Virus record (IMG/VR): IMGVR_UViG_3300045988_096734 | Coordinates: 1 to 40,778 of that record | Length of the DNA: 40,778 bases | Source: a virus | Strand: one strand, 5' to 3' | Shown here: in pieces, positions 1 through 40,778 of the stretch | Layout of the letters: each line of letters begins with the position of its first letter | Position numbering within the stretch: position 1 is the stretch's first letter | Notes under the pieces: generated by a model | Databases searched by the model: none | What the model was told of the DNA's origin: nothing | Seen by the model: the letters and a program-made list of their open reading frames with translations, nothing else | Made by a program: the position numbers and the translations under genes

Positions 1-99
1 ATTTTTTTTCGATTTACATCAACATACAATCTCTTAAATGCAAATATGTCCGGATACCATCCCCAATCAACTCCTTGAACTATTCGATCAAAATGAGAA
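1..99. repeat. 99-bp terminal overlap, identical to 40680..40778 (circular-assembly wrap-around)
   Basis: Bases 1-99 (ATTTTTTTTCGATTTACATC...TCAAAATGAGAA) recur exactly at 40680-40778. The repeat runs to both window edges and lies inside the terminase reading frame. Confidence 0.9.
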
Positions 100-1208
100 A
101 TTTCTTCTTCCGTTATTTCTCTGATCTCCAAATATTCAAACACGTTGCCACCGTTGCCGTTTGCAATTCCCATGTACTCATGTTCGTATGCATCCTGGTT
201 TACCTCTTTCAGATGCTCTGCTTCGTCAATAAACGGTTGCCCCAACCATTCCGGGGGCACATCTAAGTAGGTAGAATGGTGCACGATCATGTTATCCTTG
301 GGTTCTAAGACATATTTATTCGCCCAGTTATTCGCAGTCTTGGGTGGATTGAATGACTTAAATATCCACGCTTTGTTACCGCCACGAATGGCAGACTGTG
401 TAATGTTACGGATTTCTTCGGGCCCTGCAAACTGGTCCAGTTCCTCAAACCACAGGATAGCAATATATCCAAACTCCGGGGAGATAGACTTAATCTTCTC
501 CGGCTCGTCCGCGCCACGGAAGTATATCTTCTGGCCAGTGGCTTTAAGAGTAATCTCCAGTGGTGACTTGTGTGCATCAAATTCCTCGGTGAATCCTTGC
601 TTACCAATAGCCCACTTGATCTTATTGTATACGGAATCTTTCAGAGTGTTGCCAACCTTACGGCATACCACAGCATGGACATCATGGTTGTTGCGCATCA
701 ACTCTATGATGATCTGTGCAATGTCAGAGGACTTTGTTCCACCTCGACCACCCTTAAATACATATTCCTGGTGCTTCTCGTTTCGGATGTCACGGATCAC
801 CGCATGGAAGCTGTCGGGGATCATGTCAAGGTCTAAATGGTAATGCTGATTAAGCTTTGCAATGCGTTCTGCTTCTGCCTTTGCTTCTTTGTCTTCCTGC
901 TCCTTGATAAGAGTTGAGATAGCATTAAATGCCTTGCTGTCACCTTTCATGGCGGACTGCATCTGCCCCGCCATCATGGCACTAGCAATGGTAACATCAT
1001 CGTCATCAGACAATCCGAATTGTTTTTTTATGGTATCTTTGGTCTTTCCTTGAAGCTGTGCATTTACCATCATCGTTGCAAGAGCAGACATGGTCTTTTT
1101 CTGTCTTTTTGCTTGTCCAGAAGCAATACCGCCCTTGCGTCCATTCTCCGCGGCTTTTTCTCGGCTTTGTTCGCTTGTAAATGGAGTTAGGTTCTGCTCT
1201 CGTGTCAA
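1..1208 (-). CDS. terL: Terminase large subunit (PBSX/XtmB-like), N-terminal part. Full CDS = 1208..1 joined through the wrap to 40679..40289 (532 aa)
   Basis: The minus-strand frame is open from TGA 1215-1217 to the window edge, so the ORF track misses it (no stop in the window). TTG 1208 follows a GGGTGAG RBS. My translation reads ...ENGRKGGIASGQAKRQKK...HQEYVFKGGRGGTKSSDIAQ (Walker A)...YIAILWFEELDQF (Walker B-like)...WGWYPDIFAFKRLYVDVNRKK, and continues in frame into ORF 40289..40708. Confidence 0.9.
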   Translation of the reverse strand, partial: MTREQNLTPFTSEQSREKAAENGRKGGIASGQAKRQKKTMSALATMMVNAQLQGKTKDTIKKQFGLSDDDDVTIASAMMAGQMQSAMKGDSKAFNAISTLIKEQEDKEAKAEAERIAKLNQHYHLDLDMIPDSFHAVIRDIRNEKHQEYVFKGGRGGTKSSDIAQIIIELMRNNHDVHAVVCRKVGNTLKDSVYNKIKWAIGKQGFTEEFDAHKSPLEITLKATGQKIYFRGADEPEKIKSISPEFGYIAILWFEELDQFAGPEEIRNITQSAIRGGNKAWIFKSFNPPKTANNWANKYVLEPKDNMIVHHSTYLDVPPEWLGQPFIDEAEHLKEVNQDAYEHEYMGIANGNGGNVFEYLEIREITEEEISHFDRIVQGVDWGWYPDIFAFKRLYVDVNRKK

Positions 1209-1221
1209 TGTTACTCACCCC

Positions 1222-1470
1222 TTATTTATAATACCCTGTCATTTTGAATCCGTATTTTTTCAAATACTTACGTAAGTCACTTTGCGAAAGTGTCTGTGCA
1301 TCATGGATAGCAGATGGAGAATATCCCTCAATAAATCTAACAGTTCCGCTTTGCGAATCATTTCGCAATATAAAAACGTTTGAATACTCGTTTTCATATC
1401 TTTGACCGGAAAGAAATGTTCCTGCACTGGCACCCCTACCACCAAAGAATTGCAAATTATACTTATACAT
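1222..1470 (-). CDS. Small protein with an N-terminal NLQFF (L27/Prp-type cleavage) motif followed by GGRGASAG. Function unknown, possibly virion-associated
   Basis: The internal ATG at 1470 of track ORF 1222..1506 gives MYKYNLQFFGGRGASAGTFLSGQRYENEY... (82 aa). The gene lies directly upstream of terL. Confidence 0.7.
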   Translation of the reverse strand: MYKYNLQFFGGRGASAGTFLSGQRYENEYSNVFILRNDSQSGTVRFIEGYSPSAIHDAQTLSQSDLRKYLKKYGFKMTGYYK

Positions 1471-1471
1471 A

Positions 1472-1867
1472 TTATTTTTTCCTTTTCTTTTTATACATAA
1501 ATTCAAGATTTTTACCAGTCCAATCTATTTCTTTTGCTGATACTACTTTTTTTACAACCTTAAATCCCTTTTTTGGTGTGCCAAATGCGGTTTTTGTCCA
1601 TTTTTCTGCTTTTTGTGGATTTATAAAAACCCAGCCTCCATTATTTATTTGATTTCCAGGTGTAGCTCTATATATTGTTATCTTGGAATCCGGGTTGTTC
1701 ATTGCTTTTTCTATTACATCTAAATCATAACTGTCTTTCCGGCTGTTATCAGATAATTTACTGACTTCGGAATACATTCTATCAAGAGTTATTCCTGTTC
1801 CTGATGCTTTTGCATAACCTTTATTCCCTTGATATGATAAATCAGCAGACGCACCTCTACCGCCCAT
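1472..1867 (-). CDS. Hypothetical protein starting MGGRGASAD..., lysine-rich C-terminus
   Basis: 131-aa ORF with RBS AAAGGA 6 nt upstream of the ATG. The start overlaps the ParB-like stop in another frame. The N-terminus matches the post-NLQFF sequence of the next gene. Confidence 0.75.
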   Translation of the reverse strand: MGGRGASADLSYQGNKGYAKASGTGITLDRMYSEVSKLSDNSRKDSYDLDVIEKAMNNPDSKITIYRATPGNQINNGGWVFINPQKAEKWTKTAFGTPKKGFKVVKKVVSAKEIDWTGKNLEFMYKKKRKK

Positions 1868-2891
1868 TGCTTATCCTTTCCGCATTGTGGTTCTTAATAT
1901 AGACCACCTTGCAATTTCCAAAATCATATCCTATATCACCGCCATACACAACTACTGCTGACGGTTTCAAACGCTCCATAGCAGTATCCATGCCGGCTAC
2001 CCATATCTTGCTTGCTTCCTCGTCACGCTTTACCCCGATAGTGGATACAGACACTGTACCACCAGGCTCTATTCCGTCAAAAGCAAAGTCAAAGGAGTTT
2101 TCCCCGCACCATTGCAGTGTAGGTATCACGTTCATGCCGTAGTCCTGCATAATCTGCCCTATCAGCTTACTGCGGTATACGTTCCATATCTGCATGGGCA
2201 GTGGCATTTCAGTGTAAAGTGAAAAATCTGGTGTCAGAACGCAATCAAACTGTTTCAGAATATCCATGTAATCATGTGGGGCATTCCATATCCGCTCAAA
2301 CTGGTAATCATCAATGTAGAAATGAATACCTTTGCTGAACTCCTGCGATGTCTTTGCATAGTTGAAACTGATTAGGTCAGTAGGGATGTGCTTACACTTC
2401 TTAAGCACCGGCATTTGCCAGTACTCCGTCAGTCTTCCACCATCCACATCGTACAAATTGTACGCTTCAAACGTGCGCTCACGCTCTGCACCGTAATACT
2501 CAGGCTCTTCCGGCTCTTCTTCCAGATTAGGAACATCAAATCCGAAATCTGTCATGTCAATGTCGATAATATCCGCAAGTTCTTCGTGTAGTAAGTCCAT
2601 ATCCCACTCGGAATCCTCACTTACCTTGTTATCTGCCAGCCGGTATGCTTTTATCTGTTCATCCGTTAAATCATCAGCCACCACACACGGAACAGATGTA
2701 AGGTGTAACTTCTGTGCTGCCTTGTACCGGGTATGCCCGCAAACGATGACATTGTCCTTGTCTATTACCACCGGCACACGGAATCCAAACTGGTCAATGC
2801 TCTGCGCAACTTTATCCACGGATTTATCATTCTTCCGTGGGTTCTTCTCGTATGGTTTTAATTCATCAATACTTTTTTCAATAATTTGCAT
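1857..2891 (-). CDS. ParB-like nuclease (ParB/Srx) N-terminal domain fused to a DUF4417-like C-terminal domain
   Basis: ATG 2891 follows a GGAGGTG RBS (the track start at 2921 is probably too far upstream). The N-terminus MQIIEKSIDELKPYEKNPRKN...VCGHTRYKAA fits ParB. The C-terminal part contains FYIDDYQFERIWN...LTPDFSLY...IPT. Confidence 0.8.
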   Translation of the reverse strand: MQIIEKSIDELKPYEKNPRKNDKSVDKVAQSIDQFGFRVPVVIDKDNVIVCGHTRYKAAQKLHLTSVPCVVADDLTDEQIKAYRLADNKVSEDSEWDMDLLHEELADIIDIDMTDFGFDVPNLEEEPEEPEYYGAERERTFEAYNLYDVDGGRLTEYWQMPVLKKCKHIPTDLISFNYAKTSQEFSKGIHFYIDDYQFERIWNAPHDYMDILKQFDCVLTPDFSLYTEMPLPMQIWNVYRSKLIGQIMQDYGMNVIPTLQWCGENSFDFAFDGIEPGGTVSVSTIGVKRDEEASKIWVAGMDTAMERLKPSAVVVYGGDIGYDFGNCKVVYIKNHNAERISNGR

Positions 2892-3090
2892 AGGCACCTC
2901 CGAGATAAATCTATTATACAATAATTATATAACATACGTTATTAGTTTTCAACAACAACCGTTATTTTTCACTTGACAGCACATATTTAAAATAATAGTC
3001 GGAAGTCGCGCTGAAAACCTTTTGACATCATCCGACAAAAAGACCTATGATTTTATTGCAGCAGATAACCGACCACCAAAGGAGAAATAT

Positions 3091-3267
3091 ATGGACAAAC
3101 AGAAGTTACTGGAGTATGCGCAGTATGGATGCGCTCAGAAAATGAATGACTATCGAATTCTAGCAGAAAAGGCAGGGTCCGCAATAAAAGCCGACACGGC
3201 TTACACGCTCTATCAGCAAGCGCAGGAGGACTGCCAGGAGATCAACAGAATGATTGCAGAAAAATAG
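3091..3267 (+). CDS. Hypothetical small protein (58 aa)
   Basis: AAGGAG RBS 6 nt before ATG 3091, inside track ORF 3022..3267. A hairpin follows the stop. The strand is opposite to the flanking operon. Confidence 0.65.
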   Translation: MDKQKLLEYAQYGCAQKMNDYRILAEKAGSAIKADTAYTLYQQAQEDCQEINRMIAEK

Positions 3268-3286
3268 AGAGAGCGTTATGCTCTCC
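3266..3286. terminator. Hairpin between convergent small genes
   Basis: GAGAGC-GTTAT-GCTCTC stem-loop lies directly after the stop of 3091..3267 and next to the stop of minus ORF 3287..3460. Confidence 0.45.
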
Positions 3287-3460
3287 CTATTTGCATATAC
3301 TATTTGCAAGCCTATTGAATACTTTGCAAGATACGTTCGGTGATGTTTCTGCCAGTACGCGGCATCTTCTTCCTACCCAGTCAGACCACGATATGGATTC
3401 ATCGAATTCATGCTGTAATTTGCGGTATGTCTGTAAAATCTCCTTATTTGCTTTCGTCAT
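3287..3460 (-). CDS. Hypothetical small protein (57 aa, below the ORF-track threshold)
   Basis: My translation from ATG 3460 reads MTKANKEILQTYRKLQHEFDESISWSDWVGRRCRVLAETSPNVSCKVFNRLANSICK, with stop TAG at 3287-3289. The upstream GAGGA is a weak RBS. Confidence 0.45.
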   Translation of the reverse strand: MTKANKEILQTYRKLQHEFDESISWSDWVGRRCRVLAETSPNVSCKVFNRLANSICK

Positions 3461-3507
3461 TTTTTCCTCGCTTTCTGCCGGGGAAACCGCCCCGGCTCGG
3501 TTGGTCT

Positions 3508-3708
3508 TTATTGCAAATACAAAATAGGTAATTGCTCATTATTGTATTTGTATGCTATCTTTTTTATATCATTATTTCCAAAATAACTATTTGCTTCAAA
3601 AATATTGCATAAATAACTTTTTTTACTATCTTTAATTGTGTATGCTATTTTATTTGTATTGCTTTTCAAATAATCTTTAACTTTCATATCTTTTACCCAT
3701 CCTTTCAA
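3508..3708 (-). CDS. Hypothetical small protein in a markedly AT-rich patch
   Basis: 66-aa track ORF with a TTG start. The internal ATG at 3687 (MKVKDYLKSNTNK...) may be the real start. Base composition is clearly more AT-rich than the neighbours. Confidence 0.5.
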   Translation of the reverse strand: MKGWVKDMKVKDYLKSNTNKIAYTIKDSKKSYLCNIFEANSYFGNNDIKKIAYKYNNEQLPILYLQ

Positions 3709-3747
3709 GTGGTTGTTTGCTGTTCCTTATGATGCTATTATATAACT

Positions 3748-3821
3748 ATGTTCCCATAGTTTCAATTGTCAAATTATACAAATATGTTCCCATATTTTTG
3801 TGCATTTTATATGTTCCCATA
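3748..3821 (+). promoter_or_regulatory. Three direct copies of ATGTTCCCATA (putative operators) upstream of the RHH gene
   Basis: Copies at 3748-3758, 3784-3794 and 3811-3821. Each contains the half-palindrome TATG-N4-CATA. TGCTATTAT (extended -10-like) lies just downstream, before the AAAGGAG RBS. Confidence 0.6.
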
Positions 3822-3865
3822 GCAATAGGAATGTGCTATTATACTCATTGAAAGGAGTTGATGAC

Positions 3866-4036
3866 ATGGCAGTATCACAAAAACAACTTGGATATGCGAA
3901 AAAATATCTGTCAACACTGGACGAAATCAGGATTCGTATTCCGAAAGGAAAGAAAGAGGAGTACAGATCCGCTGCGGAAGCATCCGGTAAGAGTTTGAAT
4001 CAATTTATCATTGATTGCATCGAATCAAATTTGTAA
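3866..4036 (+). CDS. Ribbon-helix-helix (Arc/CopG-like) DNA-binding protein
   Basis: ATG 3866 follows an AAAGGAG RBS. The 56-aa product MAVSQKQLGYAKKYLSTLDEIRIRIPKGKKEEYRSAAEASGKSLNQFIIDCIESNL has the beta-strand/helix pattern typical of RHH proteins. Confidence 0.65.
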   Translation: MAVSQKQLGYAKKYLSTLDEIRIRIPKGKKEEYRSAAEASGKSLNQFIIDCIESNL

Positions 4037-4051
4037 AAGGAGAAAACCGAT

Positions 4052-4285
4052 ATGAAAAAATACACTGAAATGACAAGAAAAGAGATTGCGGACATTGTAA
4101 ATAGGGGAGGATCTGATCGTGTGAAGCTTAACGAAGAAGTAGTTGATTATTTGGACAGCTTGAATCTGTCATCCAGGGCAATGGATGTAATAAGCGGCAC
4201 AGATATCAATGTAATGGCTGAGGTTTTTTGTGGACTGATGACCGCTGAAGAAGTTGAGAATTACATTGAAGAGTATTTTTCATAA
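4052..4285 (+). CDS. Hypothetical small acidic protein (77 aa)
   Basis: GGAG RBS before the ATG. I count 16 D/E versus 8 K/R. It is co-oriented with and 15 nt downstream of the RHH gene, and a perfect 9-bp hairpin follows it. Confidence 0.7.
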   Translation: MKKYTEMTRKEIADIVNRGGSDRVKLNEEVVDYLDSLNLSSRAMDVISGTDINVMAEVFCGLMTAEEVENYIEEYFS

Positions 4286-4294
4286 TAAACAACA

Positions 4295-4318
4295 AGAGAG
4301 AGGATAAAACCTCTCTCT
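4295..4318. terminator. Bidirectional terminator hairpin
   Basis: AGAGAGAGG-ATAAAA-CCTCTCTCT (perfect 9-bp stem) lies between the convergent genes 4052..4285 (+) and 4323..4595 (-). A T-rich tract follows on the minus strand. Confidence 0.7.
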
Positions 4319-4322
4319 AATT

Positions 4323-4595
4323 CTATCTTATGCAAAAATCTTCTTTTATTCGTCTGCACAATTGATTTGCATACGATTTCGGATCTACCAAAGATTCTGC
4401 AATTACTTTGCTAACATAATATTTTGCGCCATAGTTCGTGCTAACACTTTTGATATAGACCACATAAATACCGCTATCATCATTGTCAAAAGAACAAGTG
4501 CATTGCATTTTCATAAATATATTCTTGTTTACATCCATGCAAAGGTTATTGACTTCGTCTTTTATAATTTCCCATGCATCAATTGCTTTTATCAA
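4323..4595 (-). CDS. Hypothetical protein
   Basis: 90-aa ORF, co-oriented with the early operon. No motif recognised. Confidence 0.6.
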   Translation of the reverse strand: MIKAIDAWEIIKDEVNNLCMDVNKNIFMKMQCTCSFDNDDSGIYVVYIKSVSTNYGAKYYVSKVIAESLVDPKSYANQLCRRIKEDFCIR

Positions 4596-4620
4596 TATCT
4601 TTCCTTCACAAAATTTCAGT

Positions 4621-4890
4621 TTACCAAAGCATTAAGTCCTGCTTATCGTCAAAAGAATAATCGGTTATCTCATGTGCAACTCCGTCTTCGTCTACAAAGT
4701 ATATCTCCGAATTGTCGTTGCTTTCTTTTAATTCCCCATCTTCTATTAAACCTTTCAAAAACATATAAAGTGCATATGCACCTACAGGATTCTCCATAGT
4801 TCTTTCCTCCAATTCTTCCGGACTGTATTTTCGATAGCTGATTCCGTAATTTGTAAATCCACCGGACTGATATGTTATAAGTCGTGACAT
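4621..4890 (-). CDS. Hypothetical protein
   Basis: 89-aa ORF in the operon. No motif recognised. Confidence 0.6.
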   Translation of the reverse strand: MSRLITYQSGGFTNYGISYRKYSPEELEERTMENPVGAYALYMFLKGLIEDGELKESNDNSEIYFVDEDGVAHEITDYSFDDKQDLMLW

Positions 4891-4908
4891 TTTATACCAT
4901 CTTTCAGT

Positions 4909-5214
4909 TTAATCAAATCTCTTATCGTATTTTTCATCTTCTACAAGGTCAACATCTGTATAATTATCAAGGCATTTCTCATAATGCCCCTCTTGCTTAG
5001 TAATTCCTGAATATGTTTCATACGGATTAGGAAGATTATGTTTTTTACAACATTCATAGCAGATTACAAAACTTCTAGTTTTTTCTCTATTTCCATACGG
5101 TTCATTATCTGTATGATACCTTGCAAAATTTTGAAAAGGTGTCATAGACAGTAGCGTTGCTGTTCTATCGCAATCCTTACCACAAAAATCACATATAGCG
5201 TGTATCATGCTCAT
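4909..5214 (-). CDS. Hypothetical Cys-rich (zinc-binding-like) protein
   Basis: 101 aa, with CDFCGKDC ... CYECC cysteine pairs. Confidence 0.65.
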   Translation of the reverse strand: MSMIHAICDFCGKDCDRTATLLSMTPFQNFARYHTDNEPYGNREKTRSFVICYECCKKHNLPNPYETYSGITKQEGHYEKCLDNYTDVDLVEDEKYDKRFD

Positions 5215-5250
5215 TACCTCTCTTTCTCTACTAAATCCTAAGTTACATAC

Positions 5251-5628
5251 TTAATTTCTTACCTTATCCAAGTACTCCTTGCATTTCCAATACACTTCCG
5301 GATCAAATTCTTTCCGCTCATGCTCATATGCGCTGTAATCTGCCGAACTGCATCCGGCAATCTGCGCCATCTTAAACATGGAAACTTTCGCATCTCTTCT
5401 GAGTGCTGCAATATAGCCTGCGTACATATCCTTGTCACCGTTAGCAAGTTGTATTTTCGCTCTTTCCTGAATGTCTTTCGATGCAGACACTTCCATTATT
5501 TGCTTTATTGTGCATTCCTCGTTGTGGCAATCATAAAGGCAACCGCGGATTCCATTCTTGCCATCGAAAAAGCCAACCCCATATTTCGTTGGTTCCTTGC
5601 AATCATTACATTTTGCATTTATAACCAT
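5251..5628 (-). CDS. Hypothetical protein with an N-terminal Cys cluster and a possible C-terminal HTH
   Basis: 125 aa, with an AAGGAG RBS. Contains CNDCKEP...CLYDCHNEEC and then VSMFKMAQIAGCSSADYSAYEHERK (XRE-like helix pattern). Confidence 0.7.
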   Translation of the reverse strand: MVINAKCNDCKEPTKYGVGFFDGKNGIRGCLYDCHNEECTIKQIMEVSASKDIQERAKIQLANGDKDMYAGYIAALRRDAKVSMFKMAQIAGCSSADYSAYEHERKEFDPEVYWKCKEYLDKVRN

Positions 5629-5682
5629 CTCACTTCATCTCCTTCTTATTTCCCCCGTATTACCGGTGGATTTTAACTTGCT

Positions 5683-5777
5683 TTTGAGTTATTGAGTGGA
5701 ACTCAAATAGAAACTCAAATTTTTAATTAAATTTTTCACTTTTTAACTCAAATTTTGAGTTACTATTTCACTTTTTA
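5683..5777. repeat. Array of the 8-mer AACTCAAA/TTTGAGTT (6 copies, both orientations) plus a 12-bp direct repeat TTTCACTTTTTA x2
   Basis: TTTGAGTT at 5683 and 5754, TTGAGT at 5692, AACTCAAA at 5700, 5712 and 5745. TTTCACTTTTTA at 5734-5745 and 5766-5777. The region is non-coding. Confidence 0.8.
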
Positions 5778-5849
5778 GTTCCTGATTTCACTTCCTACGC
5801 TTGCGCCGCCACCACCGGCAAAGCAGTCAATGATAATGTTATTTTTCAT
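5775..5849 (-). pseudogene. Remnant of a C5-cytosine DNA methyltransferase (motif I only, 24 codons)
   Basis: The ATG at 5849 overlaps the upstream stop (ATGA). The product is MKNNIIIDCFAGGGGASVGSEIRN then TAA. DxFAGGGGxSxG is the AdoMet-binding motif I of Dcm-type enzymes. No downstream motifs (PC, ENV, QRR) follow. Confidence 0.6.
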
Positions 5850-6523
5850 GGCATCACCTCCGGCATAAAATCAGATAATCGAATTTGTGCCATTTCTGCA
5901 TCTAATCTTTTTTTGGACAAATCATAATAGTGCTTGTCCAGTTCAAAGCCAACATATGGATGGTTGGTTCTGTAGCAGGCTATCAAGCTGCTGGCACTTC
6001 CTACATGAGTGTCCAAGATAATGTCTCCGGGCTTTGCATAGCGGTTCAGAAGCCATTCATATAGTGCCACTGGCTTTTGTGTAGGGTGGATACGGTTTTC
6101 TTTGTGTTTCATATTTTGCTGAAGCATTCCGTTCCACCTATATTTAATCTTCCTTACTGCAGTACTGAACGAAGTCCATGCAAGTTCACAATCAGCAAAA
6201 TCATTATTTCCATTATCTTTATCCCAAACAATCCAACAACTACTATCAAACGGCATTTTGCTTATAAAATGATTTGCCCCCCAAATAATCTGATTTTTTG
6301 ACACTCTAAACAGTTCATCGAAATATTTTTCGTTTGGTGGCTTTATATCCATTCCGCTAAAACTCTTGTAATCCTTTGCTTTTGCCAGGCTACCTCTTGT
6401 ATGGTTTTTATCCCCATTTTCTCCAATACCATACGGTGGATCCACAATCGCAAGGTCAAAGTAACCATCCGGGAACTCTTTCATCCCATCCATGCAATCC
6501 ATGTTGTAATATCCAAAATCCAT
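5846..6523 (-). CDS. DNA methyltransferase, N6-adenine/N4-cytosine type (DPPY)
   Basis: 225 aa. DLAIVDPPYGIG (motif IV) lies near the N-terminus and DTHVGSASS (motif I-like) near the C-terminus, which is the beta-class order. Confidence 0.85.
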   Translation of the reverse strand: MDFGYYNMDCMDGMKEFPDGYFDLAIVDPPYGIGENGDKNHTRGSLAKAKDYKSFSGMDIKPPNEKYFDELFRVSKNQIIWGANHFISKMPFDSSCWIVWDKDNGNNDFADCELAWTSFSTAVRKIKYRWNGMLQQNMKHKENRIHPTQKPVALYEWLLNRYAKPGDIILDTHVGSASSLIACYRTNHPYVGFELDKHYYDLSKKRLDAEMAQIRLSDFMPEVMP

Positions 6524-7380
6524 TACGGCATCACCCCCGGAATATCCTCAAAACTAATCTGATTATCTCTTTCAAAGACAATCATCTCATTTTTGGCTCT
6601 CTGATAAAAATTGCGGTCAATCTCAAATCCGAATGCACTTCTTCCGATCTCTGCGGCTGCTCTTAAGGTACTACCGCTGCCACAGCAAGGATCAATCACT
6701 ACATCACCGGGATCAGTAAAAATCTCAATCAGCTTTTTAAGGACTGCTACAGGCTTTTGTGCTGGATGAATTTTCGGAATATCTTTTCCGTCTTTCTCCC
6801 AACTGAACCAGTTAAAAATCATTTTTCCAGTGCCACGGATCGTCTTTCCGTCCTCGTCAACCTTTGCACCGTTCCGGAACTTCGGCAGCTTTTCACGGTA
6901 GAACACAAGAGCATATTCAGTAGCACCAACCACACGCATATTTGCCTTAAGCACCTGCGGACTGTAATTTTTAACAAATACTAGCGGTATGTAATGGACG
7001 AATCCATGTTTATATGCGGCATCAATCAGCGTAGGCATCTGTTCAAAAGAGCAGAACACGATCATGCAAGGACTGTTGCTACTTCTTCCCCTGGTAACGC
7101 TATTCTTGTCTTCCTTTTTCAGCATCTTTGAGCAGAAATGGAAATACTCATACAGATTGAAGTTGAAATCAGAATTGAATGCTGCCTTTCCTGCAAGTTT
7201 GCTTTCACCGTTCTTGTTATCCCCACCGTTGTACCACATAGGGTTACTGCCGTAGAAATTCTTGCCGACATTATACGGGACATCGGCAATGATAAGCTGT
7301 GCCGGAGGTATGGCATATTTCTTATAGTTCTGCATTGAATCTCTGTAAATCTCACATTTTAATTTTTTCATTTTTTTCAA
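6523..7380 (-). CDS. DNA methyltransferase, N6/N4 type with an atypical DVPY motif IV
   Basis: 285 aa. Contains LIIADVPYNVG ... IHPAQKPVAVLKKLIEIFTDPGDVVIDPCCGSGSTLRAA. The stop overlaps the next MTase start. Confidence 0.8.
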   Translation of the reverse strand: MKKMKKLKCEIYRDSMQNYKKYAIPPAQLIIADVPYNVGKNFYGSNPMWYNGGDNKNGESKLAGKAAFNSDFNFNLYEYFHFCSKMLKKEDKNSVTRGRSSNSPCMIVFCSFEQMPTLIDAAYKHGFVHYIPLVFVKNYSPQVLKANMRVVGATEYALVFYREKLPKFRNGAKVDEDGKTIRGTGKMIFNWFSWEKDGKDIPKIHPAQKPVAVLKKLIEIFTDPGDVVIDPCCGSGSTLRAAAEIGRSAFGFEIDRNFYQRAKNEMIVFERDNQISFEDIPGVMP

Positions 7381-7431
7381 GGAGACCGCATATGCTTCAC
7401 TCTGGCCAGAGTCTCGGCTCCTTTCTTGGTT

Positions 7432-7647
7432 TTATCTAACTATCGTTTCTGCTTGTTCCTTGTACATCTTCCCCGCCATCTGCACCAGATAGTGCTGTAA
7501 GGCTTCATCCACGCTGACACGATGCTTGGTACAGTAGCGGTCAACGTACCGCTTAAAGTCGTTATTTTTTTGATAAAGTACTTCATATTCATCAAACTTA
7601 ACCTCGATATTTTCAATGTTGGTACAATCAACTCGTTCCATCTGCAT
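7432..7647 (-). CDS. Hypothetical protein
   Basis: ATG 7647 (MQMERVDCTN...) overlaps the upstream TGA, with AAGGAG 5 nt upstream. The track start at 7671 is probably too far upstream. Confidence 0.65.
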   Translation of the reverse strand: MQMERVDCTNIENIEVKFDEYEVLYQKNNDFKRYVDRYCTKHRVSVDEALQHYLVQMAGKMYKEQAETIVR

Positions 7648-8261
7648 CACACTCCTTCCGGCTTCTCGCACCGTTCAAATTCGATAACCCACACCCACGG
7701 ATTAGCGCCCCAACCGTAGCGGTCAATGTCGGATTTCTTGATGGTGCTGTTCCAAATCCCTATAAACGATGTGATTGTTTGGTCTTCATTTAATGTTCCA
7801 TTTGCATGAATGTACTTATCTGCTCCCTCAGTTAAAGCACTCTCTGCGGTTATTTCCTGCAACCGCTCTACCCTCACGTCCATAACCCGGAGCCAGATAC
7901 GTGCGGCTTGTTTTGGCATGTTGGTGGACGGGTGCCATGTGCAAAGGAAATCATTATCATCTGCTTTGTAATAATATCTTTCTTTTGCATTCATCAAATA
8001 TCCCTTACACCATGTTTCCCGGACATACAGGAGGTCACCCGGACAGATAGGACAGGTTCTCTCCACTGTACTTAACTGTTCCATATGCTCCTTATCAGCA
8101 AAGTTATGTACTGCATAAGTTCTCTTGTCGGCATTGTAAAATTCCATATCCGGCACGGTATACTCATTTGCATCTTTGCATATACGCCGGGTGCAGGTCT
8201 TCCGCCCATCCAGAATCGCCCGAACCATCTCTGTATTGAATAAAATCGGTTTAATTGCCAC
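7647..8261 (-). CDS. ASCH-like domain protein
   Basis: 204 aa. The N-terminus MAIKPILFNTEMVRAILDGRKTCTRR matches the pattern I associate with ASCH/PUA-like phage proteins. Confidence 0.6.
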   Translation of the reverse strand: MAIKPILFNTEMVRAILDGRKTCTRRICKDANEYTVPDMEFYNADKRTYAVHNFADKEHMEQLSTVERTCPICPGDLLYVRETWCKGYLMNAKERYYYKADDNDFLCTWHPSTNMPKQAARIWLRVMDVRVERLQEITAESALTEGADKYIHANGTLNEDQTITSFIGIWNSTIKKSDIDRYGWGANPWVWVIEFERCEKPEGV

Positions 8262-8583
8262 CTACTCCACCGCCTTTCACGATCTGGATTGCCTTACTAA
8301 TAAGGCATACCGTGCAGTCCGATGCTTTACACTCTTCTCCAAAACAATCTATGTTCACTGGTGATGTCATTATTTTTTCAACTTCTTCCAACTGTTCCAC
8401 AACCTTTTCCGGGTCGTATATCTTACTCTCTGCAAATGCTTTTTCCATCATCTCTGCGGTCTCCTGCTCATAGTTACCACAGCAGGTATTCATATCCGCA
8501 AGACAACGCTGGAAGAACTCTGCAAATCGGTCTGTGTTATAGTCCACTTCAAATGCCTCTGGAATATCAATCAGTATTTTCAT
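8251..8583 (-). CDS. Hypothetical Cys-containing protein
   Basis: ATG 8583 follows a GGAGGG RBS (MKILIDIPEAFEV...), 110 aa. Confidence 0.7.
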   Translation of the reverse strand: MKILIDIPEAFEVDYNTDRFAEFFQRCLADMNTCCGNYEQETAEMMEKAFAESKIYDPEKVVEQLEEVEKIMTSPVNIDCFGEECKASDCTVCLISKAIQIVKGGGVGGN

Positions 8584-8700
8584 CGTTCGCCCTCCTGTAA
8601 ATGATAGTCTGCATTGAATCATATAAACCTAATCTTTCCAAAAAGTAATCTGACAAAAACACCAAAAGAATGATACATATAACATCTTCAATCAGTCTCA
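8563..8700 (-). CDS. Possible small hydrophobic protein (45 aa)
   Basis: My translation reads MRLIEDVICIILLVFLSDYFLERLGLYDSMQTIIYRRANDENTD. It is preceded by the same ACAGGAGGGCGAACGATGA initiation block as the next gene. Confidence 0.4.
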
Positions 8701-8858
8701 TCGTTCGCCCTCCTGTTACATGCTTCAATCAGCTTTTCTTCATTGTAATCTTCTTTCAACATCATCATTCTTCCACAATTCATGCATTTTACGTAAAATT
8801 CGCATAAGATAGCACTTTTTTTCTTACATGATGGACACGGCTTAAGTTCTTCTCTCAT
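8691..8858 (-). CDS. Small zinc-ribbon protein, Lar-like (restriction-alleviation family pattern)
   Basis: My translation reads MREELKPCPSCKKKSAILCEFYVKCMNCGRMMMLKEDYNEEKLIEACNRRANDETD (55 aa, below the track threshold). LKPCPxC...C..CG resembles Lar-family N-termini. ATGA overlap with the upstream stop. Confidence 0.5.
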
Positions 8859-9193
8859 TCTTCATCACTCCAATCAATGTGCTGTCCACAATCTCTACAA
8901 AAAGAACCGCTTCTTACAACTCGTTTGCAATTAGGACACCAATATGCATCTTGAAGAAAATCTGCATTATCTACGAAATTTGTATATTTTTTATAATCAA
9001 TAAGTGTTGGTTTCTTCGCCGTCTGCTTCTCCACAGCTTCACGGCATTCCTCCACCGTGCCGATCTGTCGGTACTGCTGCACCTCTTCTAGTGCCTTGAT
9101 TGCCATATCTACCGCTTCTGCCATACGCACTGGAATCATTCCACTATGAGGTTTAATATTTTGAAATTCTCTTATTGCTTCATTCTCCGTCAT
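8855..9193 (-). CDS. Hypothetical protein with a C-terminal zinc ribbon
   Basis: 112 aa, containing CPNCKRVVRSGSFCRDCGQHIDW. Confidence 0.7.
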   Translation of the reverse strand: MTENEAIREFQNIKPHSGMIPVRMAEAVDMAIKALEEVQQYRQIGTVEECREAVEKQTAKKPTLIDYKKYTNFVDNADFLQDAYWCPNCKRVVRSGSFCRDCGQHIDWSDEE

Positions 9194-9195
9194 GG

Positions 9196-9639
9196 CTACT
9201 CCTCCAACAGTTCCTGATTGTCAAATACATTACCGATAATTTCTACACCAAACGCATGAATCCAGTAACCCAAGTCTTTCCTGTAATTTTTACTATATGT
9301 GCCTGACCAATTTACATAAAAACCGACATGTTCTGTTTTCTCACTATTAAAGCAACTTTTATAACTACCATATCTGATGGGTGCTGTTTCACCGGTCAAG
9401 AGATTTTTTAGAATGTCATTCTCCCAAATCAGATTATCGTTCTTTACCTTAATTCCGGTGCTCTGGCAAATGGTATTAGAATCAACCTCTTGGTGAAAAC
9501 CGATATATGATATATGGTCTTTCCCCATGTTTGTAATAAAATAAGCATTGGTTTTTTCACAGTAAGACAATCCACCAAATACCCATTTGCCATCATCTTT
9601 TCGTTTTGCCTTGAATAAATATCTATCCTGCATCCTCAT
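9196..9639 (-). CDS. YopX-family protein
   Basis: 147 aa. The KWVFGGL... start and C-terminal IIGNVFDNQELLEE are typical of YopX. Confidence 0.75.
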   Translation of the reverse strand: MRMQDRYLFKAKRKDDGKWVFGGLSYCEKTNAYFITNMGKDHISYIGFHQEVDSNTICQSTGIKVKNDNLIWENDILKNLLTGETAPIRYGSYKSCFNSEKTEHVGFYVNWSGTYSKNYRKDLGYWIHAFGVEIIGNVFDNQELLEE

Positions 9640-9929
9640 TCCTCACTTTCTTTCTGTAACCATGACAGACAACTTTGTTCTCTCTCATATTCCTTACCAA
9701 AACGGTTGTCAAAATTGATAATAAAATCTGCCAACTCCTCGTCCGTCATGCTCCTGATCCGGTCTGCGTTGGTCATTTTTGATTTGTAATTGTGAGCAAA
9801 AAGCCTTTTTTCATCCTTTGTAAGCCACTTAATCCATTTTCCGCATTTATTACAATAAAGTCCTGTTTGATATCCTTTCTCTTCAATAAAACCTTTTACA
9901 ATTCCGCATTTATTACAAGTCACTGTCAT
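9636..9929 (-). CDS. Zinc-ribbon protein with a DRIRSMTDEELA motif
   Basis: 97 aa, with CNKCG...CNKCGKW and then NADRIRSMTDEELADFI. Confidence 0.7.
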   Translation of the reverse strand: MTVTCNKCGIVKGFIEEKGYQTGLYCNKCGKWIKWLTKDEKRLFAHNYKSKMTNADRIRSMTDEELADFIINFDNRFGKEYEREQSCLSWLQKESEE

Positions 9930-9933
9930 TCTT

Positions 9934-10155
9934 CTACCTCGCTTTCTTCAACTTCCGCAGGACATATAATAGTGTCATCGCCAACTCCTTGTCCGTCATG
10001 CTCTGGATTTCATCTGCTCTAGTCATGGGTGCGTAATTTTCACAGTCTCTTTCTATGTCCTCATGCGGACAGTCATTGATTTTCTCGCACCATGAGTACG
10101 CATCAAAACCATTATCCTTTGTTTCTAAATTCTTGCAGTTATTACACTTCGCCAT
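9934..10155 (-). CDS. Small Cys-rich protein with the same MTD(E/K)ELA motif
   Basis: 73 aa, with MAKCNNCKN...C and RADEIQSMTDKELAMTLL. The C-terminal half is paralogous to 9636..9929. Confidence 0.7.
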   Translation of the reverse strand: MAKCNNCKNLETKDNGFDAYSWCEKINDCPHEDIERDCENYAPMTRADEIQSMTDKELAMTLLYVLRKLKKAR

Positions 10156-10504
10156 TATCTACCTCGCTTTCCCGGTACGGCTCCGGCAGTGGCATCCAGG
10201 CAATAACTTCAAATGTAATTGTCTCTCCGTCTGCATTGTTCCATCCGTGACCGTCATATCCGACAAAATACGGAAGTATATTTTCAAAATCCGTTTGTGT
10301 TGACGGCTCACAATCCATAACAGTTACCAAACATCCATATGATTCCTCCGGCAGTCTCTCGCTTACCGGAATCCACACCGGCTGATTCTGTAAGGCGGTG
10401 ATTGCCATTTGTAATGCTTCCTCACACAACTCAGAATCCCCAAAGTCATCTGAAAGCATATTGACTAATTGCTTAAGCATTTTGATAGCTTCTTCTCTTT
10501 TCAT
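10142..10504 (-). CDS. DUF551-like protein
   Basis: 120 aa. WIPVSERLPEE ... WMPLPEPY is the DUF551 signature. Confidence 0.75.
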   Translation of the reverse strand: MKREEAIKMLKQLVNMLSDDFGDSELCEEALQMAITALQNQPVWIPVSERLPEESYGCLVTVMDCEPSTQTDFENILPYFVGYDGHGWNNADGETITFEVIAWMPLPEPYRESEVDNGEV

Positions 10505-10989
10505 TCCGCACCCTCCATTTCTTTCAGCTTAGCTTCGGCTTCCTCTCCTGTGAGGAATACCGTTTTGCAAAAATCATTTCTTAGCCAAAAAATCTCATCA
10601 ATAGTTTTCATTTTGTATTCTTTAATTTCATAAAATTGTTTTTTACACAAAGGTTTATCTGCATATTGCGGATTAAGCACATAAAAAACTCCACCTTCAT
10701 CGTGACCATTCTTATTACCACACAAATCATCATCACAATGGCTTATTTTAAAGTCATTACATTTACAACAAGCATCTGTATTGTTTTCAATTTTATAAAT
10801 AATCGTGCCCACCTTACACGGCAACCGCAAGAGCAATCCCTGCTCTTCGGCATCCTCATAATCTGCTAATTTTGTAAGTACTTTTGATGCATAATCACTT
10901 ACCACAGGATATCCTTCTCTGTCTATCATTGACTTTTTGCTCATAGCAGTTCCATTAAAATTTCTTTTTCTTTCTGTCAGTCTCTCCAT
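10501..10989 (-). CDS. Hypothetical Cys-rich protein
   Basis: 162 aa, with the LADYEDAEEQGLLLRLPC motif that is common in Firmicute phage early regions. Confidence 0.7.
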   Translation of the reverse strand: MERLTERKRNFNGTAMSKKSMIDREGYPVVSDYASKVLTKLADYEDAEEQGLLLRLPCKVGTIIYKIENNTDACCKCNDFKISHCDDDLCGNKNGHDEGGVFYVLNPQYADKPLCKKQFYEIKEYKMKTIDEIFWLRNDFCKTVFLTGEEAEAKLKEMEGAE

Positions 10990-11171
10990 CCTTGCTCCTT
11001 TCCCATTCCTTCATGGCTTCTCATTCTATTTTTCCATTTGTCGATCTTGTACTTGATGTTATCTTTCACAATGTTTACCAAGATAATCATTCCAAAGATT
11101 ATCCATACAAGCACCAGTAATGCGATCAATATTACTCCAACCATATCTGATAAAGTCACGATAAACTTCAT
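10977..11171 (-). CDS. Small membrane protein
   Basis: 64 aa with one clear TM segment (VGVILIALLVLVWIIFGMIILV). Confidence 0.65.
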   Translation of the reverse strand: MKFIVTLSDMVGVILIALLVLVWIIFGMIILVNIVKDNIKYKIDKWKNRMRSHEGMGKEQGWRD

Positions 11172-11189
11172 TTTGCATCCACTCCTTTC

Positions 11190-11378
11190 TCACGCTCTCA
11201 AAAACTGCTTCGGTATCTGCACTCCGTTTCGGTCATAAAAAGTAAAATCTCTGTACGGGTAATGCCGGTTGTTCCCCACCAGTCGGAAGAATGTCGGTCG
11301 GCTTTCTGAGACTTCCAACAGCCCATCCCCAATATTCGGGTAGCTGTCATTGTCATTCTTCACGGCATATATCTTCAT
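11190..11378 (-). CDS. Hypothetical protein (62 aa)
   Basis: ATG 11378 follows an AAAGGAG RBS (MKIYAVKNDNDSYPNIG...). The longer track ORF start at 11486 lacks an RBS. Confidence 0.6.
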   Translation of the reverse strand: MKIYAVKNDNDSYPNIGDGLLEVSESRPTFFRLVGNNRHYPYRDFTFYDRNGVQIPKQFLRA

Positions 11379-11532
11379 GGTTCTGCTCCTTTGGATAAAT
11401 ATTTCCATATTTCTTGATGTACTCCATGTGATATGACGGTCGCACAATAGCATTGTTCGGCTTTTCCGCCATAGCTTGATAATCACCTGGTATCCAATAA
11501 CTACGGTTACTTGGCGGCAACGGTCTTTTCAT
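11353..11532 (-). CDS. Hypothetical protein (59 aa)
   Basis: Track ORF 11353..11541. ATG 11532 (MKRPLPPSNRSYW...) has AAGGGTG about 9 nt upstream. It overlaps both neighbours. Confidence 0.4.
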   Translation of the reverse strand: MKRPLPPSNRSYWIPGDYQAMAEKPNNAIVRPSYHMEYIKKYGNIYPKEQNHEDICREE

Positions 11533-12124
11533 TTGCATCACCCTTTTTCAGATTTCTGTTAATATACAGATATACTGACTGGAAACTCCTACCCATCTTC
11601 CCGGAGATCTCCTGGTAAGAAAAACCTCTCTGCCAGAGCATCCGAATACGTGCTTTTTCATACTCTGTCCAAAACTCATACGTTTTTCTTTTTTCACCGT
11701 CCGTTCGCTCTGATTTTAATTTATCTGCAAACCACTTTTGATTCTGGAAGAAATACTTATCACAGTCTGCTGCATTCCACAGGTCCTGATTGTTTTTCAT
11801 AAAATCAAACAGAATTTTTTCGGAAGTATGTCTCACACCACCATATTTCCGAGTAGCCAATCCCCGGCGGACCCATGTCTTATTGACAGAATCTTTACTA
11901 ATACCACACAATATGCTTATGTCTGTCATTGTCAGGCGATCAAGGCTGTCTTTCATTCCTGGAAGATCCAGTGCGATCCGTTTGCTTTTTACGCTGGCTA
12001 CTGTTCTGTCAAGAGATTGAGCGATCGTTTCCTGCGGCAGTCCCTTTTCACACATCCTTTCAAGTCTGCTGATTTCTTCCATCGTCCATGACCGGTGTTT
12101 GCTGTACTTCCTGACTGTTCCCAT
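11507..12124 (-). CDS. DNA-binding protein with two Myb/SANT- or sigma-r4-like HTH repeats
   Basis: 205 aa. SWTMEEISRLERMCEKGLPQETIAQSLDRTVASVKSKR and WTEYEKARIRMLWQRGFSYQEISGKMGRSFQSVYLYINR. Confidence 0.65.
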   Translation of the reverse strand: MGTVRKYSKHRSWTMEEISRLERMCEKGLPQETIAQSLDRTVASVKSKRIALDLPGMKDSLDRLTMTDISILCGISKDSVNKTWVRRGLATRKYGGVRHTSEKILFDFMKNNQDLWNAADCDKYFFQNQKWFADKLKSERTDGEKRKTYEFWTEYEKARIRMLWQRGFSYQEISGKMGRSFQSVYLYINRNLKKGDANEKTVAAK

Positions 12125-12356
12125 TCTTCCTCTCTTTCTCCTTTGCTATTTTATAATCTTGCACCGCTCCTATAATTCCACGGTATAAATGCCAAATTGG
12201 ATCATCCACTTGCCGAAACTCCTGCGACTTTGATTCCATTTCTTCAACAAATCTTTCCCACAGGAAATCATCTAATGGAATAAATGCATATCTCCGGGTA
12301 ATATCCCATACTGCAGTGAACACTTTTGAAGCTTTTTCTTTCTCCTGATTGTACAT
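12060..12356 (-). CDS. Hypothetical protein
   Basis: 98 aa with a GAGG RBS before ATG 12356. It is the first gene downstream of the iteron region. Confidence 0.65.
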   Translation of the reverse strand: MYNQEKEKASKVFTAVWDITRRYAFIPLDDFLWERFVEEMESKSQEFRQVDDPIWHLYRGIIGAVQDYKIAKEKERKNGNSQEVQQTPVMDDGRNQQT

Positions 12357-12389
12357 AAAAACCTCTTTTCTATATATAATTTATATATA

Positions 12390-12578
12390 GTGACCATAAT
12401 ATATATATCTGTGACCATTGTATGTGACCGAAGAAATCCAGTGTTTATGCGGGTGTGACCGTGTGACCATACTTTTTTGTAATTCCATAGAACCAAATGA
12501 AAAATTTTTAATTTTCATATTTTTTTATTCGCTTTATATATAGTCATTTTTTTGCGGTCACAGCGGTCACGCGGTCAC
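12390..12578. promoter_or_regulatory. Putative origin of replication: 5 x GTGACC and 3 x GGTCAC (as GCGGTCAC) flanking an AT-rich core
   Basis: GTGACC at 12390, 12411, 12424, 12455 and 12463. GGTCAC at 12556, 12565 and 12573. The A/T-rich stretch 12470-12553 lies between them, with a TATATATAATTTATATATA tract at 12371-12389. The region sits immediately 3' of the helicase gene. Confidence 0.6.
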
Positions 12579-12582
12579 AGAA

Positions 12583-14490
12583 TCATGTAAATGGCAACTG
12601 TTCCTGCATATCTTCCGGTACCTTAATAAAGCCATTCTCGTCCGTCAGATCATCCGGTAACCGCAGCCACACACATTTCGGTGCAATACCACTGAAACGA
12701 CAGGTTTTCGTGGCAATCCCTCGGTTGTCAGGCTGCACAATTTCCCGCTTCACGGCCCACTGAAGGAACCCTTTTCGGGAAAAATTTCCACGCTCCGCGA
12801 TCCGGTCGAATGCTGATGAAATGATCACTACATATCCATCTTTGATACATCCCCACATTTCCCCGCGGTATGCTCCGGTGTCATCCGGTACAAATTTATT
12901 GATGTTGATAGTGATCTCCGACAGAATAAATTCATATGCCCGGTCGTTCTCCGACACATCACCTTTATTCTTGAGAGCATCGGTGCAGCGTTCCAGGTCA
13001 AGGTAGATTCCATCCTGAAAGATCTCATCCGTTGCAATCTTGTCAGCGGTTAGTAGGATGGACAGCGGTATGGACTGTTTTTCCTCTTTCTCCTGATCTT
13101 TTGATTGAGCATATTCGTTTATCTTCCGCAGGAATCCCTCTTGCATGGCTCTTAATTCGTCCAAATCCATATCTTTTATGATGTCAACGAACATTTTACC
13201 TGCGAACCCATAATTCTTGCTTAAAACGCTTACTACGTGGTTTCCGTTCCTGAATATGGATCCGTCATCCATTTCAAAATCAAGGATACGGTTGATAGCC
13301 CCGGCACGCATTGTGTCGTTTGTCAGAGGTCTCTCTATGTTGGTAAGACAGATGTTCTGCCAGGTATTCTGCTTATTCATTCCGAGATTGACGTTGCTGC
13401 GGTCTTTACCTTTTCCGCCACAGAGCAGATAAATAAAATCTGCGAATCCGTCTCCCAACCGATCTCGAACCTTTGACAGATCATCCATCATCAGTGGTAA
13501 GTTGTTTAGAATATCCTCCCTGACTTCCACGGCTACTTGGGTACTGGATGAATCAGTTATGTACTTATTCTCTGCCGGGTTCGCCCATACAGAACACGCT
13601 ACCATCAAAGCAACTGTCTTACCTTTTCCAGTCTCACCCCATAGATTGAGGATAAATGGCAGTGCATTCAGCGGTTTAAGCAGAATACTTGCAAACGCTC
13701 CGACAAGGTATAACTGCGGTTCATATCTGCCAGACTTGCGGATCTGCCGAATAAGCTTCATCCACTCGTCATAACTTCCTTTTGACTGTAAACTCTCGTA
13801 AATATCCTTGAACCGACTCTCTGCATCAAATTCGATTTGCACATCATACGGCATAAATTCTTTCCCGATCCATCCAAATTTTGATGTGGATACCACATTG
13901 TCAATCTGAGTGATATTCAGGTTCTCAAGATCCGATAAAAAACGTACAAGCAACCTTGCATTTTCAGATGTCACTGACACCCCGTATTTAGCCAAAGAAA
14001 CGATTTTATTGCTAGATGCGATAGTTTCCTTATCTACGGTGATTTCTTTCCATTTGAAGCCTTTACAGAACGCTAATCGCACCTTTTCGATTCCCGTCTC
14101 TGCATTGACCAGCCTTTTTGATATGAGAATCGGATGATAGCAGGCAATATGCTCACCCATGAAATCATAAGATCTGACACCGTTCTGATTTGCATACCAG
14201 GAACCGCATGATAACTCATGTCCGTCCTCGAAGTAGTCAAATTCTGTCATTCTGTCATCCATATTGGGTGTATTTTTCTTATCCCGCTCATCCTTTTTTA
14301 TCTGCCGCTCAACTTTGTTATATGCCCGTACCATCGTGTCAAATTTCGTCTTCACACCGAGAAGTTTGGCTCTTTCTTGCAAAGATAAAAGTATACGGCT
14401 CCGCATAATCGGGTCCGTTTCCTCAAACACCTCGTCAAGCACCGCATCTGACATGACGGATTCTGCATCGAGTGTTGCTATTTCAATCAA
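12583..14490 (-). CDS. Replicative P-loop NTPase (SF3/DUF927- or VirE-like helicase, possibly primase-helicase)
   Basis: 635 aa. Walker A is LWGETGKGKTVAL and Walker B-like is LPLMMDDLS. It sits next to the CHC2 primase finger gene. Confidence 0.75.
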   Translation of the reverse strand: MIEIATLDAESVMSDAVLDEVFEETDPIMRSRILLSLQERAKLLGVKTKFDTMVRAYNKVERQIKKDERDKKNTPNMDDRMTEFDYFEDGHELSCGSWYANQNGVRSYDFMGEHIACYHPILISKRLVNAETGIEKVRLAFCKGFKWKEITVDKETIASSNKIVSLAKYGVSVTSENARLLVRFLSDLENLNITQIDNVVSTSKFGWIGKEFMPYDVQIEFDAESRFKDIYESLQSKGSYDEWMKLIRQIRKSGRYEPQLYLVGAFASILLKPLNALPFILNLWGETGKGKTVALMVACSVWANPAENKYITDSSSTQVAVEVREDILNNLPLMMDDLSKVRDRLGDGFADFIYLLCGGKGKDRSNVNLGMNKQNTWQNICLTNIERPLTNDTMRAGAINRILDFEMDDGSIFRNGNHVVSVLSKNYGFAGKMFVDIIKDMDLDELRAMQEGFLRKINEYAQSKDQEKEEKQSIPLSILLTADKIATDEIFQDGIYLDLERCTDALKNKGDVSENDRAYEFILSEITININKFVPDDTGAYRGEMWGCIKDGYVVIISSAFDRIAERGNFSRKGFLQWAVKREIVQPDNRGIATKTCRFSGIAPKCVWLRLPDDLTDENGFIKVPEDMQEQLPFT

Positions 14491-14983
14491 ATAGTTTCAC
14501 CCCCTCTCTATTCATTTCATCCAAAATGTAAAAATCATATTCTAATCGGTTCACTGCTGCGCACCAATCATCAGAAAAAACTGGAAAGCATTTAGCAAAT
14601 AGCTTTTGCATGGGTATGTCCTGCAGTATTTCTTTCTTCCATTGCCGCTTACGTTCCAGTTCTTTCCTCTTTTTCTCTTTCTTTTTTTGTAATTGATACT
14701 CGAATTTTTTCCGCTGCCAATCTGTCTTATGCTCGTACTCGCCGCCCAGCTTCAAAAATGCATCCTTGAATGAGCAATTATCCATCCGCTGAATGAAAGT
14801 GAAAATATCTCCATTCGCCCCACAAGCATGGCAGTGAAAATCTTTCTGGTAGATCTTCATGGATGGGCTGTGATCCCCGGAGTGGAACGGACAGGAGATA
14901 AAACCGGCTCTGTTTGGATGAAAACCATACATTTCCACCACATCACGCATGGAATACTGCTGCTTAATTTCTTCCGCTGTCAT
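14483..14983 (-). CDS. CHC2 zinc-finger protein (DnaG-primase zinc-binding domain only)
   Basis: 166 aa. Contains CPFHSGDHSPSMKIYQKDFHCHACGANGDIFTF. No TOPRIM motifs were seen. Confidence 0.75.
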   Translation of the reverse strand: MTAEEIKQQYSMRDVVEMYGFHPNRAGFISCPFHSGDHSPSMKIYQKDFHCHACGANGDIFTFIQRMDNCSFKDAFLKLGGEYEHKTDWQRKKFEYQLQKKKEKKRKELERKRQWKKEILQDIPMQKLFAKCFPVFSDDWCAAVNRLEYDFYILDEMNREGVKLFD

Positions 14984-15557
14984 CTTTGCTCAACTCCAAG
15001 AATTTCTCAAATTTGTCCATAGCTTTCAACTGATTGACTGTCGGCGGGTCGTTTTTGGCAGAAACATTCAGATGCTTTTCAAACAGTTTTGCCACATCTC
15101 GGCTTGCATTTTTCATGCCTTGTTCAACTCCCTGCCTGTATGTTTTCCCAGGTCTGTAATCATCAATCTGCTTTTTACCGGATCCTTGCCCGCCGGCTGT
15201 TTTGTTGCGAAGTTGATACCCTCCAAGAGCATATTTTTTGATGTAATACTGCTCTTTTTCGTCCAATAGTTCCTCCGGGAAGTTCAAAAAATTAACATTC
15301 CACCCGCACATATTGCTGTTGGAAATAAGACCATGCTTTTTTAAACTCAGATCAATGTGCTGATAACCCGTCATGTGCTGAGCCAACCGAGAGAGGATGT
15401 GCTTTGCCTGTCCGATGTAAGCGTATTTGATACCTTGTTCATCCTCTCTTGTCATAAAGTAGATACCGCTCTGCTCATTCAACTTTGGATTGATAAATAG
15501 GAGCCTTTGCTTAATCTCCCGTTCCATCCTTTTAATTTCTGCAATGCTCTTTTCCAT
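14964..15557 (-). CDS. GIY-YIG nuclease domain protein (free-standing, homing-endonuclease-like)
   Basis: 197 aa, containing SGIYFMTREDEQGIKYAYIGQAKHILSRLAQH. Confidence 0.7.
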   Translation of the reverse strand: MEKSIAEIKRMEREIKQRLLFINPKLNEQSGIYFMTREDEQGIKYAYIGQAKHILSRLAQHMTGYQHIDLSLKKHGLISNSNMCGWNVNFLNFPEELLDEKEQYYIKKYALGGYQLRNKTAGGQGSGKKQIDDYRPGKTYRQGVEQGMKNASRDVAKLFEKHLNVSAKNDPPTVNQLKAMDKFEKFLELSKDDSGRN

Positions 15558-15562
15558 AGGCT

Positions 15563-16159
15563 TTAATTAAACGGTAATTCTTCATCAATGCCGTCAGGAA
15601 TATTCATAAATCCATCAGATCCGGGGGCTGTATTCTTCGGTCTTTCCTTGTATGCTTTGGTTTCTGACAGATCTGGGATCACTGCATCCGCAACCTTGTC
15701 CATTGAGCAGAACCACCGAAGGACACGCTTTTTCTTTTCCTCACCGTTGTAAAAATCCATCTGCTCGCCAAATACACCGCCGATCTTTTTCCCTTTGATT
15801 CCAGCAAAATCAAACTGATCATTCTTCCAACAAGTGAATCCGGTGTTGGAGTTTTCTACGCAAGTACAGAACGTTTTGAAACTACGGGAGCACTTTCCGT
15901 CCTGATCTTCCGTCAGAATGTACTGCGTGCCCTGATTAGACCACTTTTTATCCGGTCGGCTGTCATTCTGAAAAGAATCCATGAAGTAGTTCGGCTGCTT
16001 ATCATCCGGTGCAAAATCAAACAGCACTACGATCATATGCTTTCCGTTTTGAGACTGCTTCTCACTTACCTGCTTGATAACCATCTTATGTCCACCCAAC
16101 TCCACCGGTGTCCATTCTTCCTGTGCCTGTGTTTCCTCGTAATTATTCGGTTTTTGCAT
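15563..16159 (-). CDS. DUF669-like phage protein (single-strand-DNA-binding-like role proposed for this family)
   Basis: 198 aa with an acidic C-terminal tail ending DGIDEELPFN, which is typical of SSB-like partner-binding tips. Its position between the ATPase and the primase is typical. Confidence 0.55.
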   Translation of the reverse strand: MQKPNNYEETQAQEEWTPVELGGHKMVIKQVSEKQSQNGKHMIVVLFDFAPDDKQPNYFMDSFQNDSRPDKKWSNQGTQYILTEDQDGKCSRSFKTFCTCVENSNTGFTCWKNDQFDFAGIKGKKIGGVFGEQMDFYNGEEKKKRVLRWFCSMDKVADAVIPDLSETKAYKERPKNTAPGSDGFMNIPDGIDEELPFN

Positions 16160-16358
16160 TTTTATCCTCGCTTTCTTTGTCTAAATCTTCGCTTCTTTTG
16201 TCTAAAAATTCCCTGTTACTTTTTGCTTTCCATTTGTAATAACTGCATTTTTCGATTGTGTCAGTAATTGCTATGACAACGGTCAGAAGAAAAATAAAAA
16301 TCAGAATAAACAACAAAAATTCCAAATTTAATACCTCCTTAAATCTCGTAATATTCAC
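16143..16358 (-). CDS. Small membrane protein
   Basis: 71 aa, with TM segment FLLFILIFIFLLTVVIAI. Confidence 0.6.
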   Translation of the reverse strand: MNITRFKEVLNLEFLLFILIFIFLLTVVIAITDTIEKCSYYKWKAKSNREFLDKRSEDLDKESEDKNAKTE

Positions 16359-16965
16359 GGATAGCCTTTTCCACCAACAACAGATCGTTGTCGATGGTCA
16401 GTTCATCAAACATTCCCATAGGAGACTTGCTGATTGCTCCGTCTGCTGACTGGGTGACGAATAAATGCTTTCCAGATTCCTCAATACACCGAAGGACGAT
16501 AGTAAACATACCCTCGATACATACTTTTTCATCCAAAATCTTGCCGATTGTTTTTGCCTTGATCTGTCCGAAGTCGTTCTGCTCCTCGTGCATCATTATG
16601 TACACGATTTTTTCCTCCGGCAGCTTGTCGGTGATAAATGTGATTAGATTCCAGAAGGAATCACCGATCTTGTTATAAAATGAAAAGATTGCGTTTCCTG
16701 CTCCCTGGCTCGCATGACCATTCATAAACTGGTTGGTAATCAGATACCCTGCATCATCCAACACGATGTTTTTTGCTTTGGCAGAATAAAGGCACTTCAT
16801 GACGGTTTGGTAATCGTCCGTCTTCCAACCGTTAATTTTCCCTTTAAAGGGCAACGGCTTATTTAATACTCTGATGACATTCCAGTCATCGTTTCCAGAG
16901 CAATTTCTCATGCTTGTGCTCTTTCCTGCTCCAGATTTACCTATAATTAATACCGGTGTTGCCAT
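16339..16965 (-). CDS. P-loop ATPase (Sak4/AAA_24-like position in the replication-recombination module)
   Basis: 208 aa. Walker A is IIGKSGAGKST at the N-terminus, and IVLDDAG is Walker B-like. Confidence 0.7.
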   Translation of the reverse strand: MATPVLIIGKSGAGKSTSMRNCSGNDDWNVIRVLNKPLPFKGKINGWKTDDYQTVMKCLYSAKAKNIVLDDAGYLITNQFMNGHASQGAGNAIFSFYNKIGDSFWNLITFITDKLPEEKIVYIMMHEEQNDFGQIKAKTIGKILDEKVCIEGMFTIVLRCIEESGKHLFVTQSADGAISKSPMGMFDELTIDNDLLLVEKAIREYYEI

Positions 16966-16967
16966 GA

Positions 16968-17213
16968 TTAATTCCTCCCATCTTCCTGTAAATCAAAATT
17001 TCCCTGCGGCACATCTTCCATCGGAAGTCCACAGAACGGATCGTAGTTGTCATCCGCGTTCAAAATAAATTGAATCTCGTCAATTAACATCTCGTTTACA
17101 TCATCCTCATGCTTCATTTTCAAGCATCTCTGCCAGAGTAAATCCATGCGGATTTTACTTTCCAGCAACTGTTTGTACTCTGCTGTGGTAATGGTCATTC
17201 TTTCTTTTTCCAT
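16968..17213 (-). CDS. Hypothetical protein (81 aa)
   Basis: ATG 17213 follows a TAGGAG RBS (MEKERMTITTAEYKQLL...). The 145-aa track version overlaps the upstream gene out of frame. Confidence 0.6.
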   Translation of the reverse strand: MEKERMTITTAEYKQLLESKIRMDLLWQRCLKMKHEDDVNEMLIDEIQFILNADDNYDPFCGLPMEDVPQGNFDLQEDGRN

Positions 17214-17223
17214 ATTCTTTCTC

Positions 17224-17418
17224 CTATTCTGCTGTCTGACGGAAGTTCTCTCGAACATATTCCCATCCGCAACTGTCGCAAACGATATCACCGTTGAAAT
17301 TGTAAAAATCATCACCAGAATAAATATTGCTCGAACATATCTGACATTGATGGACAGGTTTTCCGGCACATTCCCATTCAGAATCCACAACCATGCGGTT
17401 CTCAATTCTTTCCGGCAT
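17224..17418 (-). CDS. Small zinc-ribbon protein
   Basis: Contains CQICSSNIYSGDDFYNFNGDIVCDSCGWEY. Confidence 0.65.
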   Translation of the reverse strand: MPERIENRMVVDSEWECAGKPVHQCQICSSNIYSGDDFYNFNGDIVCDSCGWEYVRENFRQTAE

Positions 17419-17590
17419 CCTTATCACCGTCCTCTTTTTTTATTCCGAGGATTGCCTTAAGTCCATCGGATGCAAAGGCATCACCACTATTTAACATCTG
17501 CCTGGCAGATATAAGAATCCGCAATGCCTGTATTCCACAGATAAAGTCATCGTAAGGAACAGCGATCAAAACTTCTTCCTTTTTTCCCAT
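17402..17590 (-). CDS. Hypothetical protein (62 aa)
   Basis: ATG 17590 follows a GGAGGTGG RBS (MGKKEEVLIAVPYDD...). Confidence 0.6.
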   Translation of the reverse strand: MGKKEEVLIAVPYDDFICGIQALRILISARQMLNSGDAFASDGLKAILGIKKEDGDKDAGKN

Positions 17591-17591
17591 G

Positions 17592-17708
17592 TCAGTCCAC
17601 CTCCGCACACTTCAGACCGTCCTCGGTCACTACCAGTACTCCTGCTTCAATCAGAGCATTGATGGTGCTCTCGCTTGCTCTCTCGATAGGTATAATCTGC
17701 TTTTTCAT
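17592..17708 (-). CDS. Possible small protein (38 aa)
   Basis: My translation reads MKKQIIPIERASESTINALIEAGVLVVTEDGLKCAEVD. GGAGGGAAG RBS, and ATGA overlap with the upstream ORF. Confidence 0.45.
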   Translation of the reverse strand: MKKQIIPIERASESTINALIEAGVLVVTEDGLKCAEVD

Positions 17709-17830
17709 TCTTTCTTCCCTCCTTTTCTCGTGATTGTAATCTTCGGGTTCTTCATGCCAATCTGGTCGGCATATAACTCTGCCAGAATGCGCATTGCTCT
17801 GTCAGCTTGTTCCTCAGTCATTGCAGACAT
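17705..17830 (-). CDS. Possible small protein (41 aa)
   Basis: My translation reads MSAMTEEQADRAMRILAELYADQIGMKNPKITITRKGGKKE. AGGAGG lies 6 nt upstream of ATG 17830. Confidence 0.5.
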   Translation of the reverse strand: MSAMTEEQADRAMRILAELYADQIGMKNPKITITRKGGKKE

Positions 17831-17840
17831 CCGCATCCTC

Positions 17841-18047
17841 CTATTCTTTCAAAAAATACTCTGCTTTTACCTTAAAATACTTAGCTAACACGACAGCATT
17901 TTTTAATGTCGGTTCAGCATCAGGTCTGTTCTGCCAGTTACTCACAACGTTCTGTGCAATACCTGTGTCTTTGCACATCTTGTAAATCGAAACTCCTTTT
18001 TGTTTGCATAATTCATTGATTTTTTCATACAAACACAATATATACAC
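17841..18047 (-). CDS. Cro-like XRE-family HTH regulator (first gene of the early leftward operon)
   Basis: Contains LCKQKGVSIYKMCKDTGIAQNVVSNWQNR, an HTH. The true start may be TTG 18038 or 18032 (MYEKINELCK...), because GTG 18047 abuts the AGGAGG RBS. Confidence 0.75.
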   Translation of the reverse strand: MYILCLYEKINELCKQKGVSIYKMCKDTGIAQNVVSNWQNRPDAEPTLKNAVVLAKYFKVKAEYFLKE

Positions 18048-18076
18048 ACCTCCTATCTATATATAGTGGTTGCATA

Positions 18077-18254
18077 TACTTCACTTTTGTGATATTCTTT
18101 AGTTGTCACACAAAAGAAAGGACACATCTATGAAGTACTTGCAATTAGTAAAACAAGTTGCTTTTAATTTGTGAAGCACTTTACTTGTTTATAATACTTT
18201 ATATTTGTGAAGTAGTCAATACAAGATTGTGAAGTATTTTATATTTGTGAAGTA
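18077..18254. promoter_or_regulatory. Lysis-lysogeny switch region with repeated operator motif (T)TGTGAAGTA
   Basis: GTGAAGTA at 18207, 18229 and 18247, GTGAAGCA at 18171, ATGAAGTA at 18130, and an inverted TACTTCAC at 18077-18084. A 17-bp perfect direct repeat TTTATATTTGTGAAGTA sits at 18198-18214 and 18238-18254. TATAAT at 18190-18195. Confidence 0.7.
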
Positions 18255-18264
18255 TTGCTAATTT

Positions 18265-18603
18265 ATGTATGAGATTTTTGTGCAATTATGCAAATCAAAA
18301 GGGATAACTACATACAAAGTATGCAAAGATTTAGGCATAAGTCAGGGTACTATCAGTAATTGGAAAAACAGAGGGAATAATTTGTCCACTGCTATTTTGA
18401 AAAAGATTGCCGATTATTTTGAGGTATCTATCGAATATCTTATAAATGGCGAAGATGTAAAATGGGATCCCGCAGGACAGACGATGGATTACACTATTTC
18501 TCTATCCGAAGAAGAGCAGGATTTGCTAATGAAATACCGCAAAGCAGATGATACCCAAAAAGAAATGATTAGGCGAATATTAGCCTATTCAGATAAAATG
18601 TAA
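18265..18603 (+). CDS. CI-like XRE-family HTH repressor (no S24 peptidase domain)
   Basis: 112 aa. MYEIFVQLCKSKGITTYKVCKDLGISQGTISNWKNRGNN. It is divergent from the Cro-like gene, and no obvious RBS precedes the ATG. Confidence 0.75.
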   Translation: MYEIFVQLCKSKGITTYKVCKDLGISQGTISNWKNRGNNLSTAILKKIADYFEVSIEYLINGEDVKWDPAGQTMDYTISLSEEEQDLLMKYRKADDTQKEMIRRILAYSDKM

Positions 18604-18620
18604 AAAGGAGAAAAACTATT

Positions 18621-19193
18621 ATGGAAGAAACAAAGAAATGTAAATACTGTCAATCAGACATTCCGAAGAAAGCTACGGTTTGTCCAGTATGCAAGAGGAA
18701 ACAATCAAGTACACTTAAAGTAGTTTTGATTTGTCTTGCTGTGTTTTTTGCGATTGGAATTGTTGGCTCTTTATCAGATGATTCCTCTGACAGTTCATCG
18801 AGTTCTACCACAACGCAAAAGCAGAGCACATCTGCATCCACGAAAGAAACTACTGTGCAACAAGAAGAAGTAATTGAATATACCGCAATTACGGTGGAAC
18901 AGCTTGACAACGATTTGAAAGACAATGCTTTGAAAGCAACCGATTCTTACAAAGGAAAATATTTAGAAATTACTGGCAGACTTTCAAATATTGATTCAAG
19001 CGGAAAGTATATCAGTCTATCGAATGACGAATTTTTAGATGTTTACGGTGTGCAGTGTTATGTAAAATCAGATGAGCAAAAACAGAAAGTCATGGACATG
19101 AAAATAGATGAGCATTACACTATCCGAGTAAAAATTAAAGATGTCGGAGAAGTTATGGGATATTCTGCTGATATAATTGAATTTGTAGACTAA
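18621..19193 (+). CDS. Zinc-ribbon / single-TM / Ser-Thr linker / OB-fold (tRNA_anti-like) surface protein, a candidate superinfection-exclusion factor
   Basis: 190 aa. Contains CKYCQSDIPKKATVCPVCKRK, TM segment VVLICLAVFFAIGIVGSL, an SSDSSSSSTTTQKQSTSAS linker, and YKGKYLEITGRLSNIDSSGKYISL. Confidence 0.65.
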   Translation: MEETKKCKYCQSDIPKKATVCPVCKRKQSSTLKVVLICLAVFFAIGIVGSLSDDSSDSSSSSTTTQKQSTSASTKETTVQQEEVIEYTAITVEQLDNDLKDNALKATDSYKGKYLEITGRLSNIDSSGKYISLSNDEFLDVYGVQCYVKSDEQKQKVMDMKIDEHYTIRVKIKDVGEVMGYSADIIEFVD

Positions 19194-19241
19194 AGATTAA
19201 GCCACTTTTATAGTGGCTTTTTCTGTCAGAAAGGAACATTA

Positions 19242-20594
19242 ATGATTAACTGTGCAATCTACCCACGTAAATCCAAAGCCGTGGACAACTCCGACAGCAT
19301 GGATGTGCAAATTGATATGTGCCGCCGGTACCTGGATGACAAGTACGGCTCCGGGAATTACACTGCCAAGGTTTATGATGGAGACTACGGGATCACAGGA
19401 CACTCCACCAAAAAGAGAAAAGACTTTCAGCGAATGATGCGGGATGTGTCTGATAGAAAAATTCAGCTTGTTGTCATTCAGCGGTATGACCGTATCGCAC
19501 GTAATACCCGAGATTTCTGCAACCTATATCACGACATGGAAATCAACGGTTGCAACCTTGTCTCCGTCAGTCAGCAAATCGACACCACTACACCCTATGG
19601 AAAGAACTTCATGTATATGCAGGCATCAATGGCAGAGTTGGAATGGGCATTAAACTCTGAGAGGAGAAAAGATACCATCCGGTATGCAGCATCTATCGGG
19701 AAGTCTATACTACCGGATCACTCTACACCGTTTGGATACCACAACGCTGTCGTGAATGGAGTGCGCAGACTGGTAAAGGAAGAACAATGGGAAGATGCTG
19801 TTGCGGATCTGTTTGAATACTATCGAAAATATCGAAACTACTCTGCCACCGCCCGGCATATCAACCAACAGTACGGTACAAGATTTGAGATTCAGGCTAT
19901 CAAGCGTATAATCCGCAGCCCTTTTTATTATGGATGTTACAAGGATAATGATAATTTCTGCGAGCCATACATATCTAAAGATGACTGGCAGGATCTCCAA
20001 CAAAAGAGACCAGTTATACGCACTGCAGGAAACAAGCGGACCGAGGTATTATTCTCCGGTATGATCCGGTGCCCGGAGTGCAATCGGCTGATGCGGTCCT
20101 GTCAGAAGAGCCACCGAAGCGGTAATGTGTACCGGTATTATCACTGCGAATACCACTCAGCCAGAATGTGTGGATTTTCCAAGGTGAAATCCGAGAATCT
20201 TATCGAGGAGATGCTGCTGAACCGGGTCGATACCTTTTTGGCAGAACGTGAAGCAGCTATGTCGGATCAGAAATCTGAGAAAAAACACTCCACCAACAAT
20301 GCCACAAAATACCGGGAAGAACTGGACAGGCTCAACACAATGTTCCTAAAGGGCAGAATAAGCGAGGAATACTATGACACGGAGTATTTAAGGATCAATG
20401 ATTTAATAGGGCAATATGGGGATTCTAGGCGGTCTCATGACAGCATTAAGCACTTGCGAGATGTGTTTGTGTCAGACTGGAAAGAAATGTACAAGGATCT
20501 CGATAAACTGCACCGAAAATTCTTTTGGCGGGACGTGATCCGGCAGATAATCGTTGATGATAACATGAATGTGATTGATGTTATTTTTTTATAA
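19242..20594 (+). CDS. int: Large serine recombinase (integrase)
   Basis: 450 aa. The N-terminal resolvase-type domain has AIYPRKS...VVIQRYDRIARN. The recombinase domain has the zinc ribbon CPECNRLMRSC...YYHCEYH and a C-terminal coiled-coil-like region. Confidence 0.85.
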   Translation: MINCAIYPRKSKAVDNSDSMDVQIDMCRRYLDDKYGSGNYTAKVYDGDYGITGHSTKKRKDFQRMMRDVSDRKIQLVVIQRYDRIARNTRDFCNLYHDMEINGCNLVSVSQQIDTTTPYGKNFMYMQASMAELEWALNSERRKDTIRYAASIGKSILPDHSTPFGYHNAVVNGVRRLVKEEQWEDAVADLFEYYRKYRNYSATARHINQQYGTRFEIQAIKRIIRSPFYYGCYKDNDNFCEPYISKDDWQDLQQKRPVIRTAGNKRTEVLFSGMIRCPECNRLMRSCQKSHRSGNVYRYYHCEYHSARMCGFSKVKSENLIEEMLLNRVDTFLAEREAAMSDQKSEKKHSTNNATKYREELDRLNTMFLKGRISEEYYDTEYLRINDLIGQYGDSRRSHDSIKHLRDVFVSDWKEMYKDLDKLHRKFFWRDVIRQIIVDDNMNVIDVIFL

Positions 20595-20620
20595 CGCTTT
20601 TGGTTACCTTATATGATGGT

Positions 20621-20634
20621 TGCTTGAGCAAGCA
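20621..20634. other. Candidate attP core (dyad TGCTTG-AG-CAAGCA)
   Basis: A perfect 6-bp dyad around a central AG dinucleotide lies 27 nt after the integrase stop. No host flank is available to confirm it. Confidence 0.25.
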
Positions 20635-20654
20635 TCAATTAAAGTAGTACATAA

Positions 20655-20687
20655 AATCCCCCGCCGGATCTGATCCGATGGGGGATT
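20655..20687. terminator. Bidirectional terminator between integrase and endolysin
   Basis: AATCCCCC...GGGGGATT long hairpin with an inner CGGATC/GATCCG pairing. T-runs follow on both strands. Confidence 0.7.
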
Positions 20688-20692
20688 GATTT

Positions 20693-21460
20693 TTATGCTG
20701 CCAGGTACTTTCTTGTGGTCTTACCCGCCAGTCCGTCTGCAGTAATCTTGCAAGACTGCTGATATTTAATGATAGCTGCTACGGTCTTCCGACCACAGAT
20801 ACCGTCGATATCATCTTCTGTCAGCAATCCGGCTTCCATGAGTTCCCACTGAATCCACTTGACACCCTCACCCGCGGAAATAAATACCTTGATATTCTTC
20901 TTCCTTGCCTGTGCCTTACTGGTTACCGTCATGGTAGGCTCTGTGTAAGGGTTGGTTCCCTTCCAGGTTCCCGGTACCTTTACATCGTAGGTGTAATCCA
21001 TATTCTTAAAAGTCAAGCCATATACCCATTTTGTCGCGGATACCTTGCTCATGACTGTACCATAGTTAATGCCCTTTGCTTCAATACACATAGGGACGCC
21101 ATTAACCTTGCCGATATAAACACCTACGTGTCCGGATTTCCACAGGACAGTTCCTACTGCAAAATCATTAATCTTTGCAATCGGCATCCTGGTGTATGCG
21201 GTCTGATAGAGTTGGTAGGAGCCGATGTTAAGCTGTCGGTAACCGGCAATCAGTCCAGAGCAGTCCACATTAACCTTGCCGACCTGCCCCTTTCGCCGTG
21301 CTTTTGCCATGTAGAAGGTGGTCACGACCTTGGGATACATAGTGTGCATGGTGCTCATCTTGCGTTCCGTCAACGCACCCTCATGGATTTTGGCTCCGTA
21401 AAAATATGGAGTGCCAAGACGTTTTTTTGCGTATGTAACTAATTCGTTTCCTGTTTTCAT
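20693..21460 (-). CDS. Endolysin: NlpC/P60 endopeptidase plus a C-terminal PG_binding_1-like domain
   Basis: 255 aa. NVDCSGLIAGY (catalytic Cys) ... GHVGVYIG (His). The C-terminus has VKWIQWELMEAGL...DGICGRKTVAAIIKYQQ...ADGLAGKTT. Confidence 0.85.
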   Translation of the reverse strand: MKTGNELVTYAKKRLGTPYFYGAKIHEGALTERKMSTMHTMYPKVVTTFYMAKARRKGQVGKVNVDCSGLIAGYRQLNIGSYQLYQTAYTRMPIAKINDFAVGTVLWKSGHVGVYIGKVNGVPMCIEAKGINYGTVMSKVSATKWVYGLTFKNMDYTYDVKVPGTWKGTNPYTEPTMTVTSKAQARKKNIKVFISAGEGVKWIQWELMEAGLLTEDDIDGICGRKTVAAIIKYQQSCKITADGLAGKTTRKYLAA

Positions 21461-21520
21461 TTTATTTTCCTTTCTGTATTTTTTAATAATTGTTATGTTT
21501 TTAATCTCCGCCCATCTGCT

Positions 21521-21817
21521 ATGACTGCTTCTGTAAATGGCAAGTTACCACAATTAAAAGTACTTAAAATACCGTTAGGCGTAAAAACTACACTAAACCC
21601 TGGAATTTTTTCGCTATTATTTCCAACAAAAAAAGAAGGTTATACTCCAATAGCCATTAAATCATTGGCTTTGTTTAACAGAGACGGGGCTGATAATATA
21701 CATATTAATGGTGTTGTAACAGATCAGAATGTGTCAATAGAGGGTAAAATATCTGGATCAAATCAGATAATTATACCGTCCGATGCTTTTGTCGAAGTAT
21801 TATATTTAGTCAATTAA
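21521..21817 (+). other. Promoterless, RBS-less alternative tail-fibre C-terminal cassette (currently in the silent orientation)
   Basis: The ORF reads MTASVNGKL|PQLKVLKIPLGVKTTLNPGIFSLLF.... It is convergent with the fibre gene, and the two stops are 2 bp apart. It shares the in-frame 16-bp repeat encoding VNGKL with the fibre gene. Confidence 0.7.
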
Positions 21818-22168
21818 ATTTATAAATAAGGTTTTAAACAAATTGCGGCAAGAGTTCCTCTATAGGTGAGATCGGATGTTACATTAACAAAGTCATAAGT
21901 GGATAAATTGACAGTGGTAGTTGTATCTATCCCTCTTAAAATTACGTTTATACTTCCACCACCGCCAATCATTGATTCTCTAACAGTTTGATCGAAAAGG
22001 GTATTATTGTATATAAAATCAGATGATATATTGCCATCAATATATCCAATTATTAACCACAAACCAGGAGTTAACGTTATACTACATACTGTTACATTTT
22101 TATTTAATTTTTGGTTTTTATATTGACCTGTTTTTTGTTCTATATTCATTTCTAACTTGCCATTTACA
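21532..22168. mobile_element. Putative invertible DNA segment (G-segment-like) bounded by 16-bp perfect inverted repeats
   Basis: TGTAAATGGCAAGTTA at 21532-21547, and its exact reverse complement TAACTTGCCATTTACA at 22153-22168. The flanks are unrelated and both copies are in frame. Confidence 0.65.
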
Positions 22169-23166
22169 TCATTTAATCCCCCAGTGATAGTACCGTCACC
22201 AATAGTCGAAATATCGGTAGTTCCGATAAGACTTATAAGTGATTTAAGATTTTTTACAGCCAGTTTAAGTTTTCCAAAAATAGATGATAACTTTTCTCCT
22301 GTCGTTAATTCCTCTAAAGTTGTTGCTTCTTCAAACGCCGCAGTCAAATTACTACCATCACCAGTTTTGGTCAAATAATTTGTCAAATCTGTTTTTGGAA
22401 TTGCATCTATTTTTTTATCAATATTGATTTTGTCATAATAATTTTCCAAATCAGAAACTGATTTTTTAATGTATCCAGCATCATTTTCTAATTCGCTAAC
22501 TTTTGTTGGAATTCCTCCTGTTTGCTGTTTTGCCTGCTCCATATAATACTTTGCGTTATCGGTATCTTCTCCTTCTCTTGTTCCGGTTCCACCTATTGCA
22601 TAAGATTCAGCCAATACAGATTTTGCATTTGCGGATTGCGCATAAGCAGATGCATTTGCGGATTCTACTCTAATATCTGCTAAATAATTAGGCTGCAGCA
22701 TATCATCTGTTACTGATCCTGTTTTTATCGAAAAAGAATAAGTCTTATTCTTTCCAGTACCAGTCACGGATACAGCTATGGTTGCAGAATCTTCAAATGT
22801 TAATACCGGAATCATAGAACCAATATCAGCTGTAAACTGTGTTCCATCTTCTGTAGTCATGGTAATGATTCCGTCATCAGACATGGAAAAGCCAACAGGT
22901 ATTTTTTCAATATTAAGGTCAAAAATAATCTTTTCACCGTTGTATTTTGTAATAGTAATAACACCGGTTGTTTCATCCATAGTCCAATCAGCAATATTTC
23001 CGTTTATTGCAGACTTGTCTACTTTTAAGGCATCCTGTGATATGATACGGTTGTCCAACGCATCAATAGCAGAATCCATCTGATTAAGATTGTATGCATC
23101 TAAATCCGTGTTTTCACTGGGGTAATCTTCCCAATTAATCCTGGTATAAACCTTATTCATTGCCAT
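21820..23166 (-). CDS. Tail fibre / receptor-binding protein (variable C-terminal tip after residue ~338)
   Basis: 448 aa. The N-terminus MAMNKVYTRINWEDYPSENTDLDAYNLNQMDSAIDALDNRI is a common Firmicute phage fibre N-terminus. The inverted repeat lies at ...GGLNDVNGKL|EMNIEQK. Confidence 0.8.
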   Translation of the reverse strand: MAMNKVYTRINWEDYPSENTDLDAYNLNQMDSAIDALDNRIISQDALKVDKSAINGNIADWTMDETTGVITITKYNGEKIIFDLNIEKIPVGFSMSDDGIITMTTEDGTQFTADIGSMIPVLTFEDSATIAVSVTGTGKNKTYSFSIKTGSVTDDMLQPNYLADIRVESANASAYAQSANAKSVLAESYAIGGTGTREGEDTDNAKYYMEQAKQQTGGIPTKVSELENDAGYIKKSVSDLENYYDKINIDKKIDAIPKTDLTNYLTKTGDGSNLTAAFEEATTLEELTTGEKLSSIFGKLKLAVKNLKSLISLIGTTDISTIGDGTITGGLNDVNGKLEMNIEQKTGQYKNQKLNKNVTVCSITLTPGLWLIIGYIDGNISSDFIYNNTLFDQTVRESMIGGGGSINVILRGIDTTTTVNLSTYDFVNVTSDLTYRGTLAAICLKPYL

Positions 23167-23356
23167 CTGCGGTCACCTCGCTTTCTTTTTCTCTGTTTCT
23201 TTCAGCCAACTCTACATTGATTTGATTGTCTGCGGCTCTGTTAATTTGCCCGGCAATATCATTCACAATGAGCCGCTTAACCTCCATCGGAAGACCACAT
23301 TCGTTGATAAGATTTACAATTGCCTGTTCAAATTCTCTGATTTCTAAGCTGTTCAT
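23153..23356 (-). CDS. Hypothetical protein (67 aa)
   Basis: ORF in the tail operon between the Tal-like and fibre genes. No TM segment. Confidence 0.6.
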   Translation of the reverse strand: MNSLEIREFEQAIVNLINECGLPMEVKRLIVNDIAGQINRAADNQINVELAERNREKESEVTADGNE

Positions 23357-23366
23357 ATTCCTTCTC

Positions 23367-25514
23367 CTATCCTATGAGGTTGTATGCCTTAAGAGCATCT
23401 ATCAAGCTGTTTAATGTGGTAGCAATACTATATGTGCTGGTTGAACTTGGTGAAGTGATTTTGCTCACAGTCTTTTTTGTTGAACCACTTGTCGCACCAA
23501 AAAACGCTACATTACCACCGCTTTTTCCAACTAACACATTTCTCGCAACCACTGAAAAATGATCGGTAGAAATGTAAGCTAAATTATTGCCATAATTGTC
23601 CTTTAAATAATATGTTCCGCTGCTGGATGCCCAAGTGGTTGCACTTGCATATATATTTAAAAACCCTCCACTTCCACGAATTTGTATTCCTTCACTAGTT
23701 GCTTTTGAATAATTTAGTGAAGAACCTACACTTATTTCACTACTTGTGATTTTCGTTGAAATAGAAGATGCAGCAAAAGAAATTCCATTTCTATCCAACG
23801 ACATAGAATTTCCGCCAGATGAAAAACTTATTGTTCCAAGACTTCCAGATATTTTTAAGTCACCTTCCAGTGTTGCATCTTTCAAATTTGCACTTCCGTC
23901 TGCTTTCAAAACTACTTTATTCCCAAGTGATATACCATCTGTGCCAATATATACACCACTGCTTCCAGTACCCAAAGAACTAGAACCGTAATACATTTTT
24001 CTTGATTCAATTGTAAATCCGGCAATATTTCCGCTTGATGCAGTTATTTTTCCAGATAGGTCAACATCTTTTGCGGTTATTTTTCCTTCTTTAGAAATAG
24101 AACAGTTTGTTGCAGAAAGAACAAATCTATTCCCGGAAATACTTACCTGCCCGCTCTCAATGCTCAACTGCGAACTGACATCACCTTTGGAGACTTTCAG
24201 TTTAATTTGATCTGACTGCAAAGATATTGCCGCTGCCAATTCTACTTCTGCATCTGTAGCCCTTTTTGCTTCAAGTTCAATCTTTCCTGCTGTCTGTGTA
24301 ATCTTCGTATCCAGGCCATTCTCTACATCCTTGATTTCAGACCGAGTTTCCTCAACAGTACGTTCTAACTCATTTGTTTTTCCAAGTAATTGCTTAATAT
24401 CATATTCATAACCATTTACCTTTTTGGTACGGTATTCTTTACCTTCGCTAAAATAACTGTCTTGCAATTTCTGAATACCATTTAAGGTTCTTTGCATTAC
24501 ATACGTGTAAACTAAATCTGTTTTTGTATTTACTCTGATTCCGTCACCGACTTCTATACAAGGATTTCCTTGCGCTGTAATTTTTGCCGGTCTGTACCAT
24601 ATTCCGTAAATAATACTAAGGACATTGTCTGCTATGATCTGCAACTCTTTTGCAGATTTTCCATATACCAAAAAATTGTTTTCAATAATATAGCAGTTAT
24701 TTCCAGTACCGGATATTGCACCAATATCACTTTCAGTCTGTCGAATTTGTAATTTATCAATTTTTTTGCATATATAATCTTCGTATTGGCAAGATATGTA
24801 ACTGTTGCCCGGAACTTTTGTGACATTTGTGTTAGACTGAGGATATAACCCTTTTTGAGGATATAACCCTTTTTGGGGATACAATCCCTGGCTCATCATC
24901 TGCAAAATTATGTACTGAAGTTTTCCATTTCTACCAAAATGTCCAAAACATCCGTTTATTTCACAAATTGCTTCTAATACTTTTTTACCTGACAATTCAC
25001 TTGGATTTATAGTTTTTTCAACTAGCATTGAATCGTTTACAAGACTAATTGTCTCAGAATCAATACCTAAATATTCGCAAAAACTGTTTCGAAAATTTAA
25101 TAATGATAAAGGAAACGCTAAACTGTTGTACCATGCAGATACGTCGGCATTTGCAACGTCGTACATTTTGTCATAAGCTGTGATGTCTCTATATTTTCTA
25201 TCTCCAGATTTTTCATCAGATATTACATTATAATAACCATATTGGAATGGTTTTTCAGAATGTTCTCCCAAAATAGAAAAAACACTAAGTTTTTTGTTTT
25301 TTAAACTGCTGACGGAATTTGTTACACGAAATTTCAGTTCAGATGCTTCACAACATCCAAAACGTAATTCGTTTTCCGAACAAAGTCCCTCTTTCAAAGA
25401 CCATTCCTCGCAGTGCAAATCTGTATTGTCGAGTGTACCGCCATTGAATTCAATATACATTTCTCTCTTTATGGAATTTTTAAGAAATAATGATTCATAT
25501 TCGTAATTAATCAT
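23367..25514 (-). CDS. Tail-associated (Tal-like / prophage tail endopeptidase family) baseplate protein
   Basis: 715 aa, two genes downstream of the tape measure. The N-terminal region is typical of siphovirus Tal proteins, and the C-terminus is rich in beta-helix-like SG/T repeats. Confidence 0.7.
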   Translation of the reverse strand: MINYEYESLFLKNSIKREMYIEFNGGTLDNTDLHCEEWSLKEGLCSENELRFGCCEASELKFRVTNSVSSLKNKKLSVFSILGEHSEKPFQYGYYNVISDEKSGDRKYRDITAYDKMYDVANADVSAWYNSLAFPLSLLNFRNSFCEYLGIDSETISLVNDSMLVEKTINPSELSGKKVLEAICEINGCFGHFGRNGKLQYIILQMMSQGLYPQKGLYPQKGLYPQSNTNVTKVPGNSYISCQYEDYICKKIDKLQIRQTESDIGAISGTGNNCYIIENNFLVYGKSAKELQIIADNVLSIIYGIWYRPAKITAQGNPCIEVGDGIRVNTKTDLVYTYVMQRTLNGIQKLQDSYFSEGKEYRTKKVNGYEYDIKQLLGKTNELERTVEETRSEIKDVENGLDTKITQTAGKIELEAKRATDAEVELAAAISLQSDQIKLKVSKGDVSSQLSIESGQVSISGNRFVLSATNCSISKEGKITAKDVDLSGKITASSGNIAGFTIESRKMYYGSSSLGTGSSGVYIGTDGISLGNKVVLKADGSANLKDATLEGDLKISGSLGTISFSSGGNSMSLDRNGISFAASSISTKITSSEISVGSSLNYSKATSEGIQIRGSGGFLNIYASATTWASSSGTYYLKDNYGNNLAYISTDHFSVVARNVLVGKSGGNVAFFGATSGSTKKTVSKITSPSSTSTYSIATTLNSLIDALKAYNLIG
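24841..24894. repeat. 18-bp tandem repeat x3 (third copy degenerate) inside the Tal-like gene
   Basis: GGATATAACCCTTTTTGA / GGATATAACCCTTTTTGG / GGATACAATCCCTGGCTC, encoding GLYPQK GLYPQK GLYPQS on the minus strand. Confidence 0.85.
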
Positions 25515-25515
25515 A

Positions 25516-25914
25516 TCAATATCCTATAAATGCAATTCTTAATGGTGCATATTGTATTTTGTTATCTTTTATAGTTTGTATCTGAGGTTGCGGTTCTGCC
25601 ATATACGCATCCTGCGTTACATATCCGTTATATTCCAATATAAAAGCGGTAATTGTAACTTTTCTTTCCAATTCATTGATATAGTTTCTACGGATCATAT
25701 CCATGATTTGTTCATATTGTTCATTATTTAACGGGATAGTTTCAAACTCGCACTTGATAGGTACATGGGAAAGAGCTTCCCTATGCAATAAACCATTTGC
25801 ATCTCGATATGAGTCAAGGTCCTGAACAGAAACATATCCCTTGTATGTTTTTTCTTTTATATACTTCATATTGAATATTTCATTGCCTATTTTTAATAAA
25901 AACCCGGAATACAT
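25516..25914 (-). CDS. Distal tail protein-like (small)
   Basis: 132 aa, immediately downstream of the tape measure. The call rests on position only. Confidence 0.5.
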   Translation of the reverse strand: MYSGFLLKIGNEIFNMKYIKEKTYKGYVSVQDLDSYRDANGLLHREALSHVPIKCEFETIPLNNEQYEQIMDMIRRNYINELERKVTITAFILEYNGYVTQDAYMAEPQPQIQTIKDNKIQYAPLRIAFIGY

Positions 25915-25931
25915 AACTTACATACACCTCC

Positions 25932-27884
25932 TTAATACTGAAATGCACTTCTTCCGGTGCGTTGAATATAGCTGTCGTTCTGCTTCTTTACAACGCGGAA
26001 CACTTCCCAACCGTCAATGTTTATAACAATATCTCCGCTCTCGCCTTGCCGGTAATATCCACTCTCTTGCAATGCTTCAACCATAGCTTGTTTCATGGTT
26101 GACAGAGGAGACACCACTTCGGTCTCTCTGTTGTTGTCACCCAGTATAGCTGCAAACTCTCTTGACTGCCTGGGAACAACCGTACCGGTTGCAAGACGGG
26201 GCAGTGATACTGGTGTGATGTTAAATCCGATATGCTTTCCACCAATGCCGGGCACTATATCGGGGATGTCAAAACTAATTGCATTCAGCGCACCGATGAT
26301 TCTGTTAATGCTTCCCTCAACTATATCAATGATGACATTAAGAATGCCCTTAAGGACATCTTTCACACCTTCCCATGCCTGCTTCCAATTTCCGGTAAAT
26401 ACTCCAGTGATAAACTTGATCAAACCGCTTAAAATATCAATTACATGAGATATAATGTTTTTAACCATTGTAAGAAAAGGCTTTAACTGTCCAGACATAG
26501 CCTGGATGCATACCTTCCATTTTATCGATACAAGGTCCAATACGGTTTTCAGAAACTCAAATATAGTTCCGATTTCTTCCGATTTCTCAACGAACATATC
26601 TCCCATTTCGGAGAAAAACTGAGACACATCGTTCAATATTCCAACAAAGGTCTCTCCGAGGAATGCTGCAAACGGGGCAAACACTTCGTTCCATATCTCA
26701 TTCAGATACGGGGAAATCACTTCAAATGCCTTATTACAAGCTTCTACTGCACTGCCCAACAGATTAAAAAATGCCGGTAGTGCATCTTCAATTACGAAAC
26801 TACCGAGTGGCTCTAAAACATTCTCAAACAGCCACAGCAGACCGTCCCCGATATCGTCTACCAATGGCTCAATGGCTGTTTTTAATTTTTCAAAGCTGTC
26901 AATCAGCGGTTGGAAATCAATATTTTTAAACCAGTTCTGCAGGCTTTCTTTTATCGGGTCAAAAATGGATTTCAGTTTGCTTGCCAATCCCGCAATCTTG
27001 CTTTCAATCGGTGCAACCTCAAACATATCGTTGGGAGACACCGTACCACCTGCACCGCTGTTGTCCTGCTTGGACTGGTTATTCAGTTCATCAATACTTG
27101 CTAATGATCCTTTTGCTTTCTTTGCCGCCGCCGCGGTCCCGTTAAGGCTCTTTGCATAGTTCTCTTGCACCTTGATAGCCTTTGTGAAGGTACTTGCTCC
27201 GGTCAGTGCCGCAAAAAACTGCCCGACATAATTCATGGCAGTGCTCAACAAGCTGATAAGCCTTGTCAAAATCGGTTCTATTACCGTCAGAATCGGTGCA
27301 AATGCCACAGCGAAGCTATTCTTTAACTGCGTGAGAGCCGATTTAAGGTTGCTCAATGCCGTGTTGGTAGGATTTACACCATCATTGAATTGAGCAAGGT
27401 TCTTGAAGCCATCAACCATCGCAGAGCGCAACTTATTGATAAGTGCTATCAGACTTTGAACTCCAAAAACATATTTAAGCATGGTTTTTAAACCAACTTT
27501 GAAACCTCCACTGCTTTTTTTAGCAGAATTTCCCATTTTTCTGATAGATTTAGATGCTTTTTCAGAAGCGTCTCTGATATTCTTAATACTATTTGCCTTA
27601 TCTTCCATTCCGTTTTTAGAATTTTCCAAAGACTGTATTTCTGCATTAAGTCCAGATATGTTATTTTTTGCCCTATCTATTTCAGAAACAAGTGTATCGT
27701 AATACTTCAAATCATCTTGACTTGGAGCAATTCCAATTTCTTTAGATGTGGAAAAAATTCTATCCATTCTTTCTTTTGTTGCTTCCAAATTTTTTATATA
27801 GGACTCTAAATTAGAAATTTCCTTTTTAGCTTGGTCTATTCTAATTTCAGTATCAATTACAACAGCATTATTTGCCACAAGCAC
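25932..27884 (-). CDS. Tail tape measure protein
   Basis: 650 aa, helical with hydrophobic central segments. It follows the chaperone pair. Confidence 0.85.
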   Translation of the reverse strand: MLVANNAVVIDTEIRIDQAKKEISNLESYIKNLEATKERMDRIFSTSKEIGIAPSQDDLKYYDTLVSEIDRAKNNISGLNAEIQSLENSKNGMEDKANSIKNIRDASEKASKSIRKMGNSAKKSSGGFKVGLKTMLKYVFGVQSLIALINKLRSAMVDGFKNLAQFNDGVNPTNTALSNLKSALTQLKNSFAVAFAPILTVIEPILTRLISLLSTAMNYVGQFFAALTGASTFTKAIKVQENYAKSLNGTAAAAKKAKGSLASIDELNNQSKQDNSGAGGTVSPNDMFEVAPIESKIAGLASKLKSIFDPIKESLQNWFKNIDFQPLIDSFEKLKTAIEPLVDDIGDGLLWLFENVLEPLGSFVIEDALPAFFNLLGSAVEACNKAFEVISPYLNEIWNEVFAPFAAFLGETFVGILNDVSQFFSEMGDMFVEKSEEIGTIFEFLKTVLDLVSIKWKVCIQAMSGQLKPFLTMVKNIISHVIDILSGLIKFITGVFTGNWKQAWEGVKDVLKGILNVIIDIVEGSINRIIGALNAISFDIPDIVPGIGGKHIGFNITPVSLPRLATGTVVPRQSREFAAILGDNNRETEVVSPLSTMKQAMVEALQESGYYRQGESGDIVINIDGWEVFRVVKKQNDSYIQRTGRSAFQY

Positions 27885-27887
27885 CGC

Positions 27888-28481
27888 CTATCCGAGCAGT
27901 TCCTTGAGGGCCTTTTCGTCTTCCTCGCGCTCCCGCTTCTCCTGCTCTGTCAATTTATCCTTAAGCAGCACCACATCCTTGTTATCCCGGATGTAATCCT
28001 GCTCCCACTTTTCCAATTTCTTCCCGGTGGCTCTTTTCTGGCGTATGGATAGGATATGAGTAAAAGTACACTCGCCTATCTCCATGTACGCTGACAGAAA
28101 TGTCCACCAGTGCATATATTTGTCCGCGCGGATTTCTCTTCCAACCACACGGTTTACTGCAGGGATGATCAGTGTTGCATCCTGCTCCCAGTCCATTACC
28201 CGCGGACTTGGTTTGTCCGTCTTTTCGACACCCATGTCAATAAATTCTGCAACACCTTTGAATGCATCTTCCAAATCCTCATCAGGTATGCTGTCGGGAT
28301 CCTCAAACATGATCTGCCGGATAATCTCACTTTGGATGTAATTTGTTTCTGCCGGTGTATCCCCGGTCATATCCTTGTCAGATAGGGCGGTCAGCACATC
28401 CAACACCGCCCTATAATCTGTCCTGATAGGATATTCATGTCCGTTTGCTGTCACGGATGTAGGTAATTCCCATAGATTCAT
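27888..28481 (-). CDS. Gp15-like tail assembly protein
   Basis: ATG 28481 follows a TGAGG RBS. MNLWELPTSVTANGHEYPIRTDYRAVLDVL matches the Phage_Gp15-type N-terminus. Confidence 0.65.
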   Translation of the reverse strand: MNLWELPTSVTANGHEYPIRTDYRAVLDVLTALSDKDMTGDTPAETNYIQSEIIRQIMFEDPDSIPDEDLEDAFKGVAEFIDMGVEKTDKPSPRVMDWEQDATLIIPAVNRVVGREIRADKYMHWWTFLSAYMEIGECTFTHILSIRQKRATGKKLEKWEQDYIRDNKDVVLLKDKLTEQEKREREEDEKALKELLG

Positions 28482-28489
28482 TCCAAACC

Positions 28490-28906
28490 TCACTTATGGT
28501 ACTTACTGGTATACTGGTTAATTTTGGTCTGTACCTTTTCGAATCGCTTGCCGGTCTCTGCTTCAATCAGCTTGCCGATAGCATTGAGCACGTTCTCCAC
28601 GAAAAACTCACCGTTGGCCAGAACAGTAAATGGGGATGTGATGGAGAAGAAACTCTGCGATACGTTAGAATTGAACAGATAGTCAATCTGCTTATCCAGC
28701 TCTTCTTCCATTTCTTTCACAATGTCAACGATATCCTTGCGCTCATCCACATTGTCTGCGATATGGCTCACTGCTTCAGCTACGTGCTCATACCGCTTGA
28801 CCAGTTCCACATCCGCAGGATTCATTTCAAACTTACCGAGCACGGTTCCGTTCTTGTCCTCAATGGTGTACTGTTCAAGTCCTCTATCAACTACGATTTT
28901 TCCCAT
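28490..28906 (-). CDS. Tail assembly chaperone-like protein
   Basis: 138 aa, acidic, located between the major tail and Gp15-like genes. Confidence 0.6.
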   Translation of the reverse strand: MGKIVVDRGLEQYTIEDKNGTVLGKFEMNPADVELVKRYEHVAEAVSHIADNVDERKDIVDIVKEMEEELDKQIDYLFNSNVSQSFFSITSPFTVLANGEFFVENVLNAIGKLIEAETGKRFEKVQTKINQYTSKYHK

Positions 28907-28926
28907 ATTCTTTCATCCTCTCTTTC

Positions 28927-29421
28927 TTATTCTGTGTCACCCGCTGTGAATGTAGGCACCTTAGCAGCAATGGTTGCGGTTCCTTTGGTGCGGTTTCCGT
29001 CATACCAAAGATTGAAGTTGATACCAAGTCCGGAAGTATCACCGCCATAAGAAGTGATCTCCACCTTGCCATCCTCTTCCCATGCATCGTATTTGTTTCC
29101 GGCATCAGTCTTGTCAATCAATACTTCAAGGATTTTCACCTTGCAGTCATCACCGGACTTGCGGTTCATGGCAATATCTTTCAAAAAATCGTAAATGGAA
29201 TCTGTCGGATCCGCGTGATACGGTTCGACACTGACCTGGGGAGAATACCCCGTATCGCTAACAGAAACATCACCGGTGACATCGCGGGTCTGCTCAAAAG
29301 AGCCATTCATTTCGACACTCATGTCGTCAATTCCTTTTCCCAGCAAGTAATATGCCGGGGAAAGAGTACCGCTTGCCGGCTTCATGTACAGTGCGTGTGC
29401 TTCTCGCTTTAATTTAGACAT
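28927..29421 (-). CDS. Major tail protein
   Basis: 164 aa with a strong AGGAGG RBS and a structured leader. The position is typical, and the sequence resembles TP901-1/SPP1-type tube proteins. Confidence 0.75.
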   Translation of the reverse strand: MSKLKREAHALYMKPASGTLSPAYYLLGKGIDDMSVEMNGSFEQTRDVTGDVSVSDTGYSPQVSVEPYHADPTDSIYDFLKDIAMNRKSGDDCKVKILEVLIDKTDAGNKYDAWEEDGKVEITSYGGDTSGLGINFNLWYDGNRTKGTATIAAKVPTFTAGDTE

Positions 29422-29498
29422 AAAAAATAACCTCCTACCTATAACTGTTTGAGTGATTAGGTTAGCGAGCGGCTTCCATATTGCCGCCCGATCGACTT

Positions 29499-30005
29499 CT
29501 ACAAGTCAAATTCATTTTTATAAGTTGCTGTGATGTTAATGATCCAGTTCTCTGCCTTGTCCTCGTTAATAGAATCAAGGTATGAAGGACTTACTCTCTG
29601 TATCTGCTTGAACTCCCTATCCCCCGTAAGAATCGGATACTCTTCCAACCGATACTCTGCATCATTTACCGTTATGGTCTGCCGTTCCAGCCATCTACCA
29701 AGATTATCAATCCACTCCTTGACCTTTGCCTTTCGGCTCTCTGACAGTCCGCTTGCCCGGTAAACTACGATGAATGGGTAATCGCAGATCTGCTCCACAT
29801 GGCCAGTCACATCCGTCTTTTCCTGTCGGATTGCGCTTCCTGTCGATGGAAACACCGCTTTCCCTTTGGAATCCCCCAGTGTAGCGTATTCGATGGAATC
29901 TCCAGGAGATAACCCTGGATATTGGTTGATAAGATCCATCAGAGCAGTAGTGACTACCTCTTGTCCGTCAAGATCATATCTTACTTCTTCTTTTTTATCT
30001 GCCAT
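29499..30005 (-). CDS. Tail terminator / head-tail joining protein
   Basis: ATG 30005 follows a TAGGTGGA RBS (MADKKEEVRYDLDGQE...). The call rests on position. Confidence 0.6.
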   Translation of the reverse strand: MADKKEEVRYDLDGQEVVTTALMDLINQYPGLSPGDSIEYATLGDSKGKAVFPSTGSAIRQEKTDVTGHVEQICDYPFIVVYRASGLSESRKAKVKEWIDNLGRWLERQTITVNDAEYRLEEYPILTGDREFKQIQRVSPSYLDSINEDKAENWIINITATYKNEFDL

Positions 30006-30012
30006 GATCCAC

Positions 30013-30450
30013 CTACTTTCCCGTGATCTCAAAATGCGGTATAACTCCCAGTTTTGACACGGAAGTTACGGCATATACACCGTCATAGGTGCTGTTCATG
30101 TAATCGTAAAATCCGTTCTCATAGTCATCATCCGCAATGGGATCTTCCGTCCATTCCCCCACATAAAAGAAATCGAATTTCTCACCCGGTGTAAATGTGA
30201 TTGTCTGTGGCAGAAGATCATTTGTCTGTCTATCCCATGCTTTTGGAGTGAGATAGCTTTTTCCGGCAATCATATCTCCTGCATCGTACCGAACATTCAG
30301 AACCGCATTGTCCTTGGATTCTTCCCCATACTTCTGTACGATTGCCGAGCGGTCTGCCATGACATTTACATCATGCAAAACAGTAGGGTACCACATATCC
30401 CCCAAACGGCTCTCATATCGGTTGAAAATCGTCACTGTATCGGAATACAT
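30013..30450 (-). CDS. Head-tail joining protein (minor capsid/neck family)
   Basis: 145 aa. MYSDTVTIFNRYESRLGDMWYPTVLHDV resembles the Minor_capsid_1-type N-terminus. Confidence 0.6.
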   Translation of the reverse strand: MYSDTVTIFNRYESRLGDMWYPTVLHDVNVMADRSAIVQKYGEESKDNAVLNVRYDAGDMIAGKSYLTPKAWDRQTNDLLPQTITFTPGEKFDFFYVGEWTEDPIADDDYENGFYDYMNSTYDGVYAVTSVSKLGVIPHFEITGK

Positions 30451-30464
30451 AGCACCCTACCTCT

Positions 30465-30779
30465 TTACTCTTCTTTATTAAATCTTTTCCATAGTTCCGA
30501 AAATTTCTCCCAACCGTACATAGCCACAAATGCCACGATAAATCCTGCTATGATGGCTGCAAGGATCATGTACCATAAGATAGCCTGCCGGATGTACTGC
30601 ATATATGCGATAAATACAACCACAGTCAGTCCAATGGACAATACAAACACGAGAATGTCGGTCGGAATCTTGGAGAGAAAACTTACACCCTTGAACACCT
30701 GGGTAATTAAGGACACAAGGAATGCCAGTATTCCGATAATGGTCAATAACTGTGCAATGCTTGTAATTGCAATTTCCAT
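30465..30779 (-). CDS. Multi-TM membrane protein, holin-like
   Basis: ATG 30779 follows a GGAGGTG RBS. The 104-aa product has 3-4 hydrophobic segments (IAQLLTIIGILAFLVSLI, ILVFVLSIGLTVVVFIAY, ILWYMILAAIIAGFIVAFVAMY) and a charged C-terminus KRFNKEE. Confidence 0.6.
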   Translation of the reverse strand: MEIAITSIAQLLTIIGILAFLVSLITQVFKGVSFLSKIPTDILVFVLSIGLTVVVFIAYMQYIRQAILWYMILAAIIAGFIVAFVAMYGWEKFSELWKRFNKEE

Positions 30780-30780
30780 G

Positions 30781-31236
30781 TTACACCTCCGTATAATAGA
30801 ATGGATATGCTCCACCAAACAGAAGATTTACTCCGTTTTTGTCTTTTGTACCTCTCAGGTATTCGTTGATGGTATCCGCATATAATCTTGCTTGTGCAGA
30901 TTTGTCTGACAAGACTTTTCCTATCAGACCACTGCCAGTATCATAAGAGATACTTTCGTTTCCTGCCGATACGGATTTCACCGTCTTATTGCCCTCTGCT
31001 TCTGTTTCTGCCTTTTCAATCTTTGCCATGATGTCCACTAAAGCACATTCACAGCGTTTTACTGTTTCGGCATCGTATGCCACATCCGGGAATGCAAAAT
31101 CCAGCTTGCATCTACCATCAACACCCGTCACAGCATTCTTGACAAGCTTTTCAGCGTTCCAAATGAGCCGATTAAAAACCGTATTATCAACAGTAGTTCC
31201 GTATAAAGTTTTGTAAAACTCATAGTCTACATACAT
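30781..31236 (-). CDS. Head-tail connector (gp6-like) protein
   Basis: 151 aa, first gene after the capsid/HeH genes. The N-terminus is MYVDYEFYKTLYG. Confidence 0.6.
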   Translation of the reverse strand: MYVDYEFYKTLYGTTVDNTVFNRLIWNAEKLVKNAVTGVDGRCKLDFAFPDVAYDAETVKRCECALVDIMAKIEKAETEAEGNKTVKSVSAGNESISYDTGSGLIGKVLSDKSAQARLYADTINEYLRGTKDKNGVNLLFGGAYPFYYTEV

Positions 31237-31242
31237 ACTGAT

Positions 31243-31347
31243 TTACCCCTGCTGTGCTAAAAACTCGTCAATAATGTCTGCCTTCTTCGTCTTGGTTATG
31301 CTATAGCCCAATTCATCAGCCAATGATCTGATTTCGGCAACCGTCAT
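31243..31347 (-). CDS. Small HeH/SAP-like (Rho-N-like) domain protein (34 aa)
   Basis: My translation reads MTVAEIRSLADELGYSITKTKKADIIDEFLAQQG. The RBS is weak, and the frame is open upstream into the capsid 3' end. Confidence 0.5.
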   Translation of the reverse strand: MTVAEIRSLADELGYSITKTKKADIIDEFLAQQG

Positions 31348-31391
31348 GCCATTCAGATCTTCGGCTGTGTATCTGCTTAAGCTATAGCCTG

Positions 31392-32294
31392 TTATTCCCC
31401 CAGGCTTGCCGCTGCCGCCTGCGTAATGGTTCCCTTGATGACACCCTTGTCATTATCTGCGAAAATCTTAATTCCGGATAAAACAGTGTCATCAGCGGTT
31501 AGTCTGTCGTAATCTGCGTATTCATGGACTGCAATAAATCCAGTCTCGTCAGAGTAGAAAGCGAATGCCTTTGCAAGATCACTTTCGTTGGCAGGAACAT
31601 AGTAACCTACGATGTTCTCTTTTGCAGTGGCAAAAAAGGTGTTCTTGGTAATACTGCTGTTCATGATCACGGTTCCAAGGCCCAAGAAGTTCTCGACATA
31701 ATTGAAACCGAAAGCAGTCTGTACAGTAATATTTGCCTTGCCAAGGTAATCAGCGACATCTTCCGCATTTACGAAAAATACAGTTTCTACATTGTCATTT
31801 TCGTAAATGTTCTGAAGTTTGCCCCACGCATCAGCAAAAGCTGCCTGCGCTCCCACACCAGTAGCAGTGGGCTGTCCAGCAATAGTAAGGGATGTAATAA
31901 TATTTTTTCTGATGCCGGACTGAATGTCCTGGAGCATCTTTTCTGTCGTCTCATTGTGTGCCTGCTCATACCCCTTATCCAAAATAGCTTCTGCGGTAGT
32001 GGCTTTTCTCCATTTTCCAAGAACAATCTCCCCAATAGGGGTATCAACCGTGCTATACTTAGACAGAGGAATGATTTCACCCTCAGGAACAGTACCGTCC
32101 TGCAGGGTACCAGTTACAGTATGTCTCTTAAGCATTGTTCCTGCCTGCTTAGGAATCAGTCTCATAATTCCCAGCAGCTCCATCAGCTTTTTGATGGAAT
32201 AGCCAAAACGAGAAACAAAATCAATCTGACGAACAGCGACAAGGTTTTCGCTTTTAATCAGGTTTTCTTCTGCGGCTGTCGTAATGTTTGCCAT
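31392..32294 (-). CDS. Major capsid protein
   Basis: 300 aa with a GGAGG RBS, downstream of the scaffold gene. SPP1-type order with no protease. Confidence 0.85.
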   Translation of the reverse strand: MANITTAAEENLIKSENLVAVRQIDFVSRFGYSIKKLMELLGIMRLIPKQAGTMLKRHTVTGTLQDGTVPEGEIIPLSKYSTVDTPIGEIVLGKWRKATTAEAILDKGYEQAHNETTEKMLQDIQSGIRKNIITSLTIAGQPTATGVGAQAAFADAWGKLQNIYENDNVETVFFVNAEDVADYLGKANITVQTAFGFNYVENFLGLGTVIMNSSITKNTFFATAKENIVGYYVPANESDLAKAFAFYSDETGFIAVHEYADYDRLTADDTVLSGIKIFADNDKGVIKGTITQAAAASLGE

Positions 32295-32357
32295 AAAAAT
32301 ACCTCCAATAGTTTTTGTTGGTTAGCGATCCGCTCAAATTGCGAACCGGTTATTGAT

Positions 32358-32978
32358 TTACTGGAAAAGCTGCGGGTTTTCAGCAATTAATTTCTGTCTT
32401 TCCGCTGTACCGTAAATAAATTTTCCAGTCTTAGGATCTGTGGCATAGATATCTTCTTTGGACTTGATACCGCTGCCGTTGTTACCTCCCTTATTTACAC
32501 TTGTAAAATGGGGAGTAACAATGTTCTCTGCCTTAAACAGCATCTTGCTGTCCTCAGCCTCTGACAAGGTCTTAATAGCACTTTCAATATCAGATTTCTG
32601 ATTCTTGGATGCTTTCAGAGTGGGAATGTCAAGGCATCCCATGATAGCTTTTTCATTCAGGCCGTTGGCAGATTTGATAGCTTCTTTCAGCAGATCATCG
32701 AAATCTCTGTCAGCAATCTTCTGCTTGTAATCTTTCTCTGCATCTTCTGCTTTTTTCTTCCAGTCTGCAATGGACTTGTTCAGCTTTTCAACATCAACCC
32801 CGTCAAAGCCTTTTAAGGTCTCTTCCGCGGTATCAGCCCTGCTTTTTTCCTTGTCACGCTCCACGGTCATATCGTCCAGTTTCTTTTGGATCTTGTCGAT
32901 ATCCTTGCCGTTCTCAGCCATGACAAAATTGATCTGCTCCTGAGTTAATCCCTGTGCTTTTAATTCCTCTGTTTTCAT
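32358..32978 (-). CDS. Scaffolding protein (GP20/DUF4355-like)
   Basis: 206 aa, highly charged and helical. MKTEELKAQGLTQEQINFVMAENGKDI. Confidence 0.8.
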   Translation of the reverse strand: MKTEELKAQGLTQEQINFVMAENGKDIDKIQKKLDDMTVERDKEKSRADTAEETLKGFDGVDVEKLNKSIADWKKKAEDAEKDYKQKIADRDFDDLLKEAIKSANGLNEKAIMGCLDIPTLKASKNQKSDIESAIKTLSEAEDSKMLFKAENIVTPHFTSVNKGGNNGSGIKSKEDIYATDPKTGKFIYGTAERQKLIAENPQLFQ

Positions 32979-33065
32979 ACATATCCTCCATATTAGGTTG
33001 TTTTAGGTCTGTAACCTGCGACCATGTTGTTGTGTATGCTTGTCATTTTAGGTCTGCCGACCAAA

Positions 33066-33137
33066 CCGCATGAACCGGAATCGAACCGATATTACACCAT
33101 TTTCATAGTGCAGTTTTTGCCATTAAACTATCATGCA
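33066..33137 (-). tRNA. tRNA-like gene with a GAA (Phe)-like anticodon region but a non-canonical anticodon arm
   Basis: The minus strand reads TGCATGA-TA-GTTT-AATGGCAA-AAAC-TG-CACTA-TGAAAA-TGGTG-TAAT-ATCGG-TTCGATT-CCGGT-TCATGCG-G. It has a 7-bp acceptor stem (first pair U-G), a D loop with GG and a canonical GGTTCGATTCC T arm. The anticodon arm pairs only as 5 bp + 6-nt loop or 4 bp + 8-nt loop (AUGAAAAU). No CCA is encoded. Confidence 0.6.
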
Positions 33138-33190
33138 GTGCTTTCGCCTTTGGGAGAGGTCTGAAAGAATATAAGAATGCCTGCGATTTA

Positions 33191-33246
33191 ATTTTATCAC
33201 ACTTGTTATTTTATGTAAACATTAAATATCTAGTGTTTTTATATCA
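33191..33246 (-). promoter_or_regulatory. Two tandem extended -10-like elements within a duplicated ~19-bp motif
   Basis: The minus strand shows AAAATAACATGTGATATAAA and AAAATAACAAGTGTGATAAAAT (TGATATAAA / TGATAAAAT). They lie downstream of a terminator and about 55-100 nt upstream of the tRNA-like gene. Confidence 0.35.
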
Positions 33247-33260
33247 CATGTTATTTTGCA

Positions 33261-33289
33261 TAAAAAGAGAGCAGTTTTACCTGCCCTCT
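33261..33289 (-). terminator. Rho-independent terminator after 33297..33761
   Basis: The minus strand reads AGAGGGCAG-GTAAAA-CTGCTCTCT followed by TTTTT. Confidence 0.75.
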
Positions 33290-33296
33290 TCTGATT

Positions 33297-33761
33297 TTAC
33301 ATTCTCTCAAGCATCTTAATGTACTTGTCGATGGTCTCCCGCTCTTCCGGTGTGTCGGCATCACGCTTAAGTTCTTTCAGTTTGTTGTGCATGTCTCCCA
33401 TGAAATCCTCAAGGTCTGCAAGCATACTCTGCTTACTGGCCATAGAATGGTCATTCCGGTACATCCGCTTGCTGTCCATGTATCTTCTCTCAGAGTAATC
33501 ACCGTCATCGTAAGAGTTCCCATCATCGTATCTGCGGGAATACCGTCCCATGCTGTCTCTCTTGGCTCTCATCCGTCCTCTTGCCTGGCTGTATCGGTCA
33601 TCATCGTACTCTTCCATGCTCTCAACGCTCTTGAGATCCTTGTACATATCAATCAGCTTGAATGCGGTATCAAGATTTCCAGTGGTCAACCCTTTATCCG
33701 CAATCTTGTCAATTTCCTCGCAAATTACATCTAACATCTTGTCATGTCTCATCATGCTCAC
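33297..33761 (-). CDS. Hypothetical highly charged protein (R/D/Y/S-rich centre)
   Basis: 154 aa, with helical ends and a central YDDDRYSQARGRMRAKRDSMGRYSRRYDDGNSYDDGDYSERRYMDSKRMYR. Confidence 0.7.
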   Translation of the reverse strand: MSMMRHDKMLDVICEEIDKIADKGLTTGNLDTAFKLIDMYKDLKSVESMEEYDDDRYSQARGRMRAKRDSMGRYSRRYDDGNSYDDGDYSERRYMDSKRMYRNDHSMASKQSMLADLEDFMGDMHNKLKELKRDADTPEERETIDKYIKMLERM

Positions 33762-34138
33762 CTCACATTCTCGACACGCAGAGTGCCGCTTACTGTCACA
33801 CCTGCAGTATCAATCTGCAAACCAACATTCGCAACATTAGGATACTGCGCCAGTACGGTTCTGATCGCATCTACAATCGGCACCGTCACAAATCCCGCCG
33901 CTGTGGTGGTGGCTGTTACTGTCGTACCAGTAGCAACACCGTCTGCCAGTACCGACACAACAACATTCCCGGCAACCCCGGACAGTGTAAGAGCGGCATC
34001 AATGTCCCACAGACCGCCAGTCCGCAGAGACAAAAGTCCGTTGCTGTTTGTTATTTTACTGTTGGTATTTTTTACAGTCTGGAATGGGATATACTGGCCA
34101 ACCACAGAAGTCCATCCCGTTACTCGTCCTAAAAACAT
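33758..34138 (-). CDS. Hypothetical all-beta-looking T/V/G/A-rich protein (126 aa)
   Basis: ATG 34138 follows an AAGAGGTGA RBS. Contains ...LSLRTGGLWDIDAALTLSGVAGNVVVSVLADGVATGTTVTATTTAAGFVTVPIV.... The composition is reminiscent of small jelly-roll surface domains, but no family was recognised. Confidence 0.65.
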   Translation of the reverse strand: MFLGRVTGWTSVVGQYIPFQTVKNTNSKITNSNGLLSLRTGGLWDIDAALTLSGVAGNVVVSVLADGVATGTTVTATTTAAGFVTVPIVDAIRTVLAQYPNVANVGLQIDTAGVTVSGTLRVENVR

Positions 34139-34158
34139 AATATTCACCTCTTTCTGTC

Positions 34159-34187
34159 AAAAAAAGGGCGCACCCGCAGGCACACCC
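34159..34187 (-). terminator. Strong rho-independent terminator after 34222..34974
   Basis: The minus strand has a GC-rich hairpin GGGTGTGCC-TGCG-GGTGCGCCC followed by TTTTTTT. Confidence 0.75.
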
Positions 34188-34221
34188 TATTCCCGAATAA
34201 GCCTTACGCTCCGATTACTCG

Positions 34222-34974
34222 TTATGCAATTGTGGTACCGTTATAATACCCGGCATAAGTCTGTCCACAGCAACAGTACGGGTTCTGTACCACGTATGCC
34301 GGTGTAGGACTGGGTCTCAACTGGTTTACAAGGTACTGGTTCTGTGCGCTCTGAGATGCCGCAAGCTGCAAGGAATTGATCTGCTGATTCTGCTCAGCAA
34401 TACGCTGATTAAGAGCTTCAACCTTGTTAGCCTGGATTGCTTCAAGGATTGCACGGGTCCCTGCGTTCTGACTTTCGATAATATCTCTAGTGTTATTAGA
34501 GTTATTGAAATTCGTCTGGCAGAAACCACTCTGAATCGCATTGTTGGTAGCGTTTGCATTCTGCAGTGCATCGTAGCGGTTCTGGCAGCAACAATCTGCG
34601 ATCTGAGTCTGCAAACCGTTGAATCCCTGCATCATTGCCACATTGGTAGCATTGCCCTGAGTCAGAATGTTGGTGTTCACGCCATTGATAAGTTGTGCCT
34701 GCGTGTAAAAGCCATCGCACATCCCGGTGTTGACACTATCAATCTTGCGCTCTATGTTGGCAAAGTCGGAAGTCAGAATGTATCCGTCTGTTGCGGATCC
34801 AGAACCGTTGCCATTGCCAAACAGTCCATTTCCGTTTCTGCCAAAGCCAAAAAAGGCAAAAATCAGAAACAGGACGATCATCCATGCACCGTCTCCACCA
34901 AATCCACCATAGTTATTGCCGTTTTTGTCACCCTGTAAGAGAGCAACATCACTTGCTGATAATCCGTCTGTCAT
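34222..34974 (-). CDS. Hypothetical membrane-anchored N/Q/G-rich, Cys-cluster protein
   Basis: 250 aa. The N-terminus GNNYGGFGGDGAWMIVLFLIFAFFGFGRNGNG has a Gly-flanked TM segment resembling tiny YjcZ-type sporulation peptides. CCC and CCC clusters (IADCCCQ, NPYCCCGQ) are present, with a long N/Q-rich helical region. Confidence 0.7.
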   Translation of the reverse strand: MTDGLSASDVALLQGDKNGNNYGGFGGDGAWMIVLFLIFAFFGFGRNGNGLFGNGNGSGSATDGYILTSDFANIERKIDSVNTGMCDGFYTQAQLINGVNTNILTQGNATNVAMMQGFNGLQTQIADCCCQNRYDALQNANATNNAIQSGFCQTNFNNSNNTRDIIESQNAGTRAILEAIQANKVEALNQRIAEQNQQINSLQLAASQSAQNQYLVNQLRPSPTPAYVVQNPYCCCGQTYAGYYNGTTIA

Positions 34975-35025
34975 TATAATCTCCTCCGATTATGATTTAT
35001 TTGCTTAAAGCCGTGTCGACCCGAC

Positions 35026-35229
35026 TTATTGCCGTAGTAAATATTTCATCTGCTGCGCCATCTGCTGCGCCTGGTTAAGCTGTTGCTGATTGATTTTTCC
35101 CGACCGGAGCATATCCATCAACATGTTTTGTGGATTAACTCCATGCATCTGCCGGCAGAATTGATTAAACTGCTGAACCATAGACATAGGGCTGTCCTGA
35201 TTAACCTGATTGTATAAAGAGTTACTCAT
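35026..35229 (-). CDS. Hypothetical Q/N/M-rich small protein
   Basis: 67 aa, ending ...INQQQLNQAQQMAQQMKYLLRQ. The start overlaps the upstream stop. Confidence 0.65.
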   Translation of the reverse strand: MSNSLYNQVNQDSPMSMVQQFNQFCRQMHGVNPQNMLMDMLRSGKINQQQLNQAQQMAQQMKYLLRQ

Positions 35230-35659
35230 TCTCTGTCACCTCTTTCTTTCTGACAGCCGGCTTGTTGGAAGATTTCATTTGTCTTTCCAACTCCTCATAT
35301 TTTGCCTTCAAATCGTCAAATTCGTTCCGTGTGATAAAATTATCACTGGATTGATTTAAGACGCTCTGTGAGCCTTGTGGAGCGTTCTGTGTGCGCTCTG
35401 TGTAATCAAATACCCGTAGTGGCAAAGGCATACCGCTTGCATCTGCTGATTTGAGGTAAAAACACTGGCTCTCGCTGTCCATCAGCAATACAGATTCCCC
35501 TCTGCCAACGATCCATGACTTCGCACCGCTTTCCCCCGACACCCAGTTAATCCCATTAGATGAGGGAGCAGGATATGATGCTTGCGATTGCATAGTCGGT
35601 AAAGCCTGTGGCTGATAGCCGGTCTGATAATTCATGTAAGGGTTCTGCGGATACGGCAT
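35222..35659 (-). CDS. Hypothetical protein with a P/Q/Y-rich N-terminus and a small globular core
   Basis: 145 aa with a strong GGAGGAAAAG RBS. MPYPQNPYMNYQTGYQPQALPTMQSQASYPAPSS then INWVSGESGAKSWIVGRGESVLLMDSESQCFYLK. Confidence 0.75.
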   Translation of the reverse strand: MPYPQNPYMNYQTGYQPQALPTMQSQASYPAPSSNGINWVSGESGAKSWIVGRGESVLLMDSESQCFYLKSADASGMPLPLRVFDYTERTQNAPQGSQSVLNQSSDNFITRNEFDDLKAKYEELERQMKSSNKPAVRKKEVTENE

Positions 35660-35814
35660 TGTTCTTTTCCTCCAGTCTATTCAGTTCGTCCATGATATCC
35701 CTATCATCCGTGGATAAATAGAGATTGCTATAACCTTTTTTCATACTTAAATTCTGACACAAAAATAGAGCCAATACGATACCGTAAATGGCTCATATAA
35801 GGCTCTAAAAAGTG

Positions 35815-36018
35815 TCACATATACAATTTATCAATCTTGCATTTTATGCGCTTATTTAAGCGTTTAGCAGTGCTTAGAGACACATTCATGCGCTCTGCAC
35901 ATTCTTCCAGTGGTACATCCACGCACCGCATATCAAACAGTGTGCGCTCATCCTCTGTAAAATTACATTCTGCCAGCAGATACCTGATCTCCGGCATTGT
36001 AAATTCACAGATTTTCAA
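35815..36018 (-). CDS. Small sigma-70 region-4-like HTH protein (candidate transcription regulator)
   Basis: 67 aa. FTEDERTLFDMRCVDVPLEECAERMNVSLSTAKRLNKRIKCKI fits the region-4 / DUF1492-type pattern. Confidence 0.6.
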   Translation of the reverse strand: MKICEFTMPEIRYLLAECNFTEDERTLFDMRCVDVPLEECAERMNVSLSTAKRLNKRIKCKIDKLYM

Positions 36019-36031
36019 TTTTTATCCCCTT

Positions 36032-36463
36032 TTATAGAAACAAATTATCGCGGCTGCATTTTTGGTAGACGTTTTTAATATGCTTGATTGCCATGACAGC
36101 TAGGTTATTCTTAAAATCCGGGTGCTCGTTGCAATATGTTTCATACACATCTATATCATACAGAATCTGGTCGAAATGCTCTTTTGTGTGCTTTACTTCG
36201 TGCAACAATTCATCATCAAACCGAAGGATTCTGTATCTCGATGACACAGCAGTGCTTTCTCCCACTTTTCTTTCGACATCGGCAAGGTTTTTTTCAATCT
36301 TATCCACCTTGCACATGACATTTTTGTTTAAAAGACCGCCAATCCATGACCACGGATTGATTTTGATTTTAGAAACCTCTAACAAGCTTGCAAGAACAAC
36401 CACAGCGATTGTCGTTAATCCACTATAGCTGTTCATCAAGTCTAACACCTCTTTAACTGTCAT
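36032..36463 (-). CDS. Hypothetical single-TM protein
   Basis: ATG 36463 follows an AAGGGGA RBS (MTVKEVLDLMNSYSGLTTIAVVVLASLL...), 143 aa. Confidence 0.65.
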   Translation of the reverse strand: MTVKEVLDLMNSYSGLTTIAVVVLASLLEVSKIKINPWSWIGGLLNKNVMCKVDKIEKNLADVERKVGESTAVSSRYRILRFDDELLHEVKHTKEHFDQILYDIDVYETYCNEHPDFKNNLAVMAIKHIKNVYQKCSRDNLFL

Positions 36464-36477
36464 CTTTTGTATCCCCT

Positions 36478-36846
36478 TTATAATTTTTTCTGCCAGTAAT
36501 ACAATGGTACTTCCCGCCCGGAATCCCATGAATCATAATATACACCGTCAATCACGCAGACAACATGTCCTTGCAATGCAAGGACATAAATACCGTCCGT
36601 GTGCTCTTCGGCAAATTCCGCTACCGTGCAGTCACAATCACAGATTTTACGGTGATATCCCTTGTCTGCAAGCAGTTTACCCCATACACGGTTGGCAGAA
36701 GGCATATCTTTCAACCAGTAGGCATATGCGACCAGTTCCGAAAAGCACTTGTCCCAGTCCATACAAAAAGCCTTGCACAGTGCCCGGACCACACAGTCAC
36801 CGACCGTTGCTCCGTTCGGATTCGGATTATAATATGTGTACATCAT
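36478..36846 (-). CDS. Hypothetical protein, possible papain-fold Cys/His peptidase
   Basis: 122 aa. YNPNPNGATVGDCVVRALCKA ... LQGHVVCVIDGVYYDSWDSG gives a Cys...His...Asp order. The assignment is by pattern only. Confidence 0.5.
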   Translation of the reverse strand: MMYTYYNPNPNGATVGDCVVRALCKAFCMDWDKCFSELVAYAYWLKDMPSANRVWGKLLADKGYHRKICDCDCTVAEFAEEHTDGIYVLALQGHVVCVIDGVYYDSWDSGREVPLYYWQKKL

Positions 36847-38129
36847 ATCACCCCTATTCCCAGTCTGTCAGAATAATATGGCAGACCGTATTTTTTGCAA
36901 TGTTCCTGGTACTTCTCGACAGCTTTTTTAATCTTTTCTGTCAAGAGTGCAATCTTTGCATCCGTGTCCTCATTCCGCGGAATCTGTTGCAGGGCCTTCC
37001 GCTCACCTTTCATTCTGCGGATGCTTCGCTCCATTGCCCGCTGTTCCTGCTCATGCCGATACCGCTCCTCATTCTCTTTCGGGTCAATCGGCTCATCATG
37101 GTTGATATTAATTCCCGGAAGCCACATCTGAAACGTATGGCGGCAGTTTATACCGATGATTCCCTCAATCTGACCGTATCCGCAAGTCTCCACAAAGTCA
37201 GGGTAGTTATATTTCTTTTCTACCATGAGTTTCTGCTTCAATTCTTGCAAATAGCCAAATTCCTTGTCTTGCAATGGCACAGATGCCATGTTTTTAATGA
37301 GCACATCTTTTGTCCAGTCAAGGGAATAAATCTTGCCTTGCCACCATGAATGGTTTGTGTAGTCATCATGCTTGGTAACTCTCGCTCCCAAATGCTGACT
37401 GACTTTGACATACTGGATTCCCATTTCTGAGCAGCGGGTAAGAATGATCTCGCTGTTTGCCTGGTTGATTCCAGTGCGGACCGCCCTTGCAATTGCAACA
37501 TCAATCTTATCTGTGTGCCCGGTGGGATATTCTACTGTCGTGATTCCTTGTTTAGCAAGTTTTTCCACAACCTCATTGACAGCTTGCTGTACTGGCACTC
37601 CCGCCTGCGCTTTCATGTAAATATCATCACAGGCTTGCATATATTCATTCTGCACAGATATCGCAGTGGTCTTAGTCAGATTTCTGACAGTGCCGTTCGT
37701 ACGCTTGTATGCGTTTTCCAGTTTCATGATCTCCATCCGGGTCATGTTCAGATCCTTGGCAGACCGCGGAATGTTTTCAAAAGTATATTCCGGCATTTCC
37801 CGGTTGATGTTGTACTCATGGATCATTAATTTTGAAAATTCATAGTTGTATGCTGCTATGGTGTTAGCAGATTCTAAAAATGCCTTATGGATCTCTGAGG
37901 ATATGTCCGGCAATGCATCTTCTATGGTCTTGCGGATCTCGTCAATTGTGTATCCGCTCTGCACAATCTGATACAATTTATGGATGGTAGACGGCATCAA
38001 TATGTCTTTGCCAGTGTAAAAGGCTTCTACAATCTTTTTTACAACCTCTTTCAGCAACTGGTTGTTCAGACGATTGACCGCCAGTTCTACCCCTTGGATC
38101 ACCTCATTCAAATATTCAGGAGTTATCAA
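36843..38129 (-). CDS. Head morphogenesis protein, SPP1 gp7 / Mu F-like
   Basis: 428 aa near the portal gene. It has the conserved ...GINCRHTF... motif and a basic helical C-terminus. Confidence 0.8.
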   Translation of the reverse strand: MITPEYLNEVIQGVELAVNRLNNQLLKEVVKKIVEAFYTGKDILMPSTIHKLYQIVQSGYTIDEIRKTIEDALPDISSEIHKAFLESANTIAAYNYEFSKLMIHEYNINREMPEYTFENIPRSAKDLNMTRMEIMKLENAYKRTNGTVRNLTKTTAISVQNEYMQACDDIYMKAQAGVPVQQAVNEVVEKLAKQGITTVEYPTGHTDKIDVAIARAVRTGINQANSEIILTRCSEMGIQYVKVSQHLGARVTKHDDYTNHSWWQGKIYSLDWTKDVLIKNMASVPLQDKEFGYLQELKQKLMVEKKYNYPDFVETCGYGQIEGIIGINCRHTFQMWLPGININHDEPIDPKENEERYRHEQEQRAMERSIRRMKGERKALQQIPRNEDTDAKIALLTEKIKKAVEKYQEHCKKYGLPYYSDRLGIGVI

Positions 38130-38695
38130 TTATTCAAGTCACTCCCCTCTAATACCCGTCTGACTACTTCCACCCAGTCATCACCGTATCTCTCAATAGC
38201 TTCCACATCCCACAAGGAGATTGCTTCAGGGTTTGTATAGTTCAGCGGTTCTCCGCTTGGAATCTTGGTTACACCCTTGCGGCTCCACCATTGTCCTTCT
38301 TTATCTGGCAAGATACCGTAAAAGCCACCAACCCGCCACACCGGGTCAATATATTTCTCGCCCATGTACATATAATGGGCATACGGCAGAGTAGGATCAT
38401 ACACATGGACTTCACCTGATCCGGCAGACACTTCATTCAGAGCGTTAGTTCTGCGGATTAACTCCCCGTCTCTCCGTGGCATATGCCGCTGCATATCGTG
38501 CCATACCTGATTGTCCAGCGCAAGCTGTGCCCGGTCAAGGGCTTCTCCCAATGGCTGGAAGTTAATATCTATCCGAATACCCTTTTCTGTCCGGTGGATA
38601 GAGTACTTATGAAATTCTGATGCATAGTAATTCTTGTCATGTGCCACTCTATCACCCCTAATTTTAATCTTGTTAATGCCCGCCTGCCGTCGCAT
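38126..38695 (-). CDS. Hypothetical virion-module protein (start uncertain)
   Basis: 189-aa track ORF with a weak RBS at ATG 38695. The in-frame GTG 38647 has an AGGGGTGA RBS. Contains LPYAHYMYMGEKY, reminiscent of minor head/neck proteins. Confidence 0.55.
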   Translation of the reverse strand: MRRQAGINKIKIRGDRVAHDKNYYASEFHKYSIHRTEKGIRIDINFQPLGEALDRAQLALDNQVWHDMQRHMPRRDGELIRRTNALNEVSAGSGEVHVYDPTLPYAHYMYMGEKYIDPVWRVGGFYGILPDKEGQWWSRKGVTKIPSGEPLNYTNPEAISLWDVEAIERYGDDWVEVVRRVLEGSDLNN

Positions 38696-38876
38696 TCTGC
38701 AGGATCTCTTTTAACCCATAGGGTATGTGGGTGCAACGTATTTTCCCACCTCGGGCAATTTTAGTAGAAAGGAGGCTATAACCGCTTATTCTTTCACTTC
38801 TCGGTCAGCGCAAATGCAGAAGATGATAAGTTATTTGTGTTCTATCTCATGCTTAAATGGTAAAAGAGCAATCAAG

Positions 38877-40289
38877 TTACTCTGGAAACAGCATTTCTTC
38901 CTTGGGCTGGGCTTCATCCACCATAGCCTTGGCTTCTTCCTCGCTCATGCCCTCAAATTTTACAAAAAACATCCATGCAGGAACTTTGCCCGCTTGAACA
39001 TATTGCCACCACCGCAGGCGGTCTTCTTCTCGATTATATGTAATGTCTCCGAAGTCATATGTTACTTCATACGTTCCAGCCGGAGCCAGTCCGTAAAGCG
39101 TAGCCATAACATCCAATGCATAGATGGTATCATCCAAACAGTCCTCTAATTTGTCCCGGACATCCTTGATAAACTGGATTGTTCTGCGGTCATCTGATTC
39201 GACCTGCGTTGCGGTAACCATGCCAGTTTTTTGATTGAATACAAAATATCCATTGCTGAAGCCAATTTTATATCCGATCTGTGACAGAATAGCATTGATT
39301 CCATCCAGTCGGGTCTGTGTCTGCAGTGTGGGATTGATCTCCTGGTAGAAGTCATCTGATCCGTTGCCCTCTACCACCTTGACATAATTCGGCATACCCA
39401 TCTTTTCTTTCATCATGCCTGCAGCAATGGTGGGATCAAGTCTAAATAACTCTGAAGACTGGAACGGGAACAGCTTGTCAGAATCCATCAACACTGTGCG
39501 CTTGCTGTCCGCGATCTCCTTGCTGTTTCGGCTGTAAGCAATATCAAGGTCTTTCAATTCCTCAATAGCTTCTGCGAATATAGGCATAGACAGTGGACTA
39601 CTGATGTCGATATTATTCGCTTGAGGAGTGCGCAGAACACCGTACAAAGACTGTTCTATACCACCTATCACAGCACTTTTAAGCAATCCATTCCACGGTG
39701 TCTCGGAAATATCAACCTTTTTGTATGTATCATCCTTGCTCTTTCCCTCATAACACACATTGTCAATCAGATAAGAGCCATCATCCGAAAATCTGTGATA
39801 TTCCAGTCTGGTATACCACAGATTTTTTTTAACTTTTTCGGAAAAATAGAAGATAACACCAGTTATTTTATCATTGAAACATTCCGTCACCAAGAATCTG
39901 TCCGGTGTGAACAGGTCAATTCCTGTGCCGTTTGGCTTAAGGATCACTGTGCCGTACACGCAGCCATATTCTACCCAGTGCCGGAGATTAAAATACACAT
40001 TCTCAATCTGCTGTTGCAACCAGTCCGCCCGCGCAGAGCCATCAACCGTGATCCCAATTGCGAGAGTGGCCAGTCGCGCAACCTCGGAGCAGATAGACTT
40101 CGCAAAGTTGATAGTTTTGACATGGTCTTTATCATCCAACCATTCCGGCTTACCCTGATAGATCTGCACACACTGCTTGATAAATTTGTCCATCGTGTCT
40201 GTGTTGATAGCATCCACCAGGAATTCATCTTCCGCTTTTCTCTTTAATAGCATATTTACCCATCCTTTTATAGTCTGAATCAGTCCCAT
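38877..40289 (-). CDS. Portal protein (SPP1 gp6-like)
   Basis: 470 aa. The start overlaps the terminase stop (TAATG). The size and position are typical of portals. Confidence 0.85.
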   Translation of the reverse strand: MGLIQTIKGWVNMLLKRKAEDEFLVDAINTDTMDKFIKQCVQIYQGKPEWLDDKDHVKTINFAKSICSEVARLATLAIGITVDGSARADWLQQQIENVYFNLRHWVEYGCVYGTVILKPNGTGIDLFTPDRFLVTECFNDKITGVIFYFSEKVKKNLWYTRLEYHRFSDDGSYLIDNVCYEGKSKDDTYKKVDISETPWNGLLKSAVIGGIEQSLYGVLRTPQANNIDISSPLSMPIFAEAIEELKDLDIAYSRNSKEIADSKRTVLMDSDKLFPFQSSELFRLDPTIAAGMMKEKMGMPNYVKVVEGNGSDDFYQEINPTLQTQTRLDGINAILSQIGYKIGFSNGYFVFNQKTGMVTATQVESDDRRTIQFIKDVRDKLEDCLDDTIYALDVMATLYGLAPAGTYEVTYDFGDITYNREEDRLRWWQYVQAGKVPAWMFFVKFEGMSEEEAKAMVDEAQPKEEMLFPE

Positions 40290-40778
40290 TATGCGCTCGT
40301 ACCTCGCTTGTTAAACATTGATTCCGTTGCATACCTATCCGCATCAATACAATGATTGTCTTTATCCGGATAACCGCTTATTATGTTTCCATCTTTGTCT
40401 CTTTCATATTCATACTCTGTATATTCCTTGTATGTGACTGGTGTTCTTTTTGGGTCAATAACATGTGTATATCCTTGTAATGCTTTCATTCCATAATCAA
40501 CAGATCCCGGACCTTTTTTTGCACCAACAGCCGGTAATCCTGCATCCTTAAAATCATTTATGGACTTGGGTTCCGCACTATCACAAGTTATTCTATAATC
40601 ATTATATCCATGACTTATGATCCATTCTGCATTGTCAGAATTTTTAGTCTTATTCACACAATGTTCTGCTATGTGATAGATTTTTTTTCGATTTACATCA
40701 ACATACAATCTCTTAAATGCAAATATGTCCGGATACCATCCCCAATCAACTCCTTGAACTATTCGATCAAAATGAGAA
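40289..40778 (-). CDS. terL: Terminase large subunit, C-terminal (nuclease) part. Continues from 1..1208 through the wrap
   Basis: The frame is open to the window end. ...DSAEPKSINDFKDAGL...DKDNHCIDADRYATE is the RNaseH-like nuclease motif. The track shows only the TTG-initiated fragment 40289..40708. Confidence 0.9.
   Translation of the reverse strand, partial: SHFDRIVQGVDWGWYPDIFAFKRLYVDVNRKKIYHIAEHCVNKTKNSDNAEWIISHGYNDYRITCDSAEPKSINDFKDAGLPAVGAKKGPGSVDYGMKALQGYTHVIDPKRTPVTYKEYTEYEYERDKDGNIISGYPDKDNHCIDADRYATESMFNKRGTSA
40680..40778. repeat. Second copy of the 99-bp wrap-around overlap
   Basis: Identical to bases 1-99. Confidence 0.9.

Follow-up and report, generated by a model that had tools for sequence, protein, structure and literature searches.

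The window, by which we mean the whole stretch of DNA analysed here (40,778 nucleotides; IMG/VR record IMGVR_UViG_3300045988_096734), is a complete circular genome with a 99-bp terminal overlap. It represents a complete temperate phage of siphovirus type, and our best explanation places its host among the Lachnospiraceae of the human gut. The tail module runs in the order TMP, DUF6711, a 715-aa protein, a 67-aa protein and the tail fibre, the last encoded by a 448-aa ORF on the minus strand (21820-23166). A convergent ORF of 98 aa (21521-21817, plus strand) meets it tail to tail, with the two stop codons (21815-21817 and 21820-21822) 2 bp apart. The endolysin gene lies 3′ of the fibre in the late operon, so transcription can arrive there only by crossing the silent tip in antisense. 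The features of the locus are collected in Table 1.

Table 1. Coordinates of the invertible tip segment and neighbouring features in the window
Feature	Position	Strand	Remarks
Large serine recombinase (LSR), phage integrase, 450 aa	19242..20594	+	Pfam Resolvase + Recombinase + Zn_ribbon_recom; NCBIfam match XisF/Ccr-like, under the cut-off; judged to lie outside the switch
attP of the LSR	20596..20660		Palindrome TGCTTG-AG-CAAGCA at 20621-20634; not core-like
Endolysin (NlpC/P60 + PG_binding_1)	20693..21460	-	Downstream of the fibre, late operon
Left recombination site, IR-L	21532..21547	+	Silent non-coding flank; 14-bp core TAAATGGCAAGTTA at 21534-21547
Invertible segment, 605 bp	21548..22152		Two convergent tip-coding halves; reversed in L001, L002, L004, L011 and L049
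Tip B, 89 codons + stop, currently silent	21548..21817	+	Fused only to the 11-nt pseudo-leader ATGACTGCTTC (21521-21531)
Tip A, 110 codons + stop, currently fused to the fibre	21820..22152	-	Predicted C1q/TNF-like jelly-roll knob
Right recombination site, IR-R	22153..22168	-	Inside the fibre gene; encodes (D)VNGKL, residues 334-338
Tail fibre / receptor-binding protein, constant N-terminal 338 codons	22153..23166	-	Last gene of the tail module

The segment is bounded by the 16-mer TGTAAATGGCAAGTTA, which occurs only twice in the window, as the inverted pair IR-L and IR-R; no further copy exists there with up to two mismatches. None of 100 shuffles reached two matches, and of 200 genomes simulated with a Markov model only 1% contained a perfect inverted pair of 16 bp or longer spaced within 1 kb (on average 0.03 per genome). 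The sites show no dyad symmetry by inspection. There are no recombination sites in the window beyond these two; with a single segment, only two alternative C-termini are available. Inverting 21548-22152 in silico yields a 427-aa fibre (338 constant residues + 89) and a silent ORF of 119 aa, both in frame. Ahead of 21521 we could read no Shine-Dalgarno-like sequence, the plus strand from 21006 to 21980 contains no promoter-like site, and no competing minus-strand ORF of at least 21 aa lies within 21461-21819. A first-pass annotation, made from sequence alone, had described this anatomy, and most of it held: the perfect 16-bp repeat, the in-frame VNGKL junctions, the tip ORFs ending tail to tail, the convergent ORF without ribosome-binding site or promoter, and the in-frame joining of the constant 338 residues to the alternative tip, the last both in silico and in natural products. 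Its statement that the flanks of the repeats are unrelated also held, except for a short CTAT(c/g)ACT motif noticed by eye at a greater distance. The anatomy of the segment is thus established.

One claim of that annotation failed, namely that the two tips are related. Pairwise BLASTP of tip A against tip B gave 22% identity over 64 columns (E = 0.069), so homology between them is not significant by this comparison, and among 16 tip families compared, related pairs were few. For tip A, an alignment-based AF2 model reached a pLDDT of 72.8; the single-sequence prediction of the region (pLDDT 32) was not usable. The usable model matched gC1q heads in Foldseek (TMq 0.60-0.65), and its BFVD matches are C-termini of phage tail-fibre proteins. 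With medium confidence, tip A is therefore predicted to be a C1q/TNF-like knob resembling phage fibre C-termini. Its dN/dS is ~0.35. Tip B has a related family at 44% identity, its ORF is unbroken in 16 of 17 nucleotide variants, and it is joined to full-length fibres in L001, L002, L004, L011, L049 and others. A receptor-binding role for the fibre and its tips is inferred from gene position and from the medium-confidence model.

Both orientations of the segment exist in nature, with exact breakpoints, and both fusion products of the constant fibre N-terminus, with tip A and with tip B, are found. In blastn alignments of L001, L002, L004 and L011 with the window, the flanks are colinear, the 605 bp are reversed and the breakpoints fall inside the 16-mer; HSPs across the reversed segment overlap exactly on the inverted repeat. 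The exact 119-aa ORF that is expected only in the flipped state occurs verbatim in public assemblies (P0017), beside a convergent 427-aa gene. The near-isogenic pair L036/L049, from different samples, carries the segment in inverted order with 2 flank mismatches over 9665 bp on one side and 0 over 1187 bp on the other; as the 16-bp repeat is shorter than assembler k-mers, we infer that this inversion is not a graph artefact. More generally, 11 of the 21 flank types are joined to tip A in one set of contigs and to tip B in another, including three fibre types and the two non-coding flanks of orphan cassettes (described below). For other lineages, too, the products predicted by in-silico inversion are present verbatim. 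Contigs that represent circular forms were found in both orientation states. A real site-specific tip switch is therefore very likely. Active high-frequency switching in the window phage, and an effect on host range, remain inferences: the two orientations were never seen in the same sample, no read-level data were available, and the two states of one receptor-binding protein (P0068, P0037) had no sample in common among the 20 places compared. Assemblies leave the switching rate unknown, and rare events followed by selection could yield the same population picture.

It could be argued that the window's copy is a fossil that no longer switches and that the 98-aa ORF is a decaying remnant. In favor of this view, window tip B has a W-to-L change where more than 24 loci keep the Trp, tip B variants show a dN/dS above 1 (on few changes), and the exact 427-aa flipped fibre of the window phage is not in the database. 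Against it, the two repeat copies match each other perfectly and tip B is unbroken; the 119-aa flipped-state ORF, exact and with the same MTASVNGKL leader, occurs on three contigs, and relatives with 93-97% identical fibre and tail flanks are in the opposite state. We consider a fossil very unlikely.

The switch belongs to a large, multi-cassette family that is spread among phages of human-gut Lachnospiraceae. The first-pass annotation, which treated the element on its own, needs correction here: it is not a one-off, and the check it had suggested, whether relatives carry the same repeats with different cassettes, found the same core combined with tips of dozens of types and flanks of more than 20. 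The 14-bp core is kept in about 170 loci and is present ahead of every tip. IMG/VR yielded more than 120 core loci and 74 convergent site pairs, 450-950 bp apart. The core is conserved at the DNA level on non-coding silent flanks, over more than 23 outside flanks and 18 to 87 inside sequences; nothing outside these 14 asymmetric base pairs is conserved. Relatives often carry a second, "orphan" cassette that also flips, without coding consequence. Such relatives have four sites and two cassettes, one cassette at the fibre and one at a remote orphan locus past the lysis genes. The same core is shared by the window, a backbone with a tyrosine integrase, two-cassette prophages and myovirus-type modules. 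The cassette had no match among GenBank phages, and cassette-specific patterns scanned against GTDB genomes gave 0 matches.

Natural variants of the site locate the crossover. A G-to-A variant at core position 8 remains with the fibre flank after inversion, and a GCAA[G/T]TTA variant is common to both partner sites of a cassette, whereas variants of the left part are not. These variants place the crossover within GCAAGTTA, 3′ of core position 8, where partner sites co-vary. Co-variation in the right-hand 8 bp fits a requirement for 6-8 bp of overlap identity and equally a serine-type 2-bp core. The G-to-A change gives an NSKL site, which in one lineage accompanies only tip A (40 contigs versus 0). 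Its reading as a "locked" allele is ambiguous, since L049 proves that an NSKL site flipped. A Xer/dif-like reading of TGTAAAT was ruled out on inspection by orientation and by conservation of TAAAT/TAACT only.

These properties of the core also bear on the possibility that no dedicated enzyme exists, and that the orientations arise rarely, when the 14-16-bp repeat serves for short-homology recombination or as a point of template switching, perhaps aided by RecA or a phage single-strand-annealing protein (SSAP), and are then selected. Every backbone does have an SSAP (in the window an AAA_24, Sak4-like protein at 16339-16965, with an SSB-like protein at 15563-16159; RecT in L046/L047), an invertase was found nowhere, the population data give no rate, and one sequence, P0059, looks like an aberrant recombination product. 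However, the core DNA is identical on non-coding silent flanks and in orphan cassettes where flipping has no coding consequence, breakpoints always fall in the same 14-16 bp, partner-site co-variation is confined to the right-hand 8 bp, and the inversion alone sets the near-isogenic pair apart. Recombination by RecA or an SSAP usually requires more than 14-16 bp of homology. This explanation is unlikely.

A census of recombinases returned a single candidate. Searches of all plausible window ORFs of at least 130 aa against Pfam, PHROGs and NCBIfam found no recombinase other than the LSR, and phmmer probes with Hin, XerD, Cre and a phage tyrosine integrase added none to it. The complete window has no ~190-aa small serine invertase (Resolvase + HTH), nor did Hin and LSR phmmer probes find a small serine invertase in about 170 related loci. 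No PF00589 or XerD/Cre-like ORF was detected in the window, nor at a distance of up to about 5-10 kb from any cassette; a positive control had shown that the XerD probe works. Finally, ~959 kb of DNA around 116 further cassettes held no serine or tyrosine recombinase save the LSR in three loci of the window's lineage. These absences rest on recognition by Pfam, phmmer and similar means, and the other backbones are partial contigs. Within the limits of recognisable recombinases, no recombinase is linked to the cassette except the LSR in the window's own lineage. The first-pass annotation had named the 450-aa LSR, ~0.9 kb away, as the only recombinase, which held in the same sense, and its broader claim of a G-segment-like tip-swapping cassette without a dedicated invertase in the genome is supported by this complete-genome census together with the natural variants in both orientations.

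The enzyme might instead be a phage-encoded invertase that these searches do not recognise. Several window ORFs of 160-250 aa lack a family assignment, and 7647-8261, 14964-15557 (GIY-YIG-like), 34222-34974 and 10501-10989 may be named as candidates. Across core-bearing backbones, however, only tail, lysis and methylase families are visibly shared. A 263-aa HTH neighbour common to the main family, considered as a recombinase, proved to be a CI/LexA-like repressor, and it is absent from the window. An unrecognised phage invertase is therefore very unlikely.

A more serious rival is that the phage LSR is bifunctional, integrating at attB in a host SASP gene and also inverting the segment 0.9 kb away. 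It is the sole recognisable recombinase in a complete genome and lies near the cassette. In addition, when the attP right arm CAATTAAAGTAGTACATAAAATCCC is compared with the rest of the window, the highest-scoring stretch is precisely where tip B begins, immediately interior to IR-L (score 29, against 26 for the next), a suggestive similarity that keeps the idea alive, and an AG dinucleotide can be read in the inferred crossover region, as at the centre of attP. The enzyme's integrase role is apparent from prophage junctions L034, L037 and L038, which break at attP, into the host SASP gene, and its proximity to the cassette follows from the position of attP between the integrase and lysin genes.

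Several observations argue against a second role. The identical core occurs in both orientations in backbones equipped with a tyrosine integrase, whose available DNA contains no serine recombinase; this evidence is comparative rather than experimental. In the L001/L050 backbone, the same core flips and relatives of the backbone carry a 403-aa tyrosine integrase, which is found in at least 25 of 123 cassette contigs and has no homologue in the window; its tie to the L001/L050 pair is through the shared backbone, and only for L012/L072 is it on the same contig. A search with the N-terminus of this integrase returned fragments only, and no core-like sequence lies within 6 kb on either side of it in 78 loci. 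Neither attP, that of the LSR or that of the tyrosine integrase, resembles the core. The switch site is 14 bp long and asymmetric with variable outer flanks, not a quasi-palindromic att site of 40-50 bp, and the one-arm similarity of attP is not conserved and shows no co-variation in L004, L035 and L036. Large serine recombinases without an RDF carry out unidirectional attP x attB recombination, and the presence of both states among circular forms speaks against such a reaction. It likewise disposes of an Int/RDF toggle in which one orientation marks the prophage and the other the circular form. Because the core flips with tyrosine-integrase backbones, some 170 loci have no linked recombinase apart from the LSR in the window's own lineage, and neither attP is core-like, we regard the LSR as an unlikely invertase. 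Of the three enzymes that the first-pass annotation had allowed (the LSR, a host recombinase in trans or an unrecognised protein), the LSR doubling as invertase is the least supported.

The explanation that we favor is that 21548-22152 is a site-specific invertible element, a shufflon of the smallest, one-segment kind, situated at the 3′ end of a receptor-binding fibre gene. In this model, recombination would occur between two inverted copies of a short asymmetric site, with strand exchange within the right-hand part of the core. Each inversion would exchange which of two unrelated C-terminal knobs of ~90-110 aa follows ...VNGKL in frame, leaving the other without promoter or start. A population of lysogens would then release virions that differ in receptor specificity. 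The recombinase would not sit beside the segment but would most likely act in trans and be distinct from the phage LSR. It may be an invertase of the host or of a co-resident element, most plausibly of the Rci/Rin-like tyrosine type, because the site is short and asymmetric and a 7-8-bp region co-varies. The invertase remains unidentified, and both its identity and its class are inferred. On balance we lean toward supply in trans by something other than the LSR, although host genomes were not inspected, and the explanation as a whole, a shufflon-like tip switch driven by an unlinked trans-acting invertase, is favored with moderate confidence only.

It is useful to contrast this system with those already known. 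The Mu G/Gin, P1 C/Cin and e14 P/Pin systems likewise place an invertible segment with short inverted repeats inside a tail-fibre gene, with a constant N-terminus, tail-to-tail alternative C-termini and a silent copy without a start. By comparison, they have an adjacent ~190-aa Gin/Hin-type invertase, which the window lacks; their segments span about 3-4 kb with U/U′ chaperone genes, against 605 bp without chaperone genes; their site is a 26-bp quasi-palindrome with a 2-bp core rather than a 14-bp asymmetric core; and the window's host is a Gram-positive anaerobe. The p15B Min and R64 shufflons (Rci tyrosine recombinase, 19-bp asymmetric sfx) resemble it in using short asymmetric repeats with a conserved arm and a crossover region, and in offering, as the window's family does, many alternative C-terminal cassettes. 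The window itself has a single segment and no recombinase gene abutting the array. Its relatives, with their four sites and two cassettes, could in principle shuffle tips; unlike the p15B and R64 arrays, their cassettes are split between the fibre and the distant orphan locus.

Bifidobacterium prophages have a Rin shufflon (11-bp rix) and a second inversion of ~500 bp at 8-bp repeats, without a flanking recombinase, for which an invertase acting in trans was proposed (Mavrich et al. 2018, PMC6109161). There too, a gut temperate siphovirus varies the C-terminus of its receptor-binding protein by inversion at very short repeats, although the host phylum and the repeat differ and the proteins are unrelated. 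For the window's family the evidence extends much further, to about 170 loci, numerous backbones, a mapped crossover and orphan cassettes, and since the window genome is complete, the absence of an invertase can be demonstrated, unlike in the Bifidobacterium case. Trans-acting "master" invertases have precedents in Mpi of Bacteroides fragilis (cited in PMC6109161 and PMC9881135). RecV of Clostridioides difficile is another. Both resemble our proposal in that one unlinked recombinase serves many dispersed invertible regions sharing a repeat consensus, and such regions, with no linked recombinase, are what we observe in the cassette family. Mpi and RecV flip host promoters or genes, whereas the targets here are the coding ends of phage receptor-binding protein genes across unrelated prophages, and the enzyme of the window's family is unidentified.

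Inversion-based host-range switches are textbook material for Mu and P1; they have barely been described for the phages of the dominant gut Firmicutes. With a complete genome that bears a working-looking switch and no invertase, and a core common to phages of unrelated integrases and tail types, the question of whether the phage, the host or a neighbouring element controls tropism becomes directly testable. The core sequence is a marker for invertible phage loci that have been silently collapsed to one orientation in metagenome assemblies, and the family is a catalogue of natural modular receptor-binding tips at a fixed NGKL junction, of use for engineering host range against uncultured Lachnospiraceae. 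In a bolder reading, which we think falls a little short of probable, a Lachnospiraceae host or co-resident element owns a communal recombinase for the 14-bp core that serves dozens of receptor-binding tips, an enzyme that none of the phages would carry beside the switch and that the window phage would lack altogether. If so, tips would be flipped, stored in orphan cassettes and traded among unrelated siphovirus- and myovirus-type prophages, and control over phage tropism would rest with an enzyme that the phage genome does not encode.

The cassette inverts in natural populations. An ORF of 119 aa, MTASVNGKL joined to tip A (the 110-codon C-terminal half now on the fibre), can form only when the segment is flipped; it is present verbatim on three contigs in public assemblies, each time adjoining a convergent 427-aa gene. 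When window positions 19000-25600 were compared by blastn with four related loci (L001, L002, L004 and L011), the flanks were colinear, the 605-bp segment lay on the opposite strand, and the HSP overlap fell precisely on the 16-bp repeat. Two related loci from different sequencing runs, L036 and L049, show 2 mismatches in 9665 bp and none in 1187 bp of their flanks, and the segment is inverted between them. Among 53 loci there are 21 distinct outside flanks, of which 11 are found with tip A in some contigs and with tip B, the silent 89-codon half, in others; in other lineages, products flipped in silico likewise matched verbatim. Since the repeat is shorter than any assembler k-mer, we infer that graph ambiguity cannot explain the two orientations, and on this basis we exclude assembly artefact as their source. 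Thus, the inversion proposed by the first-pass annotation held at the population level, through the flipped ORF, the exact breakpoints and the L036/L049 pair; there are no read-level data, and no rate is given for the window phage. That the element is a fossil that has lost switching is very unlikely and ranks last among the explanations.

The sequence itself is arranged for such a switch. The 16-mer TGTAAATGGCAAGTTA has exactly two copies in the window, with no third when up to two mismatches were allowed. Of 200 genomes simulated from the window by a first-order Markov model, 1% contained inverted copies of ≥16 bp that matched perfectly and lay within 1 kb. The fibre ORF and the 98-aa ORF converge, with stop codons 2 bp apart, and both encode ...VNGKL across the repeat. 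When the segment is inverted in silico, the fibre becomes 427 aa and the silent ORF 119 aa, and each stays in frame. Upstream of the 98-aa ORF, a Shine-Dalgarno-like sequence and a promoter-like site are both absent, and no alternative minus-strand ORF was found in its region. On re-examination, the repeat, VNGKL junctions, convergent ORFs and in-frame inversion described earlier all held; the sole part of the description to fail was the claim that tips A and B are related (BLASTP E = 0.069).

Coordinates of the cassette and of associated features in the window and its relatives
Feature	Position	Strand	Description
16-mer, first copy	21532-21547	+	
16-mer, second copy	22153-22168	-	
Invertible segment	21548-22152		605 bp, tips A and B
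Fibre ORF	21820-23166	-	448 aa
Convergent ORF	21521-21817	+	98 aa
Large serine recombinase (LSR)	19242-20594		450 aa
LSR attP	20596-20660		Palindrome TGCTTG-AG-CAAGCA at 20621-20634; between int and endolysin gene; from prophage junctions L034, L037, L038 (about 8880)
attP right arm	20636-20660		CAATTAAAGTAGTACATAAAATCCC
Start of tip B	21551-21573		CAATTAAAAGTACTTAAAATACC
Window endolysin	20693-21460		NlpC/P60 + PG_binding_1, 255 aa
Relatives' endolysin, same position	L004 9846-10961; L034-L041		Glyco_hydro_25, 336-371 aa
GIY-YIG-like protein	14964-15557		197 aa
SSB-like protein	15563-16159		
AAA_24 protein	16339-16965		Sak4-like
Terminal direct repeat	1-99 and 40680-40778		99 bp

Which enzyme performs the inversion is less clear. 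The window is a complete circular genome of ~40.68 kb, closed by a terminal direct repeat, and the large terminase ORF runs across the contig ends. Profile scans of all plausible ORFs ≥130 aa (Pfam, PHROGs, NCBIfam) found the LSR as its sole recombinase, and phmmer probes with Hin, LSR, XerD, Cre and a phage tyrosine integrase added none, so the earlier statement that the genome has no small invertase and only the LSR held. The LSR integrates into an attB at the 3′ end of a host SASP (small acid-soluble spore protein) gene beside tig-clpP-clpX, replacing the last codons, and it lies near the cassette because attP sits between int and the endolysin gene.

The first-pass annotation had offered three candidates: the LSR doubling as invertase, a host recombinase in trans, or an unrecognised protein. 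Four comparative observations disfavor the first. First, flipping at the same core also occurs in the L001/L050 backbone, without any serine recombinase in the DNA seen; relatives of this backbone have, at the prophage end, a gene for a 403-aa tyrosine integrase. Second, no serine or tyrosine recombinase was found in ~959 kb around 116 further cassettes, barring the LSR in three window-lineage loci. Third, the att sites do not resemble the core: LSR attP has no core-like sequence, and there is none up to 6 kb from the tyrosine integrase in either direction. Finally, circular-form contigs show no state bias. In the LSR's favor, the start of tip B is the sequence in the window that, attP itself aside, best matches the attP right arm, by a slim margin (score 29 versus 26 for the next best). 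However, the attP sites of L004, L035 and L036 lack this similarity, which is likely chance or an ancient relic. We therefore regard a moonlighting LSR as unlikely, third in rank. Recombinase-independent or single-strand-annealing protein (SSAP)-assisted events are also unlikely, placed second and just above the LSR; an unrecognised phage protein, fourth, is very unlikely. On balance we favor an unlinked invertase acting in trans, from the host or a co-resident element, although the enzyme has not been identified.

An integrase/RDF toggle was rejected, since circular-form contigs occur in both orientation states. Loci L012 and L072 share a single contig, and the 403-aa tyrosine integrase is on at least 25 of the 123 IMG/VR contigs that bear a cassette; the window has no homologue of it.

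Natural variants help to place the crossover. In one sublineage, position 8 of the 16-mer is A rather than G in the fibre-side core (TGTAAATAGCAAGTTA), which then reads NSKL; this variant is at the fibre-side site of L036, L037, L038, L040 and L049, and also in P0042. In the L036/L049 pair, inversion leaves the variant A on the fibre flank, with G still present on the silent flank, away from the fibre gene. Therefore, the crossover lies 3′ of that base, within GCAAGTTA. The GCAATTTA variant is present at both partner sites of its cassettes (L045, L029, L019), whereas left-part variants (TAAA/TAAC, G/A) differ between partners, as would be expected if only the right-hand part needs identity. 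The site resembles the Rci sfx and Rin rix sites, being short and asymmetric with a 7-8-bp identity region, and is less like those of Gin/Hin; a serine enzyme acting at a 2-bp core remains possible. L049 shows that the NSKL site has undergone at least one flip. A different lineage has NSKL only with tip A (40 contigs versus 0), and it may be a partly locked allele.

The cassette belongs to a large family. An IMG/VR scan with the 16-mer matched at least 120 stretches, and 116 new loci gave 74 convergent site pairs at 450-950 bp spacing and 87 distinct sequences directly inside the site. The first 53 loci held ≥16 tip families of ~85-120 aa, almost all mutually unrelated. The shared element is a 14-bp core, TAAATGGCAAGTTA (variants TAACTGG..., ...GCAATTTA, ...ATAGCAAG...), with no conservation outside it on either side; it is retained at the DNA level even on the non-coding silent flank. 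Many prophages have a second, orphan cassette at the prophage end past the lysis genes (L042-L045, L029, L019, L017, L020, L033, L006). Both its flanks are non-coding, yet both orientations occur (L042/L043 versus L044/L045). No case was found of an inverted lysis module between the two loci. The A/B pair occupies the fibre locus in some prophages and the orphan locus in others. In the main phage family (tyrosine-integrase, 55-60 kb), the cassette adjoins a 263-aa CI/LexA-like repressor gene (L001, L011, L012, L046-L053 and 62 of the 116 later loci), transcribed towards the silent site and overlapping the silent ORF by ~40 nt. A chimeric ORF, P0059 (201 aa, two contigs), joins flank, the first 79 aa of tip A, GKL and all of tip B; it is either a chimera made in assembly or the product of aberrant recombination at a pseudo-site within tip A.

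The hosts are Lachnospiraceae of the human gut, judging from source names of related proteins (Waltera, Acetatifactor, Lachnospiraceae bacterium) and host flanks (tig-clpP-clpX and the SASP gene); attB in that gene indicates a spore-forming host. The endolysin is swapped among phages otherwise 94-97% identical. The GIY-YIG-like, SSB-like and AAA_24 proteins of the window's replication module resemble, as a group, a single-strand-annealing recombination set.

It is useful to contrast this system with known ones. The closest published precedent we found is in Bifidobacterium prophages, where a tyrosine invertase drives the Rin shufflon and a second, ~500-bp inversion occurs at an 8-bp repeat with no recombinase beside it; for this one the paper's authors suggested a trans-acting invertase (PMC6109161). 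A systematic survey placed phage tail genes among common targets of gene-altering inversions (PMC9881135). The core sequence and this Lachnospiraceae phage family were not found in the literature searched. The logic is that of Mu G, P1 C and p15B Min, a constant fibre with alternative tips exchanged by inversion. However, the window lacks the adjacent small serine invertase and 26-bp palindromic site that define the Gin family and, unlike classical shufflons, has one segment only and no adjacent tyrosine recombinase.

The fibre gene is the last of the tail module, with NGKL as the fixed junction from which tips start. In an alignment-based AF2 model (pLDDT 72.8, pTM 0.67), tip A folds as an eight-stranded jelly roll resembling C1q/TNF-type trimeric heads (TMq 0.60-0.65), and the model matched C-termini of phage tail-fibre proteins in BFVD (E 1e-4 to 1e-3). 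Tip A has a dN/dS of about 0.35, indicating purifying selection. Of 17 nucleotide variants, 16 keep the tip B ORF intact; close variants show few changes, mostly non-synonymous, and a sister family exists at 44% identity. The window's silent tip B has Leu at residue 44 of the 98-aa ORF (KSLALF versus KSWALF), where Trp is conserved in >24 other loci, and may be a slightly damaged copy. Tips A and B end fibres with ≥6 unrelated constant regions. One carrier, a 146/167-aa protein, is the last of a P2-like myovirus baseplate module (gp25/W, J, I; L132-L151), and the cassette is thus common to siphovirus- and myovirus-type tails. By inference rather than demonstration, the tips would be receptor-binding, and their exchange may carry consequences for host range.
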